64,000 bases of DNA from Podarcis liolepis (lineage: Eukaryota). The notes under the pieces were generated by a model. That model was not told the origin of the DNA and searched no databases. It worked only from the letters and a program-made list of their open reading frames with translations. This document shows, piece by piece, positions 1 to 64,000 of the stretch. How positions within the stretch are numbered: position 1 is the stretch's first letter; each line of letters begins with the position of its first letter. The stretch lies in assembly GCA_965112155.1 (NCBI GenBank), contig OZ218100.1, one strand, 5' to 3'. Position numbers and translations under genes: made by a program.

Positions 1-300
1 TCATCCTTCAGAAATTCACATATCTCTGAATTTTGCAGTGCATTTCTCCAGCACACAAAAATGCATGTATGGATGTAAAGTGTGCATAGAAATGCATATA
101 TTAGTTAAAATAACATAAACCACATATTTTTGCAAAGCAGTTTTCCCTGATGTGTATCTTAGGATAAATTTGCACTAAAGTGCTAATGAATTTTCATGAG
201 GGCTTAAAAGCTGCAACCCACAAACTAAAGTGGGAGTGTGGAGCATTGAATTTAAAATTAGCAAAAAGAGAAATGGAGAGAAACCAAAACTGAGTATAAG
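1..300 (+). repeat. Old AT-rich interspersed repeat fragment; related pieces at ~5470-5790 (inverted) and ~32250-32610
   Basis: Shared degenerate motifs (ctctgaattttgcagtgca, atgcatatattag) recur in the other copies; family not identified; boundaries approximate. Confidence 0.35.
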
Positions 301-2173
301 TGGGGTTCAAGTGAAGAAAAATCAAACCTTGTCAAAGCACGGTCAAAACTGAGAGACTGTTTGGATTGTTTGAGATCCAATTCAGTGTTGTCTGTGTGCT
401 TCCAGCCTTGAATCCTATGTTTTAACAAACAAACAAACAAACAAACATCAGTCTATTCAGTTCCAAAATTCAAGGGTGAATGCTGATCCTTGTGTAGCAA
501 AAATGGCAGCATCCATGCAAAAAGAGAAAGGAGGTGTGAAAGTTTGCAAGGGGAAAAAGTCTAGAAAAAAACCTTAAGCGGGTGGACACCCAAATCAGCC
601 CCCTGAGGACTTAGAGAGAATGTTGAGAAAGAACAAATTCATTCTTGGTCAAATTGGGAGAGCTGGAAGTCTGTGTCAGCCATGTTTACACCCCACTATT
701 TCCATAATTATTGGAATTATTACTAGCTGTACATAGCATTGACAGATTCACTATACTCTTTCCCACATAGCAAAAATAGATCAGTCAGGATCTTGGCACA
801 ATATTTGTGGTACAGCCGCATGCATAATAAACAGGAACACCGTTGTTTTTTAAGAGGGAAAGAAGGAAGAGATAATTTCAAATAGCATGGAAGTCCACGT
901 TGGGGTTAGAGAGCAGGTTTGTTAAACTGGTTTGGGTTCTCATTAGTGGTAAATACGTGTGGGTCAGGAGAGGAAACGGAAAACCACCTCCCTCCCTCAA
1001 ACTTACTTTCATGGTTGTAAGATGGGCTTAGCATAATTCATCGCTCAAAGAAGCTCCTTTACAAAACTACCTGCAGATGGAAAAATTTGTCTTGTCTTGT
1101 TTATTCACTCTGGGTTCCTGAGCTTGTTTTGTTGCATTTGGAAGTGAATTGTTTGCCTTTTTGGTGCAGGTAACACTGCTCAACATTTCGACCCATTTGA
1201 AGAGGGGGCCCATTCATCTGAAGTGTTGTGGAACTAACAATATGACTCAGGCTGAGGAATGTGTGTGGTATATGTTGGGTTGTGCTTTTTCTTCTGCTCA
1301 TGAGCGTTAAAAGAGAAGAGCAAGGAGGAAGAGTGGGGAGGGGGTGAAATAAATAAATATTCCCCTCTAGATAAATATTAATGCTGGACTCAAGGGGAAA
1401 ACAAACTTTTTAATATTAAAAAATGTCAATATTCAACATATAATGAACATAACACTCTATTGACTATTCACTAATGAAACTACTAGGCTAATCTAGGCTT
1501 CTGGCATTGGCAGAAAAACGTCCATATTAAGGTTCCCCACTCCCACAGTCAGTCTACCAGTAATAAGCATCGTTGTTAGAACAGTTTGGAGGACATAATG
1601 ATAGATTGTTTGTGATACTGGTCCCATTTGTGAAATGGCCCAAATGTAATTTGCCGAAGATACAACTTCTGGGATCTGATAAATTAATAATCTGTCAATT
1701 CAAGGGTGTTTGGTTTTTTTCCTTATTCCAAAGAAGGAAGTATCTGTTTTGGGTTCATTGGTTTTTGTTCAGTAGCATGTTCATAGTTACAAGTTGTCAA
1801 TGTCTTCCAACACCCCTGAGATTCTAGCTCTCTTCCCTCCTCCACATTAGCCCAAATTCTCCCTAGTTGTTTTTCTCTTTTATCATAGAAAGCTCCGAGC
1901 TGCCCTTGTAACTGCTCTGGTGGCACTGATGGCCTGACAAGCCAAAAGCCAGTGTACTAAGCACTAATGGGGGCTTGTGAGAGGTGCAGAATTCTAACTC
2001 TGAGGATTTTGAGAAAATATTAAATCCCTGCAACAAAATGTTGCAATGTGAGGTGCTTCTGCAGTGTTCAAGCCACACTTTACCATCCACCTACATCTGG
2101 TTTTCCTTAGCCCACTCATCCAACATTTAGTAGCCAGTGGCATTGAGCATGCTCAGTCCTCATTAGGCAGAGG

Positions 2174-2174
<1 letters not shown>

Positions 2175-2208
<34 letters not shown>
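2175..2208. repeat. (TG)n microsatellite
   Basis: Direct reading. Confidence 0.95.
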
Positions 2209-2209
<1 letters not shown>

Positions 2210-2954
2210 CTTTTAGGAAGTTTCCTCTATTTGGGAGGGTGGCATGGCGGTGTCCGCCTTTTTGGAGGGTAGAGGGAAGGTGTCCCAGGTACATGAAATT
2301 ATTTAATTTCACCTTTGAAACAGCTCTCTCTGGGAACAGCCCTGGGAACATTTTAAAATAGCTTCTCAGCGGGAACTAGGAAATGATGTACAGAGACAAG
2401 GAAATGCAGTTTGTTTCGTTGTTCTCCTTTTCCAGCCACTCCATTCTGTTTACCCCTTGAGAAGGTAAGGGCTATGCGCCCAGTCTACTAAGCACTCTAA
2501 TTCTCCCCTCCCACGTTGACAAGTGTTCTGTATTAACCAATCTGGAATAAATACTGCTCTGCTTCAATTCTTACCATGGCTCCTCAGATGAGGATTCCCA
2601 ATACTATGCTGGTCTACTCAAAAGTAAGGCCCACTGAGTTTGATTTGTTTACTCTCAGAAAATATAAAGAGATTTAAAAATAAAAAATAGTACAACACAC
2701 ACCAATACTGTTCTGGAAAGCAAGTTTAAGCAATTCCTTTCAGACTTTAGTGTGCTACCAGCTTGTTCTTAAACAACTGCAGCAAACACTCCCCTCGCCC
2801 TGCCACACAACCAGGAGAAAGTTATTAAAACACACCATCAATTTATTTATTTCAAATGAAATCCTGCCTCTTCCAATTTTTCTGAAACTACATGAAGAGG
2901 GGAGCACTTTGAAAAGCAATGGAAAAATAAAGAGAAAACTAACGTGAAAGAAGG

Positions 2955-3080
2955 GGTAGCTCAGTCAGTAGAGCATGAGGCTATGGGTTTGAGCCCCACA
3001 TTGAGTACAAGATCCCTGAATTGCAGGCCATTGTACTAGATGGCCCTTGGTGTCCCCTCCAATTGTACAATTCTATGGAT
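2955..3080 (+). mobile_element. tRNA-derived SINE with CR1-type 3' tail
   Basis: A-box-like gtagctcagtcagtagagc, B-box-like ggtttgagccc, tail ccctccaattgtacaattctatg resembling the CR1 3' end at ~55550-55603. Confidence 0.75.
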
Positions 3081-4310
3081 TTTGATGGTATGGAAGAATG
3101 AGGCAGCTTTAGGAGCTGTTGGGGATGCATAAAATGAAGTTGAGGGCTTCATATGGCCCCCAGGCTTCTCAAATGTGACATAACCTATCCTTTAAAGGTG
3201 TTATGTGCATGCATATGAAGAACTGGATTGTGTCTTTTCCAAAAAAGATAATTCTTCATTACTACCGCTCTTTAGTATTGCCCGTTCCCCTCCCTCTAAA
3301 ATCCTATATTAAGTATGATTTACATAACATCCACATTACTTAATAGATACTGTGAAAGATACTGAGTTTGGCATTCCTGAAGTGGGGAGTCTAAGAGGGC
3401 AAAGGATGTCGGGCCAGTCAAAGCCATAAAAAGGAGAATGATGAACATACATATACAGAGCTGCATAACTGATAAAGCCAGGAAGAGTGAATGTTGACAT
3501 TTCTGTGTTTCTGTCTGTTTCGATTGCATTTTAAAACTTGATATCTGTGGGGATTTTGCTGTTTTGTCTACATGTGATATGCGCAGTGGGGAAACAGCGA
3601 TCCACTGGATCAATCAATTCCTTGAAGGTTATACGCTTTGCTGGTGGTTTCAGGGTGGATAATTAAAAAAATATGCCTTACTGCAGGCTGGTGAAAGATA
3701 TGTTTGCTGACAGGGGCTTGTGGGAAGAGGTGGACTTCAAAGTGGCTGCTTGTTCAGAGCATGGAAAATGTATCAGTGAAGACAAATATTGTCAGAGTAC
3801 AGAGCTTGTGGTTTAAGCTCAGATGAATGAACACATCACTTCTGTAATGATGCAAAGGAGAAAAGATTGTAAATCTGGCTTCTCTGGGAAAAGTGAACTT
3901 TGAGTGAATTCTGAAGGCATTATTTCTACAGAAAGTGCTTTCAAATTTACATCAAAAGCAGAGCACAAAGCGCCTTCTTCTTTCTCTTTTTCTCAGCTCC
4001 ATCCACGCAGCTCAGCAAGTAAACATGGGAAGGCATTTTAATAGCTGGCAGTGCACTGTTTACCCACCGCTTTATCAAACAGGATGGCTGCAGAGAGTAA
4101 TCAAGGCTTCATATGGATTGCATTATTTTGATGCATGGTGTCATATTTTCTTACTGGTTCTGATACATCAGTGACTTTCAGTTCCTTATCTCAGTTTTGT
4201 GGCTTATAAACTGTAATTGACTGTCTCCAGGGACAACAGTAAACTATTTTTCCCTTTCCTGTTGTCATTTTTTGCCCTAAACTTTTATTGTGTGCTCTTT
4301 CCCTCCTTGA

Positions 4311-4372
4311 AATAATAATAATAATAGTAGTAATAGTAGTAATAGTTGTTGTTGTTGTTGTTGTTGTTGTTA
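4311..4372. repeat. Compound (AAT/AGT/GTT)n microsatellite
   Basis: Direct reading. Confidence 0.9.
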
Positions 4373-4934
4373 TTTCAGCTTGATAGTCTATGTGTGTATT
4401 AATGTAACAGGCAACATTTTATTCTAGGAACAAAAAAAGAGAGATCTAGGATTTTTAATTGTTGCTTGGGACAAAAAACACCTAGAGAAGAAGCAGGTTA
4501 CCCCAATAGCCTAACACCACTGCTTATGCCTTGCTGTCACAGCCAAAACGCTGGAAAGAATCATGAGGAACAACCCTGCTTATTTACTTCAAGATTCCTC
4601 CTGCAAATCATTTAGATTGGAGCGGCCTCATAAAATATTTTGTTGTGGTTAAAAGCAGACATGTCCATCAAAATGAAAAATCCTCCCCCCCCCCCACTTC
4701 TTGAGTTTTGGGGATTTTTTTAAAGTCAGCATGGTTTCTTTTCTCATAAAAAAATTAAAAAATTGTGCATTGAACTTTTTTTGGGGAAAACAACTCAGAA
4801 ATTTAGAGTGGGGGCTGATCTGCCTCAAGACACGTTGTTGATGTGTCTTGCGAGGACATGACCTGAATCACCCCTATTTTTCTTGTTTGGGGTACACACA
4901 AAGCCAGTGGGCACCCCTAGTAATCACCAAATGA

Positions 4935-5035
4935 GGCTGTGGATTCAAGCCCCACGTTGGGCAAAAGATGTCTTTATTGAAGGGGGTTGGACTTAGATGA
5001 CCCACATAGTCCCTTCCAACTCTATAATTCTATGA
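4935..5035 (+). mobile_element. Partial tRNA-derived SINE with CR1-type tail
   Basis: ggattcaagccccacgttgggcaaaaga...gtcccttccaactctataattctatgatt, homologous to copies at 2955 and 38165. Confidence 0.7.
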
Positions 5036-7679
5036 TTGATGCAAGAGTTGCAAGATAATGATTATGAACAGTGCTTTGACCACTTGACAGTGCCTTACAA
5101 ATGTTAAATGATGTGATATTAGTACTTGAACAAATATTAGTACAAGGGCATTTGGCTGGGAAACTGAGTTGCCCTTCAGCAAACACAAATCCTAGGATGG
5201 GAGCCCTTCTACCATAGACTGATGACACATTCTAGAAGAATGCTGTGCTGTTGGGACCATTGATCATGTTGTTTTGATATTGGAGTACAGAATTGTGGCC
5301 TATAAGTCCCAAAAACATTTGTGTTCTTCAGGATTCTGAGTTAAATGGCCAAACTAGAAGTTGGCAGCCCCACTTCACAGAAAAGAAACTGGAGTTCAAG
5401 GACAGTTAAGTTACCCTAGCAGGCTGGCCTTTGAATGAGTGATAGAGCAAGGTGACAATTAGGTTCTCCACATTAGGTTGCATTTTTTTAAAAGTCCTTA
5501 TGAAAATTTGACCGCATTTTAGTGCTTATCTCTCATAATATGTTTTTTTACATACAAGTTTCCTTAATATATTTAATACATTTTCACTAAAATATGCATA
5601 TTTATGCACACTTTTCCCCAATGCACATGTTTTAATACAGTTTATGGATAGAGAACTGCATGGCAAAATTCAGAGTTGTGTGCATTTCAAAGGACAGCTG
5701 CATTTCCTTTAGCAAATTGTTTCAGGAAGTGTGAATTAGATAGGTTCTCATTAAAATGCAAACCAAACTGAATTTCTCCTGCATCTTTACTTTGAACTCA
5801 GGGCTTCTTTCCACCTTCGCATCCACGGTCTGTACCCAAGAATGAATGAGCTTATACGGACATAGCATACCTCTGTGAACTTTCCAAGAGAAGGTGGGTA
5901 TTATTCTCAGCATTTTAAAGCAGGAAGCAATTAAGGCTGTCCTTATAAACATAGGGACAGGAATGAACCTAGATGTCCTGGCTCACTCTGCAATTTACTA
6001 AATCTAATAGCTTTTCCCAGCATAAGAAAAACCACCAGATGGGGACTGTAGCATCATCAAATAAATGAGGGATCTTCACTTAATGATTTGCCATTGCTTA
6101 TAAGCATAGCATTCTTAAACTGAGGGAGACTGGAAAATTCAGTGATTACCCTGGCTGAACTCTTATGAGCTTTTATGAGCTTCAGATTGAGACATTCTTA
6201 ACATCAGTCCAGGCCATCCTTAGATAGTCAAGTAGAACAGGCTCTTAGTGGTTAGTGGAGAGGATACTGAGGTATTGGCCTTGGTTACTTTGGGCATGAA
6301 ATATATGCTGTCAAAAATCCAAGGTAGTCAAATGTAAACTTTGCATGTTGTTGGTATTTTATTTTTTATTTTTTAAAAATAAATTGCTTTATATGTTCTC
6401 AGACTATTGAGAAGGAATCTGTATTTTTCCAGTATTCCAGCTGTTTCAGATTGTGGCTACAATTCTGTTCACAGGCTGTAATACTCTGGATACTTACCTG
6501 AGAGTAATCCCTATCAAACTCTTAGTCTTGCATCCAAACACAAGCATAGGATTGTCCCGCATATTTTTTTTATATTGATATTACTAAGTGCATAGTTGCT
6601 GCCTTTATTTATCTTTTCTTCTTCTCCCACATTATAATTTCCTAATCCTGAAGGTTCATACAAGACCTTGTATTTTCCCTTGCGTACAACACTGTTACAA
6701 TTTCACATCTGGCAAGGTACTGAGGAGGGAATCTTTTAAGGCTGTTTGTCTTAAGGTGCTTAACAAAATTGTGCAGCTGTATTGTAGTGCTTATAGGCTC
6801 TTACTGCTCTTCTGAAACCTTTGGACAAAAACCCAAATTGCTCCAGACCAGCCCTGTTTAACATCACAAGACAGGTTGTTGTTGTTGTTGTTGTTGTTGT
6901 TTTACTAAAGATGAAATATTCAGGTGAGAAGTTTACTGAACTTGATTTATGTATAGAATATCCCTGAAAATTGACAGTCTATCTGATTTGTTTTTCATCC
7001 TCCTAGTTTTACCATTGTGACAACTGAAGGCAGAGAATAGAAAAAGGAGGTCAGTGGGCAAAGAGTTGGGGTGGGCGAGACCCCTGGAGTATTAAAGTGA
7101 TTTAACCAGTTTATATTAATGGTATAGGAGGGAGTTTTTTGGGGGGTCCTCAAAGCATAGCAGGCAATGGATGTGCCATATTGCCGTATGGTTTCAGCTA
7201 TCAACATGTCTAAATTTAGTTTTGCTGTTAACATTTTATGATTTAGAAGGCTATAACTGCAGCATAGTAGCAAAACAGCCATCATTCCCTTGGCTCTATT
7301 TATCAGGCTTCCTCTCTGCAAGGCTTCCCGTTATAAAACAAATTGGGGGGGGGGGGACAAAGTGAACAGGATTGAAGGGAGAGACAGGTACTATTTCAGT
7401 CTTTCATTTTTTGTTCCATCTGGCAAGTTATAAGAATAAAGATACGGATAAGCCACTTTTGAATAGTCTGTTTTTCAGGTGAAAGTGGAATCCAAATATA
7501 TAGCTTATTGGCTTCACCAGTGACAGCTAAAGATAGCCCAAGAAGCATGTGTGTGAGATGTAGTTTGACATCTGCTACTCAAAAACTAGCTGGATGTTTA
7601 TTATGCTGCAGGGAAGATATTCCACGTGCTGCAGTCGTTTGCTAAGTAGAAAGCAGATATAACATGCAAAGGTCTAGCA

Positions 7680-7913
7680 CAGGCATGGCCAAATGTGGCC
7701 CTCCAGCTGCTTTGGGACTACAGCTCCCATCATCGCTAGCTAACAGGACCATAGCTGTCAACTTTTTCCTTTTTTTAAGGGAAATTCTCTTATTCCAAAT
7801 AGGATTCCTTGCAAGAAAAGGGAAAAGTTGACAGCTATGAACAGGACCAGTGGTCAGGGATGATGGGAACTGTAGTCCCAAAACATCTGGAGGGCCAAGT
7901 TTGGCCATACCTG
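7680..7913. mobile_element. hAT-type MITE carrying a nested MITE
   Basis: TIRs caggcatggccaa/ttggccatacctg; 8-bp TSD gtctagca (7672-7679, 7914-7921). Confidence 0.9.
7750..7839. mobile_element. 90-bp hAT-type MITE nested in the previous element
   Basis: TIRs catagctgtcaac/gttgacagctatg; 8-bp TSD aacaggac (7742-7749, 7840-7847). Confidence 0.9.
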
Positions 7914-8089
7914 GTCTAGCATTAACCATGAAGCTAGGTGAAGCAGTGCTTCAGGCAACCAATGCCATGGGGGTTACAATTTTCTTAGCTCCAACCTGAC
8001 TCTTCATGTGTAATTAAAGAAAAGAGGAAGACTCTCATTCTTTGCTACAGGTGTGGAATTGCTTAAGGTAGCAATCTTAACTCTAATAG

Positions 8090-8343
8090 CAGGGGTCAGC
8101 AAACTTTTTCAGCAGGTGGCCAGTCCACTGTCCCTCAGACCTTGTGGGGGGCTGGACTATATATATATTTTTTGGGGGGGATGAACGAATTCCTATGCCC
8201 CACAAATAACCCAGGGATGCATTTTAAATAAAAGGACACATTCTACGCATGTAAAAACACACTGATTCCCGGACCATCAGCGGGCTGGATTCAGAAGGCG
8301 ATTGGGCTGGATCTGGCCCCCGGGCTTTAGTTTGCTACCCATG
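8090..8343. mobile_element. hAT-type MITE
   Basis: Ends caggggtcagcaaa/tttgctacccatg; 8-bp TSD tctaatag (8082-8089, 8344-8351). Confidence 0.88.
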
Positions 8344-9727
8344 TCTAATAGCATAAGTAAGCCTGCTGGATCAAACTGGCACCCCATCTATTCCAGCATC
8401 CTATTCTCACAATGGCCAACCAGATGCCTGTGGGAAGATTGCAAGTTGGACAACAGCACTTTGCCCAACCAAATTTCCCCACAACAGGTATTCAGAGGCA
8501 TAGTGTCTTTTATATTGTATGCAGAGCATAGCCATTGTGGCTAGTAACCCTATTTACCTGGCGAATTGAATTCAATAAGACTGACTTCTGAGTGGGCATG
8601 GCTAGGATTGCACTGGAAGGCATTAGCACTGAACTTGGAGACAGCCATATATGGGAGAGGGAAATCATGCCTCAAAGTAGAACTTCTAACAAATCTTTCC
8701 ATTATAAATTTATAAACTTCCTTATAAATTGTGAAAACTTACTATATATGATAGCCAGACTTTGCTCCCTTGACAGCTAGAAACAGTCTCTCCTAGCACC
8801 GAAACTAATTATTCAGTGTGCAGAAAAGGAGGTCCCAAATGCCAGGCACTCAACCAGAGGTTTGCTCCCTCTAGTCAAACATTTATGATCCCTTTTGCCT
8901 TTCACGATCACAACTTAACAGAACAGCTGCTGCATGCAGAGTTCCATTGCCACTCCCTACAGGGAATGAGTAAGTATAACCCCAATGGCAACAGCTAGCT
9001 CAGTGTCTATTCCAGGTAAACCACTGGAAAACATGATTAAAGTTTGCATTATTAGGCGTATAGAAGGACAAAACCTCTTGTGGAAGAACCATCGAAGAGA
9101 TTACATACTTCATCAACCTCATTTAAGAGTGTAAGCAAGTATTGAGATAGGACTGATCTGGGCTTGTAAGTCCAAAGGGTTCTATTTGGTTCGATGGTTG
9201 TTTTGTTGTAATGTGATTTTAATTGTTGTATTGATTCACACACCCCTTTATAAGCCATCTTGACCTTTGGAGCAGAATCATGTTTCTAAAAGGTTTTAAC
9301 AGAGCAATCCTAGGGAGGGGCGTATGAGACAGAGAAAGAGTTGGTGGCAGTAGAACCACTGTTTCCTAAGCCCTGCTGGGCTCCCACCAACCAGGGTGGA
9401 AGATGGAGGGGCAGCTTTCAACCTCTTGCCACCTTTTTAAATTACCCATTTGTTTCTTTTCAAATTATAGCAGAAATAACTATGCCAGCTCAAGGTCCGG
9501 CAGAGTTTCCCCCATTGCACTGGATGTGCATTTCTGAGAAATTAGGGAACTTTGGAATGGGTGGATCTAAAGGTCACTCTCAGTCCCTCTCTGACATGCC
9601 CCCAGAACACCCTTACACTTTTGCCCACCACCCATGGGGCACTGTTGGTGAAGCATCTATAGTGGCAGAGGTTTCCCCTGCCAGTCAAGGGAAGACTGCT
9701 GCAGTAGCTTAGAAACCTATTATAGTA

Positions 9728-9958
9728 CAGTGGTACCTCAGGTTAAATACTTAATTCATTATGGAGGTCCATTCTTAACCTGAAACTGTACTTAGCCTGA
9801 GTTACCCCTTTAGCTAATGGGGCCTCCTGCTGCCGCCGCGTGATTTCTGTTCTCATCCTGAAGCAAAGTTCTTAACCCGAGGTACTATTTCTGGGTTAGC
9901 GGAGTCTGTAACCTGAAGCATATGTAACTTGAAGCGTATGTAACCTGAGGTACCACTG
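9728..9958. mobile_element. Tc1/mariner-type MITE
   Basis: TIRs cagtggtacctcaggtt/aacctgaggtaccactg flanked by TA; same family at 49536-49727 and a fragment at ~13919. Confidence 0.9.
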
Positions 9959-12264
9959 TAATAATAAATAACAACAATAGGTGGGACCCCACAAAGTAGA
10001 TCTACTAGTGCAAGAATGCCTGCTTGCATCGTGGAATTTCCCCTCCCTCTTCTCTACCCAAGCATGCTCCCCAAATCTGCTCCAGGGGGTCGAGGAACCC
10101 ATAGTAGGGTGCAGGGGGCATGAGAGGAGAGGGGAAGGAGGTTCTGTTGCACAGCTGTGCTCTAGTAGATCTACTTTGCTGGTATGATGGTTATTATGAG
10201 TATGGTGATGTTGATCATCGTAATAGTAATAGACCTGTATCCTGGTAACTTTCTGAGGACCATAGACTTGCACCCTTAAATAAATGAATAACATTCAGTA
10301 AACACCCACTGAGGGACAGAATAACTGAGATTTCAACATTATTCTCAGACCAAAATGGCCTCCACTTAGGCACGCCTCCAGATTTTTTTGTTTATTTGTT
10401 CCTAAAAGTGGAGGGTGGGGGAGGGCACCAATAACTCAAAATAATTCATATGAGTTCATATTAAGGAAATATGTTGTTTGTATTCTCTGTGGAAATTAGG
10501 CTGTGTGTTTTCACTTTATGCATCAAATTTAGCTTTCCCCCAGATAACCCTGAGGGAAGCGGGTGCAGCTGATTTCTTCATTTGCAAGCCAAAAACCTGA
10601 CAGCCCCAGATGTGAGCCAGTCCAGCTTTAGGTGTGAAAGCTGTTTTTGAAAGCCAAAATACAGGCAATTAAGGAGATTCTCCTCATTTTGAGCTCCTCT
10701 TTAACCAGGCTGTCAGTCCTGGATGTGGTGTTCCAGACAGAGCAAGGATGAACATGATAGACAGAACACCTGGAGCCTTTCCCAAGAGAAACAAAGCAGA
10801 AGGACAAATAAAATAAAAGCAATGACCACCTACTGTAAAGAATTGCTGAGCAACAATGGCAAGGAATGAACTAATGAGGAAACGCATAATGAGGCAAAGG
10901 AGAACAGATAGCAGGATAGCTGGGCAAATGCTGTGCACTACCTCAAAAATACAACAAGCTGTACACACACTATCCTTAAAGCTATCCTTAAGTCAGAGAA
11001 GTGTTTACCTTATTAATACAGTGCAACCTTATTTGTGCATTTAAAAATTCCATTTTGACTCTTAGAGAAATACACCCACTCATGCAAATTTATGAAAATG
11101 CCTGAAACGTGTAGTTCAAGTTTTTGATTGTTTTGGTGGAGGTGGGGGGGGGACCCATCAGTCAAGCTTCTTTTGCCATAGTTGTGCCATGATAGCAACC
11201 TAATGGTTAACGCAGGGGGCACCAACCTGGGATCTGTGGGCACAAATGCACCCACAGAGGGCTGCCCTGTTTTCCACAGGGCTCCTATCCTCACCACTTG
11301 ACACTGATATTAAACTTTCAAGAAACATTATATTGCAGCCAATAAAATAGATTGTGGTGTGTGTTGTGCATGGTGCCCACAACCATTTCTCAGCTTTGCA
11401 AAGGTGGCTCCAGGCCAAGAATTCAATAACTCGGTTAACTTTGAAGTAGGCAGAAACTGCCTCAAACTTCCCTCCTCCTCCTAGCAGGCTTCCAAATGTC
11501 TGTTTGTGAGGTGGAAACATGGATGAAAGGGCTTTCCTTTTCTAAATATCTCCACTTATGTAGAGTGAGGGAAGAAAGCAAATACGAAAACAGGAAAAGA
11601 AATATTAGCTGTCCATGTAGTGATCTCTAGTTTAAATTTGTAGGTAGAAATAACCAATAAGAGAAGAGCAGATTCTCCTCCCCTCAAAAAACCACTCACA
11701 CGTTGTGCAAATAATCACCTTTTAATTGTTTCACCTGGGTGTTGCCTTTGTGCTGGCTTGCGCATTCAAGGTGGGTGGCTCAAAGTTCAGAGAGCACTGA
11801 ACAATATGGAACCCCGTGTGATCAAACTAAGCATAAATTAACTTGAGCGTTATGTTTCAGCAGATGCAAACACCACCATTTCCTTTTTTAAAAAAAAATA
11901 AATATTTATGGAATAAAATGTTGCATTGCAGAAAGGACTTAACTGTGTTACACTAATTGAAGGAGAGTGCCTGTAAATGTTTAATATGCCCGCAGGAATG
12001 TATGCAATCCAAGAAAACAAAGAGTAAAACATCAACAGGATGCTAAATTGTCCTTCTCAGATACCTGAGTTAGGAAACCAAGACAGGATTAAGTTAACAG
12101 TTAACTGTGAAACCAGGATAACAAGGCTGCAATCCTAATCATACTTACTTGGGAATAAACCCAACTGAATTCAATGAGACTTCCTTCTGAGTGGTTGGCA
12201 TCTGTCGTGAAACAATGTTTCATGCATCTTTGGGCGGTGGAGAATTAAGGGTGCCTGCTGTACA

Positions 12265-12531
12265 TAGGGTTGCCATACATCCGGATTTTCCTGGGCATAT
12301 TTGGAATACAGCAGTTGGGAGCAGTGTCTGGGCAGAAATCGGGGAAATGTCTGGGGAAATCCGGACAGCCCATGTCGGCAGTGCCGTTTTTGCAGTTTTT
12401 CCATAAAAGTAGCTCAAAAGTGGCAAATTTTGGTGGGCGACTTTGCCCAAAATGCTCAACAACTTTGGGCACAACTAAAAGAAGCTCAACAACTGCCTAG
12501 ATTTTTCACAGTTTGAAATATGGCAACCCTA
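12265..12531. mobile_element. hAT-like MITE
   Basis: TIRs tagggttgccata/tatggcaacccta; TSD degenerate. Confidence 0.75.
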
Positions 12532-14050
12532 CCTATATGGGAAAGACATGTTTTGTTGCAGCCGGGGCAGATGAAAGCATCTGCTTACACTGATGCTTTC
12601 GTATTCAGAAGTGTTAGAAAAGTGAGAGCGAGAGGAAGTCAGGGCGAGGAAAAGTTGTACAGAAACATATCAAAGGATCGATTCACATATATCCTAGAGC
12701 AGATGACAAATCTTGGAGATGTGGGACAACAGGAGTGAAAATATCACGTTTGGTGTATGTGTACTAAGTTGTTCTGGGAGTTAGTGTTGGTGAACACCAA
12801 GGAAATGACAGGTTGTAGCAAAGCAGGCCCCATTAATCATTTTGTTTGGTAACACAGAAAATGAAGTAAACAGGGTGAATAGAGAAATGCTTACTTATGT
12901 ATTTACGGCTGTCAGAATGGCAGTCTGCCAAAAGTGGGAACAGAAAGAATCTCTGACACAAGAAGATGGTTGAATGGGATATGGGATACATGCTGAAGCT
13001 GACGGACAGGATCAAAAACAGAGAAGGTTGGCAAGGGAGTAAGAGCTTTATTGATAGATTGTCATTGTTTATTATGGATTGGAATAACAAAGTGCAACCG
13101 TATAACTTGCTGGGAGATGGGTAATAGATGACTGCAAATGTTCACTACTTCTCTTCAGTTTCCCTCCTCCCTTGTATAAAGCATATGGCATTTACTCTGT
13201 ACAGTATGTTTTTTAACCTCTGTATCTCACTTATGTTATGGATTAACACAAACAATTATAAGCTTGTATTACAACTTACTGCCATTTATTTTTAGTTTTA
13301 AAAATGAGGGGATTTATTTATTTTTTAAGAGCATTTTAGAAGGGAGGCATTTTTCAGGACTGCCAAAAATGTTCACAGGAAACTGAAGCTCTAGTTTCCA
13401 TGACTTGCTAGAAGACTTTTAAAACCCTTATGTTTTAGTGACCTTTAAAAGTCCCATCTGAAAACGTTCTTGCTGACTCTTCTGCAATTCTTTTTATTCA
13501 CTGTATGCTACCTTTTACAGCCTCTGTGATGAACACAAAGCTAAAGGGATTAAAATGGAGTTGATGGGTTGCCAAACCACTGGATGTTTTTTTTCTAAAC
13601 TACATTTATTTTTGCTTCTCTAGTTGTCCTTTGTCGCCCATCTGCTGGAATCCTCTTCTAGATAAGACCCATTACAAGCAAGTATTAGGCCATGGACTGT
13701 GCCTAGTCATTGACTATCATCTTTGTGCAGAACAATGGGCAGGAAGGTTACCCTCTACCTACACATCTAGACCCTGAGGAGTAACAGGAAGCACTGTGGA
13801 AAAAGGCATGCTGGAGCCTGGTATTTTTTGTGGTATTTTTTACATAAAGTGTGCTATTCATGTAGAAATGTTAACCCAAGTAAATAAAGCAAATCCAACT
13901 GTAATATTATTACTAATGCAGTGGTACCTTGGTTTACAAACTTAATCCGTTCCAGGTATCCTTTTGTCATTAAGTATAAAACACATTCATAAAATGTGTT
14001 CAATGAATTCCAGTCATTCTCTTTATAACTGGGACTTCCACAACTTTATT

Positions 14051-14872
14051 AGTCGGATCCTCCATCATGGAGGGCACGTGTTGTGGTGAGATCACCAGGA
14101 ACTGCATCCCTGTTGTGTGGTGGGACCGTTTGGATGGCCACAACACCTCATTGGTTACCCCTCTGTTGCTGGGGCAGAAATTTGGTCAGTTGGGTTGGCT
14201 ATTGGCTGCTGAGGGGCTACTTAAGCTGCTGCACATCGCTGGAGAGTTTCACTTTCTTGCAATGTGCAGCGGATCACCCGCCCTCCTCTCCCTATATTTA
14301 GGGTTGTTCTTATGACCTTGCTATGCCTGTATAGGGGTCGACTGTTTTGGAGCAGGGGCCCAATAGGAATTTTGCCATTTGGCTGATTGGCTGGTTCCAC
14401 TTGGTTTTTGCCTACCGTGAAGCAAATTGTCACAACTTTGTAAGGTTGGTGGTTAGGAATTTGGTTCAATGTTTTGGGAAGGGGACATGGTTGGCTGTGC
14501 CTGCCCCTCCATTGTTGTTGCTAGGGAATTACATTAAAGGAATCCAGGGGCTCACCTTGCTTTTGTCCGAACCCTGTCAAGGGGCTAGGGCCACGCCAGA
14601 GCCCCTGGGAGCATCTGGGGTGAGCTGTGAGATCAAAGCCATTTCTTGCTCCCCCAGGTTGCTTTCCCTTACTGACATATGGTGATGCCCAGTGTCAGTC
14701 CTGTTCCTGTCACTGTGCAGGTTCAGGTAGTCTGGAACCAATGCCTAAGCAACCACTCACATGCTGTAATCAATAAAGTTGTGGACAAAATTTAATGCCA
14801 AAAACCTTAAACTAAAATCTGTGTCTTTTATGTCTTCATTTGGGGGTGGTTTTGGGGGGTCTTCACATGCAA
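14051..14872 (+). mobile_element. Solo A-spacer-B unit of an Ngaro-like YR retrotransposon (no ORFs)
   Basis: 5' part has gcacgtgttg 23 nt from the start, as in the A end of the 42206-48690 element; 14312-14440 is homologous to the spacer at 24362-24480; 3' part aaccaatgcctaagcaaccactcaca...aataaagttgtgg...aaaaaccttaaac matches B of the minus-strand element; ends cacatgcaa (family end CACGCAA). Confidence 0.8.
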
Positions 14873-15199
14873 TTATTGCTATTATTTACTAAATTTGTAT
14901 AGCATCCTTTATCTACACATCTCAGGGTGGTACACTACAATTTAAAAACCACAAACAACATGGTAAAAATAAGAACAACAACAAATCCACAATCTCCCCT
15001 TAAAGCTGCTCTACTCGGCCAACCTGAACAAAGCTCAACAACCATACACTGGGATTTGCCAATTGCTTTACACCTCTCCTCTCCATTTGTCAGTACTGCT
15101 TGGGCAACAAAACCAGCTCCTGATAGGCTGTGATATTTTCTTCTTGATTCTCTGAAGCATGGTAGCAGTCTTGCTAGAATAAAATTATAAACTAAAAAG

Positions 15200-15260
15200 A
15201 AGGAGGAGACGAAAGAGGAGGAGGAGGAGGAGGAGGAGGAGAAGCAGCAGCAGCAGCAGC
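15200..15260. repeat. (GAG)n(CAG)n microsatellite
   Basis: Direct reading. Confidence 0.85.
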
Positions 15261-15453
15261 TGGTCCCTGGCAGGACCCCCAAGCTGGTTTAGCCCTCCAA
15301 GGCAATTTTTTTTAAAAAAAAATTAAAAGGGGGTGGAAAGGAAGCAGGTACCTGGAGAAGAAAGACTTTGGCAATCAATACCACCTGCCATTGGACCCAA
15401 TGTGTTCTGACTATATGTGATTTTGGCTTTAGGTGTGATCCCGGAACGTAACT

Positions 15454-15591
15454 CAGACCTTCCAAGTGTCCCTATTTTTCCAGGGATGTCCCTGATTTAG
15501 ATAAGCTGCCCTGGTTTCTGATTTAATCCCAGAATGTCCCACTTTTCCTTAGGAAGTCCCTATTTTCATTGGAGAAATGTTGGAGGTTATG
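15454..15591. mobile_element. Short hAT-like MITE
   Basis: Imperfect TIRs cagaccttccaa/ttggaggttatg with internal gtccc repeats; TSD not clear. Confidence 0.55.
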
Positions 15592-16914
15592 GTAACCCCC
15601 ATATACGTTGCAGGCTTATTGTGTCTGAAAAGAATAAATTGCTACAGGGAGCAAAAGAACACTGTTCAAAATGAAAATCTCAGGCAACTTGAGCTAGAGT
15701 GGTAGCACTTGGAGTGAACGTGATGCTACTTTTGGAGGCCTTAATTCTGCTGTGCTGGATTTGAAATTATTAGCTTTCAATTAAACCTTTTATTAGCTGA
15801 AGACAGTGAGCACGGTGAATGTGAAAAGCCCTTTTCTCTCCCTCTTTTTTGATTTAGGAAATAATTACCCAGGTTTCATGACAAGGACCCAGGTATCGGC
15901 AGGTTACATCAATTTTATCGCATTAAAGGAATGCTAGAATCACAGCTGGTTTTCCCAAAGCAACAGAGCTGTCATTCACAGGGAATCTCATTGAAGTGCA
16001 AATGCTGTCAATCCTTGCTTCAGTCCATTCATTTTGGAAGAAAATGTATTTGATGCCTGAGGGATGGGGACAAATTAAGAGAGATTTTTCTTTATGCGAT
16101 GGACCCAGCAAGGCCCTGGATACAGTACAGCAAACTGCACTACCTGCAGGGTGCTCATCCACCATGAAAGTCCTCTATTATCTCATTCTTTACATGAATG
16201 AAATGTGAATACAGTTCCTCGTTCTCAAAAACCATTACACTGATTGGATTTTGTCTGGAAGCCACCGAATGAGTTTTTCCACACAATTATTTTCAACAGA
16301 TTGAAAATGTGTGCCTCTCTTCTGTCAGGTGGTGACGTAAGCCGCTCTTGAGTTTTAAGGATCTTAAAAAATAGCAATGTTTTGTAACCTTTTTTCTTTT
16401 CTTTTTTTGAAGTCTTCAGCCTGCAGGAGATGGGGAAGAAAATCAACAATCTAACAAATCCCTTTCTTTTTCTTTTGCCAGAATATGTTTTTCTGGAACA
16501 CTTACTGGGTTTATTGTGTTCGATGACTGGAATTGATTTCAACATAAACACACATGTGTTGAAGACATTCATTCATAAGGAAAAGATCAAGGGGCCAAAA
16601 CTATGTTACATTAACATATATACCAGCAACAGAGAAGCCTCAAGAGGCAGGGAAATTTAGTGGATTGGGTGTGGGACTTGCACTGGGAAATGTAAGTTCA
16701 GATCATTGCTTGGACACAAAGCTACTGGGGCAGTGACTGTTTCAGTGGTTATGAGGAAGAGGAGATTGCTGATATGAGCTCTTTGGATGACTGGCAGTGT
16801 TTTATTAAATTAGTTAACATAGTATTCTAGGAAGCCTGTAGTTCTGAATCAAATACTGTGGCCTCAGGAATTTTCAGCAACAACCACCACCACCTTTTAA
16901 TAATAATAAAATCA

Positions 16915-16990
16915 TGGAACTTTAGAGTTGGAAGGGACCAGAAAGGTCATTTAGACCAACCCCCTGCAATGCAGTAATCTGTTGCTCAAA
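16915..16990 (-). mobile_element. 3' part of tRNA/CR1-tail SINE
   Basis: tagagttggaagggacca...accaaccccctgcaatgcag is the reverse complement of the SINE tail. Confidence 0.6.
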
Positions 16991-18139
16991 GTTGGGTTCC
17001 AGGGGCATAGAGCTTGGAGAGGAACAAATTCCATGACAAGGCACAAAAACTAGCAGTGTACCAGAATTGGTTTCATATTCTTAAATGGTGTGTCTGCACT
17101 TTGTTAAACAAAAGACAGTTGTTTTGAAGCTCTGAACCTTGTAAGAAAGGTGCAGTCTCTGATCTGAAAACCTGCCCTACTACAGTGCCTTATTTAGGAG
17201 GAAATTGCACTCTGCACATTTTCAAAAGAAATCTTTGTTTATGGTAAATCATTTCCCAGAATGCTTTTGTTATCTTGCACGTCCACCACATATCAAAGGC
17301 GGAGGGAAGTCAATGGATTCAGGGATTCCTAAATGATGATGTGGATGATTTGTTTGAATTTAAATTTGTTATGTAAAACTATATATATATATGGCCTGTA
17401 TACTACAGAGCTGAGTCCTGGCACTGAAAATTATTGCCATAATACTGCTCTGAATCTGAAGACAAGTACCTCCAACTGTGAGCACAGCATTATTCTCCAA
17501 CCTGTCCATTCTCTCACTTGACTACAGGACAGGAAAATATTGTTTGCAGTGCTTTACTTTGGCAGGAGGTTGGGCTAGATGACCTTTGGCTGTGGTCTGA
17601 TAATTTAGCTGGAAGTAGATTCAATTTCTTTTTAGTTGAAGTGGATTCAGTTGATTTCAGTGGAATGTGCTTTGTGCTTTGTGCAACATAACATAGACAC
17701 TTATTTTTGCAGCCTTAGTTTTAGGAAATCCTAAGGATGTTTGTGCATGTGTGTGAGACAGAGAGAAATGAAAGCAGTTTAACATTTCATCCAATGTGCG
17801 GTAGGGCAGAAGGGGGGGGTAGAGGAACACTCAAATCTGAGTGTCTCCAATTATACAAAAACAATTTCTTTTAGTGGGGAACAGAGGTTTAGACATGCTC
17901 AGAAGCACTTCCAAATTTGTCTCTGATTGGTGGAGGCATGGCAAGGTATTGGAAGGGCTTGGGGTCATTTGGATGCAAGCAGCTTCCTTATTAGCCTTTT
18001 TGACATGAGAGCCCCATCAGTTGGACCACAGCATTGGAGAAGCTGTCACCATCAGAGTGGTGGGATCCAGCACTGTATCTGTTTCACCAACGTCAGACCT
18101 CGGTTCATGATTTCAGGTTGGTGGTCCTGTCCATCCACT

Positions 18140-18318
18140 CACTGGCAGAGGAAGAGGGGGACGGGGGAGCCCCCAGCACCATGATCCCGGTGGGGCGCCA
18201 TCGCGGTCCCCCCCCCGCTGGGCACCATGCCCCTGTGGGTGGCATGCCACACCCCCAGGATGCGCACCATGCTCCCGGGATGCACACCAGACATGCCCCC
18301 ATCTGCTCTCTGCCACTG
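18140..18318. mobile_element. GC-rich hAT-type MITE
   Basis: TIRs cactggcagag/ctctgccactg; 8-bp TSD catccact (18132-18139, 18319-18326). Confidence 0.85.
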
Positions 18319-21300
18319 CATCCACTGACCCCTTGAATGCTGCCCTAGGGATCATAGGACTGCCCCCTTCTAGGATGGCCGATGTCTGCCTTTTCTCATG
18401 GTGGAGAAGGAAGCAAAATCATCAGGGACTCTGTCTTGCACACTTTTAGCCTTGTGTGCATCCAATTTAAGTGTGGGTGTTCAGGGTTAGGGTGTAACTG
18501 TCTTTGAAAATGCTAATTTTTCTGGCACATGCATTTTTTTGGGTGGGTGGGAAGGCAATAGAATGAAGCTTTAGAGTTGTTGGGTTAAAAACAAAACAAA
18601 ATTGAGGCGATGCCCATTATAATAAAGAGTGTGAATGTGTGTGCACAATGAACATATGTTTATATTCCGAAACACATGTAATTAAAGCGGCTAAACTGAA
18701 AGAGAGGAAGGAAGATATAATTAAGCACGAAGGTTGTTCATGCTAGTTGTTCCTCCTCCTTACTTATCCGATCAGCCTGTTAATCATATCCCCCCCTCTG
18801 TTTCAAGATGTTTGAAACTTTCCTAATTTGAGCTGGCAGCTCTTCCCTTAATGTTATTTTAATAGACCTTGTCTTGCTTTCAGAGAGCAATGAAAGCAAA
18901 GGTTTCGTCAAGAAAGAAAATTGCCTTATCCCTGCTGAGTTGTTGATTTAGTACAGCTATTAATGACTAAAAGAAGTTAGAAAAAAAGATCTTCCTACTC
19001 CATCTTAAAACCAACTATAGAGGAAGAAGTCATCAGGGTCATTTCCTAAACAGTCCCACAATGGGCAAAGTACCCTAAGTCCTTCCTTCTCCATCCTGGT
19101 TGGCTCCATATGCTTTGGACTACACTTATCACCAGCTTCATCCATCACAGACAAATATATCCTTGTGGGTTGGCCATCTTGACTACTGTGAATAAATGAA
19201 TGGTAAGGGAACTGAGGGAAGGGGGAGGTCCTAATATCTATGGATATTTTCCTGAATGGGCAATTCACTTGCATGCATAGTGTCTGAGATGAATGTTCTA
19301 CAGGGTGCTCTATATATGAAATGGAAGTGAAAGATGAAACTAGTGGGAGCCACCTTGTGGGAGGCTGTTCAAGTTGCTCTCTGGAGATCTGCTGCCTGCA
19401 TTTATAGGCCTGCTTTCTTCCAGCAGATGACCTCCGATGACTTCCATCTTCTCAGTCTGATTGCATTGCTTTGTAGTATTACTGTAAAACTTACTTTGCT
19501 GAGAATACTCATTTGCATTTGAAATATCTCAGCTTTGCATTACCTAAGATCAGACTCCCACACTGATAGATCAGAAGGAGTTTTAAACCAGTTACCGAAA
19601 AGCTGTTATCCCAGAGCTCTAAATTATATTTCCCCATCTAACTGTTCATATGGTCAGAGCAATGTAAAGGTGTGTGTTAACTGTATTATTTGGATGCCGA
19701 AAAACAAGGTCATCATGACATTGATAGCAGTATTGACAGATCTTGACAAGTTTAAAGTCAACTGAAAGGTAGAATTGAAATGCTTTTCCTCCCCCGAGGA
19801 ACATGTTGGATAATGGCATATCTTTATTGCTGTTCCACTTGCAAAAATATTTAATTTCTTTTTTTTTATTCTTCCAAACAATAAACTTGCAAAGTAGGCC
19901 AGTGTACTCATTTTATGGAAAAAGGAGTTGTATTTAAGGCTGCAATCTTTTGCACAGTTTCTTATATCTGTGTAAGTATGTACAGCAATGAGCTACATAT
20001 GTGGCCAAAATCCAAACCTTTGAATCATTAGGACATATTTGTAAATAAACTTACTAAGGCTCCCACAGCAGCACAGGAGAGGAAGGAGCTATCTCAACTA
20101 CAAAGTCAATTTTTAAAATGGTTGGATTGAACACAGATTTCACAGGCCCATGCTCAGTATCCTGTTCTCCCTGAATTGTGCAAAAGATAATCACAGAGGA
20201 ATATACCTCGACTGGAATTCAATGCATTGAGATTTTGCTTTCTGGGTTGGGGAGTGGATTAAGCAGCCTGATTTCTTTAGAATTCATTGGGAGTTGGGCT
20301 TTCTCCTTCCTTAGGCTGCTTTTGAATGTCCTAGTTCATAACAAAATAACACAAGCCTGTACATCCTTGTTTTTACTGCATTTTGTCAGATTGTTCATGA
20401 CTGGAATATTGATTGTGAGATTGCATCTGCAACTGCCAAGCACTCACCTCCCATCAGTCTAGTTCTCCTTTTCCATTATGCCATAAATAGATTGCCCAGC
20501 ACAATAGACTGCACAAATATGCAATATCAGTCAAGTTGCATGAGCCTGTTTCTGTGTGTCAGTGTGGTTTAAAAGAAAAAGGAAAAGAAGTCAGACACAA
20601 AAGCGGACTCAGTGTATAGAATTTTGAAATGCATTATAATTAATAATAGTAACAAGTGAGGTAGAGATCCTTAACATTTAACATCCCAGGCTTGAACACA
20701 TTCATTGGAAATAAAGTCCATTGATTGTAATGGAAATTACTTCCAGGGTACTGGGGTAAGGGCCCAAAGTGCTCACTAAATGACACGAATGTAAAAATAA
20801 TCTTTGTTGGCTTCAAAATAACCAAACTAACTTGCCACCTCATCTTTTTACTCTGTGTGCACAAATGAGGGCTGTGAATGCTGCTTGAAGTAGAACATGA
20901 TGGAGTTTGGGCAATAGGTGCTGTTCAAACATGCAACAGAAATACCTTTTAAGGTATACAAGCTCAGAAGGACCCCAGCGTATATACCTTAAAATCTTCT
21001 GTGCTTATCAGCCTTGCAGAAGAGGGATGAAAAACAAAATATGAACTGGAGCATCCAATCTTTTAGAAGTCTAAATTGCATAATATCTTTTTTTTAAAAA
21101 AAAAAAGGAAGGGAGGTATGCATGAGTTTCACTTCCCAGAGACTGGTGTTGGTGTGGATACCCCCTTACATAACTCCCCCCACATGGCTGATAAGATAGC
21201 TCACTTTGCACTCATTACAAACAGTTGAACCCAGAGTGAATGCCATGCCCCTGTCCCCAGCTTTCATATTCCTCGTATCCTGTATTAGAATGCTCTTCCA

Positions 21301-22277
21301 GTTGGGGAGCCATTTGCATACGCTAATTTATATGTAGATATGAGAATTAAGAAGTAATGTAATGCCTGTAATTTCAACAGAAATACATTTCACCATGTTA
21401 AGTATGTCTGTGACCAGGTGCCCTATGTGCCCACTCAGTACTTGGAAAAGATAGGAAACTTCAAAGGACCTGATCCACCTTATTGTGGCTCATTGTCTTG
21501 AAAAAAGGCTTTCAGAGGACAGCATTTCAAACAGAAGACTCCTTCCAACAGGATTGTCCTCTGACAGCCCTACCAGTAGGGTAGGACAATGGCTGCTGTT
21601 CATGAAAGAAAGAGACCAAACCAAACACTAAAGAAATTAGCCAGCCTTGATCTTTCCGGAAGAGATTTATCATTGCTTGCATGATGTACCAGTATATGGC
21701 AAATATTAAAGCTGTGGGATAAAAAAAAATTAAAAATGGAATATGAAACATGTACTGTTCTTTTAAGCAAGGTCAAATTCAGATGAAAACCACCAGAAGT
21801 GGGATGAGGGGCAGCATGAAAAGTTAACCACCAAGGTAAAAAAAAAAAAAAATACTCCTAGGAATGGGTTTCATGAAAACAACAATTTTAAAAATGGATG
21901 CTTAGTTTCATTTTCTTGCTTGTTTATACAATCTTGAACAAATGGACCATGAGCCCTGACAAAAACCCCCTAAAATGATAATAAATTCTATAGTAAGATA
22001 CGCTAATGTAGCAGCCCGCAGATCATCTTCAAATATTTAGTTTAATGAGTGAGCTGTTATTTCCTATTACTGCTGCTTCTCCTGCTAGGAAGTTGAGTCT
22101 GGTTCCCAAAGCCAGTGGGAAGGAACCAGGACAAATCAGCATAATTAGAGATGTGCATTGTGCTTCATTTTCATTTATGTTTACTCCTTGTTATTACAAT
22201 TTTTCTTAATTGTGTTCTGCAGTAATTCTAGAAGATGCTAATGGAGCTGGCCTTACCTCCGGGCTACTGTAGGCAAC

Positions 22278-23027
22278 ATGAGAGCAGCACTTTTAATGCA
22301 GCAAATGGGAAACAAGAGAATTTCCTTTTCAGCAGGGATCTCGTACTTTTGTAAAACATTTTTCGAGAAGGACCCCTGCGCAGCCTTCATTGTGCGCAAA
22401 ACTCTGGAGGGATGGCGTAGGCAGCAACCCCCATGTGCGGACAGGAGGCGGCCTGTAACTTATGAAATTCTGTTTAAGATTCACAAAGTTCTTCGTGAAA
22501 TTTGCTGGTCAAAGCACGAAGCGCGTTTATTCTCAACAGCGTTTTCCATTGCTTTCTTCGGCGCCCTACGCGTAGGCGAGGTAGTATGTGAAGGGGATGC
22601 CAGCCAATCTCAGAGGGGAATTTTGATGAGCGACCTGACCCTGTCTAGAACCGATCTCATAGTGCGGGTGCGGAGCTCTAAGACAGATCAGCAAGGCAAG
22701 GGGGCCCTGCTCCGGCTGCCGGCAGCCCACGGGAAGGGCCCTTGTCCGGTTCGGGACACTAGGCGTTTTCTTTACCTAAGGCCTAGCGGCCCTGGTCCGC
22801 TGCTGATACATGCGGACGGATCCCGCCTTACTAGACACCAGTTCACTAGGGTTATGCGGTCGGCATTGTCGGCCTGTGGTTTCCCGGCATCAGAATTTGC
22901 TGCTCACTCCTTTCGTATTGGCGCAGCCACCACTGCAGTACATATGGGGCTCCCCACGGAGAGGATTAAGGACTTGGGGAGGTGGAAATCTAACGCGTAC
23001 AAAGCCTATGTGAGAAGCAACTTGTGA
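22278..23027 (+). CDS. Tyrosine recombinase of the YR retrotransposon, N-terminally truncated; first ~18 codons are host flank
   Basis: Catalytic motifs GALRVGE (R), SKTDQ (K), HSFRIG (HxxR), GRW, AYKAY (Y). Confidence 0.9.
   Translation: MRAALLMQQMGNKRISFSAGISYFCKTFFEKDPCAAFIVRKTLEGWRRQQPPCADRRRPVTYEILFKIHKVLREICWSKHEARLFSTAFSIAFFGALRVGEVVCEGDASQSQRGILMSDLTLSRTDLIVRVRSSKTDQQGKGALLRLPAAHGKGPCPVRDTRRFLYLRPSGPGPLLIHADGSRLTRHQFTRVMRSALSACGFPASEFAAHSFRIGAATTAVHMGLPTERIKDLGRWKSNAYKAYVRSNL
22288..22330 (+). repeat. Left copy of 43-bp target-site duplication
   Basis: cacttttaatgcagcaaatgggaaacaagagaatttccttttc, identical to 24872-24914. Confidence 0.92.
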
Positions 23028-23076
23028 CTGCGTGTTGCACCCCTGACCTCCGCCCACTGTTCTATTTGCTTTTCAG

Positions 23077-23657
23077 AACCCACGAGACTGCGCATTTGGT
23101 TGGTGGGCCACAGCATCGTGCACTGGGCCAAGTTTCATGCCTTGAGAAGCGGTCTGGGCGGCAACCTGAGTTTACATCCCAGGGTGGAGCTGGTTTGGAT
23201 AGCGCGTAGAGGGATGCGCTGGAGTGAATTCAAACCAGCCGTGATGGCCAGGGCTGCGGCCGAGGGTCCGCCTGACGCCCTAGTGATTCAATTGGGGGAA
23301 AACGATCTCGCTTATCGCAAGGCGATCGATCTGAGGTGGCACATTTTTGATGATCTGACCGAGTTGGTAATTGCATACCCTCATATCACAATAATTTGGT
23401 CCTCGTTGCTTGAGAGGAGGACATGGAGAGACTGCGTGAGCCCAGTAGGTGTCAACAAGGCGAGAAAGGTTTTAGAACGAGCGGTGGAACGTAGAGTGGC
23501 AGCTCTGGGCGGGTTCGTCATCAGACACCCGGGCATCCAGTTCAGCAACGAGGCCCTCTACAGAAGGGATGGCGTGCATCTGTCTGATGCAGGGAACGAC
23601 CTATGGTTGGGTGATATCATAGCGGGGATTAGGTCCTGGGTTCAGGGGTTCCCATAG
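23077..23657 (+). CDS. SGNH/GDSL-family hydrolase ORF of the element; no ATG upstream of the catalytic block I, preceded by a splice acceptor
   Basis: Blocks IWLVGHS, RRGMRW, QLGEND, DGVH; acceptor ctgac...ttctatttgcttttcag ends at 23076. Confidence 0.85.
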
Positions 23658-23713
23658 CAGGGCGTAGGAATTGGTTACAGGTTTGAAGGTATTGGCGGCG
23701 AGCCTTGCTCGAG

Positions 23714-24096
23714 TGGCGGTTAGGCATTGGCTGGGGTTCAATTGTTATGCAAATGGATGGGGGGGAAGGAATGCCATCACCTTCCCCCAGGAAATGGGGT
23801 AGTCCGGTACAGGACTCCGAGGGGCGTTGTCTTGTCCGAAACCTACCTAGGTAAGGGCCCCCGGCACGCCCCAAGCGGTGACACCCGTGGGATCCTAGTT
23901 GGCGTACTCCAACGGGGGCCTCCCACGGTTAGTGTTAACCCTTCCCGGACATCCTGCCGGGTAGCGGATAGGAGCCAATGCCTAGGGCCAATACCTTCAA
24001 TTCTCTAATCAATAAAGTTGTGGCCATTTCATGCCCATTAAACTTAAACATCGTGTCCTGTGTCTTTCTTTCTGGGGGAGGGGTTTTGACACGCAA
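23714..24096 (+). repeat. Split direct repeat B1 (383 bp) with AATAAA at 24011-24016
   Basis: Matches 24489-24871 at an offset of 775; ORF translations 23727-24008 and 24502-24783 are identical. Confidence 0.92.
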
Positions 24097-24335
24097 AGCC
24101 ATTTCTGACCATAAGGGAGGAGAGGGGGTTGCGGTCTAGCCCCTCCCCCCCAAGCGCGGGGGCTGACCTTGGCCCCCGCGAGAGTTGGGGGAATCCCTGG
24201 GCGTGCTCGCCACCCCGCCCGCCTATCGGCGGGCCGGGGGGAGGCGTGGCTTAGGGCATTTAAGCCTGGCACGCCCAGGGTCCGCCCTCTTCACTCCCCG
24301 ACCAGCTGAGAGGTTTTCCCTTCCCACCCACCCTT
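24097..24335 (+). repeat. Internal A2 repeat (copy of the element's promoter end)
   Basis: Follows the B1/A2 junction cacGCAAAgcc; GC-rich with TATA-like catttaag at 24257-24264; positional similarity to A ends of the other two elements; A1 is lost in this copy so the 3' limit is approximate. Confidence 0.65.
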
Positions 24336-24362
24336 AGACGTTTAGGTAGCCGTAGGTAGTCA

Positions 24363-24480
24363 TGACCTTGCTATGGACTTCGGTTGGTCGCCGCAAGGGG
24401 CCTGGTAGGAATTTTTCCAAGTTGGCGATCTTCCGCCAGTTGGTTTTTTCGCCTACCTCGTAGCAAACCGTCACAACTTT
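24363..24480 (+). ncRNA. Predicted structured RNA element (four-way junction with ENE-like U-rich internal loop) in the A2-B2 spacer
   Basis: Nested helices, cUUCGg and cGCAAg tetraloops, GGUAGG-AAUUUUU-CCAA...UUGG-UUUUUU-CG-CCUACC; architecture conserved at 14313-14440. Confidence 0.6.
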
Positions 24481-24488
24481 CCCTGTAT

Positions 24489-24871
24489 TGGCGGTTAGGC
24501 ATTGGCTGGGGTTCAATTGTTATGCAAATGGATGGGGGGGAAGGAATGCCATCACCTTCCCCCAGGAAATGGGGTAGTCCGGTACAGGACTCCGAGGGGC
24601 GTTGTCTTGTCCGAAACCTACCTAGGTAAGGGCCCCCGGCACGCCCCAAGCGGTGACACCCGTGGGATCCTAGTTGGCGTACTCCAACGGGGGCCTCCCA
24701 CGGTTAGTGTTAACCCTTCCCGGACATCCTGCCGGGTAGCGGATAGGAGCCAATGCCTAGGGCCAATACCTTCAATTCTCTAATCAATAAAGTTGTGGCC
24801 ATTTCATGCCCATTAAACTTAAACATCGTGTCCTGTGTCTTTCTTTCTGGGGGAGGGGTTTTGACACGCAA
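24489..24871 (+). repeat. Split direct repeat B2 with AATAAA at 24786-24791; element 3' end CACGCAA
   Basis: Copy of B1. Confidence 0.92.
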
Positions 24872-24914
24872 CACTTTTAATGCAGCAAATGGGAAACAAG
24901 AGAATTTCCTTTTC
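24872..24914 (+). repeat. Right copy of 43-bp target-site duplication
   Basis: Identical to 22288-22330; starts immediately after B2. Confidence 0.92.
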
Positions 24915-27900
24915 CAGTGCCAGCTTTTTCCTTGCTGCTATTGCTCTTTAAGAAGAGGCTCCTCTTAAAAGAGCCCTCCTGGATCTAGCTGAGCATTCTG
25001 TTTTCGCAGCAGCAAACCAAATGGCTATAGGAAGCCTGCAAGCAAGTAGGAGCTGAGTGCAACATCATTCTCCCAACTTGTGATTCCCAGGCATCTGGGT
25101 GGGTGGGTGGGTGGGTGAGAGAGAGAGTAAATGTGTCTGATACCCCCTTAAAACTGTCACAATCACAAAAGGACATGGACTAGGACTGAGAGTATATGAA
25201 AATTGTTGGGATGTGAATAAATGCCAATAGAGGATATATATATTAGATATTAGCCTTCCTTCCTCATGTTTGTGAGTTCAGCAGAGTGCCATCCCTTTGC
25301 AACTTAAAAGGAAGCTTATATAGGCTAGTTTTAGCTTTTTATTTTAAGTAATCCAGGATGCTTTAAGGCAGACTGGATTTTCCTGATATTTACCCCTTTT
25401 CTCCTCATTAAAACAACAACAGTAAAATGTAAAAATACCATTTACTCACTCGGACTACCTGTTGAAGAGTAACAGATACAGCAGCTTTGTTCAAGCAGGC
25501 TTAAAATGTTAATTCAGTTACACAGGCATACTTGAGTCTATCTTAAAATGTGGAGCTCAGACATGGCAGATGTTCTCACATTGTTGGCAGAACAGAAAGA
25601 GATGGAAAGAAGAAAGGGGTGTGCCCAGGCAGGTAGGAGAATATATAGCTACACCCTACCCCTGTCAATGCACAGTGGGAACGTCTCTCACAGGGTTCTG
25701 TCTAGCAAGCTTACAGGAAAACTCTGAGCTTCAGCTCCTGTCAGGTGCTTATCTAGCAAAACAGGAACTGTTGGTTTGACTGTGTTTTAAATATCCCACA
25801 AAAGAGAAACAGGGTCAGTTGGCTGCTGTATGCTGGCCTGGTGTTCTCTGTCATCCTAGAGAATTCAATGTTTTAAGGTTCTGCCTCAGTTCCCAAATTG
25901 TCCTTTTAAACCCTGAGATTATGGAGGGATACTGTGTGCGTAGTGTTTATTTTATTTTTCCTCTTTGTTGTTTTCAGTGCAAAGAGTGCCCCAGCGGGTC
26001 AGAAGAAGCACAAAAGTGAATGGTGATGCCTTGGATTACCCTATAGGGAAATTACCGGTAAACGTGTGTTTAGGACACCTGCAAAGTAGGGGCACCAAAA
26101 CAAAATAGAGACATTTCAAAATAGAAGTTGATGTTTGATACTGCTATTTTTTTTTTTTACTCATGTGAAATTGGATACGTCTGGTTTGTGTAATGTAGGA
26201 GATAGGGGAGGAAATCAATTCATTGTTAAATAACAAAAGTATATAAAGTAACAACATAAAAGTAAAACAACAACATAGACAATTGGATACCTTATCTTAA
26301 CCCCTAAACAGTAACCTTAACTTTTTCTGTGTAAAATTTCCTCATGTGCATCAGAAACTGCATGCAAACTTTATTAATGACCTGTTTCTTCAAGATAGTC
26401 AAGCCATTATTCATCTATAATTCTGATACAGTATTCATTAATTAGCTCCCTTAACGTTTAATAAATTTATTACAAGTATTCCGTGGCTGAAAATTCCACT
26501 GGCTGGGCTTTTTTGTCAGTGTGGTTTGATCAGCCATAAGTTATTAACATTTAAATCTGCTAACAGCATAATGTGATTTTGTTTGTGGCAAAATCATTAG
26601 TGCAACTCGATGCAGATCAAAGGCAAGTTTTTCAGTAAAGTGAATACAAATAAAAGAAAATAGAGTTAATATGACTTTCATTAATGTGTTAGTGAGGGTG
26701 ATGATAAGGACAAAATTGAGAGCCGAAGACGGAAGGAATTATTTGCTAGAACAAAAAAGTGAAAAAAAGGCGATAACAATCTATACTCCTGAAAGTGAGA
26801 ACATTTGATAGGACTAAGATAAAATCCTTTGCAAAGCTGCTTGAAGTTTTTGCAAATAATTTGATATAATTTACAACAGCAATTTAAACAATGCAGTCAT
26901 TAACAAAAATTATTTTTGTTAGCTCATTCCTATATGGGTAATAAGAGTCTTCCACATCTTGAGTCTTTAACTGAGTGAGAATTTGGTTCTGCCTCAGTTT
27001 CCCGCAGTCTTTTGCAACCTGGTGCCTTTTAGCTGTTTTGGACTAAAGCCCCAGCCAACAATACCTAGGGTCAGGGATGATGGGAGTTGTAGTCCAACAC
27101 ATTGGGGGGGTAGCAGGTTGGGGGAGCTTGGTTTATCACACTGCAAAATGCTGTTGGACTGGGGCAGGGGGCAGCCTTGCACAACACATGGGGGACTTGG
27201 GCCTGTCCAGCTATTGCTAGACTCCAACTCCCACCAGCCCCAGCCAGCATGGTTCATGGTACTGGTAGTCTAGCAACATCAGAAGGGCCACAGGTTCTCC
27301 ACCCCAAGGATCCAACGGGGCTTGGTGTCTTCTCCAAGGAACAGAACTAGCTAAGTGCAGAAGCTGGACACACAATTGAACATTTGAAAATGCAGCCTTT
27401 TTAATGAATCAAGATCTGAAGGTGTGCAAGCAAAGTCAGATGGTGGGGGCCAGGGAGCAGATTTATTCCATGCACCCAACTACCACATCTCAGATAGTGG
27501 AGGTCCATGGAAGAGGGCTTTATCTCACTGTCGAAGCACCCAAGTAATTTCATATTGGTCCTTTAGACATGAAAATAGGAAGCTGCCTTATACCATTTGC
27601 GGGTAGATGGCAAGCAAACGCTTTCTGTTGTGGGCTACATGTTTAAGATAACACAAGTTCTTACTTTTTTGCCATTTGTTCCACTCCACTATTTTACAGA
27701 AGGAGCACCAGAGCAAAATGGATTACAAATCTGATCACACAAACGGTACTGTGCTTGTATTACTTTGCCACACAAGGGTAACACGGCCCAAGTGGATACC
27801 ACACCTGGTGTCCAGTCTCATCTAATGATGATCATTATTCAAAAAAAATGCATGATTAACTATGACCCAGAAACCTGCAAGCCTGTTGCAACAGAGAAAA

Positions 27901-29884
27901 GGAGGCTAAAAGAAACAGAACATGCATACATGGGAACAAAGCAACACTACAATAAGGAAGCTACTTCAAACAGAGTCAAACAATTGGTCCATTTAGCTCA
28001 GTATTGTCTACAGCTGACTAGTAGTGGCACTGCAGGGTTTCCAACAGGGAACATTTCCTGTCTCATAATCTGACAATCTATATTTTACGTAGACCTAATT
28101 TTCTCCTGCGAAATTTCACTCTAGTCTTATTATGTATGATTCTCAAGGATGGTGAATCTTAAACGCTCCCCGTTTTGTTCAAAATTGATGCTGTAATGAG
28201 TTGTTTACTGCAAAGAGAGCTACCCAGTGCTGGGTTTTGCAGTGTGCCAGCTAAGTGGTATTTCTAGATGGTTCATTGTGTCTTGTACTTTGTTGATTTT
28301 TCTTGTTCAGTGTTCTTGAACTGCTGTTGCTGGAAGTACTTAGCTGAGAGATTCACAGGAAAAAAGCACATAGCATGGGGTGGATGACCTATGAAGTCAG
28401 ACATGAAAGGCTTCTGTTTCAGTCTCTTTTTCTTTCCAATGCTGTTCCACTTGATTCTGAAGGATTAGTAGCTGTGTGACACTACACAGCAGTCATTCTG
28501 CTCCCTAGAGTAGCCAGTTAGATTCATCAATCTCTCCCTCTCCCCTCCTTCACTCGCTCTATTTTTTTAAAGGTTTTTTTTTTTAAAAAAAAGGTTCAGT
28601 CAGCTACATCTGAAGACAAATTCATTATCCAATTTCATTTGCAGCTTGCAGTACTCTGGGAAAAGGTTCACACATTATACAAATATCTGAGACGAGAGGC
28701 TTTTAATTGAATTTGGTGGCTAGTAAAAAGCAGTTATACAACCTTCCCTCCATCATCAATTTACTAAAGAAAAAATGTATAAAAAGAAGCAATGGGGGTC
28801 AAGACTTTCCTGCTACTTGTGCTCACCTGGTTTGTATCTAGAGAAATGAGCACAGTAGGGTGTAATCCACTCCATTATAGTCAGTGAGAACTTTGCTTGG
28901 GCTTCAATGGGATAAGATAGTGCAGCAATGAGCAAACATGGGATGGGAGAGTTAAAGATAGATGATGTCTCTTTTATCATTGGTGAGATTTAAAGGCCGG
29001 CAGCCTGAGAACAGAGATCTCTTTAACAGCAAGGAATGATCAGAATGGACAACAGAAATGTGATGAACTATCCTCACCAACTAGATGAAGCATAGCTTAG
29101 CAGAGCTGATTCTTGAGACAAAATGCGATTCAGATCTAATCACAATTCAGTCTTCAAAACTACAAGTTACAGTACTAATTTCAATTCTATTGTGATCGTA
29201 CTTGGCTTATGAATAGGGCAACAATCTCCACCAGTGTCCTAAAACCACATCTGGATCTCAGAACTAAGGAACTTAGTTTATTAGATAAAGGGATCTGGTA
29301 GTCAACCTATGCTGACCTGTTATGTGAGCTGGCTGGGGCTGATGGGAGTTGTAGTTCAAAACATCTGGAGAGCACCAGGTTGGCATATGCTGTAGTAGGT
29401 GGTGATGGGAAGGACCTCTGACAAAGATATTGGGGAGCCTTGGAAGAAGGTCTCTTCCTATGCTGTCATGTTAAATAGCATGTCCGAAGGGGTTTTGAAA
29501 ATTCCTCATTATGGAATTGAGGTAGAATCTTTTGCAGTCAAAGATTCCTATGTCATTCTGAGCTAAGGAAATCCCTACATGTCTCTTTAAGAACTCCAGA
29601 GAATCTTTTTCCCATTATATCAAAGCAAGCAAAACATATAGACTTTGTGCTAAATACACAAGGAGTTCCTTACAGGCAGGAAAGGTGAAGCTCTCCTCAG
29701 CTTTACAGCTTCTAAGCTACTTAGCAAGGTGTTAAGTGGTGAGATCTGCACACGCTGTCTTGGATCTGGCCAGCCTATCTCATGGGATGCTTTGCCCTTA
29801 TCTGTCAGTTGAGACCCAAACATCAAATGGAGGTTCTTCATTATCTCTCAAGAACCTTTGAAGGCAGGAACCCATGTGTAATGC

Positions 29885-30200
29885 CTCGTAACATTACCTG
29901 GATGCAGTGCTGAGATGGATGAGAGAAAATAATCTAAAGTCCAATCCTGGCAAGATAGGGGCATCATGGGTAAGTTGTTTCTGCGTCTGAGAAATTAGTC
30001 AGTTGCCTGCTCTGGATGAGGTTGCACTCCCCCTGAAGGAGCAGGCACACAGTCTGAGAGTGCTTCTGGGTCCAGCTTTGCCACTGGTAGCTAGTACCAC
30101 GGACCAGGAGAGCTTGACCACAGTAGTTCAGGCATTTGTAGCCTCAAGGTTGGATTGCTACAACGCAGTCTATGTGAGGCTTCCTTTTTGATTGATCTAG
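29885..30200 (+). mobile_element. Degenerate L2 LINE ORF2 fragment
   Basis: Translates to LDEVALPLKEQAHSLRVLL...VVQAFVASRLDCYNAVYVRLP, a typical L2 RT C-terminal region. Confidence 0.75.
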
Positions 30201-30429
30201 AAACCGTAGTTAGTACAGAATGCTCCTCACCAGAGAGGAATTCTGTAGTAACATCAGAGAGTAAATGGCAGGCCAATCCAGAGCAGCTTCTCCCATCCTG
30301 GGACCGCCAGAAGGTGCTGGACTACAACTCCCATCATCCTTGACCTTTTGGCTATGTTGGCTGGGGCTGATGGGAGTCTAGCATCTTAGGGAAGGCTGAT
30401 CTAGATATAATTAAATGAAGAAGAAGTTT

Positions 30430-30965
30430 CTATACCGCCCTTCATCTGAGCCTCACAGGGTGCTTTACAGTATAAAAGCACAAAATACATACCACAATAA
30501 GAAACAAAACCATCTCCCTCTCCTTTCCTCCCCACCCCCCTCTCTCTCTCACACACACATTTTAAAAGGCCACTGCTTGTTTAGGTAGCCAAAGGCCTAG
30601 GCAGTGCTTTTTTTCTGGGGGGATGCAGAGGTATGCATACCCCTAAACATTTTGTGAATCTTTGTACCAGTACTTTTGTCCATTTACTGTATTTATTTTC
30701 CCCAATTTGAACTATAAAATGGTGGCTTTCTTGAGTCAAAATGATATTACCCCTAAACATTTTTTTTAGGGGGAATAAAAGTACTGGGCCTAGTAGAAGA
30801 GGAATGTTTTTGCCTGGCACCAAAGATACGTAATGAAGGCACCAGGTGAGCCTCTCTGAGGAGAGTGTTCCACAAGTGGGAAAAAGGCCCGTTCTTGTGT
30901 TGACTCTCCAGATGGAGAAAGGCCTCAGATGATGATTGAAAGATCCAGGTTGGTTCCTATGGGGA
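30430..30965 (-). mobile_element. Degenerate L2 3' fragment interrupted by a MITE
   Basis: Similar to L2 3' end at 37073-37560 (cattttaaaagg, gagagtgttccaca, aaggcccgttct). Confidence 0.6.
30602..30786. mobile_element. hAT-type MITE
   Basis: TIRs cagtgctttt/aaaagtactg; TSD ggcctagg/ggcctagt (7 of 8). Confidence 0.8.
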
Positions 30966-32924
30966 GATGTGGACCTTGCTAACAGTGTATCTGGAGATAC
31001 CAGGCACGTACACCATATGTGGAACAACTGCATGGCAGCTTGCAAACTTATAAAACTTAGGTCTTCTATGCAGTCTCTTCGCAGCAGCACTGTTTCTAGA
31101 GGGGTCAGTGCAGCAGTACGAAGATGCAATCCAAGAGCTGTGCTCATTTGTTCCATGACCTTGCCAGGGATCTTAATGCGTACTCTTATATCATGTGCTG
31201 CAGCAAGATGTCTTAGTCCAGCTCTGAAGTTTTCTCAAGTCACATATAGGGCAGTTCAAAACTGGGATAGAAAGGTTGTGTTTCTCTGGCTGCTCTTTCT
31301 GTGTAGGAATATGTGTGAAGAGAGAATGAAAAGGACCTAGTAAATGGGAGTATAGCCTCAAGGGTTCATATGCCCTTGGTGGAAACAGTTCCAAAAGCTT
31401 AAAATCACCTCAACAATTTGGGCGGTTTCGTTAATGGCAACCCTATGGTATTTGGAGTAGTACACTGGGAAATATATAGTATTTGAAGACTAAATAAGTG
31501 TACTGAATCAATTGTTTGAGATTGTTTGTAAATCCTTTCATACTTTCCATGAGTTACATTTTAATTAGGAAGCATTATTCTATATAAAGAGTTCAACACA
31601 CTTTAATGACTTACATTTCTTCGGAAAAGAGTCTTATGCAATTAGTTACCATTTCCTTTGTACTACACCCACATTATTTTACATAATTTTTAATAGCTAT
31701 ATAGATTTCATAGATCATATTTAATAGGAAGATGTTCTAAAAATTGAGAAAGCTAATTACTTGTAGGTTAATAATTGACTTGCTTAAATTTAACTATCTT
31801 TCCGGGCTTGCCTGTGATTAAAATCATTTTGTTAATTTCTATTTTCAGTAAAAAAAAATCAGTTGCTAATGAATTCAAATGAATAGCAGCTACTTTCGAG
31901 ATTTAACATGAAAGCTAAAATTGTAGGAATACTGTTAGCTCATCGTGTCCTTTATAAAATAGTAGCACTGTTTATCTACATAACTGAGCTTGCCATCTGA
32001 TATTACAAACTACCAAGAGCTATTTATGCACTTCTGTTTATTATTTTCATTCAATAACCTCTCACCAGGGGAAAAACCTGTTGTTTCTGGCTGACCTAAG
32101 AAAAAGTCTAAATTAGCCAGAGGAGGTAAAGTTTATGGATAATACAGATCTTCTTAATTTTCTTCCATTTCTGCTTTTTGTGTTTTCCACCATGTTGCCC
32201 TGGCCGGGAATTAGTAATGAGATAGACATTTGTTCAGTTCCCCAATTCATGCTTCTCAACTAATATGAACAAATGTTTGTTTATTCAATCAATCTTTCAA
32301 TCAACCTATCAATATGCAAACAAAAATCCTGCTATCCTTTGAAATTTGCAGTTTTCTGAATTTTGGAAGTCAGTTCACAACCAAAAAAGGCATTATATAT
32401 TCAGGGAAAGTATGCACAAAAGAATAAAAATAATGACCATGAATGCATAATATTACAGGAAATATCTTGTAAAAATGTGTATTTAAGGTAAAATTGCATT
32501 TCATGAAATGCACGTGAAAATGATTTTGTAAATGATCATCATCTGATGTGGAAATGGGGAATAATGAAATGATAAAAAGTAAAATGGAAATATGCATCTA
32601 ACCCTACTTGGAACAATCTTCATTCACAACTACCCTACTCTTCTCTTAAACCCATCATTTATTGGAACTAAGTGCACATTAAATTCAGCAGTGATGCCCA
32701 GTTTGGATCCATTCTGAATCCATCTGCAGTGTTATGAAAAATGTCTAAAAGCCTCAAGCAGCATCTTGCTTCTTCACAGTGCCAGTGACTCCAACATCCC
32801 AATGTCAAATAATTTCATTGAGAGGGTAGTTGACAAAATATTCAGCAAAGATTTTAGTTGTGAACTCTGGATTTTGAGACTGAAACTTGATTCTAATTTA
32901 GAAAGGAATTTGCCATTAAAATGT

Positions 32925-33100
32925 GATTGTGATGTGTTGGACTAGAACCTGGTAGGTCAGGGTTCAAATCCCCACTCAGCCATGAAGCTCACTGGGTGAT
33001 CTTGAGCATCCACTGTCTCATTGCCTAACCTACCTCACAGGGTTGTTGTGGAAAGGCACACAACAGTGAGATTCTTAGAAGAGAGAATAGAAATGTAATA
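32925..33100 (+). mobile_element. MIR/CORE-like squamate SINE fragment
   Basis: gtgttggactag...ggttcaaatccccactcagccatgaagctcactgggtgatcttg...cctaacctacctcacagggttgttgtg. Confidence 0.7.
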
Positions 33101-35417
33101 ATAACTATTAAAACCATTACTAAGCTATATTACAGTTGCCACATACAGATTGTTCCTTCATGTCTGCTGTCAGATACAGGGTTGTATTTTAGTTTTTTTT
33201 AACAAGAACCCGCAGAGTGCAGACTACAAAAGAAGACACTGGAATCCTAGACATGCTGTGCTGCCTCTAACACATATGATGGAACTAGAACTCTGTCTGG
33301 GGCACCAAGTACGGATGTTTTCAACTGATGTTTCAGTGCCTGCTAATGATGCTTATCCCATGGCCAAAGTGATTAGCCCACCCTGGAAAATCCATAGTCA
33401 CATTTTCAGCTGTGACTATGTAATTAAGAAGGAAGAAAAATATTTGATAAGAGTTGAATGGTGGAGACAGAAGGAAAATGTCTTCCTGACAATATTTTCT
33501 TTATCGTAGCGGACTTTGTCATTTCTGGGCACCATGCCTACAAGTTCATATATCTGCTTTCCTTCTGAATATATTTGAAATTGATACCACCAGCGATGCA
33601 TTATTGCCTTGATTGATCTTCATTCAATTTGGGAAGAAGCTCAAGTATTACCAAATGATTTCACACTGATGGTTCTGCTTGCATCACTTTTGTGGAGGTC
33701 ATCTCCTCTCTGTTCCCATGAATGGCAAATGATTTCAAGTGGCCACAGAAAGCACTTGTCGAATGATTGAAATATTTGCATCCTGTGCATAATACCACCA
33801 AACAGGAGATGAACTTTGCAATACCTATAAATGGCTGAGAAGTCTCAGGCTGAAATGAAAGCCTGCTGGATATTTATTGCTGCACTGACTTCCGTGTGAT
33901 TCTTGCTGAAAATACTTACAGGAAGCATGATGTGTCGTCAACCGTTGATGACAATTTTATTTCACTGTTGATTATGTATAATTTGTGAACACAATATGGT
34001 GCGTTCTTTTGTGTTCAGGGGTGCCAAACAGGATTTTTTGGGCCCAGTATGTTGTGTGTGGATTGCTGCACTCTGCTGCACTTGCAAAAGAAGACACACA
34101 TTTACATAACATTTGCATACACTTTACATCATATGCAAATGTTTCCCCTCTTTTGCAGATGGGATTTATCCAAAAATAAATCAGGGCTCACACACAAGTA
34201 ATAAGATGCCCAACAGGCAGAATATCAAGAGTTGAAGCTTTCCCCATAATTGCATACTAGCAATGCCTACCACATCACTGTTAAAGGCATGCAAGTCTTG
34301 GTCTCCTGCAATGCCAACCCTCACCCATGCATAGAACCCAAGTTTCACGAGCTGTAAATCAGTTATGATACCACAGCTCTTTCATCTGCTGGTCTTACGT
34401 TGCCAATACTACATTCAATGCAAGACCAGGCATTTTAGGTGGAGGGAGTAAACTGTAATTCAATCCTGTTCAGATGCTCATGAGCTATTTCAATATTCAC
34501 ACTTACTTCCTATTATTTATTTACTTCACCATTTTTATACTACCTTTCATATGATATCACAAGGCAGTACCAGCATGGTACGATCTATCACTCATGAGGC
34601 AGACTGAGGCAGCCAACATGGGCAGGGGGCACTCCTCCTGCCCTTGCTGACACACCAGAAGTGAAAAATGGCAGCACTGGCTTCAGCAAGATCTTATGGA
34701 ATGGTCACGAAATCTCACTGGAAGGCTTTGGTGGCTGGGAGGGGGAGCGGGCGGGCAGGGAATGGCACCTTCCCATTTTGCCTCAGGTAGTGAAATGCTG
34801 TGGGCTCCCTCTGAGTACCAGAAAAAGCCTAGGTACAAAAATAAAAATTACACTAGAACAGCAATAATATGAATGTTGGGATTACGCTCCTCCCGCACTG
34901 CAGATGTGTGGGATTATTGCATGTCACTTGTCTGTTTACATTCCAGCACAGATTGCTGGAGTCCTGTGAGCAGAACATCCGCTCTGTATTGCTTTTGTTT
35001 TCTCTCTCACCGAGAAGAATGACAACGAGAGAGGCCATGTTTTTCTTTGTCCTGATTTATGTATAATAAATGTGTAGTTTAGTATAGTATCCATGCCTCG
35101 AGCCTGATCTGTTGTGCAGTTTACACTGCTGAGGAAATGTGTGCTCCTGCTAAATAGCTGGAGTTGCAGATACAAGTCAGAGGAGGATGACTGATGGATC
35201 TCTGCAGCAGCAAGGCTGAGAAGGGAGATGCTCTGGCTGGGGCCAAGCCAGCTGGTTTCCATCCCTGGTTCCGACAACGAGTACCTGTCTGAGATCAAGA
35301 GGGAGGTGATTCCACAGTGAGGGTGCCACCACAAAAGACCATTTTTTCCTGGTTGCTACTAAATGCATCTCCCCAAAATTCAGCACTGCCAGGAGGGCTT
35401 TATTGAACAATCAAGTG

Positions 35418-35797
35418 GGACAAGGGTGGCGCTGTGGTCTAAACCACTGAGCCTCTTGGGCTTGGTAATCGGAAGGTTGGTGGTTCGAATCCCTGCAATG
35501 GGGTGAGCTCCCATTGCTCTGTCCCAGCTCCTGCCAGCCTAGGATTTTGAAAGCACGTTAAAGTGCAAGCAGATAAATAGGTACAGATGTGTCGGGAAGG
35601 TAAACAGCCTTTCCGTGTGCACGCGTCACGGTCCTCCATGCCCCAGTAGCGGTTTAGTCATGCTGGCCACATGACCCAGAAACCTGTCTGTGGGCAAACA
35701 CCAGCTCCCTCGGCCTGAAAGCGAGATGAACACCACAACCCCATAACCACCTTTGACTGCACTTCACTGTCCAGGGCTCCTTTACCTTTTTTTTACC
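35418..35797 (+). mobile_element. Sauria SINE
   Basis: gggtggcgctgtggtctaaaccac head, gtgcaagcagataaataggtac body, cctttaccttt tail. Confidence 0.85.
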
Positions 35798-35818
35798 TAT
35801 TGAACAATCAAAGCCAGC

Positions 35819-35863
<45 letters not shown>
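35819..35863. repeat. (CA)n microsatellite
   Basis: Direct reading. Confidence 0.95.
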
Positions 35864-35866
<3 letters not shown>

Positions 35867-37072
35867 GTACCTATTCATGTTTAGCCTGCCATAGTTCTTT
35901 CTTCTTCTTCTTCTTCTTTATTTTGCCTTCGCTCTGGCCAAATCTGATGCACAGATGGGAACACAGCATGACCTTTTCTCATACTTTCTCTAGGCTGGTG
36001 ATATTTAACCTGTACGTGAATGGAAGATTCCGGGAACAGCAGTTTAATAACATTGGCCGGCCTCGTTCTTTTGAAGAGAACGCTTAAATCCTGTTTTCTA
36101 CGTCTGTAGTGTAGCGGTGGTGGAATGTGAACTCCTCTTACATAAGGAACTCCTCCAAACTATTTTTAAATGCTGTTTGGACTTTTGGGGAAAGCTGCTT
36201 GCATCCTACAACGCCAACACTGGGCTTAAAACAAATGTAGAGAGAGAGAGGGAACAAAAATCCAGCTTTGGAACACTTTGATCTATAAAGGAATCCAGAA
36301 ATTTACTTACATAGTCAAGAATGTGACTGGCTTGACTTTTGTATTATGTTACACATCATGGTTTAGGCATCTTGTTTGCCTTACAAGGTTTTACAGGCAA
36401 CATCGGGGATGTTGTCCTGCGCTGCTGTAGTAACTATGAGTGCAGCTAAACAGCTGATTTAATGAGGTAGGAATTTAGCACAATGCTGTATTCAAAGAAT
36501 TCAGGCACCAAAGGCCAGTTGTCAGCAGTATTTCCCTCTGGCTGTATATCCACAAGCAAAACAACTTTCCATATTATCTTAACCCAAATGTCAATTACAT
36601 TATGGTTGCAAATTATACATTCCCAGATTCATCGACTTTCCCTCCTTTTTATGGCATACTTAGAGAAATTATCTTCACATCCATAAATGCATGCTGTAAA
36701 TAATCTCCTGGAAACATTAAGTGATAAAAAATAATAATAATAAAAAATAAATGCTATGAAGCAATTGCAAGTGGATAGCAAAATCTCGGTAGAAATAAAG
36801 TGGCATTATTTCCTAAAATATTTCCTGCTATCCAATATAAGCAGTTTCCCAGCATATGATTGCACCAGTTTCTCTGCTGTCCATGCGGTAAATGTCTCTG
36901 AGAGCATTAAAGCTATTGGTTGGTTGCTGCACCACTGGAGCAGCAGTCGCTGCATCGTGAGTAAGCAAAAGGGGTCTAGGGCAAGAATGAAGAGCAAGGC
37001 TTTCAAGGTGGAATTTCACCTGGGGCAATCAGTGGCTGGCCTCAGTAGACAATCTTCACAATGTTGTTTGTT

Positions 37073-37560
37073 TATTATTTATTTATTGGATTTATATACT
37101 GCCCTGTACCCAGAGGCCTCAGGGCAGTTCACAGAAAAGATCACAATGTATAAAATAAAGATAAGTACTAAAAACAATAACCCAATAACACCCCTCCCCC
37201 CCCCAAGTCACATTTTAAAAGGGTATAGGATGTCAATCAGGTCAACCAAAGGCCTGGTTAAAAAGGGGTGTTTTTGCCCAGTGCTTAAAGGTGTATAATG
37301 AAGGTGTCAGGCGAACTTCCCTGGGGAGAGCATTCCACAGACAGGGAGCCACTGCAGAGAAGGCCCGTTCTCGTGTTACCACCTTCTGGACCTCTCAAGG
37401 AGGAGCCACACGAAAAAGGGCCTCAGAAGATCATCTCATGGTCCAGGTAGGTTCATATGGAAAGAGGTGGTCCTTGAGGTACTGCGGTCCTGAGCCGTTT
37501 AAGGCTTTATAGGTCAAAACCAGCACTTTGAATTGGGCCCGGAAACCAATTGGTAGCCAG
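37073..37560 (-). mobile_element. L2 LINE 3' fragment
   Basis: Minus strand encodes WLPIGFRAQFKVLVLTYKALNGSGPQYLKDH; AT-rich tail at left. Confidence 0.85.
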
Positions 37561-37823
37561 ATATGAAAAACTCAATTCATTGCAACCACATTTCAGTGCC
37601 ATTTTCATCAGGCCAACGGCCCATCTAGTCTGTTCTCACAGTGGCCAACCAGGCACCTATGAGAAGCCCACATGCGGGGCCTGAGCACAGCAGCACTCTT
37701 CCCATTTGTGACTCTCTGCAAGCGACCTTCAGAGACTTATTGCCCCAAACAGTGAAGGCAGGACTTAGCCACTGTGACTAGCAGAGAAGTGATCCTATTA
37801 CTACAGATTCCCAAAGCTTATTT

Positions 37824-37959
37824 CAGGTTTCCTCAACCTCAGCCCTCCAGTTGTTTTGAGACTACAATTCCCACCATCCCTGACCCCTGGTCCTGCTAGC
37901 TAGGGATCATGGGAGTTGTAGGCCAAAAACATCTGGAGGGCCGAGGCTGAGGAAGCCTG
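37824..37959. mobile_element. Palindromic hAT-type MITE
   Basis: TIRs caggtttcctca/tgaggaagcctg; 8-bp TSD gcttattt (37816-37823, 37960-37967). Confidence 0.88.
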
Positions 37960-38164
37960 GCTTATTTTCTCCATCTGGTGTAACATGTTTAAAAATGGCA
38001 TATCCTTCTAGGTTTGCCAGTTTTTTCATGCTCTGCGATGTGCCTGAACCCAAAGCAAATTCACTGTGTGAAGCTTGAGAAAAATGTAACTTGCTTAAGT
38101 TATTCTTCCTGAGCTACTGCTGAAAGCATATGTATGGGACAGCGCATTGTTGGATTGGACCCAT

Positions 38165-38310
38165 ACGATAGCTCAGCCAGTAGAGCATAAGGTTCTTAAC
38201 CACAGGGTCATGGGTTCAAGCCCAATGTTGGACAAAAGATTCCTGCATTGCAGGGGACTGGAAGAGACGATCCTTGTGGTCCCTTCCAACTCGATGATTC
38301 TATGATTCTA
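38165..38310 (+). mobile_element. tRNA-derived SINE with CR1-type tail
   Basis: atagctcagccagtagagcat...ggttcaagccc...gtggtcccttccaactcgatgattctatgattcta. Confidence 0.8.
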
Positions 38311-38650
38311 ATCCAATTATTAAGGTAGAGTTGCTAGAATGGAAACCTTTATAATGGTTAGGATCTCAAGTTAGGCTTGCTTAAGAGCTTGGATATGCTC
38401 ATTGTAACATTGTTCTAAAAAGTATAGGAGGGCCACACCCCATCCCCTATCACAAAGTATTGTTTAACTTTTCATTTTTAAAAGAGTTTAGCATGCTGCG
38501 CAGGAAACTATTCTGGAAACACACACTGAAAGCCAGCTTTGGGTGCATGTAACCAGTTGTATGGTTCTATGTATCCCAGAGATCCTGGTGCTGCTGCAGA
38601 ACATGATTTTGCTGGCCTGACTTGCTATTCATAGGATGCTAGTATAGCAT

Positions 38651-39569
38651 GAATCATAGAATCATAGAGTTGGAAGAGACCACAAGGGCCATCAAGTCCA
38701 ACCCCCTGCCAAGCAGGAAACACCATCAGAGCACTCCTGACATATTGTCAGGGAACTTACATCGGAGCTAGAGGCGGAGGGAAGGCTCTCAAATGATGCT
38801 GGAGAAGGGCCCAGCAGGGAGAGAGGCAGCTCCGCAAATGGGGAAGCAAATCAGCGCAACACCAGGGATATAGAGGGGCTGATGGGGAAATCGGCGAGAG
38901 GGCTCCAGGTCTCTTCACCTGACACCAGCGGGGAGAGCACGGGTCCTCCGCTACCCACGCCCACCCTGCGCAGAAGACTTCCACGCAGAGAGAGTAGGAG
39001 GAGACTGGGTGTCAAACAACTTTTATGTTGGAAAAGATTTAAGAAACGCCCACTGACGGATTCTGCTAGCGACTGAGGCAGCCACGAAGTGAAGGGCTGC
39101 CCAGACTGAAAGGTTTAGCAAGGCAACAAAGCCTGGAGAGGCGGCAACTTACGCACGAGCAACCCATACACATTACACATATGGTTGTCAAGCCTCTGCT
39201 TAAAGACCTCCAAAGTAGGAGACTCCACCACACTCCTTGGCAGCAAATTCCACTGTCGAACAGTTCTTACTGTCAGGAAATTCTTCCTAATGTTTAGGTG
39301 GAATCTTCTTTCTTGTAGTTTGGATCCATTGCTCCGTGTCCGCTTCTCTGGAGCAGCAGAAAACAACCTTTCTCCCTCCTCTATGTGACATCCTTTTATA
39401 TATTTGAACATGGCTATCATATCACCCCTTAACCTCCTCTTCTCCAGGCTAAACATGCCCAGCTCCCTTAGCTTTTCCTCATAAGGCATAGTTTCCAGGC
39501 CTTTGACCATTTTGGTTGCCCTCCTCTGGACACGTTCCAGTTTGTCAGTGTCCTTCTTGAACTGTGGTG
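38651..39569 (-). mobile_element. 5'-truncated young CR1 LINE interrupted by a solo LTR
   Basis: ORF 39115-39576 nearly identical to the C-terminus of the CR1 ORF at 54520-55527; (ATTCTATG)n tail. Confidence 0.93.
38746..39177 (+). mobile_element. Solo LTR (432 bp), probably Gypsy-type
   Basis: TG...CA termini; 5-bp TSD catat (38741-38745, 39178-39182); removing it restores the CR1 sequence cctgacatatggttgtc. Confidence 0.85.
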
Positions 39570-41582
39570 AGTTCAAGTCATTGCACCATGGCTAAAGAAC
39601 CTGTAGTCTTCCCAAAGTTCTTGGATTCCATTAGTCTCAGACAGCATGCCTCATGCCTAGGCATAATAGAAGTTGTAGTACAGCAACAGCCTGAGGGCCC
39701 CTGCATTATTCCTAGCCATATAATCCTAGGTGGAATCCTATACCTACATACCTGGCAGTATGCTCTAGTGAACTGGAGTGGGACTTATTTATGAGTAGAC
39801 ATCAATAGGAAATGCTCTGTAACACAACCAATTATACAGGCAGCTATATATTCCATAATTGCTCCCCTAGAAAACTGTACTTGATTTCATCTATTAAACA
39901 GAGAGGTAAAAGTCTCTGGCTCCATTTAGCAGTCCTTTGAGCAACAGGGTGCATAATTAGCTTTGCAATTCCCTTTTTTAATGTTGGATAATTTGTTAGC
40001 CTTAAATCATTGTATTTTAATTTATTTTCAAAACATTAAATATTAAATATGGTACCACATGACCCCCTAGATGTGATTAATATAAGTAATGATAAAGCAG
40101 GCATATAATTAAATATCCCTTCCATAAATAGACTGCAGAAGGAAGCAGCCATTAAAATAACATTATATTATTGAGAGGGGAAGCATTAGTGCACTCAGTC
40201 TTAATTCTGAACAACAGATACCCAACAAGATTTTTTTATTTTTTTCCTGTGGCTGTTGAAAACTATTTATAGGGCAGTATAATTACATGAGCTGGGAAAG
40301 AGCTACAGTGTTTTCCAAACAAGAAGCCTCGGAGAGATCAGCCATGCTCCTGTGGCTGTTAGATTGCAGGCACTACATGTATTACTCTCCAAGTGAGATG
40401 TTGACCTGCTACTTAGTCGCAAAAATTTAAGGAGGTCAGAACAGCAGAACTTGGCCCTAGGTGATGAGGGTCACGCTTGTGTGCTTCTTCAAGCCACCAA
40501 GGAATATTTCCAGCAGCAGATACACATTCTTCCTTTGTTGTTGAAGGAAAAGCAGCCAGAGGGCCCTCAATCTTGCACCACGCTCCCAATTCTGAACCAT
40601 GTTCTGATCCAAATATCTGGTTTCTGGTGGAAAATTGCTTCCCACCCTTGGCTGCTATTTACAGCAAAGACCACCCTTGCAGGTAGAGAAAGGTTGTTTT
40701 GGGAGATGGGAGGATTTTCAGCTAGAAGTCATCATGAGAACAAGATGGAGAGTGCAGAGTTGACTGGGACCTCATGGCTGCCTTCCCTTCAAAACGAAAG
40801 TGGTATCATCAAACATTATTTTATTTTTAAAGTGTGATTAACCGTGTGTAGTGTGGACCCAAGCCATGCCTACCAGGGCAGGGCATCTGTTGTTAGCTAA
40901 CACAAAGGAGCATGTAGACCTTCTCCAGGCAATTGTTCAGATCATAGGAGAGGATCCGCTGGTTTCTGTGCTGAGCCAAGATGTTTTGCATAGGCTAGGA
41001 CAGAGAGCAGGGAGCATAGGTTTTCTGCTCTTCCATAAAACCAGAGGAGCACAGACACCAGAATTGAGGTTAGTCAGAGAAAGGAAAAGAAGAACCATGT
41101 TCCTTTGTCCACTCAAGACTGTTGTATCACTCCAATGCCTGCAACAAAACTCATGGATCCACTGCTGTCTCTCAATTGTTGTTGAGTGAAATCATTACCA
41201 ATCTAGCCCACATGCAATGGACAAGTAAGCTGTTGTCTAGTGCCTGTTCTGCTGCTTGTCACCAGTTTCGTCATAGGTGGGCTAGGAATGCTAAAAGAAC
41301 TTAGTCTTTCTGAATGTCCTGACCCTGTACCTTCAGAACTACAGGGTGGATCTCATCCTACCTATGCAATGAACTTAATTGTTTTAATGGTGCTCTCAGC
41401 AGTTTTTAAATATATCCAAATTTGCATTTAAATACATGCCTGAATATGCATGGGAAAAGAAAATATGATTTTAAATGTATAGATTGATACAAAATATCAG
41501 CTTTAATGGATGTTAAATTACAGATCAATGTGGAACAGAACTTCAGATAACACAAACCAGAAAGACAGCTTCATCTATCTCT

Positions 41583-41943
41583 AAAGGTAAAGGGACCTCT
41601 GACCATTAAGTCCAGTCGTGGACGACTCTGGGGTTGTGAGTTCATCTCGCTCTATAGGCCGAAGGAACCGACGTTTGTCCGCAGACAGCTTCCAGGTCAT
41701 GTGACCAGCATGACTAAGCCGCTTCTGGAGAACCAAAGCAGCGCACGGAAACACTGTTTACCTTCCTGCTGGAGCGGTACCTATTTATCTACTTGCATTT
41801 TGACGTGCTTTTGAACTGCTAGGTGGGCAGGAGCTGGGACTGAGCAATGGGAGCTCACCCTGTTGCGGGGATTTGAACTGCCGACATTCTGATCCGCAAG
41901 CCCTAGACTCTGTGGTTTAGACCACAGCGCCACCCATGCCCCC
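41583..41943 (-). mobile_element. Sauria SINE
   Basis: aaaggtaaaggg tail at left and accacagcgccaccc head at right; homologous to 35418-35797. Confidence 0.85.
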
Positions 41944-42206
41944 TCATTCATCTCTAGGTACATTTTATTTACTTCTCCAGCAAAATCTATATACCACTAA
42001 CTGAATTCCCCTGCCCCTCAAAAAACCCACACCTGAAAGTTATTTACATAAAACTGAGCTGTTCTATACCACTACTTGAACTTGTGTTGAGCTGTTTAAT
42101 GTCAGCTCTTAGATCCTGTGTTGTCAAGCAGATTTCAATTGTAAAATATTTATTCTCTGCTTTTTTATTAAACCCCATTGCCACCACCATCGGGCAATTG
42201 CAGCAT

Positions 42207-42642
42207 TTGCGTGCTGAGGTCCCACAAACATCCCTAACCCAATAACTCACACATCACACATCATTTTTGTTTAAGGTTTTTGGCATAATTTTGGCCACAA
42301 CTTTATTATCATACAAATTGTGAGTGGTTGCGTAGGCATTGGTTATGACTAGCTATCCCCCCCCGCCTTGGGGGATAGCACTGACTCCCGTATTCCAGCG
42401 CGAGTCAGTGTGGAGGAGCAACCTCAGGGCAACTGGGGCTGCGACACAGACCCTACAGTTCCTCCCTGCTTGCTCCTTGGGGTCTTACGCGGCCCGCACC
42501 CGGCACCACGGGTTTGGACAAGGGGGATGGTAAGCCCCAGAATTCCTTTAACGGAATTCCCATTCAGCAGCAGCATTGGAGGGGTAGGCACAGCCAATCC
42601 ATACCCCTCCACCAACCAATTTGACCAAATGCCTAACCGCCA
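42207..42642 (-). repeat. B terminal region (single copy) with AATAAA at 42307-42302
   Basis: Starts tggcggttaggcatt and contains aataaagttgtggcc, as in B1/B2 of the plus-strand element. Confidence 0.8.
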
Positions 42643-42671
42643 CCCGAGCCCTTAAGCTCGCCGCCAACCAC

Positions 42672-43246
42672 TCACAAGCCAAACCACACCCTCAACCCGG
42701 ACACCACTGTCCCCAACCACACATCATTCCCAACCAATGAAAGATGAACCCCATCATCCCTGTATAATTCAGCAGCTGTGTAGGATATACGAGGGTGAGG
42801 AATCACCAATCCACCCATGCCCACCACCAACTTGCCCACCGCGGAATTAATCCGCTTCCTAACTCTCTCGGTGGATGCTGGGCAGGGACTCCCCCGCCAA
42901 ATGCGGCGTTGAAGCAACTGAGACCAAATTAAAGTGGTATCAGGCACCATGGCCGACAGATCCCTTAAGTCCTGCAAAATGGCCATACGTAGCACATAGC
43001 AAGAAGAGGAAACCAAATCATTTTCCCCTAGCTGCACCACGATCGCCGAAGGAGGGCCAAGCCGGAGAACACGTCTTTGCATAAGCGGCAAGAATTCCCT
43101 CCAGCGCATCCCCCTTCTGTAAATCCAGGACACCTGCACGTGCTGTGGAAGGCCCAGGCCAGCTCCCAATCCAGACTGACGAGCTCTGACAGCAGCCCAA
43201 TGCACGATACTGTGCCCGACTATCCAGATACGGATAGTCTTCACAC
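42672..43246 (-). CDS. SGNH/GDSL-family hydrolase (ORF track 42672-43295; likely entered by splicing at 43246)
   Basis: IWIVGHS, RRGMRW, QLGEND, DGVH; homologous to 23077-23657. Confidence 0.87.
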
Positions 43247-43281
43247 CTAGGGTTAAAACAGAACATAAGTACACAGCCACA

Positions 43282-44145
43282 TTATTTCCGCACATAAGCT
43301 TTGAATGCCTCCGACCTCCACCGACCCAGGTCTTTTATCCTCTTTACCGATAACCCCCAGTGGGCAGCCGTCGTCGCAGCACCAATCCTGAAAGAGTGGG
43401 GGGCGAACTCAGATGCCTGAAGGCCGCATGCCGCCACGGCTTTGCGCAATACCTTAGTGAATTGACGGCGCACCAATGGGTGCCCATTTTCATGAACAAA
43501 CAGAGGCCCTCCACCCTCAGGCCGCCGGGCAAGGTACTTCTTGAGATCCTTTACCGGACAAGGGCCACTTTCCCCCGTCGCTGGGAGACGAATAATGGCT
43601 CCCCTCCCTAGCTGATCCGTCTTGGAATTTCTGATATTAACTTGCAGAGCAGACGGAGACACACTCACATCCTGTAGCAACAGGCCCCTGGAACTTCCAT
43701 CCTGCTTGGGCTCGAGGACCACCTCCCCGACCCTCAGGGCCCCGAAGAAGGCTAATGAGAAGGCTGCTGAAAATAAGCGAGCCTCATATGCCGACCAACA
43801 GATGCTACGTAATTTTTTATGCATCTGTGCCAGCAACTCAAATGTGATAGGCCGTCTAGGCACAGGTCTAGAAGGAGTGAGACGCCCCCATCCCTCCAGG
43901 GCTCTGCGTACCACAAATTTCCCACACGGATCTTTGTTGAAGTATGCCCTGCTAAAAAAGGAAATTGCTGCCGAATGAAGGCGCAGCGTCCTGACCGCCC
44001 GGCGCATCTGGAATAGATGCGCCAAATATTTGAGCACCTGAGATGTGGAATGGGGGGCAGTAACTTCCCCTACAACCGCCTGCCCATTAAATAATAAAAA
44101 ATCTGCCCAGGCCTTTTTATAGGACCGCAACGTAGATGGGGCCAC
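43282..44145 (-). CDS. Tyrosine recombinase (integrase); frame is open upstream to ~44270
   Basis: APSTLRSY N-terminal motif, GALRVGE, SKTDQ, HSFRIG, GRW, AFKAY. Confidence 0.93.
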   Translation of the reverse strand: MAPSTLRSYKKAWADFLLFNGQAVVGEVTAPHSTSQVLKYLAHLFQMRRAVRTLRLHSAAISFFSRAYFNKDPCGKFVVRRALEGWGRLTPSRPVPRRPITFELLAQMHKKLRSICWSAYEARLFSAAFSLAFFGALRVGEVVLEPKQDGSSRGLLLQDVSVSPSALQVNIRNSKTDQLGRGAIIRLPATGESGPCPVKDLKKYLARRPEGGGPLFVHENGHPLVRRQFTKVLRKAVAACGLQASEFAPHSFRIGAATTAAHWGLSVKRIKDLGRWRSEAFKAYVRK

Positions 44146-44168
44146 AGATGCAGCTACTCCCTGTAAAA

Positions 44169-45791
44169 CTAATTGCTGCCAAGGTTCCAGAGATGATCCG
44201 GGAAAATTTCCGGACGGTCTCGAGCCAGTGGCGCCAGGGACCTGAACCGCTCCATCTGAAAACGGGACAGAGCGTCAGCAATCTCATTAGATATGCCCGG
44301 TACGAAACGAGCAGAAAAAACAATGTTACAACGCAAACAATGTAATACAAAAACACGCAGCAAGGCAGATACCCTGGGAGATCGTGAAGACTGCTTGGCT
44401 AGTATATTCACCACCGCCTGGTTATCAGACCAAAAACAAACCCGATGGTCCTTGAAATGCTCAACCCACAGATGCACGGCCACTACAATGGGGAAAAACT
44501 CGAGAAAAGTTAAATCCCGAATTATAGCATCCCCACACCAAGCCGAAGGCCAGCGCTCAGCACACCACCTGCCATCCCAAAACAGACCAAACCCAAGGGA
44601 TCCCGCTGCATCTGAATGCACCTGGAAGTCATTGTGGAGGTTCAAAGTGTCCTGCCACAAGGACACACCATTGAAATCCTCCAGGAACTCCAACCAGATG
44701 TTAAGATCAGCCCGCACCTGACTAGACAGGCGCACCCTATGCTGCGGAGCCTGCAAACCCGCTGTGAGCCTGGCCAGGCGGGAGCAGAAAGGTCGCCCAG
44801 GGGCGACAACCCTGCAAGCAAAATTCAGATGACCTAGCAAGGACTGCAGCTGCCGTAAAGTAACCTTTTTTAACGGAAGCAAGTCCTCAATGACCTTCCT
44901 TAATGTACTAATCTTATCCGCTGGTAAGCTAGAGGTTTGGGCCACGGTATCCAGCCAGATACCCAAATAAGTCATTTTCGTAGAGGGACCTTCAGTCTTT
45001 TCCACCGCCAACGGAACACCTAACTCTTCCGTTAAAGAGGCAAAAGACTGCAACAACACAACGCAGTCCCCTGTATTAGACGCTGAGGCGACCAAAAAAT
45101 CATCCAAATAATGAGTGACCCCGCCCAAACCAGTTTTGTAACGCAGGGCCCACTCCAAAAATGAACTAAAACACTCAAAAGCTGCACAGGCAACAGAACA
45201 CCCCATGGGCATGGCCTTATCGAAGTAAAAACTACCTTCGAACTGGAAACCGAGTAACCAGAAATCACTAGGGTGAATTGGAAGCAGCCGGAATGCCGAC
45301 TCAATGTCGCATTTGGCCAGGAGGGCACCAGGCCCAAACTTCCGGATCATCTTGATCGCGTGATCAAGGGAAGCGTATTTCACCGAACAAAGCCCCGGGG
45401 GAATTACGTCATTTACTGACGTGCCTCTAGGGTGAGAAAGATTATGAATGAGGCGGAATTCCCCAGGGGCCTTCTTAGGGACTATCCCCAAGGGTGAAAT
45501 ATGCAGATTAGAAAAAGGTGGGACAGAAAAGGGGCCGGCCATACGATGTAAAGCCAGTTCTTTCTGTATTTTCCTGCGCGCCACTTCTGGCATTTCTTTT
45601 ACTGATTTCTGGTTAACAAGTCTCCCAGATATAGGGGCTGACGCCACAGGAATCCTGAAGCCTGAGGAGAAGCCCTCACGCAAATAAGACGCCGCTTCCT
45701 TATCAGGGTATCGCTCCAATAAAGACAATAACGGCTGTAGCCGTACTGGGGTATAGGCCAGGGAAGACAGGATACTATTTTCCTGTTCCAA
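44169..45791 (-). CDS. Reverse transcriptase/RNase H, DIRS/Ngaro type
   Basis: SPLGIVPKK, FRLIHNLS, AKCDIESAFR, MPMG, YLDD; RNase H acidic motifs SDAAG, LEFFP, SDN, ADALSR. Confidence 0.95.
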   Translation of the reverse strand: MEQENSILSSLAYTPVRLQPLLSLLERYPDKEAASYLREGFSSGFRIPVASAPISGRLVNQKSVKEMPEVARRKIQKELALHRMAGPFSVPPFSNLHISPLGIVPKKAPGEFRLIHNLSHPRGTSVNDVIPPGLCSVKYASLDHAIKMIRKFGPGALLAKCDIESAFRLLPIHPSDFWLLGFQFEGSFYFDKAMPMGCSVACAAFECFSSFLEWALRYKTGLGGVTHYLDDFLVASASNTGDCVVLLQSFASLTEELGVPLAVEKTEGPSTKMTYLGIWLDTVAQTSSLPADKISTLRKVIEDLLPLKKVTLRQLQSLLGHLNFACRVVAPGRPFCSRLARLTAGLQAPQHRVRLSSQVRADLNIWLEFLEDFNGVSLWQDTLNLHNDFQVHSDAAGSLGFGLFWDGRWCAERWPSAWCGDAIIRDLTFLEFFPIVVAVHLWVEHFKDHRVCFWSDNQAVVNILAKQSSRSPRVSALLRVFVLHCLRCNIVFSARFVPGISNEIADALSRFQMERFRSLAPLARDRPEIFPDHLWNLGSN

Positions 45792-47304
45792 CGGCTGGCA
45801 CCTGGGGAGCAGCTTTAGGGGGCTGCTGAGAGCCCCCTCCTTTTCGAAAGGGACGCCGTCCCGCTACACACGCAGAAGCCGGGTGATTCCCTGAGCACTT
45901 CTCACACGTGTGGGAATACTTGCATGGCTGGCGTTGGCAAACACCCCTGTTAAAGTCCCAACAAAACAACCTGCGCCCCGTCTTTAGAGGGAGCGCCTTG
46001 AATCTCTGTGGATCAGGGGTCTTTTTATCAATCCTGGGGGCCACATAAGTAGACCAAACGTCCAGGTCCTTCCTGTCCCAGCGAGCCGTAGGAATCTTGG
46101 CTGCCCTACGCCTAAAATTCTGGTCATAGGCCAATGCAGCGGCCTCTCCCGCCATCGTAAAGGCAGAACGCACTATGGACAGGTACACCCATAGATGCAA
46201 AGATCTCCTGGGATAAGCTGCGGAAACCACTCCAGCAAAAACCTGAAAACTATCCATCCAGCGTTCGAAAGTCCTATCTGCCTTAGCTACGTACGTACGC
46301 TTTTTTGAGGTAGAAGAGCCTCTATCCAAAGGCTCCTGACCCTCAAGTGGAGGAGCCAGGCTGAAAATGTCCACATACCGCCCATTCAATATCCGGGACC
46401 GCAGTTTAGTGGACAAGTGGGCCCCCGGGATAAGATCCCTGGCCGAATTGGTGGAGACTCTTACGTCAGGAAGCAGAACCCCCTCATGGCACTCTTGCAC
46501 TGCCCCATACCGTGCCCTATGGGAATTCACCCTGCGCTCCCAGATCCACTTAGGAAGCCCTGAGCTCTCACCGAAACCCCAATAAAGCTTAAGGGAAGCT
46601 TCCTCATCACTAGAGGAACTCAAGGACGAAGTACCTGAGGAAGAAGAGGATGACGTGTCTCTCCGTCTCCGCTTTGCGCGCCTCTTGGAGGCCTTCTTCC
46701 GGCGACGGTGCCCACCAGAGGAAGCCCTTGGAGGTGGGGGAAGGCTATCCTCCACGGAAGACTCGGACCCATCACCCTCCTGCGCCATACCTGGAACTGA
46801 CTGAAAAGAGACAACCTGTGAATGACCCGGACTCACTCTCCCGGCCGCAGAAGACTGCACTGTTGCGGTACCCTTACGATGGCCCCGGGTCAACCCCCTC
46901 CTCCTGGCCACAACTCTAGAGCGGCCACGACCCCTAGGTGCGGCCACCTGCGACACAGGTAGAACCGGGGGCTGAGGCAGCTGCACCACTGGAAGGCAAC
47001 CCCCTGCCAACAATGATTCGCTCTCCTCTTCACTAGACAAAGCCCCCGGGGAGGAGACACCCCCAGGAGGAGCCAGCATCGCTGATGAAGTCGAAGGGGT
47101 TGAGCAGCGGTGCAAGATGCCATCCATCTCCGCTTCAACCCGCGCCAGTGCTGCCGAGTCGCCAGCCAAACTGGAGACCATAGATTGGATGCGCTTCAAA
47201 GACTGGCCAGGCACAGGAGAGCGAAGGGCCTGAGACGGGCCTTTTATAGGCCTTTTTGTAGCAGGGGCAGGAACAGGCCTCTTTGTTGCCTTCTTTGGCG
47301 CCAT
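45775..47304 (-). CDS. ORF1, gag-like protein
   Basis: 509 aa; low-complexity basic/Ser-rich N-half, core RILNGRYVDIFSL...LAYDQNFRR, C-terminal Cys/His finger CWDFNRGVCQRQPCKYSHTCEKCSGNHPASAC. Confidence 0.88.
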   Translation of the reverse strand: MAPKKATKRPVPAPATKRPIKGPSQALRSPVPGQSLKRIQSMVSSLAGDSAALARVEAEMDGILHRCSTPSTSSAMLAPPGGVSSPGALSSEEESESLLAGGCLPVVQLPQPPVLPVSQVAAPRGRGRSRVVARRRGLTRGHRKGTATVQSSAAGRVSPGHSQVVSFQSVPGMAQEGDGSESSVEDSLPPPPRASSGGHRRRKKASKRRAKRRRRDTSSSSSSGTSSLSSSSDEEASLKLYWGFGESSGLPKWIWERRVNSHRARYGAVQECHEGVLLPDVRVSTNSARDLIPGAHLSTKLRSRILNGRYVDIFSLAPPLEGQEPLDRGSSTSKKRTYVAKADRTFERWMDSFQVFAGVVSAAYPRRSLHLWVYLSIVRSAFTMAGEAAALAYDQNFRRRAAKIPTARWDRKDLDVWSTYVAPRIDKKTPDPQRFKALPLKTGRRLFCWDFNRGVCQRQPCKYSHTCEKCSGNHPASACVAGRRPFRKGGGSQQPPKAAPQVPAVGTGK

Positions 47305-48489
47305 TCCTGTAGCTGGTATAATAAAGCAAAATTAATCAACAAGGAAGAACAAACAATAAAATTAAACAATAAAGAAGTTTTGTTTTATTATATTATTACT
47401 ATTAAGTGGAAGGTAAGAATGGCTGAAAATAAAATAAAATAAATTAATAAATGACCAGCAGGCAAGCTGTGACCAGTCGCTACTAAACAGTGCAATACTT
47501 GGCCACCAATGAAACAGGCTGCAAAACCAATGCAATTAACAACCAGCAGTAAAAGCCACCACCAGCGTTGGCTATTGCCTCACAACCCAACAAGTGACAA
47601 GGCCTGCTGTTAAGCACAAGCAGGCCTGGTCGATACCAGGCCTGGCCACTAGAGGCCGCTGCTGCACCAGAAAGGGGACAAAATGGCGCTCCCGCCAAAA
47701 TCGCCTCAAAATGGCGGACCTGCCACACCCCACCTAGGACAAACCTACAAGGTAAGAAAACTGGGGCGAGGTCAGCGCTGAGAGGAGCCCCAGGCCCAAG
47801 GCCACACCGGCAAAGGGTCAGGCGATCGCGGGGCGCGTGGGTGCTGCGCAGAGCCGCCGATTCCCCGGCCCCGTCCCCCGCGCGCTAGGCAAGGCCGCCC
47901 GAGCCTCCGAGCCCCGCCCTGGAGGCCGACGGGCACCCGCGCGCCAAGGCCCTGGTCCTACCGCTCCAAACGGGGCCCGAAATCGACGCAAGCCGGCAGA
48001 AACCGCCCCGCCGCTCAGCTGAGCCAGGGGACGCGTCTAGGGAAGCCGCTCGGCGCGCCGCCCCCACCCGCTAGCCCCCGACGAGATCGGGATGGACCCA
48101 GGAGTGGGAGGGAAACGGAAGGCCCGATCCGGGCCGAGGAGCGCCGGGCGATCCCAGAGCCGGTAGGCCCCGCGGAAGGTGAACTGCGCGGCGCAGCAGG
48201 GCTCCACGCGCACCGAGGCGCGCCCCGCATGGGAGTCTAGGCACCCCGGCCCGGGCGCCCAGCCGCGATCCGGCTGCCGGCTGCCCGGTCAGAAGCCCCC
48301 CTCCCCGGCAAGATGAGGTATTAAATATGAGGTGAGAGAAAATTAAATAATGAGCAAGGGATAAGGAAACAGGAGGGAATTAATACAACAAATTAAAAAG
48401 GAGAAATAAAGAGTAGAAATAAATCAGGGGAGAAGAGTACAACCAGTCTCTCGCTGTTCACTCCGATACAGATGATCCAGTGTCCACAG

Positions 48490-48686
48490 CGAAAGAGAAA
48501 GGAACAAGCTGTGCACCTTGTATAAATAACCTCTGATCCCACCCATTAAATTGGCAACATCAATTTTTCCCTAGTAACAACAACCACCAATCTGACCCAA
48601 GTCCCTTGCAACAGCCTGGCTAGTAACTGAGGATGCTTGTCCGGCCCCATCCGCAACACGTGCTCTCCTCTTAGTGAGAACACGCT
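48490..48686 (-). promoter_or_regulatory. Putative Pol II promoter in the A terminal region
   Basis: TATTTATA at 48528-48521, CCAAT at 48554-48550, E-box CACGTG at 48657-48662, pyrimidine-rich initiator-like tract ~25 nt downstream of the TATA. Confidence 0.5.
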
Positions 48687-49535
48687 TTGCCATAGCCTAA
48701 TTAGAATTAGATCTATAGTTCTCAGCTATTATTACAGGAACATCTAATAAACAAACTTCACAGAAAACTTGAATGAACAGATGATGGTGGTAAATCATAC
48801 ATGAACAGCAGATTCCATAAAATGTGATCAGTTTCAGGGCTTGCAATAGCCATATATTTGAGGGCCTGAGATCTACCAAATAAATAAATATATACCATTG
48901 AAAAATATAATTACAATCCTTTCTGTAGCTCAACAGGAAGCGAGAGAATCCTCATCCTTCCGGCAATGCAAAGCTTAAAATAGTAAACAACAGTAGACTG
49001 ATTTCTGAATGCGTTAAGCATGGCATTTTCATCTCTTTAATTTTCACTTGTTCCTGGAAACCTTTGAGTGTGCAATGGCAAAAGAACTGCAGCTTTATTT
49101 TCTGGTTAAATATTACAAATATTAATAATTCATGTGTGGACTATATATTATTAATCTTGTTTAGCAGCTAGACAGAAGCTGTGTGCAAGTGGCTGTGGTT
49201 AAAGAGACTCACAGCTCTTTCCCAACAGACGCAGAGAAAAGTATACCACAGTGTATGGGGCTACACTGGTACAAAATGGTCAGTGTACAAAATGGTTCAT
49301 TGATGTGTGTGTCTATACACACAGCCTCTGCTATAAAAAGGATAGAGGGATGCTCTTTTATGCAACGAAAAGACTGGTAGATTATTATTTTTCTTTTCTT
49401 TTCTGGCTCGCAGTTCTAGCAACCAGTGTTATGTCTTTACTGACTGGTTGTTTTGAGTACATCTTTTTTCTACTTTAGTGATAAACATTGCATGCGGAAA
49501 GTGCTGGGTTTTTCTTTCGTTTTAGAAGAATTATA

Positions 49536-49727
49536 CAGTGGTATCTCGGGTTACAGACGCTTCAGGTTATAGACTCCGCTAACCCAGAAATAGTACCTCA
49601 GGTTAAGAACTTTGCTTAGAATGAGAACAGAAATCGCGCGGCTAAAGTGGTACCTCAGGTTAAGAACAGTTTCAGGTTAAGAATGGACCTACAGAACAAA
49701 TTAAGTTCTTAACCCAAGGTACCACTG
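49536..49727. mobile_element. Tc1/mariner-type MITE, opposite orientation to 9728-9958
   Basis: TIRs cagtggtatctcgggtt/aacccaaggtaccactg flanked by TA. Confidence 0.88.
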
Positions 49728-50056
49728 TATACGTTGGAGTTTGCATCAGCTCTGTGTGTGGGCCAAATAATTGATAGGTTTCAACAATAAAATTGGTTGG
49801 CTTCTAGTTTATATATCTATAGCCAAGTAAAGAGGAGGGGGAAGCTTGGAAGCTGGAGCTGCCCCACCACCCATTGTCTATCACATTCACATGTAACTAG
49901 CATTGCTAAAGGGGGGTAAAATAAAACACAGCTGTCCTATTGGTAAAGGGGAAGAAATGGTTCGCTATTTCATATGCAAGAGAATGGTTATGGATTATAA
50001 GTCTACCTCGTGAGAAAATGTTTCATGGTTGCCTTGTGCAAAGAGAGGGGGGGGGA

Positions 50057-50348
50057 CAGGGCCGGATTTAGGTTTGATGAGGCCCTAAGCTACTGAAGGT
50101 AATGGGGCCCTTTATATGTCCAGCTGTCCTTTGTCAACAACAAATTGTTGCTGTTTTTTGTGTTGAATATATGCTATATGGTAATTTACGGGCCTAATAG
50201 GTATCTAAAGCCATTTGCACATAACAAAATATGTATTTTATGAAAGTAACTGTTGAACTGTAATACAATTAAGAAGAAGCATGGGGGAGGGCAAGAAAGT
50301 GGGGCCCTAAGATATAGCTTGTTAAGCTTTGACGTAAATCCGGCACTG
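50057..50348. mobile_element. hAT-like MITE
   Basis: TIRs cagggccggattta/taaatccggcactg; G-rich degenerate TSD. Confidence 0.75.
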
Positions 50349-53300
50349 GGTGGGAGCTGGAGAAAGGAGTGAAACTTGCTGTAGCTGTTTAGTGGGAAAC
50401 TTATATGTTCGTCTCAATCCTGCCCGCTACCGATTGGAGGCATGCAGAGTTGTTCTAACACACGTCCTTTAGGAAGAAGGTGTGAGGACTCTAGGACCCT
50501 GTCAGAGCCCTCATGCCTCCTTCCCAAAACCCTGAGCTAGCTTTCCCCTTGGCTCAGCATCCAGTGCCTGCACTCCACTCACACAACCCTAAATCAGTCC
50601 CTAATTGCCCTCAACATTGCCCCCCTCAGTATTTTATTGGGGAGCCAAAGGGACCTGGGCCCCTTAGAGTTGTTGCCTATGACCCTACCTTTTACTGACT
50701 GCTGGGTTCTGTCCTAGCAAGTGGAAATAATGGATACACAGGTCTTACCGGTGCTCCTGTGCCACGCATTGCTAACATAAAGTCATGCTACAATTTTCTA
50801 ATTAACTATTACATACCTGCAAGCTATCACACGTTCCCATACTCAACAGATGAAACTTGGGGGCCCCTTGCAATGTTTCATTTTGGAACAGGTTGTAAGG
50901 TTTGAAGAGGTTGTAAGGATTCATTGAATGTAGCGTGAATACAACAAAAAGATGCATGCCGTAGAGGTAGACTCTTGGGAGAGTGACGATTGGCTGCAGC
51001 TGCATGTTGAGTGTTCACTATGGGGTTGTTGTTGTCTGTAATTGTGAAAGCGCCCTGATTCAGAGAGAGAAAGAGAACTATTCTCTGCACCAGAACTTGA
51101 ATATGAAAGTTCCACTGTAGTTTTTAATCTTTGGACAAAATTGCTTGCGTCTGTATTTGTTTGGAGCTTAAGCATGTGTTGACACACGGGGGGGGGGGGG
51201 CTTTGCAATTTTTTAGTATGTAGGGAAAGGATGCAATAAACAGTAGCTGCTCTGATGGCTCATTGACATTTATTCATCCATTCTAATCACTTGACTTTGT
51301 GGAGGCAAAATGTAATATCAGAAGCTTAAGATCTGGAAGATTCCCTGTGTTTTTGCTACAGCCCCTTGTCTTTGCCCATCAACACCCACCCTATTCATCA
51401 CAGAGCCTGTCAAAACTGACATCGCCTTAGGCAGCAAGAGGAGCGGACACAGTGGAATCTGAATGAAATGTCTTCATACTCACCTTTAAGAATGGCAGCT
51501 ATTCACCAGTCTTAGCATTTCAGACTTGCTTGTGACAAGGCTTCCATTTGTACTGAAGGTGCATTCCAAACATTTTTTTTTTCAAGCCCAGGATGGAAAT
51601 ATAGCTGTGCCTAAAATACCAAATGAAACAAAGAGGCAAAATTTAGTTTTCAACCAGTATTGAGAGTTCAGGCTCACACTGCTGTCTGCGATGAAAGGTT
51701 TTATCAAATGGAAACGGCATGAGTGAGGAAGTGTTCCTATATGCTTCTACAAGCCTTAGAGCTCTGAGTGCAAAATTGGGGGAGAGTATTATAAGGTCTG
51801 ATCTTCTTGATGTTTAATCTTGTGATCTAGTCATAAGGTCAGAGGCAGATTTAGGGGGACGTGACTGGTTTGGTCACACAGGGCGCAGAGCCTCAGGGGT
51901 GCCACTGGGGATGCCATAACTGTTATTTCAAATGGAAAGAGAAAGGTGAGTCTCCCAAATTTTGACACCACACAGGGCACTGAAATTTGAGACCCCAAGG
52001 TCCACCACTGATATGGTCATTTAATACAAGATTCTGGATCATGAAAATGCACTTACAAGTGTAGTGTCACAAATTCTGCACAATTATGTAAAGGACATTA
52101 AAACCTATGCACCAGACCCCTTTGTGCATGGTATTCCTCTACCAGCACAGCTTCAAATCCCACTTCAGTTTGGGATGTGAAGAAGTCTGACCCAACACCT
52201 TAATGCATAACACTTGGGACTTTATATCCAATTGACAAACAGGAAAAAAATGACTTAGCATTTTGTGTTAATGGTGTTCCATGATGTAGTGCAGTCCAGA
52301 AACACCTATGCATTTTGTTTTCTCTGCATGTCTAGATTTGCTCCGGCTCAAGAAACTCTGAGTATCCTGTATACTCACAAGTTCCTTCCAGGCTCAAGAT
52401 TATGGCATACCCGAAAAATTCATTCTTTATACTTTTAGCTTTATTGCTCTTATTTACATGTCTAATGAACATTATGCTCATATTAAATGACTCCAGCATA
52501 ATTAGATTCCCTAGCACAGAAGGATAATTGTTAAGTCTAAATACACGCTCATACCTTGACATTTAACCAAATAAATGTATCTCTTGCACTCCTGCTTTGC
52601 ATGACTGAATGCTTTCCAAGATGCTTTTATTGTTTTCTTAACTACCATAATGCCACATCTAAATGATTCTTCTTTTATGTATGACTGTAGGGCCTTTCTG
52701 ACAAGCCTCATCATTTTGTTGAACTACCCATTTCAAACATACGATCATCACTGTCAGATTCTCTTTCCCTATAGTTTATCTCCCCTTAGGAGGTTGAAGC
52801 TAATTGTATGGAAGACATTATTCCCTGATATTTCAGCTTGCTGCTACTTTGTCAATAAAGACCGATGCTTTATTTAAGCTTAAACTGGTCCTTCCCTCCC
52901 CATCTAAACATGGACATTGTGGAATGAAGGAGGCACATCTGAAAGGTTAATTATATATACAGCAGCCAGCAAATACACATAACTTTTCTTGAAATTTCAA
53001 CAAATTCATATCCTCTGAATTTCTGTTTTGTTAGCTTTTATACTGCTGTTTTTAAAAAATAAGTGATATAGAATATGTGTGTTTGTTTAGACTGTGCACA
53101 CTTAGAGACTTTAAAATATCAAGCAGTGCAGTAAAAAAAATGCTTTTATTACAGGCAAACTAAAAGCTTGCATCCCAGAGCATTACCTGGTTACTTCAAA
53201 TGCATATGTGGAAGTCAGCAACTATTCTTCCACTGCCCTCTGCATTTTGGATTATGTCGCTCCATTGATTCACCAAGCCCTGAGTCCTTGGAAAATCCTG

Positions 53301-54194
53301 CCTCCCATAGCAGCTCAGCCAATCAGTATTAGAGGCTTCACCAATCACAGCGTTGGTCTTCAGTAAGGGGAAAGGCTGTCAAGAAGAGAGGTTGCATCTC
53401 ACAGTAGACAGCACACCACTAATGGAAGTTAATTCAAAAGTGACACTGGCACACAAGAGTGATATTAATTTACTCATTACCCACAATGATTATTTATTCT
53501 CCAGCATAAAGCCTGATCTGTGAAGGCTGATGGACCTTTAGGTTATCTGCGGTGGTGACATCTCCCAGCTATCTATCGCCGTTGAAAAGGCTCAGGTTTA
53601 ATTAGCTGCATTTGTCTTAATTTATACAGTGCCACACTACAAATACCCAAGGCAATATATGCAACAAAACAATTCAATGCCAAAAGGTATTCGATATGAA
53701 AATACAGTAAAAAAAGTTTGCAATTATATTGTTGATTTTATCCCTCTATCTTGTACTCTGCCTTGCTATATTTTTCTGAAAATATGGATTAGAAATCCAA
53801 TAAATAAATAAATTTGGGGCCTTCCCCCAAAAGGCCCTATGTGGAAGGCAAATGTGAAAAAAGGTGAAACCAGTCCTTCACACATGGTCATTGAAAATAG
53901 GAGAGTGGAAATATAATAAAGTTGTGAGGTTTTCACAATTACATTTTCAAAAGAATATTTCTTATGACTATGAATGCTGAACAATTCTAACCAGATGCCG
54001 AGATTTTCTGCAATCCAGGAGGAGCTTGAAATACACATCACAGATTCTTGGGCAACTCCCATCATCCATAACCATTGGCCTTGCTGGCTGGGCTTGATGG
54101 GAGTTGGAGTCCAACAACAACTGAAGGACCACAAGTTCCCCACACTTACTTTAAACCTAACCCAGCAAAAGAACAGCATAAAATCCAGCTTCAT

Positions 54195-55830
54195 CATGGC
54201 ATGTTCATCCAAATGACTTGGATGAAGGAATTGACAGGATGCTCATCAAATTTGCAAATGATGCCAACCTGGGAGGGCTAGCCAATGCCACAGAAGACAG
54301 TATCAGGATTCAACATGACTTTAACAGATTGGAGAACTGGACCCAAACTAGCAAAATGAATTTCAATAGGGACAAATGTAAGGTTCTGCACTTAGGCAGG
54401 AAGAACCAAATGCACAAATAACAAGGAGGAGGAGGATGACACCTGGCATGCCAGTAGTACAAGTGAGAAGGATCTAGTGGTCTTTGTAGTCCAGAAGCTT
54501 GTCATGAGTCTACAGTGTAATGCAGCAACAAAAAAAGCTAATGCTTTTTCAGTGGATTTGTAACTGGCTGACTGACCGAACCCAAAGGGTGCTCATCAAT
54601 GGTTCCTCTTCATCCTGGAGAAGAGTGACTAGTGGGGTGCCACAGGGTTCTGTCTTGGGCCCGGTCTTATTCAACATCTTTATCAACGACTTGGATGATG
54701 GACTCAAGGGCATCCTGATCAAATTTGCAGATGACACCAAACTGGGAGGGGTGGCTAACACCCCAGAGGACAGGATCACACTTCAAAACAACCTTGACAG
54801 ATTAGAGAACTGGGCCAAAACAAACAAGATGAACTTTAACAGGGAGAAATGTAAAGTATTGCACTTGGGCAAAAAAAATGAGAGGCACAAATACAAGATG
54901 GGTGACACCTGGCTTGAGAGCAGTACATGTGAAAAGGATCTAGGACTCTTGGTTGACCACAAACTTGACATGAGCCAACAGTGTGACGCGGCAGCTAAAA
55001 AAGCCAATGCAATTCTGGGCTGCATCAATAGGAGTATAGCATCTAGATCAAGGGAAGTAATAGTGCCACTGTATTCTGCTCTGGTCAGACCTCACCTGGA
55101 GTACTGTGTCCAGTTCTGGGCACCACAGTTCATGAAGGACACTGACAAACTGGAACGTGTCCAGAGGAGGGCAACCAAAATGGTCAAAGGTCTGGAAACA
55201 ATGCCTTATGAGGAACGGCTAAGGGAGCTGGGCATGTTTAGCTTGGAGAAGAGGAGGTTAAGGGGTGATATGATAGCCATGTTCAAATATATAAAAGGAT
55301 GTCACATAGAGGAGGGAGAAAGGTTGTTTTCTGCTGCTCCAGAGAAGCGGACACGGAGCAATGGATCCAAACTACAAGAAAGAAGATTCCACCTAAACAT
55401 TAGGAAGAACTTCCTGACAGTAAGAGCTGTTCCACAGTGGAATTTGCTGCCAAGGAGTGTGGTGGAGTCTCCTACTTTGGAGGTCTTTAAGCAGAGGCTT
55501 GACAACCATATGTCAGGAGTGCTCTGATGGTGTTTCCTGCTTGGCAGGGGGTTGGACTTGATGGCCCTTGTGGTCTCTTCCAACTCTATGATTCTATGAT
55601 TCTATTCTAGGCTGCATCAACAGAACTATAGTGTCCATATCAAGGGAAGTCATAGTACCGCTCTATTCTGCCTTGGTCAGATCACACCTGGAGCACTGTG
55701 TCCAGTTCTGAGAACCACAGTTTAAGAAGGATATTGACAAGCATGAAGGTGTGCAGAGGCAGGCAAGCAAGATGATTCAGGGTCTGGGAACTAATAATAA
55801 TAATAACAACAACAACAACAACAAACAACA

Positions 55831-55878
<48 letters not shown>

Positions 55879-56292
55879 TATTTGTATCCCACTCATCTGA
55901 CTGGGTTGCCTCAGCCACCAAGCCTTATGAGGAACGGTTGAGGGAAATGCGTATGTTTGGCTTGGTAAAGAAGAGACTGAGTGAGATATGATAGCCATCT
56001 TCAAATGTCTAAAGGGCTGCCACATGGAAGATGGGACAAGTTTCTTTTCTCCTGTTCTGGAGGGTAGGCCTTGAACCAATGGAATCAAGTTACAAGAAAA
56101 GAGATTCCTACTAAACATCAGGAACAACTTTCTGATCGTTAAGAGCAGTTCAACAGTGGAATGGACTCACTAGGAGGCTGTGTGTTCTTCTTCACTGGAG
56201 GTTTTAAAGTAGACCATTTGAGATTTCTGCATTGCAGAGGATTGCACTAGATGACCCTCAGGGTCTCTTCCAACTCTACAATACTATGATTC
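54195..56292 (+). mobile_element. Older degenerate CR1 LINE, split by a young CR1 and by a microsatellite/L2-tail insert (~55793-55920)
   Basis: LIKFANDANLGG...[14 protein letters not shown] at 54218-54421; resumes at attctaggctgcatcaac (55604) and runs to a CR1-type tail; stops and frameshifts. Confidence 0.85.
54546..55603 (+). mobile_element. Young 5'-truncated CR1 LINE with open RT C-terminal frame
   Basis: [35 protein letters not shown]; (ATTCTATG)n tail. Confidence 0.95.
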
Positions 56293-59169
56293 TAAGTACA
56301 CAAGAAAATTCTTATTTTTGATCTTTCAGATAATTTTCAAGGACATCTTCCAAGGATATTTGTTTTCTTCCAGATGTCCCTCCCTCCATTTTCTAGGTGA
56401 ACTTTGATCACTTAGCAGTAAAATACAGAATGAAGCACCTCAGAAGAATCAATCCTCTCTCAGTGGGTAAGATCACTTACTTAAGGTTAAGCCCTAAAAG
56501 CATTATGTGTCTCTTACAAAGATATTCTTTGTAGGTGTGACAGATTACATCTCGTATTGTTAGCAGAAAGCCTAAGAAAAGTATAGACATGTTTAAAATG
56601 TACTGCTGTATGGAACAGAATGTAGCTTCTAAGGAGACAAAGAATCCATGAATGCCTAGGGGGGATGTACGATACGCTGAAATATGACTATTTCAAATCT
56701 TATTAAGGTGGTTTTGTGGAGGTATAAATCATCATCAAAGAAGAAGAAGTAAAGTAGCACACATAAGAGAGAGAGGAGAAAACAGGAGTTGCATATGCTA
56801 ATGTATGCAAATGTACAATGACTATTTTTTATTTCACCATAGTGGGGAAGAATGTGACCAGGTGAGCTTTCTTTCTGCAAAGTCTGCTGTCCAACTACTA
56901 ATTGCTGATGGGCAACTTCAAGGCCCTGCTCTCCCTTCTTGGGTTTAGCTTGCCTGATGGAACAATCTCCCCTCTGCTCCCCTTGCATACTGCTGTGCAG
57001 GTTCTCCAGGACACACACACCCCAAGCCAATTCTGCAGGGTACATAGGGCATGCACAGGCAGGTGAGAGAGGGGAAGTTATGTTGCTCTATATGAGAAGC
57101 TCCTGCTAACACACCTTAGCTGAATCATCCCTTTTATCTTCAAACCAGACTTGGACCAGGCAGGGCTCCTTCAAGCAGACGACTGTGAAGTCAGACACAT
57201 GGCCAAACTAGCTGTAGTTCAAGGAAGGTCTGGTTATCTAACACTTCCATAGCTCCTAATCTTTAACTGGACAGTCATATTGCTCAAATTCTCTGTCCAA
57301 TTATACAATATATCCTTGGTTCTCTGAGAGGGCCTTTGGGAAATGTCCTTTTCCAAAGCGCTACTGGCATTGCTCTGTCAAAAGAAGGGCTGATTCCATA
57401 GGACAGAACCACACAATCAATTGCACTTGTATAGTTGCATCATTCTGCTATGTGCCATTGACTCATGGAAGAGCAGCTCCATCTAGCCAGAAATATATCA
57501 AAAGGATACCTGAGAGATCTGAAGGAAAATTATTTATAATCAAGCCCATCTATCAGTTGCATAATCTGACTTCTTAAGTTCTCATTCATGGGCAGAGTCA
57601 TTCCCTAAAAACACTCAGTCATTTGGCCTCTTCATAAGATGATACTAAAATATTCATTTGGACCATAAATTATAAAGCAACAAGAACAATGACAAGGAAA
57701 CAGATTGAAGGCTTTTATTCTAATGCATGATGGCACGCACAGGTTATGGGATAGTACAGTACAAGATGTTTCTGCCCTGTTCTTATTAGCACTTCACTGT
57801 TTCTAAGTGACCAACGCAAAACATTAGCCATAAATTTATTACAGATGTTAATACAGTCAAGTCTTTCTTGTGGATTGTCCAAAGTTAAACCACAGCACTA
57901 AAATGGTAACCTGGTACATGCCATTATTTCCCCTCACACAGCTAAATTCCCAGAATTCTGTGGGGAGGGAGGATTGTTAAACCAGTCTGGGAATTGTAGC
58001 TCTGGGAAGAGCACTCTTAAACTACAGTTCCCAGGATTCTTTGGGGGAAGACATGACTGCTCAGAGTGGTTTAAAAGTGCTTTAAATGTTCGGTACAGGT
58101 GTGCCCAAAGCTTCAATGGATACAAAAGGCTCCCTGTTTCAGACTGTAGGGTTATGGACCCATGGCACATGCCTACTGAATAGTGAAATGAGTTTTAGAG
58201 TACTTAATAAGTGCTTAAATAATAACTATACAGCTATAAATTGTTATTCAATGATTTCCAATTAAGAACTCATCTCCTTGCGAAGTGTGGGGAAAAATTA
58301 GTTGGGACAAGGCTCTAACTGAACTCTGTTAAGAACTCTGTAGAAATTAGATAATAGTGTTCAACACCCTAGGGGGAGCTTGTATTTAACAACCAAAAAA
58401 ATTCATTGGAACTTCAAGTCATTACACCATTTTGTTATGCTTAAGTGACAACAACCATGAAACCTTTTGTTTAAATCTCTTTTATGTAGCGCAACTTTGG
58501 CTAAAGTTAACTTAGACCCTAGTGCTGTTTTTTCTCCATCTATGTTTCAAACAAAGCAGCAGCTCATTGGCATCATCGCTTCCTGGCCCAATTATAAATC
58601 CACAGAAATGCACAATACATCAGGTTTCTTATCCGTGCTCATTTTATTGGTGTACAGTAAGTGTATTGCCAGGAGGAAAAGCCATAAACACTTCTGTACT
58701 CCCCAATCATTTGACCATATTTAAGAGCTAAATTATTTCTACAGCTTTGGGAGTTTGGAAGCCCTGTTGGCCAACCAACAGAATCAGCTGAGTTAATTGT
58801 AAAATGGAAATTGGAGAGTCAGTGATAAGAAAAATGAACAGTGAGCCAGAATAAGCATTTGCTACACTGACTGCTGATGAATAAGCAACAAGATATATGT
58901 AAAAACCAGGGCTGAGCATGCCTGCCTCCAGACTAATTTGGGATCCAACCCAGTGCCTCAGAGCAGCCCTGATCTGACTTGGGATGATCTGATACAGACC
59001 TGACCAAGATCAGGGTCCCAAACTGAATCAGGAGCCTTGCACAGTCTTTGCTGAGAGTTTAACACCCTCATTAATATATATGGTCAGCGAGGCTACTGGC
59101 ATGTGTCTGCTTCTCACCCACATCATCGCCCAACTGCCCTCCTTGTGAAAGCCTTGGGTTGCTCTGGGA

Positions 59170-59304
59170 TAGGCATAGGCAAACTCGGCCCTCCCGATGT
59201 TTCGGGACTACAGCTCCCATCATTCCTAGCTAACAGGCCAGTGGTCAGGGATGATGGGAGTTGTAGTCCCAAAACATCGGGAGGGCCGAGTTTGCCTATG
59301 CCTG
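59170..59304. mobile_element. Palindromic hAT-type MITE, same superfamily as 7680 and 37824
   Basis: Long TIRs aggcataggcaaactcggccctcc/ggagggccgagtttgcctatgcct; TSD ctctggga/ctctgcga (7 of 8). Confidence 0.88.
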
Positions 59305-60427
59305 CTCTGCGAGGTCTTGATCTTACCCAGTGCTGCCTCAACCTGCTCCAGCTAAATCCTGGGTTGACCTGAATTGGCCCGATTAGTATGATTAGTATAA
59401 ACCCCAAAGCCTACAGTTTAGCAGGATCTTTATTGGGACCAACTAAAAAAATCACAAAGGTCTGGCAAGCCTTTGAGTTCTCCAGCAGCTCCAGATGACC
59501 TGTTTATTGAACATTCATTTCTGCTTTGCATGCATAACCCAGAAGTTACACGATGTCCAGTCTTTATTGAGCATTTGTTCCAATTCATTTGCGGGAAGGT
59601 TATATGACAATGAACATTCATCCTGAGCATTCACCTGGGTTATATATCTGCCCATTAATCAGTCATTTACCCCACATTTTGAAGTGCATATCCAAAATGT
59701 CCTTCTTTCTTTTTTTAAACAGATTTGTTGCACTGGAATGAGTGTGTGCCTTTATCCTCTTTAATTGCAGAAATATAAATTTCTAGTATGTGGTTGAATT
59801 CCTCCTGCAAAATAGTGACTGTGTGGAGGTGGCCCAGAGTTTTTCATCAGGGCCAAATTACACAAAGCTGGGGGTTGTGGGGAATGAAAGAAATAGGAAT
59901 CGCAAAGTACAAACTGAGGCTGATGTTGCCATCATGAGGTCAGCTTGTTGACTCCATTCCAAGGAGTTTTTCCCAGGTTACAGGTGTCAGGTTATACATC
60001 TAGGATTCTGGGATGAAGAAGCAACGGCTGTTCCCTATTTCTTCTAGGAACATGCCTCCCAAATCCTGCTGTGTACACATCCTTTAGCTGTCTTTAGCAT
60101 CTTTTGTTATAATTCATTGGAGAAAAAAATATCTAACGATCACTGTCTCGCAATCAACCCCTTCTGTTTCCAGTATGGCTCCCACACTAGGTATGGTAAG
60201 CATCTTGAGCTGACAAACACTACACTCATTGAAGTTCAGCCTTCCATGTAGGTATTGAAGTTTTCCCCCCATGAGAAATGACAACCCTAGGACCAATTTG
60301 AATTTTGCACACAGGTATGTAAGGAAAAAAGGAAAAGAACTTTTAAAAAATACAATGGAGTATTTAATAAGCCTAATATGAGTTTATGAGTTCCAAAAGT
60401 GATTTGGATAAATGGGAATGCACAGTT

Positions 60428-61781
60428 TGTTTTAGTCGTTTAGTCGTGTCCGACTCTTCGTGATCCCATGGACCAGAGCACGCCAGGCACTTCTGTCTTC
60501 CACTGCCTCCCGCAGTTTGGTCAAACTCATGTTGGTAGCTGCGAGAACACTGTCCAACCATCTCGTCCTCTGTCGTCCCCTTCTCCTTGTGCCCTCCATC
60601 TTTCCCAACATCAGGGTCTTTTCCAGGGAGTCTTCTCTTCTCATGAGGTGGCCAAAGTATTGGAGCCTCAGCTTCACGATCAGTCCTTCCAGTGAGCACT
60701 CAGGGCTGATTTCCTTAAGAATGGATACGTTTGATCTTCTTGCAGTCCATGGGACTCTCAAGAGTCTCCTCCAGCACCATAATTCAAAAGCATCAATTCT
60801 ACGGCGATCAGCCTTCTTTATGGTCCAGCTTTCACTTCCATACATCACTACTGGGAAAACCATAGTTTTTACTATATGGACCTTTGTTGGCAAGGTGATG
60901 TCTCTACTTTTTAAGATGCTGTCTAAGTTTGTCACTGCTTTTCTCCCAAGAAGCAGGCGTCTTTTAATTTCGTGGCTGCTGTTACCATCTGCAGTGATCA
61001 TGGAGCCCAAGAAAGTAAAATCTCTCACTGCCTCCATTTCTTCCCCTTCTATTTGCCAGGAGGTGATGGGACCAGTTGCCATGATCTTTGTTTTTTTGAT
61101 GTTGAGCTTCAGACCATATTTTGCGCTCTCTCCTTTCACCCTCATTAAAAGGTTCTTTAATTCTTCCTCACTTTCTGCCATCAAGGTTGTGTCATCTGCA
61201 TATCTTAGGTTGTTGATATTTTTTCCAGCGATCTTAATTCCGGCTTGGGATTCATCCAGCCTAACCTTTCACATGATGAATTCTGCATATAAGTTAAATA
61301 AGCTGGGAGACAATATACAGCCTTGCCGTACTCCTTTCCCAATTTTGAACCAATCAGTTGTTCCATATCCAGTTCTAACTGTAGCTTCTTGTCCCACCTA
61401 GAGATTTCTCAGGAGACAGATGAGGTGATCAGGCACTTCCATTTCTTTAAGAACTTGCCATAGTTTGCTGTGGTTGACACAGTCAAAGGCTTTTGCATAG
61501 TCGATGAAGCAGAAGTAGATGTCTTTCTGGAACTCTCTAGCTTTCTCCATAATCCAGTGCATGTTTGCAATTTGGTCTCTGGTTCCTCTGCCTCTTCTAA
61601 ATCCAGCTTGCACTTCTGGGAGTTCTCGGTCCACATACTGCTTGAGCCTGCCTTGTAGAATTTTAAGCATAACCTTGCTAGCATGTGAAATGAGTGCAAT
61701 TGTGCGGTAGTTGGAGCATTCTTTGGCACTGCCTTTCTTTGGGATTGGGATGTAGACTGATCTTCTCCAATCCTCTGGCCA
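60428..61781 (-). mobile_element. 5'-truncated BovB (RTE clade) LINE with a nonsense codon at 61400-61398
   Basis: ECSNYRTIALISHASKVMLKILQ, DYAKAFD, YADD, IDAFELWCWRRLL, EGTRRRGRQR; 12-bp TSD gaatgcacagtt (60416-60427, 61782-61793). Confidence 0.95.
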
Positions 61782-62454
61782 GAATGCACAGTTAAGGACA
61801 TTCAAAGGAGAGTAAATGAAAGAGGAAGAAAAAGGAGACAGAAAGCCAAGGGAGAAAAATGAAAGGCTATGCAACTGCATTTGTGAGGGCCCCACATGTC
61901 ACTTCTGTCGTGTGCTATCTGGGAGGAATTACAGAATTGTAAATTTTTGGTTTCTCTGCTAATTATGTCATTAGCTTTGAAAGGACTGAAAAAGCGCCTC
62001 CCCCTTCTGATCTGACAGTTGCAGAGGAGAGAAATGCTAACCCTGCTACTCCCACACGCAAAACAAAAAAGAAATTTCCTAATGGAATCTTGACTGTTCT
62101 GAGAGGTGTTTAAAGGTAAACGGCACACTATCACTCAAATGGCAGCACAGCACACTATTCTTTCTTTTCTTGCAACAATGGATCTGTGCAGCTGCTGCGC
62201 AATTATCTTGCGGTGGACATGTTCTTGTGTCTTTTGTGAATTATTAAACTTGCATTATGATGTTCACTAGGGCATTGTATACTCTGTGAACAGGCCCAGA
62301 CTCTCGACCCCAACTCAAATTATGTTTACTCCACTTTGGGCAGAAAAGGTTCTGCACCATTAAATTCATGTCACTGAAAACAGCTCAGGCCACCCAAATA
62401 ATAGAGCTGATGACAAAAAGCTCTACTTCTTTACATCTGCAGGTGAGGAAGTGG

Positions 62455-62750
62455 ATGTCCTGGACCACTGCCTTACCTTGGTGATGGACTGGATGAGAGC
62501 CAACAAACTGAAACTCAATCCAGATAAGACTCTGGCACTGTTAGTGGGCAGGTCTCTAGATTGGATACATGGGAGGTAACCTTCTCTTGATGGACTTAAA
62601 CTCCCTCTGAAGGAGTGGGTATGCAGCTTGGAGACACTTTCGGATCCTTTGCTGCTGGTTGAGGCTCCAGTGGCCTCCATGGTGTGGAGTGCCTTCCCTC
62701 AGCTTTGGCTGGTGCCCAGCTGTGCCTTTATCTGGACAGGGATAGCCTAA
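62455..62750 (+). mobile_element. L2 ORF2 fragment that continues at ~63211-63265
   Basis: WMRANKLKLNPDKT motif; later VHALVTSRLDYCN. Confidence 0.8.
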
Positions 62751-62754
62751 GAGC

Positions 62755-63210
62755 AACAACAATAACAATTTCTTATTTATACCCCGCCCATCTGGCTGGG
62801 TTTCTCCAGCCACTCTGGGCGGCTTCCAACAGGATATTAAAAACACAAGAAAACATTAAAAACTTACCTAAATAGGGCTGCCTTCAGATGTCTTCTAAAA
62901 GTCAGGTAGTTGTTTATTTCCTTGACATCTGATGGGAGGGCGTTCCACAGGACTGGCGCCCTCCCAGGAGGCCCTCTGCCTGGTTCCCTGTAATCTCACT
63001 TCTTACAGTGAAGGAACCGCCAGAAGGCCCTTGGAGATGGACCTCAGTTTCCAGGCTGAACAATGGGGATGGAGACGTTCCTTCTGGGCTGAGGCCATTT
63101 AGGGCTTTAAAGGTCAGCACCAACACTTTGAATTGTGCTCGGAAATGTACTGGGAGCCAATGTGGGTCTTTCAAGACCGGTGTTATATGGTCTCGGCCGC
63201 CACTCCCAAC
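62755..63210 (-). mobile_element. L2 3' fragment inserted in opposite orientation
   Basis: HWLPVHFRAQFKVLVLTFKALNGL on the minus strand; L2 3' UTR gggcggggtataaataa. Confidence 0.82.
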
Positions 63211-63856
63211 TACTGATGTCCATGCTCTGGTAACCTCCAGATTAGATTACTGCAACACGTTATGTGGGTGGGGGTTATTGGTTTGTTCTTGTTCCTGTTT
63301 TTATTATGTATTTTGTCTTTTTTATCTTGTATTTTTATGTTGTGAACCACTCTGAGATCTACGGGTGTAGGGCTGTATACTAAACAAATAAATATAAAGT
63401 CAGAATGAATGGCGCAGAACAAACTGAAGCCTCATCTCTCCACCTGCCCGATTTGGATTCCCTTTGGCCGCAAAAGTTTCACTGGGCAGTGCCCACATAC
63501 ATTCATAGCTGGCAGCGATACATATTCTGCAGTAGTACAATGAAATCACAAAGGGTGCAAAAATATACAGCCTCAATTATAGCAGAACTGATTGTTTTGC
63601 AGGACTTACGGTGTACTATGATTAGAGGCTACAGTCAGCCCTGTGAAAGTTAAACGAATAGGAAATCAACTCCAAGTGGAAGCAAAACTCACCAGAGCAT
63701 GAACAGCTGCAGAAGACTGGTTGGGAACAGGTACGCCAAACAAAGCAGATGAACCGGGTGTGTTATGACAGCAGCATAGCCCTGGATTCTGCGAACGTAA
63801 AGGGATTTGCTTTCTAGCTGCATTGCAAACATTGTAAACTAGGGATTTGAGAGCCA

Positions 63857-64000
63857 TCTTATTTATTTCTTTATTGCATTCATATCCCTTATTTATCCAG
63901 GGGGCTCAATGGGGCATGCATGGTTCTCCCCCTCCCCATTTCATGCCCACAACAAACCTGTGGGGTAGGTTAGGCTGAGAGGCAGTAACTTGCCAAGGTT
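63857..64000 (-). mobile_element. MIR/CORE-like squamate SINE, runs off the window end
   Basis: cacaacaaacctgtggggtaggttaggctgagaggcagt is the reverse complement of the SINE at 32925. Confidence 0.65.

Follow-up and report, generated by a model that had tools for sequence, protein, structure and literature searches.

Probable one-ended insertions with anchored host duplications in an Ngaro-type retrotransposon of Podarcis liolepis

Anatomy of the truncated copy

The window, as the whole stretch of 64,000 nt of Podarcis liolepis DNA analysed here is called (assembly GCA_965112155.1, contig OZ218100.1), contains a 5'-truncated copy of a tyrosine recombinase (YR) retrotransposon lying between two copies of a host 43-mer (Table 1). 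Specifically, positions 22288-22330 and 24872-24914 are identical across all 43 nt, confirming the duplication described in an earlier note on this DNA, and the first 31 nt of the 43-mer occur twice in the 1.57-Gb assembly, both times at this locus. The insert corresponds to positions 5678-8220 of L031, a full-length copy of the same family, from which it differs by 3 substitutions (99.88% identity), and represents the 3' 2.54 kb of the element. Its 5' end falls within the YR gene and its 3' end is the family terminus CACGCAA (position 24871), 80 nt past AATAAA, with no poly(A) or other tail at the 3' end of this copy; on each of these points the reading made from the letters alone is upheld. 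At the right joint the last two bases of B2, AA, stand in place of the AG of the target, and the junction of B1 with A2 within the copy is an internal copy of the end-to-end junction. The truncated YR frame retains what we take to be the R, K, HxxR, W, and Y motifs.

Table 1. Features of the truncated copy and of other elements in the 64,000-nt window
Feature	Position	Strand	Remarks
Target core dinucleotide	22286..22287	+	AG here; most of the group's insertions have AA (sequence and core tally)
Host 43-mer, left copy	22288..22330	+	Starts immediately 3' of core; single copy in empty alleles
2-nt microhomology TC	22329..22330	+	Common to host and element at truncated 5' joint
YR gene, 5'-truncated	22331..23027	+	About 103 first codons of frame absent; Pfam Phage_integrase E=1.8e-4, under curated cut-off
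Open frame of 261 codons	22242..23027	+	Host flank in frame with truncated YR, to which it would contribute ATG codons
SGNH/GDSL-type hydrolase frame, stop to stop	23028..23657	+	Pfam Lipase_GDSL_2 E=2.7e-4, under curated cut-off
Split direct repeat B1, 383 nt	23714..24096	+	Ends CACGCAA; 100% identical to B2
Split direct repeat A2, ~221 nt	24097..24317	+	Matches A1 of full-length L031
Unrepeated spacer between A2 and B2, ~170 nt	24318..24488	+	From comparison with L031
Split direct repeat B2	24489..24871	+	AATAAA at 24786-24791; exact terminus
Host 43-mer, right copy	24872..24914	+	Identity to left copy; junction contig in run X15
Older solo A-B repeat	~14050..14870	+	Another Ngaro subfamily
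Second, divergent Ngaro element	42207..48686	-	Frames for gag, RT/RH, YR, and hydrolase; each end has an AA core
Inverted pair of LINE-like fragments	39177..39569 and 55121..55513		98% identical, 15.5 kb apart

The element and its family

The full-length copy L031 (8,220 nt) belongs to a young family and has the layout A1-gag-RT-YR-hydrolase-B1-A2-B2, with split direct repeats in which A1 (positions 1-223) equals A2 and B1 (7063-7445) equals B2; the window copy retains B1, A2, and B2. Profile searches of L031 gave matches to RVT_1 (E=1.4e-13), Phage_integrase (E=3e-4), and a SAM-like domain (E=9e-4), the last two under cut-off, while the YR of the second element of the window lies above cut-off (E=1e-7). 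A hydrolase ORF is present (Lipase_GDSL_2, E=2.7e-4), as in some Ngaro members, and the four L031 ORFs gave no match at E<=0.05 to any methylase family, which would have pointed to DIRS/PAT. Two published accounts give the Ngaro layout as A1-[gag, RT/RH, YR, hydrolase]-B1A2B2 and describe solo AB repeats (PMC8547959; PMC7192593). By its predicted frames and repeats, the element is an ordinary Ngaro member (order DIRS, hydrolase-bearing type), sharing with Ngaro the layout, the solo AB repeats, the short core at both ends, and the lack of a real target duplication (54 of 55 two-ended copies). Two details differ: A2 and B2 are set apart here by the spacer of about 170 nt, unlike the B1A2B2 arrangement of Ngaro, and the core is 2 nt (AA) as opposed to the trinucleotides cited for DIRS elements in PMC7192593.

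Elements of this type are abundant, with 8,222 matches to one B-repeat motif in the genome. Many long Ngaro copies, several with nested LTR elements, lie on contig C20 (L041, L044, L045, L050, and L230), which dominates the list of gag-RT matches. The second element of the window possesses A1 and a single B only, the form expected if B1 and B2 collapse.

The empty site

At this locus, contigs from seven of the 24 listed sequencing runs were compared (X1, X2, X3, X4, X5, X15, and X16). In runs X3, X4, and X5, contigs are continuous from the left flank, over one 43-mer, to the right flank and list no alternative letter at 22287, and in runs X1, X16, and X2 contigs join 22287 directly to 24872. 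In other individuals and species, then, the empty site holds one 43-mer only, in place of the two pre-existing copies that would have explained the repeat, and it reads GCAG/CAC (the slash marking the insertion point) in X3, X4, and X5, as the earlier note had it. The 3' junction of the insertion is present in run X15 as a 57-nt contig at depth 68; the 5' junction is in none of the listed contigs of the seven runs, X15 included. X15 and X16 derive from one sample, possibly the source of the assembly, and X16 was not counted as independent because, if the word length of the assembly is <43, a contig that skips the insert may, even in a carrier, be a graph path over the 43-mer. Runs of the same species label diverge from the window on the left flank to differing degrees, the extremes being X1, with 3 differences over 585 nt, and X15, with 16 over 620 nt.

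Recurrence of the scar

Loci were collected from the young family (29 loci examined) and, by their B1-A2 junctions, from sister families (84 new loci from 100 listed of 197 matches, and 27 more). In all, 126 loci entered classification and 123 were classified, to which the first 40 listed of the 8,222 B-repeat motif matches were added. The pattern proposed from the window copy was found, in the same or mirror-image form, in six further copies: among 12 resolvable copies truncated at one end, seven have a duplicated host segment, from 6 to ~1,550 bp long, beginning at the exact end; this end is the 3' one in five of them and the 5' one in two, the mirror images (Table 2). By comparison, such a duplication flanks one of the 55 two-ended copies (Fisher p=7e-6 vs 7/12), and that one, L156, lies in a 177-bp satellite, its flank repeat being set aside. 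Within the young family alone the scar is found at 4 of 29 loci. These rates of recurrence are rough, as the sample is partial and the copy on contig C6 came from a targeted search.

Table 2. One-ended copies with a host duplication anchored at the exact end
Copy	Exact end	Duplication	Microhomology at truncated joint	Remarks
Window copy	3'	43 nt	2 nt	
L226	3'	60 nt	1 nt	Element 100% identical to L140
L124	3'	394 nt, 1 mismatch	None clear	
L225	3'	6 nt beyond core		
L048	3'	6 nt beyond core		Joint ambiguous by 2-3 nt
L038	5' (mirror)	~30 nt, on the left	3 nt	Only 17 nt of the 7.7-kb element lost
C6:89.24 Mb	5' (mirror)	~1,550 nt, on the left, two repeat-length indels	1 nt	Cut in YR gene

No tail is found in any of the five 3'-exact copies. 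Over the 2,080 nt of the five long duplications taken together there are a single substitution and two repeat-length indels, and all five copies bearing them are young, their B or A repeats being 99.5-100% identical where both exist. An anchored duplication is absent from the remaining five of the 12 one-end-truncated copies (L041, L178, L206, L228, and L229), some of which adjoin apparent later insertions, and from three older clipped solo-type copies (L061, L077, and L083); counting these, the proportion is 7/15. Copies that were nested, had both ends truncated, or gave no clear reading (L042, L045, L050, L125, L126, L130, L133, L137, L224, and L230) did not enter the 7/12 count, nor did three whose 5' end was not identified (L082, L085, and L089) or two without a usable junction (L121 and L134). 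A decoy test of the right-anchored search on 1,500 swapped pairs gave two scoring at least 19 (19 and 43), probably shared repeats, under a search that imposed no condition that the match end at the truncation joint.

Two further flank repeats were set aside. The long repeat at L231 is a tandem of elements, and that at L063 (C1:2.346 Mb, a solo A-B with both ends exact) is ~290 bp long and 90% identical, begins 15 bp to the left of the core, and was interpreted as an earlier tandem duplication. The copy L224 (C7:80.28 Mb), apparently within another Ngaro copy, is clipped at both ends (by ~24 and 7 nt) and shows a 38-bp repeat plus a short tandem at its 3' joint.

Of 16 deletion or truncation breakpoints in the family, five, among them those of the window copy and of the C6 mirror copy, cluster in 163 nt close to where the YR gene begins (L031 positions 5622-5785, corresponding to ~22330-22440 of the window and the sequence just upstream; post hoc P ~0.003), a segment in which no unusually stable hairpin was found. 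Separately, internally deleted copies with both ends exact (L009, L013, L033, L046, L047, L123, L127, L132, and L136) have their breaks mostly at or inside the A1 end (~135-230), where 5' UTR swaps between subgroups are located also (L034-L037 vs L031), and together these breaks and swaps suggest template jumps at the A1 boundary.

The target core

In the 55 two-ended copies the flank repeat is 2 nt long in 46, 1 nt in 3, and 0 in 6. The final dinucleotide of the left flank is AA in 46, AT in 4, GA in 2, AG in 2, and TA in 1, while the right end is AA in 55/55, and from this tally the core is defined as two bases, AA. The GCAAA core of the earlier note is accordingly replaced by a shorter one; similarity upstream of AA is weak, with no adjacent match in 28 of 46 copies. 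Beyond the core, the two-ended copies show some further target preference: base -3 is A in 2/55, base -4 is T in 0/55, and the first base 3' of the element is G in 4/55.

The exact ends of the one-ended copies conform to the same rule, six of the seven lying at a target AA (background 0.096, p=5e-6), although at the 3'-exact ends the target AA could alternatively be end-joining microhomology. Since AG, AT, GA, and TA mismatches all occur in normal insertions (AG itself in L152 and L197), a mismatch does not block two-ended insertion, and an imperfect core was rejected as the trigger of one-ended events: a mismatch is present in 1/7 one-ended as against 9/55 two-ended copies (Fisher p=1.0).

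In all nine mismatched cores the host dinucleotide is on the left and the AA of the element on the right (9/9; p=0.004 if two strands segregated equally). This one-sided fate may be a hint of single-strand transfer, and the 9:0 asymmetry seems to fit one exchange better than the two of the double-stranded-circle model. It is not decisive: mismatch repair with a bias would leave the same asymmetry, and so would an unstaggered cut if AA were preferred for binding.

Proposed mechanism and alternatives

The reading that we favor, with a probability of roughly 0.6, is that one junction of each scarred copy would have been made by the YR, whose role we infer from the positions of the exact ends, and the other by host repair copying the empty sister chromatid or the same molecule. 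In the window copy, the exact right end would have been joined to the chromosome by the element's own YR at an AA-type core, and the left end, broken or incomplete, would have been joined by host repair after 43 bases of the empty target had been copied. The event would take place during or right after integration, while one target strand is still intact or the sister chromatid still empty; the host end lacking element DNA would be extended, copying 6 to ~1,550 nt of the empty site, before being joined via 0-3 nt of microhomology to the element's free end. For a target L-core-R, normal insertion yields L-core-[A...B]-R, Type I yields L-core-R'-[truncated...B]-R, and Type II, the mirror image, yields L-core-[A...truncated]-L'-core-R, and both types require copying across the empty site. 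The earlier note had suggested a one-ended YR exchange at an imperfect core completed by host repair; the seven copies lend support to the one-ended, YR-like, and host-finished part of that suggestion but not to the imperfect core as its cause, given that six of the seven have a perfect AA.

Several observations bear on when the copying occurred and from what template. Firstly, the left 43-mer of the window copy is preceded by the AG of the empty site while the right joint has the AA of the element, which indicates that an empty template was copied. Secondly, the single substitution in 2,080 duplicated nt, set against a left-flank divergence of at least 0.5% among runs, favors the sister chromatid or the same molecule over the homolog; so few substitutions have P=3.5e-4 at 0.5% divergence, and the argument weakens at 0.2% heterozygosity (P=0.08). 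Additionally, this low count and the loss of only 17 nt in L038 fit an event during integration better than later repair from a homolog.

The strongest competitor, which we nevertheless consider improbable, retains an ordinary YR and places the accident later: a normal two-ended insertion breaks inside the element, and one end, cut back by resection as far as the flank, copies the empty homolog over the site and rejoins the remaining element end. Such abortive gap repair is familiar from P-element and Ac/Ds work. It would account for both mirror forms, for tracts as long as 1.5 kb, for the short microhomology, and for the AG that was kept, and it agrees with the finding that mismatched cores are not enriched among one-ended copies. 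Once both sisters are filled, however, it needs the homolog as template, which sits poorly with the near-identity of the duplications; a random internal break is unlikely to cost L038 so little of its 7.7 kb; and all five long cases lie in young copies.

Less probable again is that end joining captured linear single-stranded cDNA at a staggered break already present, the YR taking no part. The cDNA of DIRS-1 is described in PMC7192593 as single-stranded and mostly linear, and most truncated joints show 1-3 nt of microhomology, as this scheme would have it. Against it, the exact ends of the one-ended copies, both 5'-exact copies included, lie at AA-type cores like those of normal insertions, staggers of 394 and ~1,550 nt are hard to obtain from a simple break, and the exact joint of the window copy was made without microhomology (AG vs AA).

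It is very improbable that a LINE or Penelope enzyme acted on Ngaro RNA through target-primed reverse transcription (TPRT). The hallmarks of TPRT are 5' truncation, target-site duplication, and 5' microhomology, all of which the window copy shares with 5'-truncated LINE copies, and fragments of LINE-like RT are to be found in the window. The Ngaro scar differs in its lack of a tail in the five 3'-exact copies, its targeting to AA cores, an element end 80 nt past AATAAA that is probably beyond the end of the mRNA, and its mirror forms: L038 and the C6 copy keep an exact 5' end and are truncated at the 3' end, a product that TPRT cannot yield. These two copies exclude TPRT as a common cause, in keeping with the doubt already voiced about LINE trans-mobilisation, and for the window copy alone it could hold if an RNA ended exactly at CACGCAA. 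An assembly artefact, or insertion between two pre-existing 43-mers, would suit the missing 5' junction in X15, the run with the 3' junction, but is scarcely credible beside the single 43-mer of the empty alleles, the depth of that 3' junction, and the same design at six other loci.

Returning to YR-made joints finished by host repair, a further and more tentative step would explain why one-ended copies arise. In YR chemistry, free 5'-OH ends swap and are then tested for pairing beside the cut. The Ngaro YR might normally exchange the minus strand only, with replication doing the rest, and breakage of the single-strand intermediate would then give rise to one-ended copies; on this hypothesis the 9:0 asymmetry is the expected trace of a single minus-strand exchange at the right edge of the core. 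In its full form, which we hold to be somewhat less probable than its negation, Ngaro integration would resemble that of integron cassettes: the YR would exchange only minus-strand cDNA, subject to a 2-nt homology check, replication would complete the process, and mirror-scar copies, and with them kilobase tandem duplications of host DNA, would be a routine by-product of breakage (4/29 loci). A minus-strand exchange would match both the single-stranded cDNA of DIRS-1 and the replicative resolution of integrons.

Comparison with other systems

Insertion by one end has a precedent among retroviruses. In aberrant proviruses of ASLV (end mutants) and HIV-1 (partial integrase inhibition), integrase inserts one end and the other, often truncated, is joined by host enzymes, most often duplicating hundreds to thousands of bp of host DNA (PMC5041404). 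The geometry is that of the seven copies described here, with one normal joint and one truncated joint accompanied by a host duplication, but the retroviral case involves a DDE integrase, linear double-stranded DNA, and perturbed cell culture, whereas the present one concerns a YR element and inherited natural insertions, with the scar in both orientations. That the enzyme made a normal joint in the same event is, for Ngaro, a matter of indirect traces, namely the core match, the near-identical duplications, and the 17-nt loss observed in L038.

For the strand question the nearest parallel is the integron, in which a tyrosine recombinase exchanges one strand between attC and attI and replication finishes the process (PMC3458562). 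A one-strand exchange of this kind would account for the one-sided mismatched cores of Ngaro. Integrons differ in being bacterial, in using folded attC hairpin sites, and in having been demonstrated experimentally, while single-strand transfer in Ngaro would be deduced from junction statistics.

No report of one-ended insertions of YR retrotransposons, or of integron-like transfer for DIRS, was found in a search of openly accessible papers, and a term search of PMC9210276 returned no mention of target sites. In 2020 PMC7192593 described the double-stranded-circle model for DIRS as largely untested and YR specificity as uninvestigated.

Significance

The scar is real, recurrent, and informative on the integration step of DIRS-order elements. 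The one-ended Ngaro copies differ from the two-ended copies of the same elements in that one end is truncated and the exact end anchors a stretch of duplicated host DNA, 6 to ~1,550 nt long. A kind of event known for retroviral integrase is apparently to be seen in a YR retrotransposon as well. Ngaro elements, abundant in this genome, accompany duplications of host DNA up to 1.5 kb, and 5' truncation with a duplication does not by itself imply target-primed insertion. Taken together, the mirror-image scars and the one-sided mismatched cores may be regarded as genomic footprints of an integration intermediate, and these footprints give precise predictions as to the strand that would be cut, the position of the cut, and the 2-nt check.

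Follow-up and report, generated by a model that had tools for sequence, protein, structure and literature searches.

Predicted splicing of an SGNH hydrolase exon to the N-terminal half of Gag in lizard Ngaro retrotransposons

Hydrolase-bearing Ngaro elements have been described in Xenopus, where DIRS-53_XT and DIRS-54_XT have A1...B1-A2-B2 split direct repeats and carry gag, RT/RNase H (RT/RH), a tyrosine recombinase (YR) and, after YR, a fourth ORF encoding an SGNH hydrolase (PMC9210276). The elements analysed here share this layout. The available text of that paper calls the hydrolase ORF amphibian and does not contain 'splic' or 'intron', whereas here the hydrolase occurs in a lizard, and splicing is predicted to attach it as an exon to the N-terminal part of Gag (Gag-N). 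Published accounts assign the ORF no proven function (PMC9210276, PMC6681497, PMC7192593).

The nearest described mechanism, as given in the available text on MLV, is the SD' donor inside gag, from which P50, MA-p12-CA110 joined to the integrase C-terminus, is made; a gag-internal donor thus gives a Gag-N fusion while the unspliced RNA stays the genome (PMC10496198). Unlike MLV, Ngaro lacks LTRs, a DDE integrase and an env gene, and its fused partners are predicted to be whole enzymes, SGNH and YR. The MLV SD' RNA is reverse-transcribed (PMC10496198), whereas no intron-less genomic Ngaro copy was found among the best 101, 98 and 101 scored candidates for three fusion-protein queries.

The nearest enzyme is the esterase of ORF1p from ZfL2-1, a LINE of the CR1/L2 type, which hydrolyses esters slowly and binds anionic phospholipids; as in the predicted Ngaro fusion, a Ser/Asp/His SGNH domain stands behind an arginine-rich N-terminus, which in ZfL2-1 forms RNPs (PMC3905857, available portions). 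However, ZfL2-1 is a non-LTR element whose fusion is fixed in one ORF, and the Ngaro layout would be conditional, by splicing. Host capture also has a precedent: the TMPO LAP2alpha and ZNF451-L2a exons were domesticated from DIRS1 ORF1, with an acceptor of their own inferred by the authors, so that a segment of a YR retrotransposon became an alternative last exon of a host gene (PMC4495291, in the text available), and a lacertid ZNF638-like gene described below is similar. LAP2alpha captured gag of DIRS-like elements, whereas here the segment is the SGNH exon of Ngaro, with its acceptor visible in young families.

Searches on Ngaro, DIRS and SGNH for splicing, introns or frameshifting, covering mainly open-access texts without supplements, found no report of Gag-N-SGNH or Gag-N-YR splices. 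Thus, the element type is known and its expression plan is apparently unpublished.

Two Ngaro copies in one window

The window, a stretch of 64 kb from Podarcis liolepis contig OZ218100.1, holds two Ngaro (YR) retrotransposon copies, one on each strand, and both hydrolase acceptor sites sit in them. Protein matches indicate a lacertid source.

22329-24871, plus strand: plus-strand element, 5'-truncated, with half of YR, the hydrolase and B1-A2-B2
22329..23027, plus strand: YR ORF, 5'-truncated; Phage_integrase below the Pfam cut-off
23714..24096, plus strand: split direct repeat B1
24094..24317, plus strand: split direct repeat A2, matching A1 of the full-length relative L070
24489..24871, plus strand: split direct repeat B2
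about 48690-42207, minus strand: minus-strand element, with A1, gag, RT/RNase H, YR, hydrolase and B1
48473..48690, minus strand: repeat A1, with TATA-like and initiator-like sequence
45775..47304, minus strand: full gag ORF (unspliced product), with a C-terminal zinc finger
44169..45863, minus strand: RT/RNase H ORF; RVT_1 above the Pfam cut-off
42207..42645, minus strand: repeat B1; this copy is without A2 and B2

We assign the class, Ngaro, from structure: repeats, ORF order and the lack of a methyltransferase. In full-length relatives A1 equals A2 and B1 equals B2 at 99-100% identity, so the copies are Ngaro-type by structure; PAT elements have split repeats too. In the minus-strand element gag, RT/RNase H and YR overlap and follow one another in that order, with RVT_1 and Phage_integrase above cut-off. 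The SGNH ORF lies after YR, as it does in tetrapod Ngaro members, and a Pfam scan of six ORFs gave no methyltransferase domain, as in Ngaro. We infer that A1 of the minus-strand element is its promoter.

The plus-strand copy is 99.9% identical to L070, starting from base 6525 of that relative, and is without A1, gag, pol and the mid-gag donor described below. Having no donor, this copy itself would be unable to make a Gag-N-SGNH fusion. It is flanked by a 47-nt direct duplication (22284-22330 and 24868-24914), which recombinase-mediated insertion is not expected to leave, and the truncated copy was possibly inserted by break repair. Elsewhere, several elements (L063, L064, L111 and L114) lie inside a 185-bp tandem satellite array. 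The window also contains LINE reverse transcriptase-like fragments at 39115-39591, 54508-55527 and 60432-61898, which we take to be of the CR1 and RTE/BovB types.

The hydrolase exon and its acceptor

42672..43246, minus strand: SGNH hydrolase exon, 190 codons; GDSL_2 match weak
43247..43270, minus strand: hydrolase acceptor of the minus-strand element, with branch-like CTTAT, tract and TAG
23077..23657, plus strand: SGNH hydrolase exon, 192 codons, GHS at 23106-23114; Pfam Lipase_GDSL_2 below the curated cut-off
23043..23047, plus strand: branch-point-like CTGAC (A at -31); CTNAY is common across families
23048..23076, plus strand: pyrimidine tract ending in the CAG acceptor, phase 1; gene model P0042 joins here

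Sequence and predicted structure identify the product as a putative esterase of the SGNH/GDSL family. The modelled fold (pLDDT 93) has GDSL/SGNH enzymes as its top Foldseek matches (TM about 0.7, E about 1e-7), and the best PDB sequence match of the hydrolase profile is the ZfL2-1 ORF1p esterase, 4C1B (E 0.0042). Block I reads GHS instead of GDS, the usual form in SGNH enzymes. The catalytic motifs are retained in nearly all families (GHS 46/46, GxND 44/46, DxxH 43/46), and G45 is invariant among 31 sequences. Purifying selection is indicated by a hydrolase dN/dS of 0.17 across 231 family pairs. Relatives of the enzyme are spread through squamates and amphibians and also occur in one mollusc, including P0093 (Haliotis), P0127 (Anolis), P0068 (Paroedura), P0090 (Lissotriton) and P0150, P0155, P0163 and P0182 (frogs). 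Many of these models have a long low-complexity N-terminus, which may be Gag-N.

A sequence-only reading of the window had proposed that the hydrolase ORF is preceded by a splice acceptor kept in position and phase in the two families, and the details hold. On the plus strand CTGAC (23043-47) is followed by a pyrimidine tract, a CAG ending at 23076 and then aa-CCC-ACG, with GGC at 23106 and CAC-AGC after it. On the minus strand ttttaaccctAG precedes the junction, and the exon starts at 43246, 29 nt before GHS. Both acceptors are phase 1 and equally far (29 nt) from GHS, in hydrolases that are 48% identical. That reading called GHS as a whole catalytic; the distance to it is correct, but of its three residues the Ser is the catalytic one. 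It was also right that the plus-strand ORF has no start codon before GHS: no in-frame Met lies between the TGA at 23025-27 and GHS, and the first Met is exon residue 46. In the minus-strand element an ATG does stand in frame, 16 codons ahead of the junction, but this ATG is not conserved.

Conservation in relatives, on which the proposal depended, extends to AG and phase alike. Genome searches gave 1338 and 1401 first-look hydrolase candidates. Among 60 short loci examined, 58 matched the GHS pattern and 57 of these have AG at -29, as do 77 of 80 long loci, which were hand-picked by hydrolase similarity out of about 300 listed matches so as to cover the range of identity; the other three have rearrangements close to the site. 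Dereplication to below 90% ungapped nucleotide identity (median pairwise 55%) left 46 families and removed two of the three rearranged loci. AG at -29 is present in 45/46 of these families, a count inflated by relatedness, since the families, here as in the donor counts below, are not independent events.

The surrounding bases also fit an acceptor. All 45 families have C or T at position -3 and either G (38) or A (7) at +1, and the tract is T-rich. A CTNAY branch-like motif is found in 40/45 families, against 10.5 +/- 2.7 in 1000 shuffles, and AG dinucleotides between -30 and -4 are depleted (2 observed, 18 +/- 3.7 expected from shuffles). Within 400 nt on either side of GHS, -29 is the best-conserved YAG offset, the His-Ser codons of GHS aside. 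Judged from sequence, the profile is of the U2 type and the pattern is far beyond chance.

Translation of the hydrolase from an ATG of its own, on a separate short RNA or by reinitiation, would fit the in-frame ATG found upstream of the acceptor in 18/45 families, the minus-strand element included, and some database proteins are annotated in this way (P0027, P0030-32). Yet 14/45 families, among them the plus-strand family, have no ATG before GHS, 13/45 have one only within the last 9 codons, and the others are scattered 2-37 codons away. As this route would also leave a conserved donor in gag unexplained, we give it very little chance.

The mid-gag donor and the predicted Gag-N-SGNH fusion

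46629..46637, minus strand: predicted 5' splice site CAG/GTACTT (slash, junction), mid-gag, phase 1; the intron begins at 46634
46635..47304, minus strand: Gag-N coding exon, 223 codons + 1 nt between the ATG and the donor, with an Arg/Lys tract and a Ser run at its end

A donor matrix was used to score, column by column of an alignment, all GT dinucleotides in 41 intact gag ORFs. The best-conserved GT column in gag, CNG/GTRYNT, lies directly after the Arg/Lys tract, is in phase 1 and is present in 40/41 ORFs; the single gag without it has lost that region. The glycine codon at the donor is GGT in 25/25 dereplicated families, compared with 119/360 codons (33%) at 15 other conserved Gly columns, the highest of which reaches 62%. 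Donor position +3 is A in 24/25 families. By consensus (GTACTT or GTACGT) the donor is of moderate strength, and 26/40 score at least 2 bits on this matrix. In the minus-strand element the hydrolase intron would run from 46634 to 43247 (3388 nt), and it has the sequence features of a U2-type intron, namely GT donor, branch point, pyrimidine tract, YAG and compatible phase. Predicted Gag-N-SGNH fusions are 375-473 aa long, mostly 413-414.

Gene models carry the same join. Among 24 long homologues, 16 are RefSeq Gag-N-SGNH proteins (from Podarcis muralis, P. raffonei and Zootoca vivipara), and all 16 have 9 residues between the split codon and GHS. Five others are host-gene fusions at the same hydrolase acceptor, and three (P0005, P0009 and P0024) carry YR, by YR-internal donors or an intron read through. 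A profile search recovered P0042 (XP_077790728.1), the plus-strand family's own model, 95% identical to the plus-strand hydrolase; its junction, EEEES-E-PSRLRIWLVGHS, reads Ser-Glu-Pro, as the donor and acceptor of this family predict. RefSeq models are predictions, and the three with odd joins suggest that some may be ab initio and not all RNA-based. RefSeq isoform sets usually rest on aligned transcripts.

No RNA run was among the sequencing runs listed as containing the minus-strand element. Four RNA runs labelled as the same species, compared with this element at 80% likeness, showed no joints, and their depth over the acceptor bin was zero. Each run contributed 77-117 reads, most of which came from other families and matched only in part, at repeat B; the minus-strand family is almost unexpressed in these runs. 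With no acceptor depth in the RNA runs, we infer splicing from conservation and from the predicted gene models that carry the join.

The matching phase, the conserved donor, the conserved acceptor and the joins in gene models together argue that the SGNH esterase is very probably made as a fusion of about 413 residues, through a splice from the mid-gag donor to the acceptor at -29. The sequence-only reading had suggested a spliced message fused to an upstream exon, like retroviral env. A spliced message is the best explanation, the upstream exon being the first ~223 codons of gag, as RefSeq models join them. The product, however, would be a Gag-N fusion with a basic tract and not an envelope protein: in the predicted structure the exon folds as one soluble SGNH domain, not as a glycoprotein with a signal peptide and membrane anchor. 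Env and the hydrolase exon are thus alike only in being spliced, which for the latter is a prediction.

The same acceptor might instead serve mainly another donor, in a 5' UTR exon or within YR, or the splice might chiefly regulate RNA levels. Models with YR-internal donors exist in Podarcis and gecko (P0005, P0038, P0229 and P0024), and minus-clade families show an acceptor-like tract before the gag ATG. But a non-coding exon would supply no start codon in families that have no ATG. No GT column of gag is better conserved than the mid-gag donor, which matches in phase and is used by most models, and the hydrolase shows purifying selection. We consider these variants improbable. The tract itself, T-rich with TAGCAG- or TAGTAG-like ends, lies directly before the gag ATG (window 47305-47380, minus strand) in most minus-clade families, though no such tract is apparent in the L134 group; splicing may thus extend to the long 5' leader.

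Least credible is a YR-SGNH protein, made when ribosomes read through the YR stop or shift frame out of YR. In the plus-strand family YR and hydrolase are in frame with one TGA between them, and YR sequence stands ahead of the hydrolase in P0005, P0009 and P0024. Across families, though, the hydrolase can be in any of the three frames with respect to the YR stop (15, 10 and 16 of 41, excluding 4 rearranged copies), so neither readthrough nor a fixed frameshift can be general. The spacer between YR and hydrolase varies widely in length and is splice-site-like in composition, and the split codon of P0005 and P0024 lies 9 residues before GHS, as a splice to the acceptor predicts. We give such a protein next to no chance.

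With Gag-N-SGNH as the preferred product, a simple scheme can be proposed. Full-length RNA started in A1 would give Gag and would also be the genome; removal of a ~3.39-kb intron, comprising the C-terminal half of gag, RT/RH and YR, would give Gag-N-SGNH, and removal of a ~2.38-kb intron from the same donor would probably give Gag-N-YR. The shared Gag-N, disordered and with the Arg/Lys tract at its end, would act as a tag that takes both enzymes into the nucleus and to the element RNA or particle; a nuclear signal could be part of it. By analogy with ZfL2-1 ORF1p, the SGNH domain might act on membrane lipids, by binding or trimming them, while particles are assembled or transported. Since the ZfL2-1 esterase combines ester hydrolysis and anionic phospholipid binding with arginine-rich motifs, membrane targeting is our best guess here, but we hold a lipid or membrane role only tentatively.

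If the splices are real, the true proteins of these elements are Gag-N-SGNH and probably Gag-N-YR, with defined junctions. The esterase fusion would then recreate, by splicing, the basic-tract and esterase layout of CR1/L2 ORF1p, suggesting that two unrelated retrotransposon classes have converged on tying a lipid-active enzyme to the particle. The built-in acceptor would also account for many 'uncharacterized' lizard gene models of 412-414 aa.

Recombinase expression and host capture

44256..44275, minus strand: second predicted acceptor, ...cccgttttcAG/ATGG, phase 1 in the YR frame, overlapping RNase H codons ALSRFQ
43282..44255, minus strand: YR exon, 323 codons, with no own start codon near its 5' end; Phage_integrase above cut-off

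The second acceptor lies inside the RNase H motif DALSRFQ, and its AG is present in 32/33 families. The junction is in phase 1 in 23/24 intact YR ORFs, the phase of the donor. The YR frame opens only 6-10 codons before AG/ATGG, and its first Met comes 16-144 codons past the junction. The Gln codon at the acceptor is CAG in 28/28 families, against 415/632 elsewhere. Only 6 of 190 columns have a pyrimidine wobble at a frequency of at least 95%, and three of these six fall in the acceptor tract, within which one Leu wobble is always a purine (28/28).

Gene models enter YR at this point as well. The gecko model P0024 does so at the homologous Asp. When the N-terminal part of a Bombina bombina model was used as query, it returned proteins identical up to one point and continuing from there into Gag-C, SGNH or YR. 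Of 35 Bombina models, 33 share Gag-N and a single branch point (16 YR, 12 SGNH and 5 Gag-C), and 2 are without the anchor. Isoforms of single Bombina loci differ in the same way; for LOC128666635, X1 has YR and X2 has SGNH. On this sequence evidence YR is probably also spliced from the mid-gag donor, as Gag-N-YR.

This challenges a published idea, that of Poulter and Butler 2015, who proposed frameshifting for YR (as quoted in PMC13003380). In such a scheme YR would be reached by a -1 ribosomal frameshift from RT/RH in their overlap, and the hydrolase alone would be spliced. YR does overlap the end of RH in the -1 frame, and the constrained bases before the junction also fit coding in the YR frame: the wobble bases there each begin a codon of the YR frame, and a frameshift a little further upstream would put them under the same constraint. 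The Leu wobble that is always a purine likewise counts against reading the tract as an acceptor, and no lacertid Gag-N-YR protein turned up among the models obtained. However, no XXXYYY slippery heptamer (Y = A or U) occurs in the overlap of 24 intact YRs, a shift there would shorten RH at its C-terminus, junction and donor have the same phase, and Gag-N is joined to YR in the gecko and Bombina models. We regard the frameshift as less likely than the splice.

Taken as a whole, we lean towards a plan in which tetrapod Ngaro elements use retrovirus-like alternative splicing, with one mid-gag donor and two acceptors. YR and the SGNH esterase would be made only as Gag-N fusions, replacing the frameshift model for YR, the basic Gag-N would be a universal packaging or nuclear tag, host capture of the esterase as a ready-made last exon would be explained, and a third YAG in RNase H may be an acceptor.

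That third YAG follows a pyrimidine run at the RNase H codons FPI(V/A)/V (pol column 626-627, about 44483 in the minus-strand element). It is present in 25/28 families, in phase 1 in the pol frame, and is kept across a change between Val and Ala (GTA 12, GCA 12); it could be one more acceptor. In L117 an extended open frame starts close to this site and continues through YR. At the start of pol, no conserved phase-1 YAG was found in 28 families, and no conserved acceptor accounts for RT/RH. In most families the gag stop precedes the pol T/S-P motif by a fixed 25 nt, and pol is in the +1 frame.

Among relatives there is also a young non-autonomous chimeric family of seven copies (L065 type; L065-L068, L141-L147), most of them with perfect split repeats. 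Their gag, pol and YR are decayed, but the hydrolase exon, a recent acquisition, is intact, and its joint falls precisely at the AG. We considered this joint as a fossil splice junction, but the parent shares AGGT there (4-nt microhomology) and the donor is poor (GTGGTT); template switching explains the joint equally well, and we do not count it as support. Nor do we count L132, a single case in which an 8-nt duplication accompanies the join between A1 and the start of the exon. L071, L072, L094 and L136 have internal deletions that do not obey GT-AG, and these were rejected as fossil introns.

The built-in acceptor would explain how host genes capture the hydrolase exon. A ZNF638/matrin-like gene lies near an old Ngaro remnant (G000:C9, about 2.016-2.056 Mb; L117/L174, L173 and L171). 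One of its exons ends in CAG/GTGAGG, a strong phase-1 donor 14 kb upstream of the remnant's acceptor, and RefSeq models in Podarcis and Zootoca splice this exon to the remnant hydrolase exon. The hydrolase frame of the remnant is intact, and its His is replaced by Asn (DGVNLS), which suggests that the last exon of the ZNF638-like gene is a domesticated and probably inactive SGNH domain.

Follow-up and report, generated by a model that had tools for sequence, protein, structure and literature searches.

The window analysed here, a 64,000-nt stretch of contig OZ218100.1 in the Podarcis liolepis assembly GCA_965112155.1, carries Ngaro-like retrotransposon sequences in three states of completeness (Table 1). 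The most complete, a diverged full-length element on the minus strand (the 42k element), has Gag, RT, YR and SGNH ORFs, with Pfam matches to RVT_1, Phage_integrase and Lipase_GDSL_2 and a CCCH finger in the Gag ORF, which is the combination that identifies the host as a Ngaro-type YR retrotransposon. An earlier note made from the letters of this DNA had already called it Ngaro-like, with which both these ORFs and the B1/B2 repeats agree. The 42k element ends after a single B and is without A2-spacer-B2. A 5'-truncated element (the 24k copy) keeps the YR C-terminus, the SGNH/GDSL ORF and a 3' cassette B1-A2-spacer-B2; this part of the split direct repeats is present while A1 is missing as a result of the truncation. 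B1 and B2 of this copy are 100% identical over 383 nt (BLAST), so that it is young, and the AATAAA that the same note placed in each of them is found there by direct reading. A protein search with the SGNH ORF returned 22 relatives, mostly from Podarcis, of which the closest are from Podarcis muralis and P. lilfordi.

The third sequence is a solo A-spacer-B unit of a diverged family, whose B is 68% identical to that of the 42k element and about 62% identical to that of the 24k copy (BLAST). The three A sequences (24k copy, solo unit and A1 of the 42k element) align from their start to the onset of the spacer, at which point A1 diverges. In Cafeteria, Ngaro is known to occur also as isolated AB repeats (PMC8547959), and the 42k element and the solo unit look like paired reciprocal products of B x B and A x A recombination.

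The boundaries of these copies show some further features. A direct duplication of host DNA of 43-47 nt, with one mismatch, flanks the 24k copy (22284-22330 / 24868-24914), and the 3' boundary of this copy is the exact end of B (cacgcaa). Since a long target duplication and a 5' truncation are unexpected for tyrosine-recombinase integration, they suggest that a linear cDNA was captured where the DNA had a staggered break. Both boundaries of the 42k element are GCAA (5' GCAA-AGCG, 48683-48693; 3' CACGCAA, 42206-42212), and these bases recur at the B1/A2 junction of the 24k copy (24093-24100), which fits a short crossover site. Directly upstream of the solo unit, CCACAACTTTATT (14040-14052) is the reverse complement of a conserved B block, AATAAAGTTGTGG.

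Table 1. Ngaro-like copies in the window and features of the A2-B2 spacer
Feature	Position	Strand	Basis or remarks
Solo A-spacer-B unit, diverged family	14050-14873	+	spacer 14313-14442; P4-like core 14364-14414
5'-truncated Ngaro-like element (24k copy)	22331-24871	+	Pfam Phage_integrase, Lipase_GDSL_2; repeats
B1 repeat	23714-24096	+	AATAAA 24011-16, then AAAGTTGTGGC at 24014-24
A2 repeat	24097-24362	+	TATA-like CATTTAAGCC 24257-66; start aligns with solo-unit A and A1 of the 42k element
Spacer of the 24k copy	24363-24488	+	between A2 and B2
Conserved block	24359-75	+	P1 5' strand
Four-way junction P1-P4, about 100 nt (predicted)	24368-24466	+	MFE, ensemble, strand asymmetry
P4, ENE-like arm	24404-24457	+	descriptor match; pair probability 0.93-1.0
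Conserved block	24405-20	+	P4 lower stem, U tract, CCA; UAGGAAUUUU-CCA
5' U tract (U5)	24412-24416	+	unpaired probability 1.0
Conserved block	24440-57	+	UUGG, U tract, CCUACC; UUGGUUUUU-G-CCUACC
3' U tract (U6)	24444-24449	+	unpaired probability 0.97-1.0
Conserved block	24462-80	+	P1 3' strand and 11-nt tail
Anti-PAS tail GUCACAACUUU	24470-24480	+	complementary to bases just after AAUAAA in B
B2 repeat	24489-24871	+	AATAAA 24786-91; pairing partner AAAGUUGUGGC 24789-99; GU-rich region downstream
Full-length diverged Ngaro (42k element)	42206-48693	-	Gag, RT, YR, SGNH ORFs; ends after single B

Predicted structure of the A2-B2 spacer

In the 24k copy, the spacer is predicted to fold into a four-way junction, of which all four helices had been drawn by eye in the earlier note and were confirmed by direct reading. 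P1 joins ttgctatg (24368-75) to cgtagcaa (24459-66), P2 is GAC-UUCG-GUU (24376-85), P3 is GGUC-G-CC-GCAA-GG-GGCC (24386-24402) and P4 is the long arm described below. The MFE of 24363-24480 is -43.8 kcal/mol (z -3.41, with none of 200 shuffles as good) and the exact structure drawn beforehand comes to -40.1 kcal/mol. P1 is formed in the ensemble with a pair probability of 0.99 and the three segments of P4 all lie in the range given in Table 1; at P2 and P3 an alternative pairing takes up part of the ensemble (p 0.3-0.47). For the antisense strand the fold is at chance level (z -1.09), which argues that the structure belongs to the sense strand of the element. As judged by these folding models, the fold is real in one young copy.

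P4 has a G-C-rich lower stem GGUAGG (24404-09) / CCUACC (24452-57), an internal loop AAUUUUU / UUUUUUCG, an upper stem CCAA-G-UUGGCG / CGCCAG-UUGG and an apical loop AUCUUC. The outline of helix, U-rich internal loop and helix, for which it had been likened to an ENE, is thus present, with tracts of five and six U in the loop (an ENE has about five on both strands), flanking stems and a conserved AAUAAA downstream. On the upper side the loop is directly adjoined by G-C pairs (C24417-G24443 and C24418-G24442); on the lower side, G24409-C24452 is separated from the U tracts by AA/CG, a 2-nt step that reads AA/G in the solo copy. The AATAAA with its GU-rich downstream region lies ~330 nt 3' of P4, and the predicted helices would bring this signal close.

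How rare such an arm is was estimated with a descriptor of our own approximation, set against a background that is the mean of 100 dinucleotide shuffles. In its strict form, which asks for five or more U on either side of the loop, upper and lower stems of no fewer than 4 bp, the upper one closed by G-C, and linkers no longer than 2 nt, the sole match in 128 kb, i.e. both strands of the window, is 24404-24457, where 0.05 would be expected. The relaxed form, whose matches include the solo copy, finds 3 against 2.16 expected per window. The comparison with Rfam models that had been called for gave no support, in that no family of Rfam 15, with whichever ENE models it includes, matches at gathering score or at E<=10. 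DNA pattern scans of viral contigs and genome contigs gave no match to the motif, nor did a protein-guided scan of viral contigs, and in a metagenome scan the only match, in a bacterial contig rich in AT, was fortuitous.

Three bases beyond the junction begins a short tail. The anti-PAS tail, GUCACAACUUU, can pair with AAAGUUGUGGC in both B1 (24014-24) and B2 (24789-99) over 11 bp with one G.U, and this partner overlaps the last three bases of AAUAAA in the 24k copy. In the solo unit the helix has lost one end and extended the other, giving 12 bp (14430-14441 / 14773-14784) that cover five bases of AAUAAA. In both families it forms in the minimum-energy fold of RNA running from the spacer to the poly(A). 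The B repeat is itself predicted to fold closed, its 5' and 3' ends pairing as UUAGGCAUUGG with CCAAUGCCUA; this closing helix is retained in all three B copies (24485-24815; 14443-14812; 42280-42650 on the minus strand) with three compensatory pairs, and the overall covariation term for B is not favourable. Taken together, the anti-PAS and B closing helices predict an RNA in which the junction is followed by 3 nt and then by a composite long-range stem that closes the B2 domain, before a short 3' tail and the poly(A). On this model the anti-PAS tail could serve as a mask of the poly(A) signal or as a tether holding the 3' end beside the junction, and the covering of three to five AAUAAA bases means that its helix may instead serve poly(A)-site choice. 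The TATA-like box of A, a putative promoter, precedes the junction by ~100 nt, so that the module would presumably be carried by a short A2-initiated RNA as well.

Comparison with the diverged solo copy

A global alignment of A-spacer-B between the 24k and solo families has 47% identity, and of the eight blocks with an identity of at least 13/15, half fall in the ~120-nt spacer (Table 1), where they are far better conserved than the A and B sequences that flank them. The apical part of P4 has been replaced between the two families. Since the conserved blocks cover the lower stem, the U tracts and CCA/UUGG, what is conserved of P4 is the part that an ENE core would need, and both copies retain the G-C pairs that flank the loop. 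A 14-mer, ATGACCTTGCTATG, is identical in both families, as is TGACCTTG at the start of the spacer (24363-70; 14313-14320).

The claim that the structure is conserved in the solo unit survives only in part. Its sequence blocks are there and so is the order P1-P2-P3-P4, but its own MFE is a different fold (z -0.41) in which the 5' U tract is paired elsewhere, and forcing the junction on it costs ~9 kcal/mol above that MFE. Its U tracts are U4 on the 5' side and U5 on the 3' side, and for its P4 upper stem shuffled sequence does equally well (p 0.52). The copy favours the version of P3 drawn in the earlier note, with a new distal helix (p 0.16 versus shuffles); in P2 both sides have changed in all three pairs, which amounts to only 3 bp (p 0.035 versus shuffles). 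A structured covariance model (R1) scores the solo copy at 42.2 bits and a sequence-only model (R2) at 38.5, so that structure adds 3.7 bits in a comparison of two copies. Conservation of the structure, as far as two sequences show it, is weak, and decay of the solo unit may be all that lies behind this. BLAST and a filter-free covariance-model search of the window for further spacer copies found the 24k and solo spacers only, and with two copies covariation statistics are impossible.

The motif was searched for at the 5' A end of the 42k element by BLAST, by the covariance model and by alignment, which agree that it is absent there, as had been noticed beforehand; the accompanying suggestion that it is specific to the 3' cassette holds as well, the motif being found in the A2-B2 spacer only.

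Possible functions of the spacer module

The A2-B2 spacer is probably a real cis-acting RNA module of B2-terminated transcripts. Only transcripts that read past the poly(A) signal of B1 and terminate at B2 would contain it, namely the read-through genomic RNA and any short A2-initiated RNA, and it would comprise the four-way junction and, three bases on, the 11-nt tail that pairs after AAUAAA in B. Pairing of the tail, together with the B2 closing helix, would bring the cleavage site and the poly(A) tail beside the junction, where the poly(A) could sit in the U loop of P4 as U.A-U triples and be shielded from deadenylation. With its poly(A) clamped, the B2-terminated RNA would outlast the B1-terminated mRNA. 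Transcription, polyadenylation at B2, triplex formation and stabilization are all presumed in this scheme.

That P4 acts as an ENE, i.e. as a poly(A) clamp, is the leading proposal for its role, a tentative one that we hold to be possible yet doubtful. It is favoured by the outline of P4, its rarity by chance, the conservation of its core, the G-C pairs by the loop and the predicted tether to the poly(A) site, and also by a location like that of the Evade ENE (PMC12501189), in a long non-coding stretch ahead of the 3' repeat. It is disfavoured by the AA/CG step, by the U4 tract and weak upper stem of the solo copy and by the lack of an Rfam match. The ENE of KSHV PAN RNA resembles P4 in having a U-rich loop with ~5 U per strand and G-C flanks, upstream of the poly(A) site of its own RNA (PMC7583470, PMC13541005). 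P4, here a candidate clamp, is however a branch of a four-way junction, has AA/CG before its lower stem and a poly(A) signal ~330 nt downstream, and is without a covariance-model match. Closer in setting are the ENEs of transposable elements, which sit in the 3' regions of retrotransposon RNAs and raise mobility, and among which that of Evade has G-C pairs directly beside the U tracts that were found to be essential (PMC12501189). Those listed in a review come from plants, fungi and slime mould, with a stickleback retrovirus as a precedent in a vertebrate retroelement (PMC7583470). Like the Ngaro spacer, the ENEs and double ENEs of rice TWIFB1, Arabidopsis Evade/Copia93, fungal and slime-mould elements and the stickleback retrovirus have their U-rich loop in an unusually long non-coding spacer near a 3' repeat, and the protection of the poly(A) tail proposed for them (PMC12501189, PMC7583470) is what is proposed for P4. 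Their hosts differ in being LTR or DNA transposons, for the most part from plants and fungi, and many of them have a double domain, whereas here the host is a lizard Ngaro of the DIRS order and the domain is single. MALAT1-like triple-helix and tRNA-like loci have been reported in anole lizards (cited in PMC10869381). The MALAT1-type triple helix with mascRNA likewise puts U-rich motifs by a multi-branched fold in a lizard genome, although the Ngaro motif has neither an encoded A-rich tract nor a tRNA-like fold and is followed by a normal AAUAAA instead. A literature search for links of Ngaro or DIRS elements to ENEs or triple helices found none.

About the same likelihood attaches to recognition of the spacer by the element's own proteins, either for packaging by the CCCH-finger Gag or for the start of minus-strand cDNA synthesis by RT, and it too is possible though doubtful. 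The module would then mark the read-through RNA, the sole RNA with the B1-A2 junction needed to rebuild the ends, and its U-rich loop would be a protein-binding site or a dock for the 3' end during priming. Such a role would suit a motif that is unique to the spacer and absent after A1 and that is close to the 3' end, from which cDNA synthesis has to begin; the Gag ORF has a CCCH finger, and the anti-PAS fold-back would place the 3' end beside the junction. The primer of the DIRS order is unknown, and for DIRS-1, which has an internal complementary region (ICR), a priming hairpin at the 3' end has been suggested (PMC7192593). DIRS-1 is comparable in its order and in having non-coding sequence near the 3' end, which in DIRS-1 is needed for replication, but its ICR is complementary to the element ends and acts at the cDNA stage, whereas the Ngaro motif, located outside the B1-A2 junction, has no complementarity of this kind. 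A poly(A) tail would, however, block simple snap-back priming from a paired 3' end, and the resemblance to an ENE core would have to be coincidental.

The anti-PAS tail might alternatively be the functional core of the spacer, governing poly(A)-site choice, with the junction as a mere scaffold that presents it. Identical signals in B1 and B2 pose a problem that retroviral LTRs solve by occlusion, as with the poly(A) hairpin of HIV-1, and the Ngaro cassette resembles this type of occlusion in that its two repeats have the same poly(A) signal and AAUAAA is overlapped by a complementary segment. In the read-through RNA the tail would pair with the B1 signal region and block late cleavage at B1, leaving B2 free, or else it would damp the use of B2 in the short A2-initiated RNA. 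The overlap with AAUAAA in each copy (three bases in the 24k copy, five in the solo copy), a helix of 11-12 bp retained with shifted ends and the position of the tail and its B partner among the most conserved blocks all speak for such a switch. Unlike the hairpin of HIV-1, though, the Ngaro helix is long-range (310-445 nt) and is formed by a unique spacer rather than locally within the repeat, and the tail, transcribed 445 nt after the B1 signal, arrives late. A switch would also leave the conserved U tracts and P4 lower stem unexplained, and an 11-bp match has a chance expectation of ~0.07, a rough estimate for regions of these sizes. On balance we regard it as improbable, to the same degree as a chance fold in one young copy whose similarity to the solo spacer reflects common descent without structural constraint. 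Chance would account for the solo copy folding otherwise when left alone, for the relaxed descriptor finding hardly more than is expected (3 versus 2.16) and for the meagre 3.7 bits added by structure, and the site was chosen post hoc. It seems difficult to reconcile with the z of -3.4 of the young copy (0/200 shuffles), with the 0.05 matches expected of the strict descriptor and with spacer blocks conserved far above the flanking A and B. Least probable of all, and in our view very much so, is a constraint on the DNA, in which the blocks would bind transcription factors or belong to the A2 promoter as downstream elements, with the RNA fold incidental. TGACCTTG is the reverse complement of CAAGGTCA, which we take to be a monomeric nuclear-receptor half-site of the NR5A/ERR type, and the identical 14-mer ATGACCTTGCTATG lies ~100 bp downstream of the A2 TATA-like box. 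Against this, the conserved blocks contain two separate sets of complementary segments (UAGG/CCUA and CCA/UGG), the fold is specific to one strand, and the same putative promoter in A1 works without these blocks.

To return to the poly(A) clamp, reviews place ENE-type clamps in viruses, in two vertebrate lncRNAs and mainly in plant and fungal transposons (PMC7583470, PMC13541005), and among animal mobile elements they cite the stickleback retrovirus alone (PMC7583470). If real, the clamp would extend the ENE mechanism to the DIRS order by way of a lizard Ngaro, and its novelty would lie in a single domain inside a four-way junction, in the anti-poly(A)-signal tether and in a tyrosine-recombinase retrotransposon as host. 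It is unlikely, though, that vertebrate YR retrotransposons have such a new ENE architecture in full, namely a junction-embedded single U-loop clamp with an anti-poly(A)-signal tether by which the read-through genomic RNA alone is protected and marked for reverse transcription. The RNA biology of the DIRS order is almost unknown, its primer, packaging signal and poly(A)-site choice being undescribed, and a motif in the unique A2-B2 spacer suggests a way for the element to tell genomic RNA from mRNA. Were it a signal for RT or Gag instead, Ngaro would gain its first proposed signal of that kind.

Several other identities of the motif were considered and rejected. A coding region is discounted, since the 33-codon ATG ORF that spans the motif loses its frame in the solo copy, and the TGG-led segment that might be a tRNA primer-binding site is not conserved there. 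A tRNA-like or mascRNA cloverleaf was found neither by ARAGORN nor by Rfam (including any mascRNA or MALAT1 model present). Ribozymes with four-way junctions (hairpin, twister-sister) have no Rfam match at E<=10, and the spacer has an internal loop in one arm only. For a pseudoknot between the P4 apical loop and the 3' end, the only match is a G.U-rich one of 7 bp past the likely cleavage site. A likeness to the 3'-UTR of CR1 LINEs was dismissed after a BLAST comparison in which none of the window's four CR1-type 3' ends matched the spacer. These ends, which have ATTCTATG-like terminal repeats, lie at 3013-3086, 38240-38313, 55534-55607 and 56224-56297, and an ORF at 54520-55527 is a LINE RT fragment.

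Follow-up and report, generated by a model that had tools for sequence, protein, structure and literature searches.

Retroviruses obtain Gag-Pol by frameshifting and express env by splicing. It is not settled how tyrosine-recombinase (YR) retrotransposons express ORFs that overlap and lack starts of their own; for Ngaro elements, a review is quoted in PMC13003380 as presuming a frameshift into YR (Poulter and Butler 2015). The closest described elements are amphibian-type Ngaro elements with an SGNH ORF, such as DIRS-53_XT, which carry gag-like, RT/RNase H, YR, and SGNH ORFs and A1...B1A2B2 repeats but no methyltransferase ORF; the function of their hydrolase is not proven, and splicing and introns go unmentioned in the excerpted text (PMC9210276). 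The element analyzed here has the same ORFs, and we locate in it splice signals together with a motif for a +1 shift.

Two further systems bear on the comparison. In influenza PA-X and amalgaviruses, YCC_UUU_CGN stands in the zero frame with a second ORF in +1 (PMC3498833; PMC5052127); for PA-X, the UUU_CGN-type shift was demonstrated by mass spectrometry and is only ~1% efficient (PMC3498833). The excerpts of a frameshifting review name neither DIRS nor Ngaro (PMC5009743), and in the literature searched we found no report of Ngaro splicing or of a UUU_CGN shift in DIRS/Ngaro elements, although such features could be covered in subscription papers or in Repbase reports. A first-pass annotation of this DNA had stated that some CR1/L2-type LINE ORF1 proteins pair an Arg-rich motif with an SGNH domain; this agrees with the excerpted account of ZfL2-1 and CR1-clade ORF1p, in which a basic tract lies N-terminal to the SGNH domain within one ORF, and RNA binding and membrane targeting were proposed (PMC3905857).

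Layout of the element and its predicted products

The window is a 64,000-nucleotide stretch of Podarcis liolepis DNA (assembly GCA_965112155.1, contig OZ218100.1). Its minus strand, to which all features below belong, holds at positions 48690-42206 an intact Ngaro YR retrotransposon with four ORFs (ORF1, RT/RNase H, YR, and SGNH) and GCAAA at each end. The assignment to Ngaro is made by domains, motifs, and repeats, the trees covering the 40 close copies only. RT/RNase H is combined with a tyrosine recombinase instead of a DDE integrase (RVT_1, Phage_integrase, and SAM_4 matches), and the translations contain the YLDD and R...HSFRIG...Y motifs. Split direct repeats A1...B1-A2-B2 are complete in 29 of the 40 copies; the other 11, the window copy among them, stop at B1, so that the window copy is of the A1...B1 form and lacks the A2-B2 tail, unlike elements of the DIRS-53_XT type as excerpted in PMC9210276. 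No methyltransferase domain was found, the RT frame ending past RNase H with RVT_1 as its sole domain match, and an SGNH ORF follows YR as in the amphibian type.

Repeat A1 (48473-48690) contains a TATA-like box (48528-48521) that is likely the promoter, and a leader of ~1.2 kb (47305-48472) follows, with a conserved block near 47699-47627. ORF1 (45775-47304, ATG at 47304) encodes a gag-like protein of 509 aa with a weak CCCH zinc-finger match at residues 447-465. An Arg/Lys-rich tract within it (46660-46710), kept in every family parsed, lies just upstream of the candidate splice donor and is common to all four predicted products. At the other end, repeat B1 (42206-42645) carries AATAAA at 42307-42302.

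We consider it very probable, reading the plan from the DNA, that four proteins arise from the single ORF1 start: Gag, a +1-shift Gag-RT/RNase H, and ORF1N-YR and ORF1N-SGNH, both spliced from one donor. Unspliced RNA would yield the Gag-like ORF1 product and, with +1 ribosomal frameshifting at CCC_UUU_CGA, a Gag-RT/RNase H fusion of ~1044 aa; splicing from the conserved phase-1 donor to the YR acceptor would yield ORF1N-YR, and splicing from the same donor to the SGNH acceptor would yield ORF1N-SGNH. With a modest donor, most of the RNA would stay unspliced and available for packaging; the N terminus of 223 residues common to YR and SGNH may, with its basic tract, target them to element RNA or the nucleus. 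We infer that both splices and the frameshift occur in cells. The plan resembles the retroviral one in that unspliced RNA would serve Gag and Gag-Pol, spliced RNA would serve the 3' gene, and an acceptor is hidden in pol codons; it differs in that the recombinase itself would be on spliced RNA, the shift would be +1, and the spliced products would keep 223 ORF1 residues. Likewise, ORF1N-SGNH resembles the LINE ORF1p of PMC3905857 in arrangement, which here would be reached only via splicing, in a separate isoform beside Gag.

A probable ORF1 donor and two probable acceptors

What can be read directly from the copies is the four frames, their phases, and the fact that synonymous positions are conserved in the donor, in the two acceptors, and in the slippery motif. 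Conservation was assessed in 40 close copies and 40 diverged loci, whose counts are not independent because the copies share ancestry (6 clusters at 70% ORF1 identity). The positions given in the first-pass annotation were confirmed for the donor (46635/46634), the starts of the YR (44255) and SGNH (43246) exons, and a CTGAC (44278-44274) proposed as branch sequence.

The donor, CAG/GTACTT (46629-46637, exon end 46635), occupies synonymous positions of Ser-Gly-Thr codons 670 nt from the ORF1 ATG and is thus in phase 1. Joined to the YR acceptor, it gives an open frame of 547 aa (intron of 2379 nt); joined to the SGNH acceptor, it gives one of 414 aa (intron of 3388 nt). Its GT is present in all 40 close copies. 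Ten GTs are kept in at least 39 of the 40 ORF1 copies, and this one alone is in phase 1, the other nine being the first two letters of Val codons. The two flanking 4-fold third positions show no change on the tree of close copies, compared with a mean of 6.07 changes at 206 ORF1 four-fold sites, of which only 6 have none. In diverged families, all 16 correctly parsed intact ORF1s have a phase-1 G/GTAC 14-16 codons upstream of the YWG motif (23 of the 40 loci, whose ORF1 is not open over 430 aa or more, and L092, with a mis-parsed start, were left out). Support for the donor comes from this conservation, not from its score, since it ranks just 21st of 414 GTs on a simple weight matrix. A higher-scoring phase-1 GT at 46790 was rejected as not conserved among copies. 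The donor had been regarded as the weakest part of the model, which this conservation does not bear out, and the proposal that one phase-1 ORF1 donor feeds both YR and SGNH gains support from synonymous-site conservation across the close and diverged loci and from public gene models.

The YR acceptor, a pyrimidine tract and CAG at 44256-44273, lies inside the RNase H codons for ALSRFQ, ahead of a YR exon (43282-44255) with 323 codons past the split codon (Phage_integrase E 1.1e-7, Phage_int_SAM_4 E 6e-5). No third position of ALSRFQ has changed, a minimum among the 501 six-codon RT windows; the best window not overlapping it has 7 changes, and none of 200,000 random draws matched for residues came down to 0. 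Because the search pattern shaped the S, R, F, and Q codon counts over the 77 loci with an acceptor (3 of 80 failed the pattern), unbiased counts are those from the 40 close copies and from diverged loci found by protein motif, all 35 of which have CAG/AT at the acceptor. The earlier suggestion that the ADALSRFQ codons double as an acceptor is thereby supported for ALSRFQ. The Leu codon in the acceptor ends in a purine in 77/77 loci, which counts against splicing. The proposed CTGAC branch is probably wrong; most copies read GCCGAT or GCTGAT there, with 6 changes at the Ala codon, and an invariant upstream Ser TCT yields CTAAY at 44290-44286, which fits better as the likely branch. Overall, the sequence has the marks of a U2-type intron, with a GT donor, a branch sequence, a pyrimidine tract, and YAG under selection. 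A stop closes the YR frame 7-11 codons upstream in 77/77 loci; that this frame lacks an early ATG, as first claimed, is borne out by a first Met 82 codons into the exon in the window copy and by a Met within 35 codons in just 15/77 loci.

For SGNH, a branch-like CTTAY/CTCAC (43269-43265), a T tract, and TAG form the acceptor (43247-43271), and the exon (42672-43246) has 190 codons past the split codon, with GHS, GEND, and DGVH motifs and a Lipase_GDSL_2 match (E 6e-4) short of the curated cut-off. Its phase 1, also noted earlier, recurs in 71 of 72 loci (of 80, 6 without the SGNH motif and 2 below the pyrimidine cut-off were left out). The spacer from the YR stop to this acceptor falls in the three frames in 23, 22, and 21 loci, so that SGNH has no fixed frame to YR, and 30 of the 72 loci have no in-frame Met ahead of GHS.

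The ORF1/RT overlap

The first-pass annotation suggested that one promoter could yield four proteins; the splice route to YR and SGNH is supported, but no route to RT had been given. This fourth protein is probably reached through a conserved +1 frameshift motif. The RT/RNase H frame (44169-45863, 564 codons stop to stop, RVT_1 E 5.6e-12) is +1 to ORF1, and the predicted site, CCC_TTT_CGA in the ORF1 frame, lies at 45844-45852. YCC TTT CG is found in the ORF1 frame within the overlap in 40/40 close copies; among the diverged loci parsed (9 of 40, and L038, were not), YCC TTT occurs in 31/31 and CGN in 28/31, against codon baselines of 59% for TTT, 49% for CGN, and 30% for CCC. In the window copy, the +1 frame is open for 559 codons from the motif and closed 15 nt upstream. 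The site thus has the features of UUU_CGN +1 sites, namely YCC_UUU_CGN in the zero frame, synonymous conservation, and a downstream ORF open in +1, and it likely yields Gag-Pol by +1 frameshifting. It resembles those of influenza PA-X and amalgaviruses, except that it lies in a vertebrate retrotransposon and its Gag-Pol product is only predicted. If the prediction is right, a retrotransposon family joins the few known users of UUU_CGN +1 frameshifting.

Gene models, RNA reads, and rival explanations

Public gene models with matching joins, which are predictions and not observed reads, occur in Podarcis, Zootoca, and geckos. Zootoca LOC118082278 has isoforms X1 (ORF1N-YR) and X2 (ORF1N-SGNH), which have 207 residues in common before one continues into YR and the other into SGNH. 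In half of the N-extended SGNH proteins (22/44), the ORF1 Ser tract runs into SGNH at the homologous donor; the other 22 comprise 9 long Zootoca fusions, 9 models from inside YR, 3 read-through models, and 1 with another donor. The predicted YR junction is carried by public proteins P0047 and P0148, and in Paroedura, models of both YR and SGNH have their break at the matching place; many YR models fuse RT to YR or take an internal Met as their start. Among the matches listed, none with a spliced join was clearly a contig-derived (Logan/ENA) protein.

In four raw read runs on the window, no donor-to-acceptor joint was seen at a depth of mostly 0-1 over the element body, too shallow to test for one, and none was among the 15/30 joints listed for two contig sets (RNA origin guessed) and two raw runs on another locus (L053), also at low depth. 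Two 2.4-kb contigs that apparently start near the donor were set aside as splice evidence, since copy variation in the next codon explains them equally well. Five junction patterns retrieved no processed (spliced) DNA copies, against 190 matches for an unspliced control.

Several other explanations were weighed. The most credible, though still unlikely, is that YR and SGNH are spliced while RT is reached through its own acceptor, reinitiation, or leaky scanning, the Pro-Phe-Arg codons being kept for protein reasons. The frameshift is predicted from sequence, PA-X-type shifting is inefficient, and the +1 frame of many copies stays open far upstream of the motif, all of which would suit such a route; protein constraint, however, does not fix the choice of TTT, CGN, and YCC, the RT frame of the window copy has no Met before codon 91, and the position of the first one varies between copies, and the copies compared have no invariant pyrimidine-rich AG at the RT 5' end. 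A candidate phase-1 AG at 45745 was rejected as an RT acceptor, being absent among the invariant AGs. We give little credence to YR expression by a programmed frameshift out of the RT/RNase H frame, with ALSRFQ kept as shift site or by dual coding. The published presumption favors it, as do an RT/YR overlap of 35 codons and constraint on RT third positions throughout that overlap; yet a canonical -1 slippery heptamer (X_XXY_YYZ) occurs there in 0/77 loci, public isoforms join ORF1N to YR, and the invariant ORF1 donor would be left unexplained, as would SGNH with its frame-free spacer. The four-protein route proposed here thus departs from the frameshift into YR assumed in print, at least as quoted.

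Two readings seem very improbable. Splicing could be real but start from a leader donor, the YAG before ORF1 also being in phase 1, so that one upstream exon would feed ORF1, YR, and SGNH. The acceptor-like tract noticed there in the first pass is indeed kept, as YAG-R-N-ATG behind a T-rich tract in 40/40 copies, and is possibly an acceptor, but no leader donor conserved across copies was found, the leader has 0-1 ATG in 37/40 copies, and public models use the ORF1-internal donor. The sites could otherwise owe their conservation to a different role of the nucleic acid (in packaging, priming, or RNA structure), the gene models being ab initio artifacts; the lack of junction reads at low depth and the inconsistency of the models fit this, whereas a donor or acceptor consensus is matched at three separate sites, all in one compatible phase, in families whose ORF1s are only 40-50% alike, and a single locus, LOC118082278, has both joins as named isoforms.

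On balance, we favor the view that vertebrate Ngaro elements share an undescribed retrovirus-like plan, with Gag-Pol made by a PA-X-type +1 shift and with one donor and two acceptors giving recombinase and esterase isoforms that carry the basic ORF1 N terminus. Exact, testable sites can now be given for the three downstream proteins, and the predicted YR and SGNH proteins would gain 223 N-terminal residues. That the SGNH exon comes ready-made in phase 1 would further account for its repeated capture, as an esterase, into lizard and fish host genes. The RefSeq models LOC118082278 (X1/X2, Zootoca) and LOC114596625 and LOC144327882 (Podarcis) have joins at sites homologous to those of the window element but are annotated as uncharacterized host genes, unlike the retrotransposon isoforms proposed here; it is likely that Ngaro isoforms account for many of the squamate and amphibian gene models called "uncharacterized."

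Copies, termini and leader of the element

The element, a Ngaro YR retrotransposon of 6.5 kb on the minus strand (48690-42206), has four long frames: ORF1 (ATG at 47304, 509 aa), RT/RNase H (45863-44169; Pfam match to RVT_1), YR (44274-43282; Phage_integrase and SAM_4), and SGNH (43334-42672; a sub-threshold GDSL match). It belongs to a known family; the closest named proteins belong to Podarcis (80% in SGNH), which makes a lacertid lizard the likely host, and frame order and repeats match the amphibian-type Ngaro plan in the excerpt of PMC9210276. Searching the 1.57-Gb genome at the DNA level, with 40 of 299 candidates scored, supplied 39 other copies with body identities of 75-97%. A diverged set added 40 loci that belong to more distant families (RT 60-80% aa in most). 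The copies share kinship, so that counts across them overstate independence; they form six clusters at 70% ORF1 identity. One 40-Mb contig (C20 of genome assembly G000) holds a large part of the diverged-family matches and is possibly, as a guess, a repeat-rich sex chromosome.

Full A1...B1-A2-B2 split direct repeats occur in 29 of the 40 close copies; the element ends at B1 in the window copy and 10 others (loci L031, L032, L033, L037, L039-L041, L050, L059, and L062), and the absence of A2-B2 from these 11 is as expected of B1 × B2 recombination. B1-A2 junctions (L034-L069) read CACGC-AAA-GCGTG, an inverted repeat flanking a short A core that looks like a recombinase crossover site; the window copy carries GCAAA at both ends (48690-48681 and 42215-42206).

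A1 holds a TATA-like box, and the leader contains 0-1 ATG in 37/40 copies. An acceptor had been suggested immediately before the ORF1 ATG; its YAG is conserved, but the leader has no conserved donor. The ORF1 ATG is therefore likely the sole start. Within a leader otherwise unalignable and GC-rich, a block at 47699-47627 is conserved, with motifs that we take to resemble E2F, YY1, and CTCF sites. Outside the element, a short repeat at 41805-41942, presumably SINE-like, draws hundreds of RNA reads originating from many other copies, and 39115-39591 is presumably a CR1-like RT fragment.

One probable ORF1 donor and two probable acceptors

The first-pass annotation had proposed that one phase-1 donor in ORF1 (CAG|GTACTT, 46635/46634) feeds both YR (exon from 44255) and SGNH (exon from 43246). 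All its coordinates and phases held on recheck, and we consider splicing from this donor very probable. The donor lies 670 nt from the ORF1 ATG, in phase 1, and in-silico joins remain uninterrupted over 547 aa for YR and 414 aa for SGNH. Rated initially the weakest part of the model, it proved to be constant, with CAG|GT kept in 40/40 copies. When changes at 4-fold third positions were counted on a tree of these copies, ORF1 sites averaged 6.07 changes and just 6 of 206 were unchanged: two in the donor codons, three at or just after a putative frameshift motif, and one at 46821. Ten GTs in ORF1 are near-invariant, the donor being the sole one in phase 1. ORF1 is open in 17 of the 40 diverged loci, and all 16 correctly parsed have a phase-1 G|GTAC that follows a basic tract and precedes YWG by 14-16 codons, in several loci as the stronger form G|GTACGT.

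A GT at 46790 scores higher as a donor but is unconserved among copies and was rejected. The unchanged third position of the Ser TCA codon at 46821-46819 is explained by neither donor nor frameshift. The basic/Ser segment is duplicated in ORF1 of five loci (L053, L054, and L058-L060) and in public proteins P0158 and P0171-P0174; the upstream duplicate apparently lacks the Gly-Thr donor, so that a single donor remains.

For YR, the RNase H ADALSRFQ codons had been proposed to double as the acceptor. Codon usage in ALSRFQ is indeed constrained: zero third-position changes, the lowest of 501 windows, compared with 7 in the best nonoverlapping window and reached by 0/200,000 residue-matched random draws. 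Against a simple rule of pyrimidine bias at synonymous positions, the third base of the Leu codon is a purine throughout. CAG|AT ends the stretch in 35/35 diverged loci, themselves located by protein motif. The suggested branch site CTGAC is not conserved across copies; an invariant Ser TCT supplies CTAAY ~31 nt from the AG, and some YTRAY lies within the branch zone in 68/77 loci.

The excerpt of PMC13003380 quotes Poulter and Butler 2015 to the effect that YR is probably produced by ribosomal frameshift from RT/RH, and many public YR models have an internal Met start or join RT to YR. In none of the 77 parsed loci does the RT/YR overlap contain a canonical -1 slippery heptamer. Going upstream, the YR frame closes after 7-11 codons in 77/77, and a Met falls within 35 codons in only 15/77. 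For SGNH, a pyrimidine tract and YAG lie upstream in 72 of 74 loci having the motif, in phase 1, as proposed, in 71/72; the distance from the YR stop falls about equally in each of the three frames (23/22/21, with 6 unparsed), and 30/72 lack an in-frame Met. Neither read-through nor frameshifting nor a fixed start belonging to SGNH itself can explain this pattern.

No joint from donor to acceptor appeared in two RNA alignments, in which the raw reads had a depth near zero and the second showed 15 of its 30 joints; no spliced DNA copies were found with five junction patterns (190 matches for the unspliced control).

A predicted +1 frameshift motif before RT

The RT frame is +1 relative to ORF1 and lacks an early Met. 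In the overlap, the ORF1 frame reads CCC TTT CGA (45852-45844), where a +1 shift into RT is, judging from sequence conservation, probable. YCC TTT CG is present in 40/40 close copies; 37 of the 39 that were parsed have it in the ORF1 frame, and the remaining two carry a 1-nt indel just upstream. Parsed diverged loci have YCC TTT in 31/31 and CGN in 28/31 (exceptions TGA, TGG, and CAG), against baseline codon use of 59% for TTT, 49% for CGN, and 30% for CCC. In the window copy, the +1 frame stays open for 559 codons from the motif onward and closes 15 nt before it. An invariant pyrimidine-rich acceptor at the RT 5' end was not found among the copies compared. In influenza PA-X, UCC_UUU_CGU gives a ~1% +1 shift, according to the excerpt of PMC3498833.

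ORF1 and RT are fused in one frame in L038, L051, and L055, in the latter two because the G run downstream of the motif is longer, and RT and YR in L097; such fusions could reflect homopolymer errors in the assembly or the decay of these copies.

Literature and public gene models

The expression plan appears to be undescribed so far: our literature search found neither splicing nor a +1 frameshift mechanism for Ngaro. Native splicing of Ngaro ORFs is not described in the excerpts of PMC9210276, PMC3783388, PMC3266345, PMC6681497, PMC8547959, PMC7192593, PMC9341512, and PMC8226300, and that of PMC5009743 names neither DIRS nor Ngaro. The cited precedent of LINE ORF1 proteins combining an ARM with an esterase is confirmed in the excerpt of PMC3905857.

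Half of the SGNH proteins with an N-terminal extension (22/44), from Podarcis muralis, P. raffonei, P. lilfordi, and Zootoca, pass from the ORF1 Ser tract into SGNH at the ORF1 donor; the remaining 22 have other joins. The predicted junction of the upstream ORF1 part (ORF1N) to YR is found in P0047/P0148. In Zootoca LOC118082278, isoforms X1 (YR) and X2 (SGNH) have 207 identical residues in common and diverge from the split codon. RefSeq models with several isoforms usually rest on transcript alignments. In Paroedura, YR and SGNH models both break at the corresponding place.

Eublepharis proteins P0092, P0155, and P0156 are isoforms of 466 and 467 aa, P0156 having one residue more than P0092 at the ORF1N-YR junction, as tandem splice sites would give. 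In P0179, P0181, P0024, P0091, P0164, and P0165, some of them named isoforms in Ranitomeya, a YR portion is joined to SGNH, which may point to donors within YR in other families. A further group of long, host-like proteins (P0019, P0150-P0154, P0197, P0198, P0182, P0188, P0282, P0285, P0302, and P0308; one from a Logan contig) has a Ngaro-like SGNH domain at the end or in repeated form; they come from Zootoca, Lacerta, geckos, and several fishes, and repeated domestication of the SGNH exon in hosts is possible.
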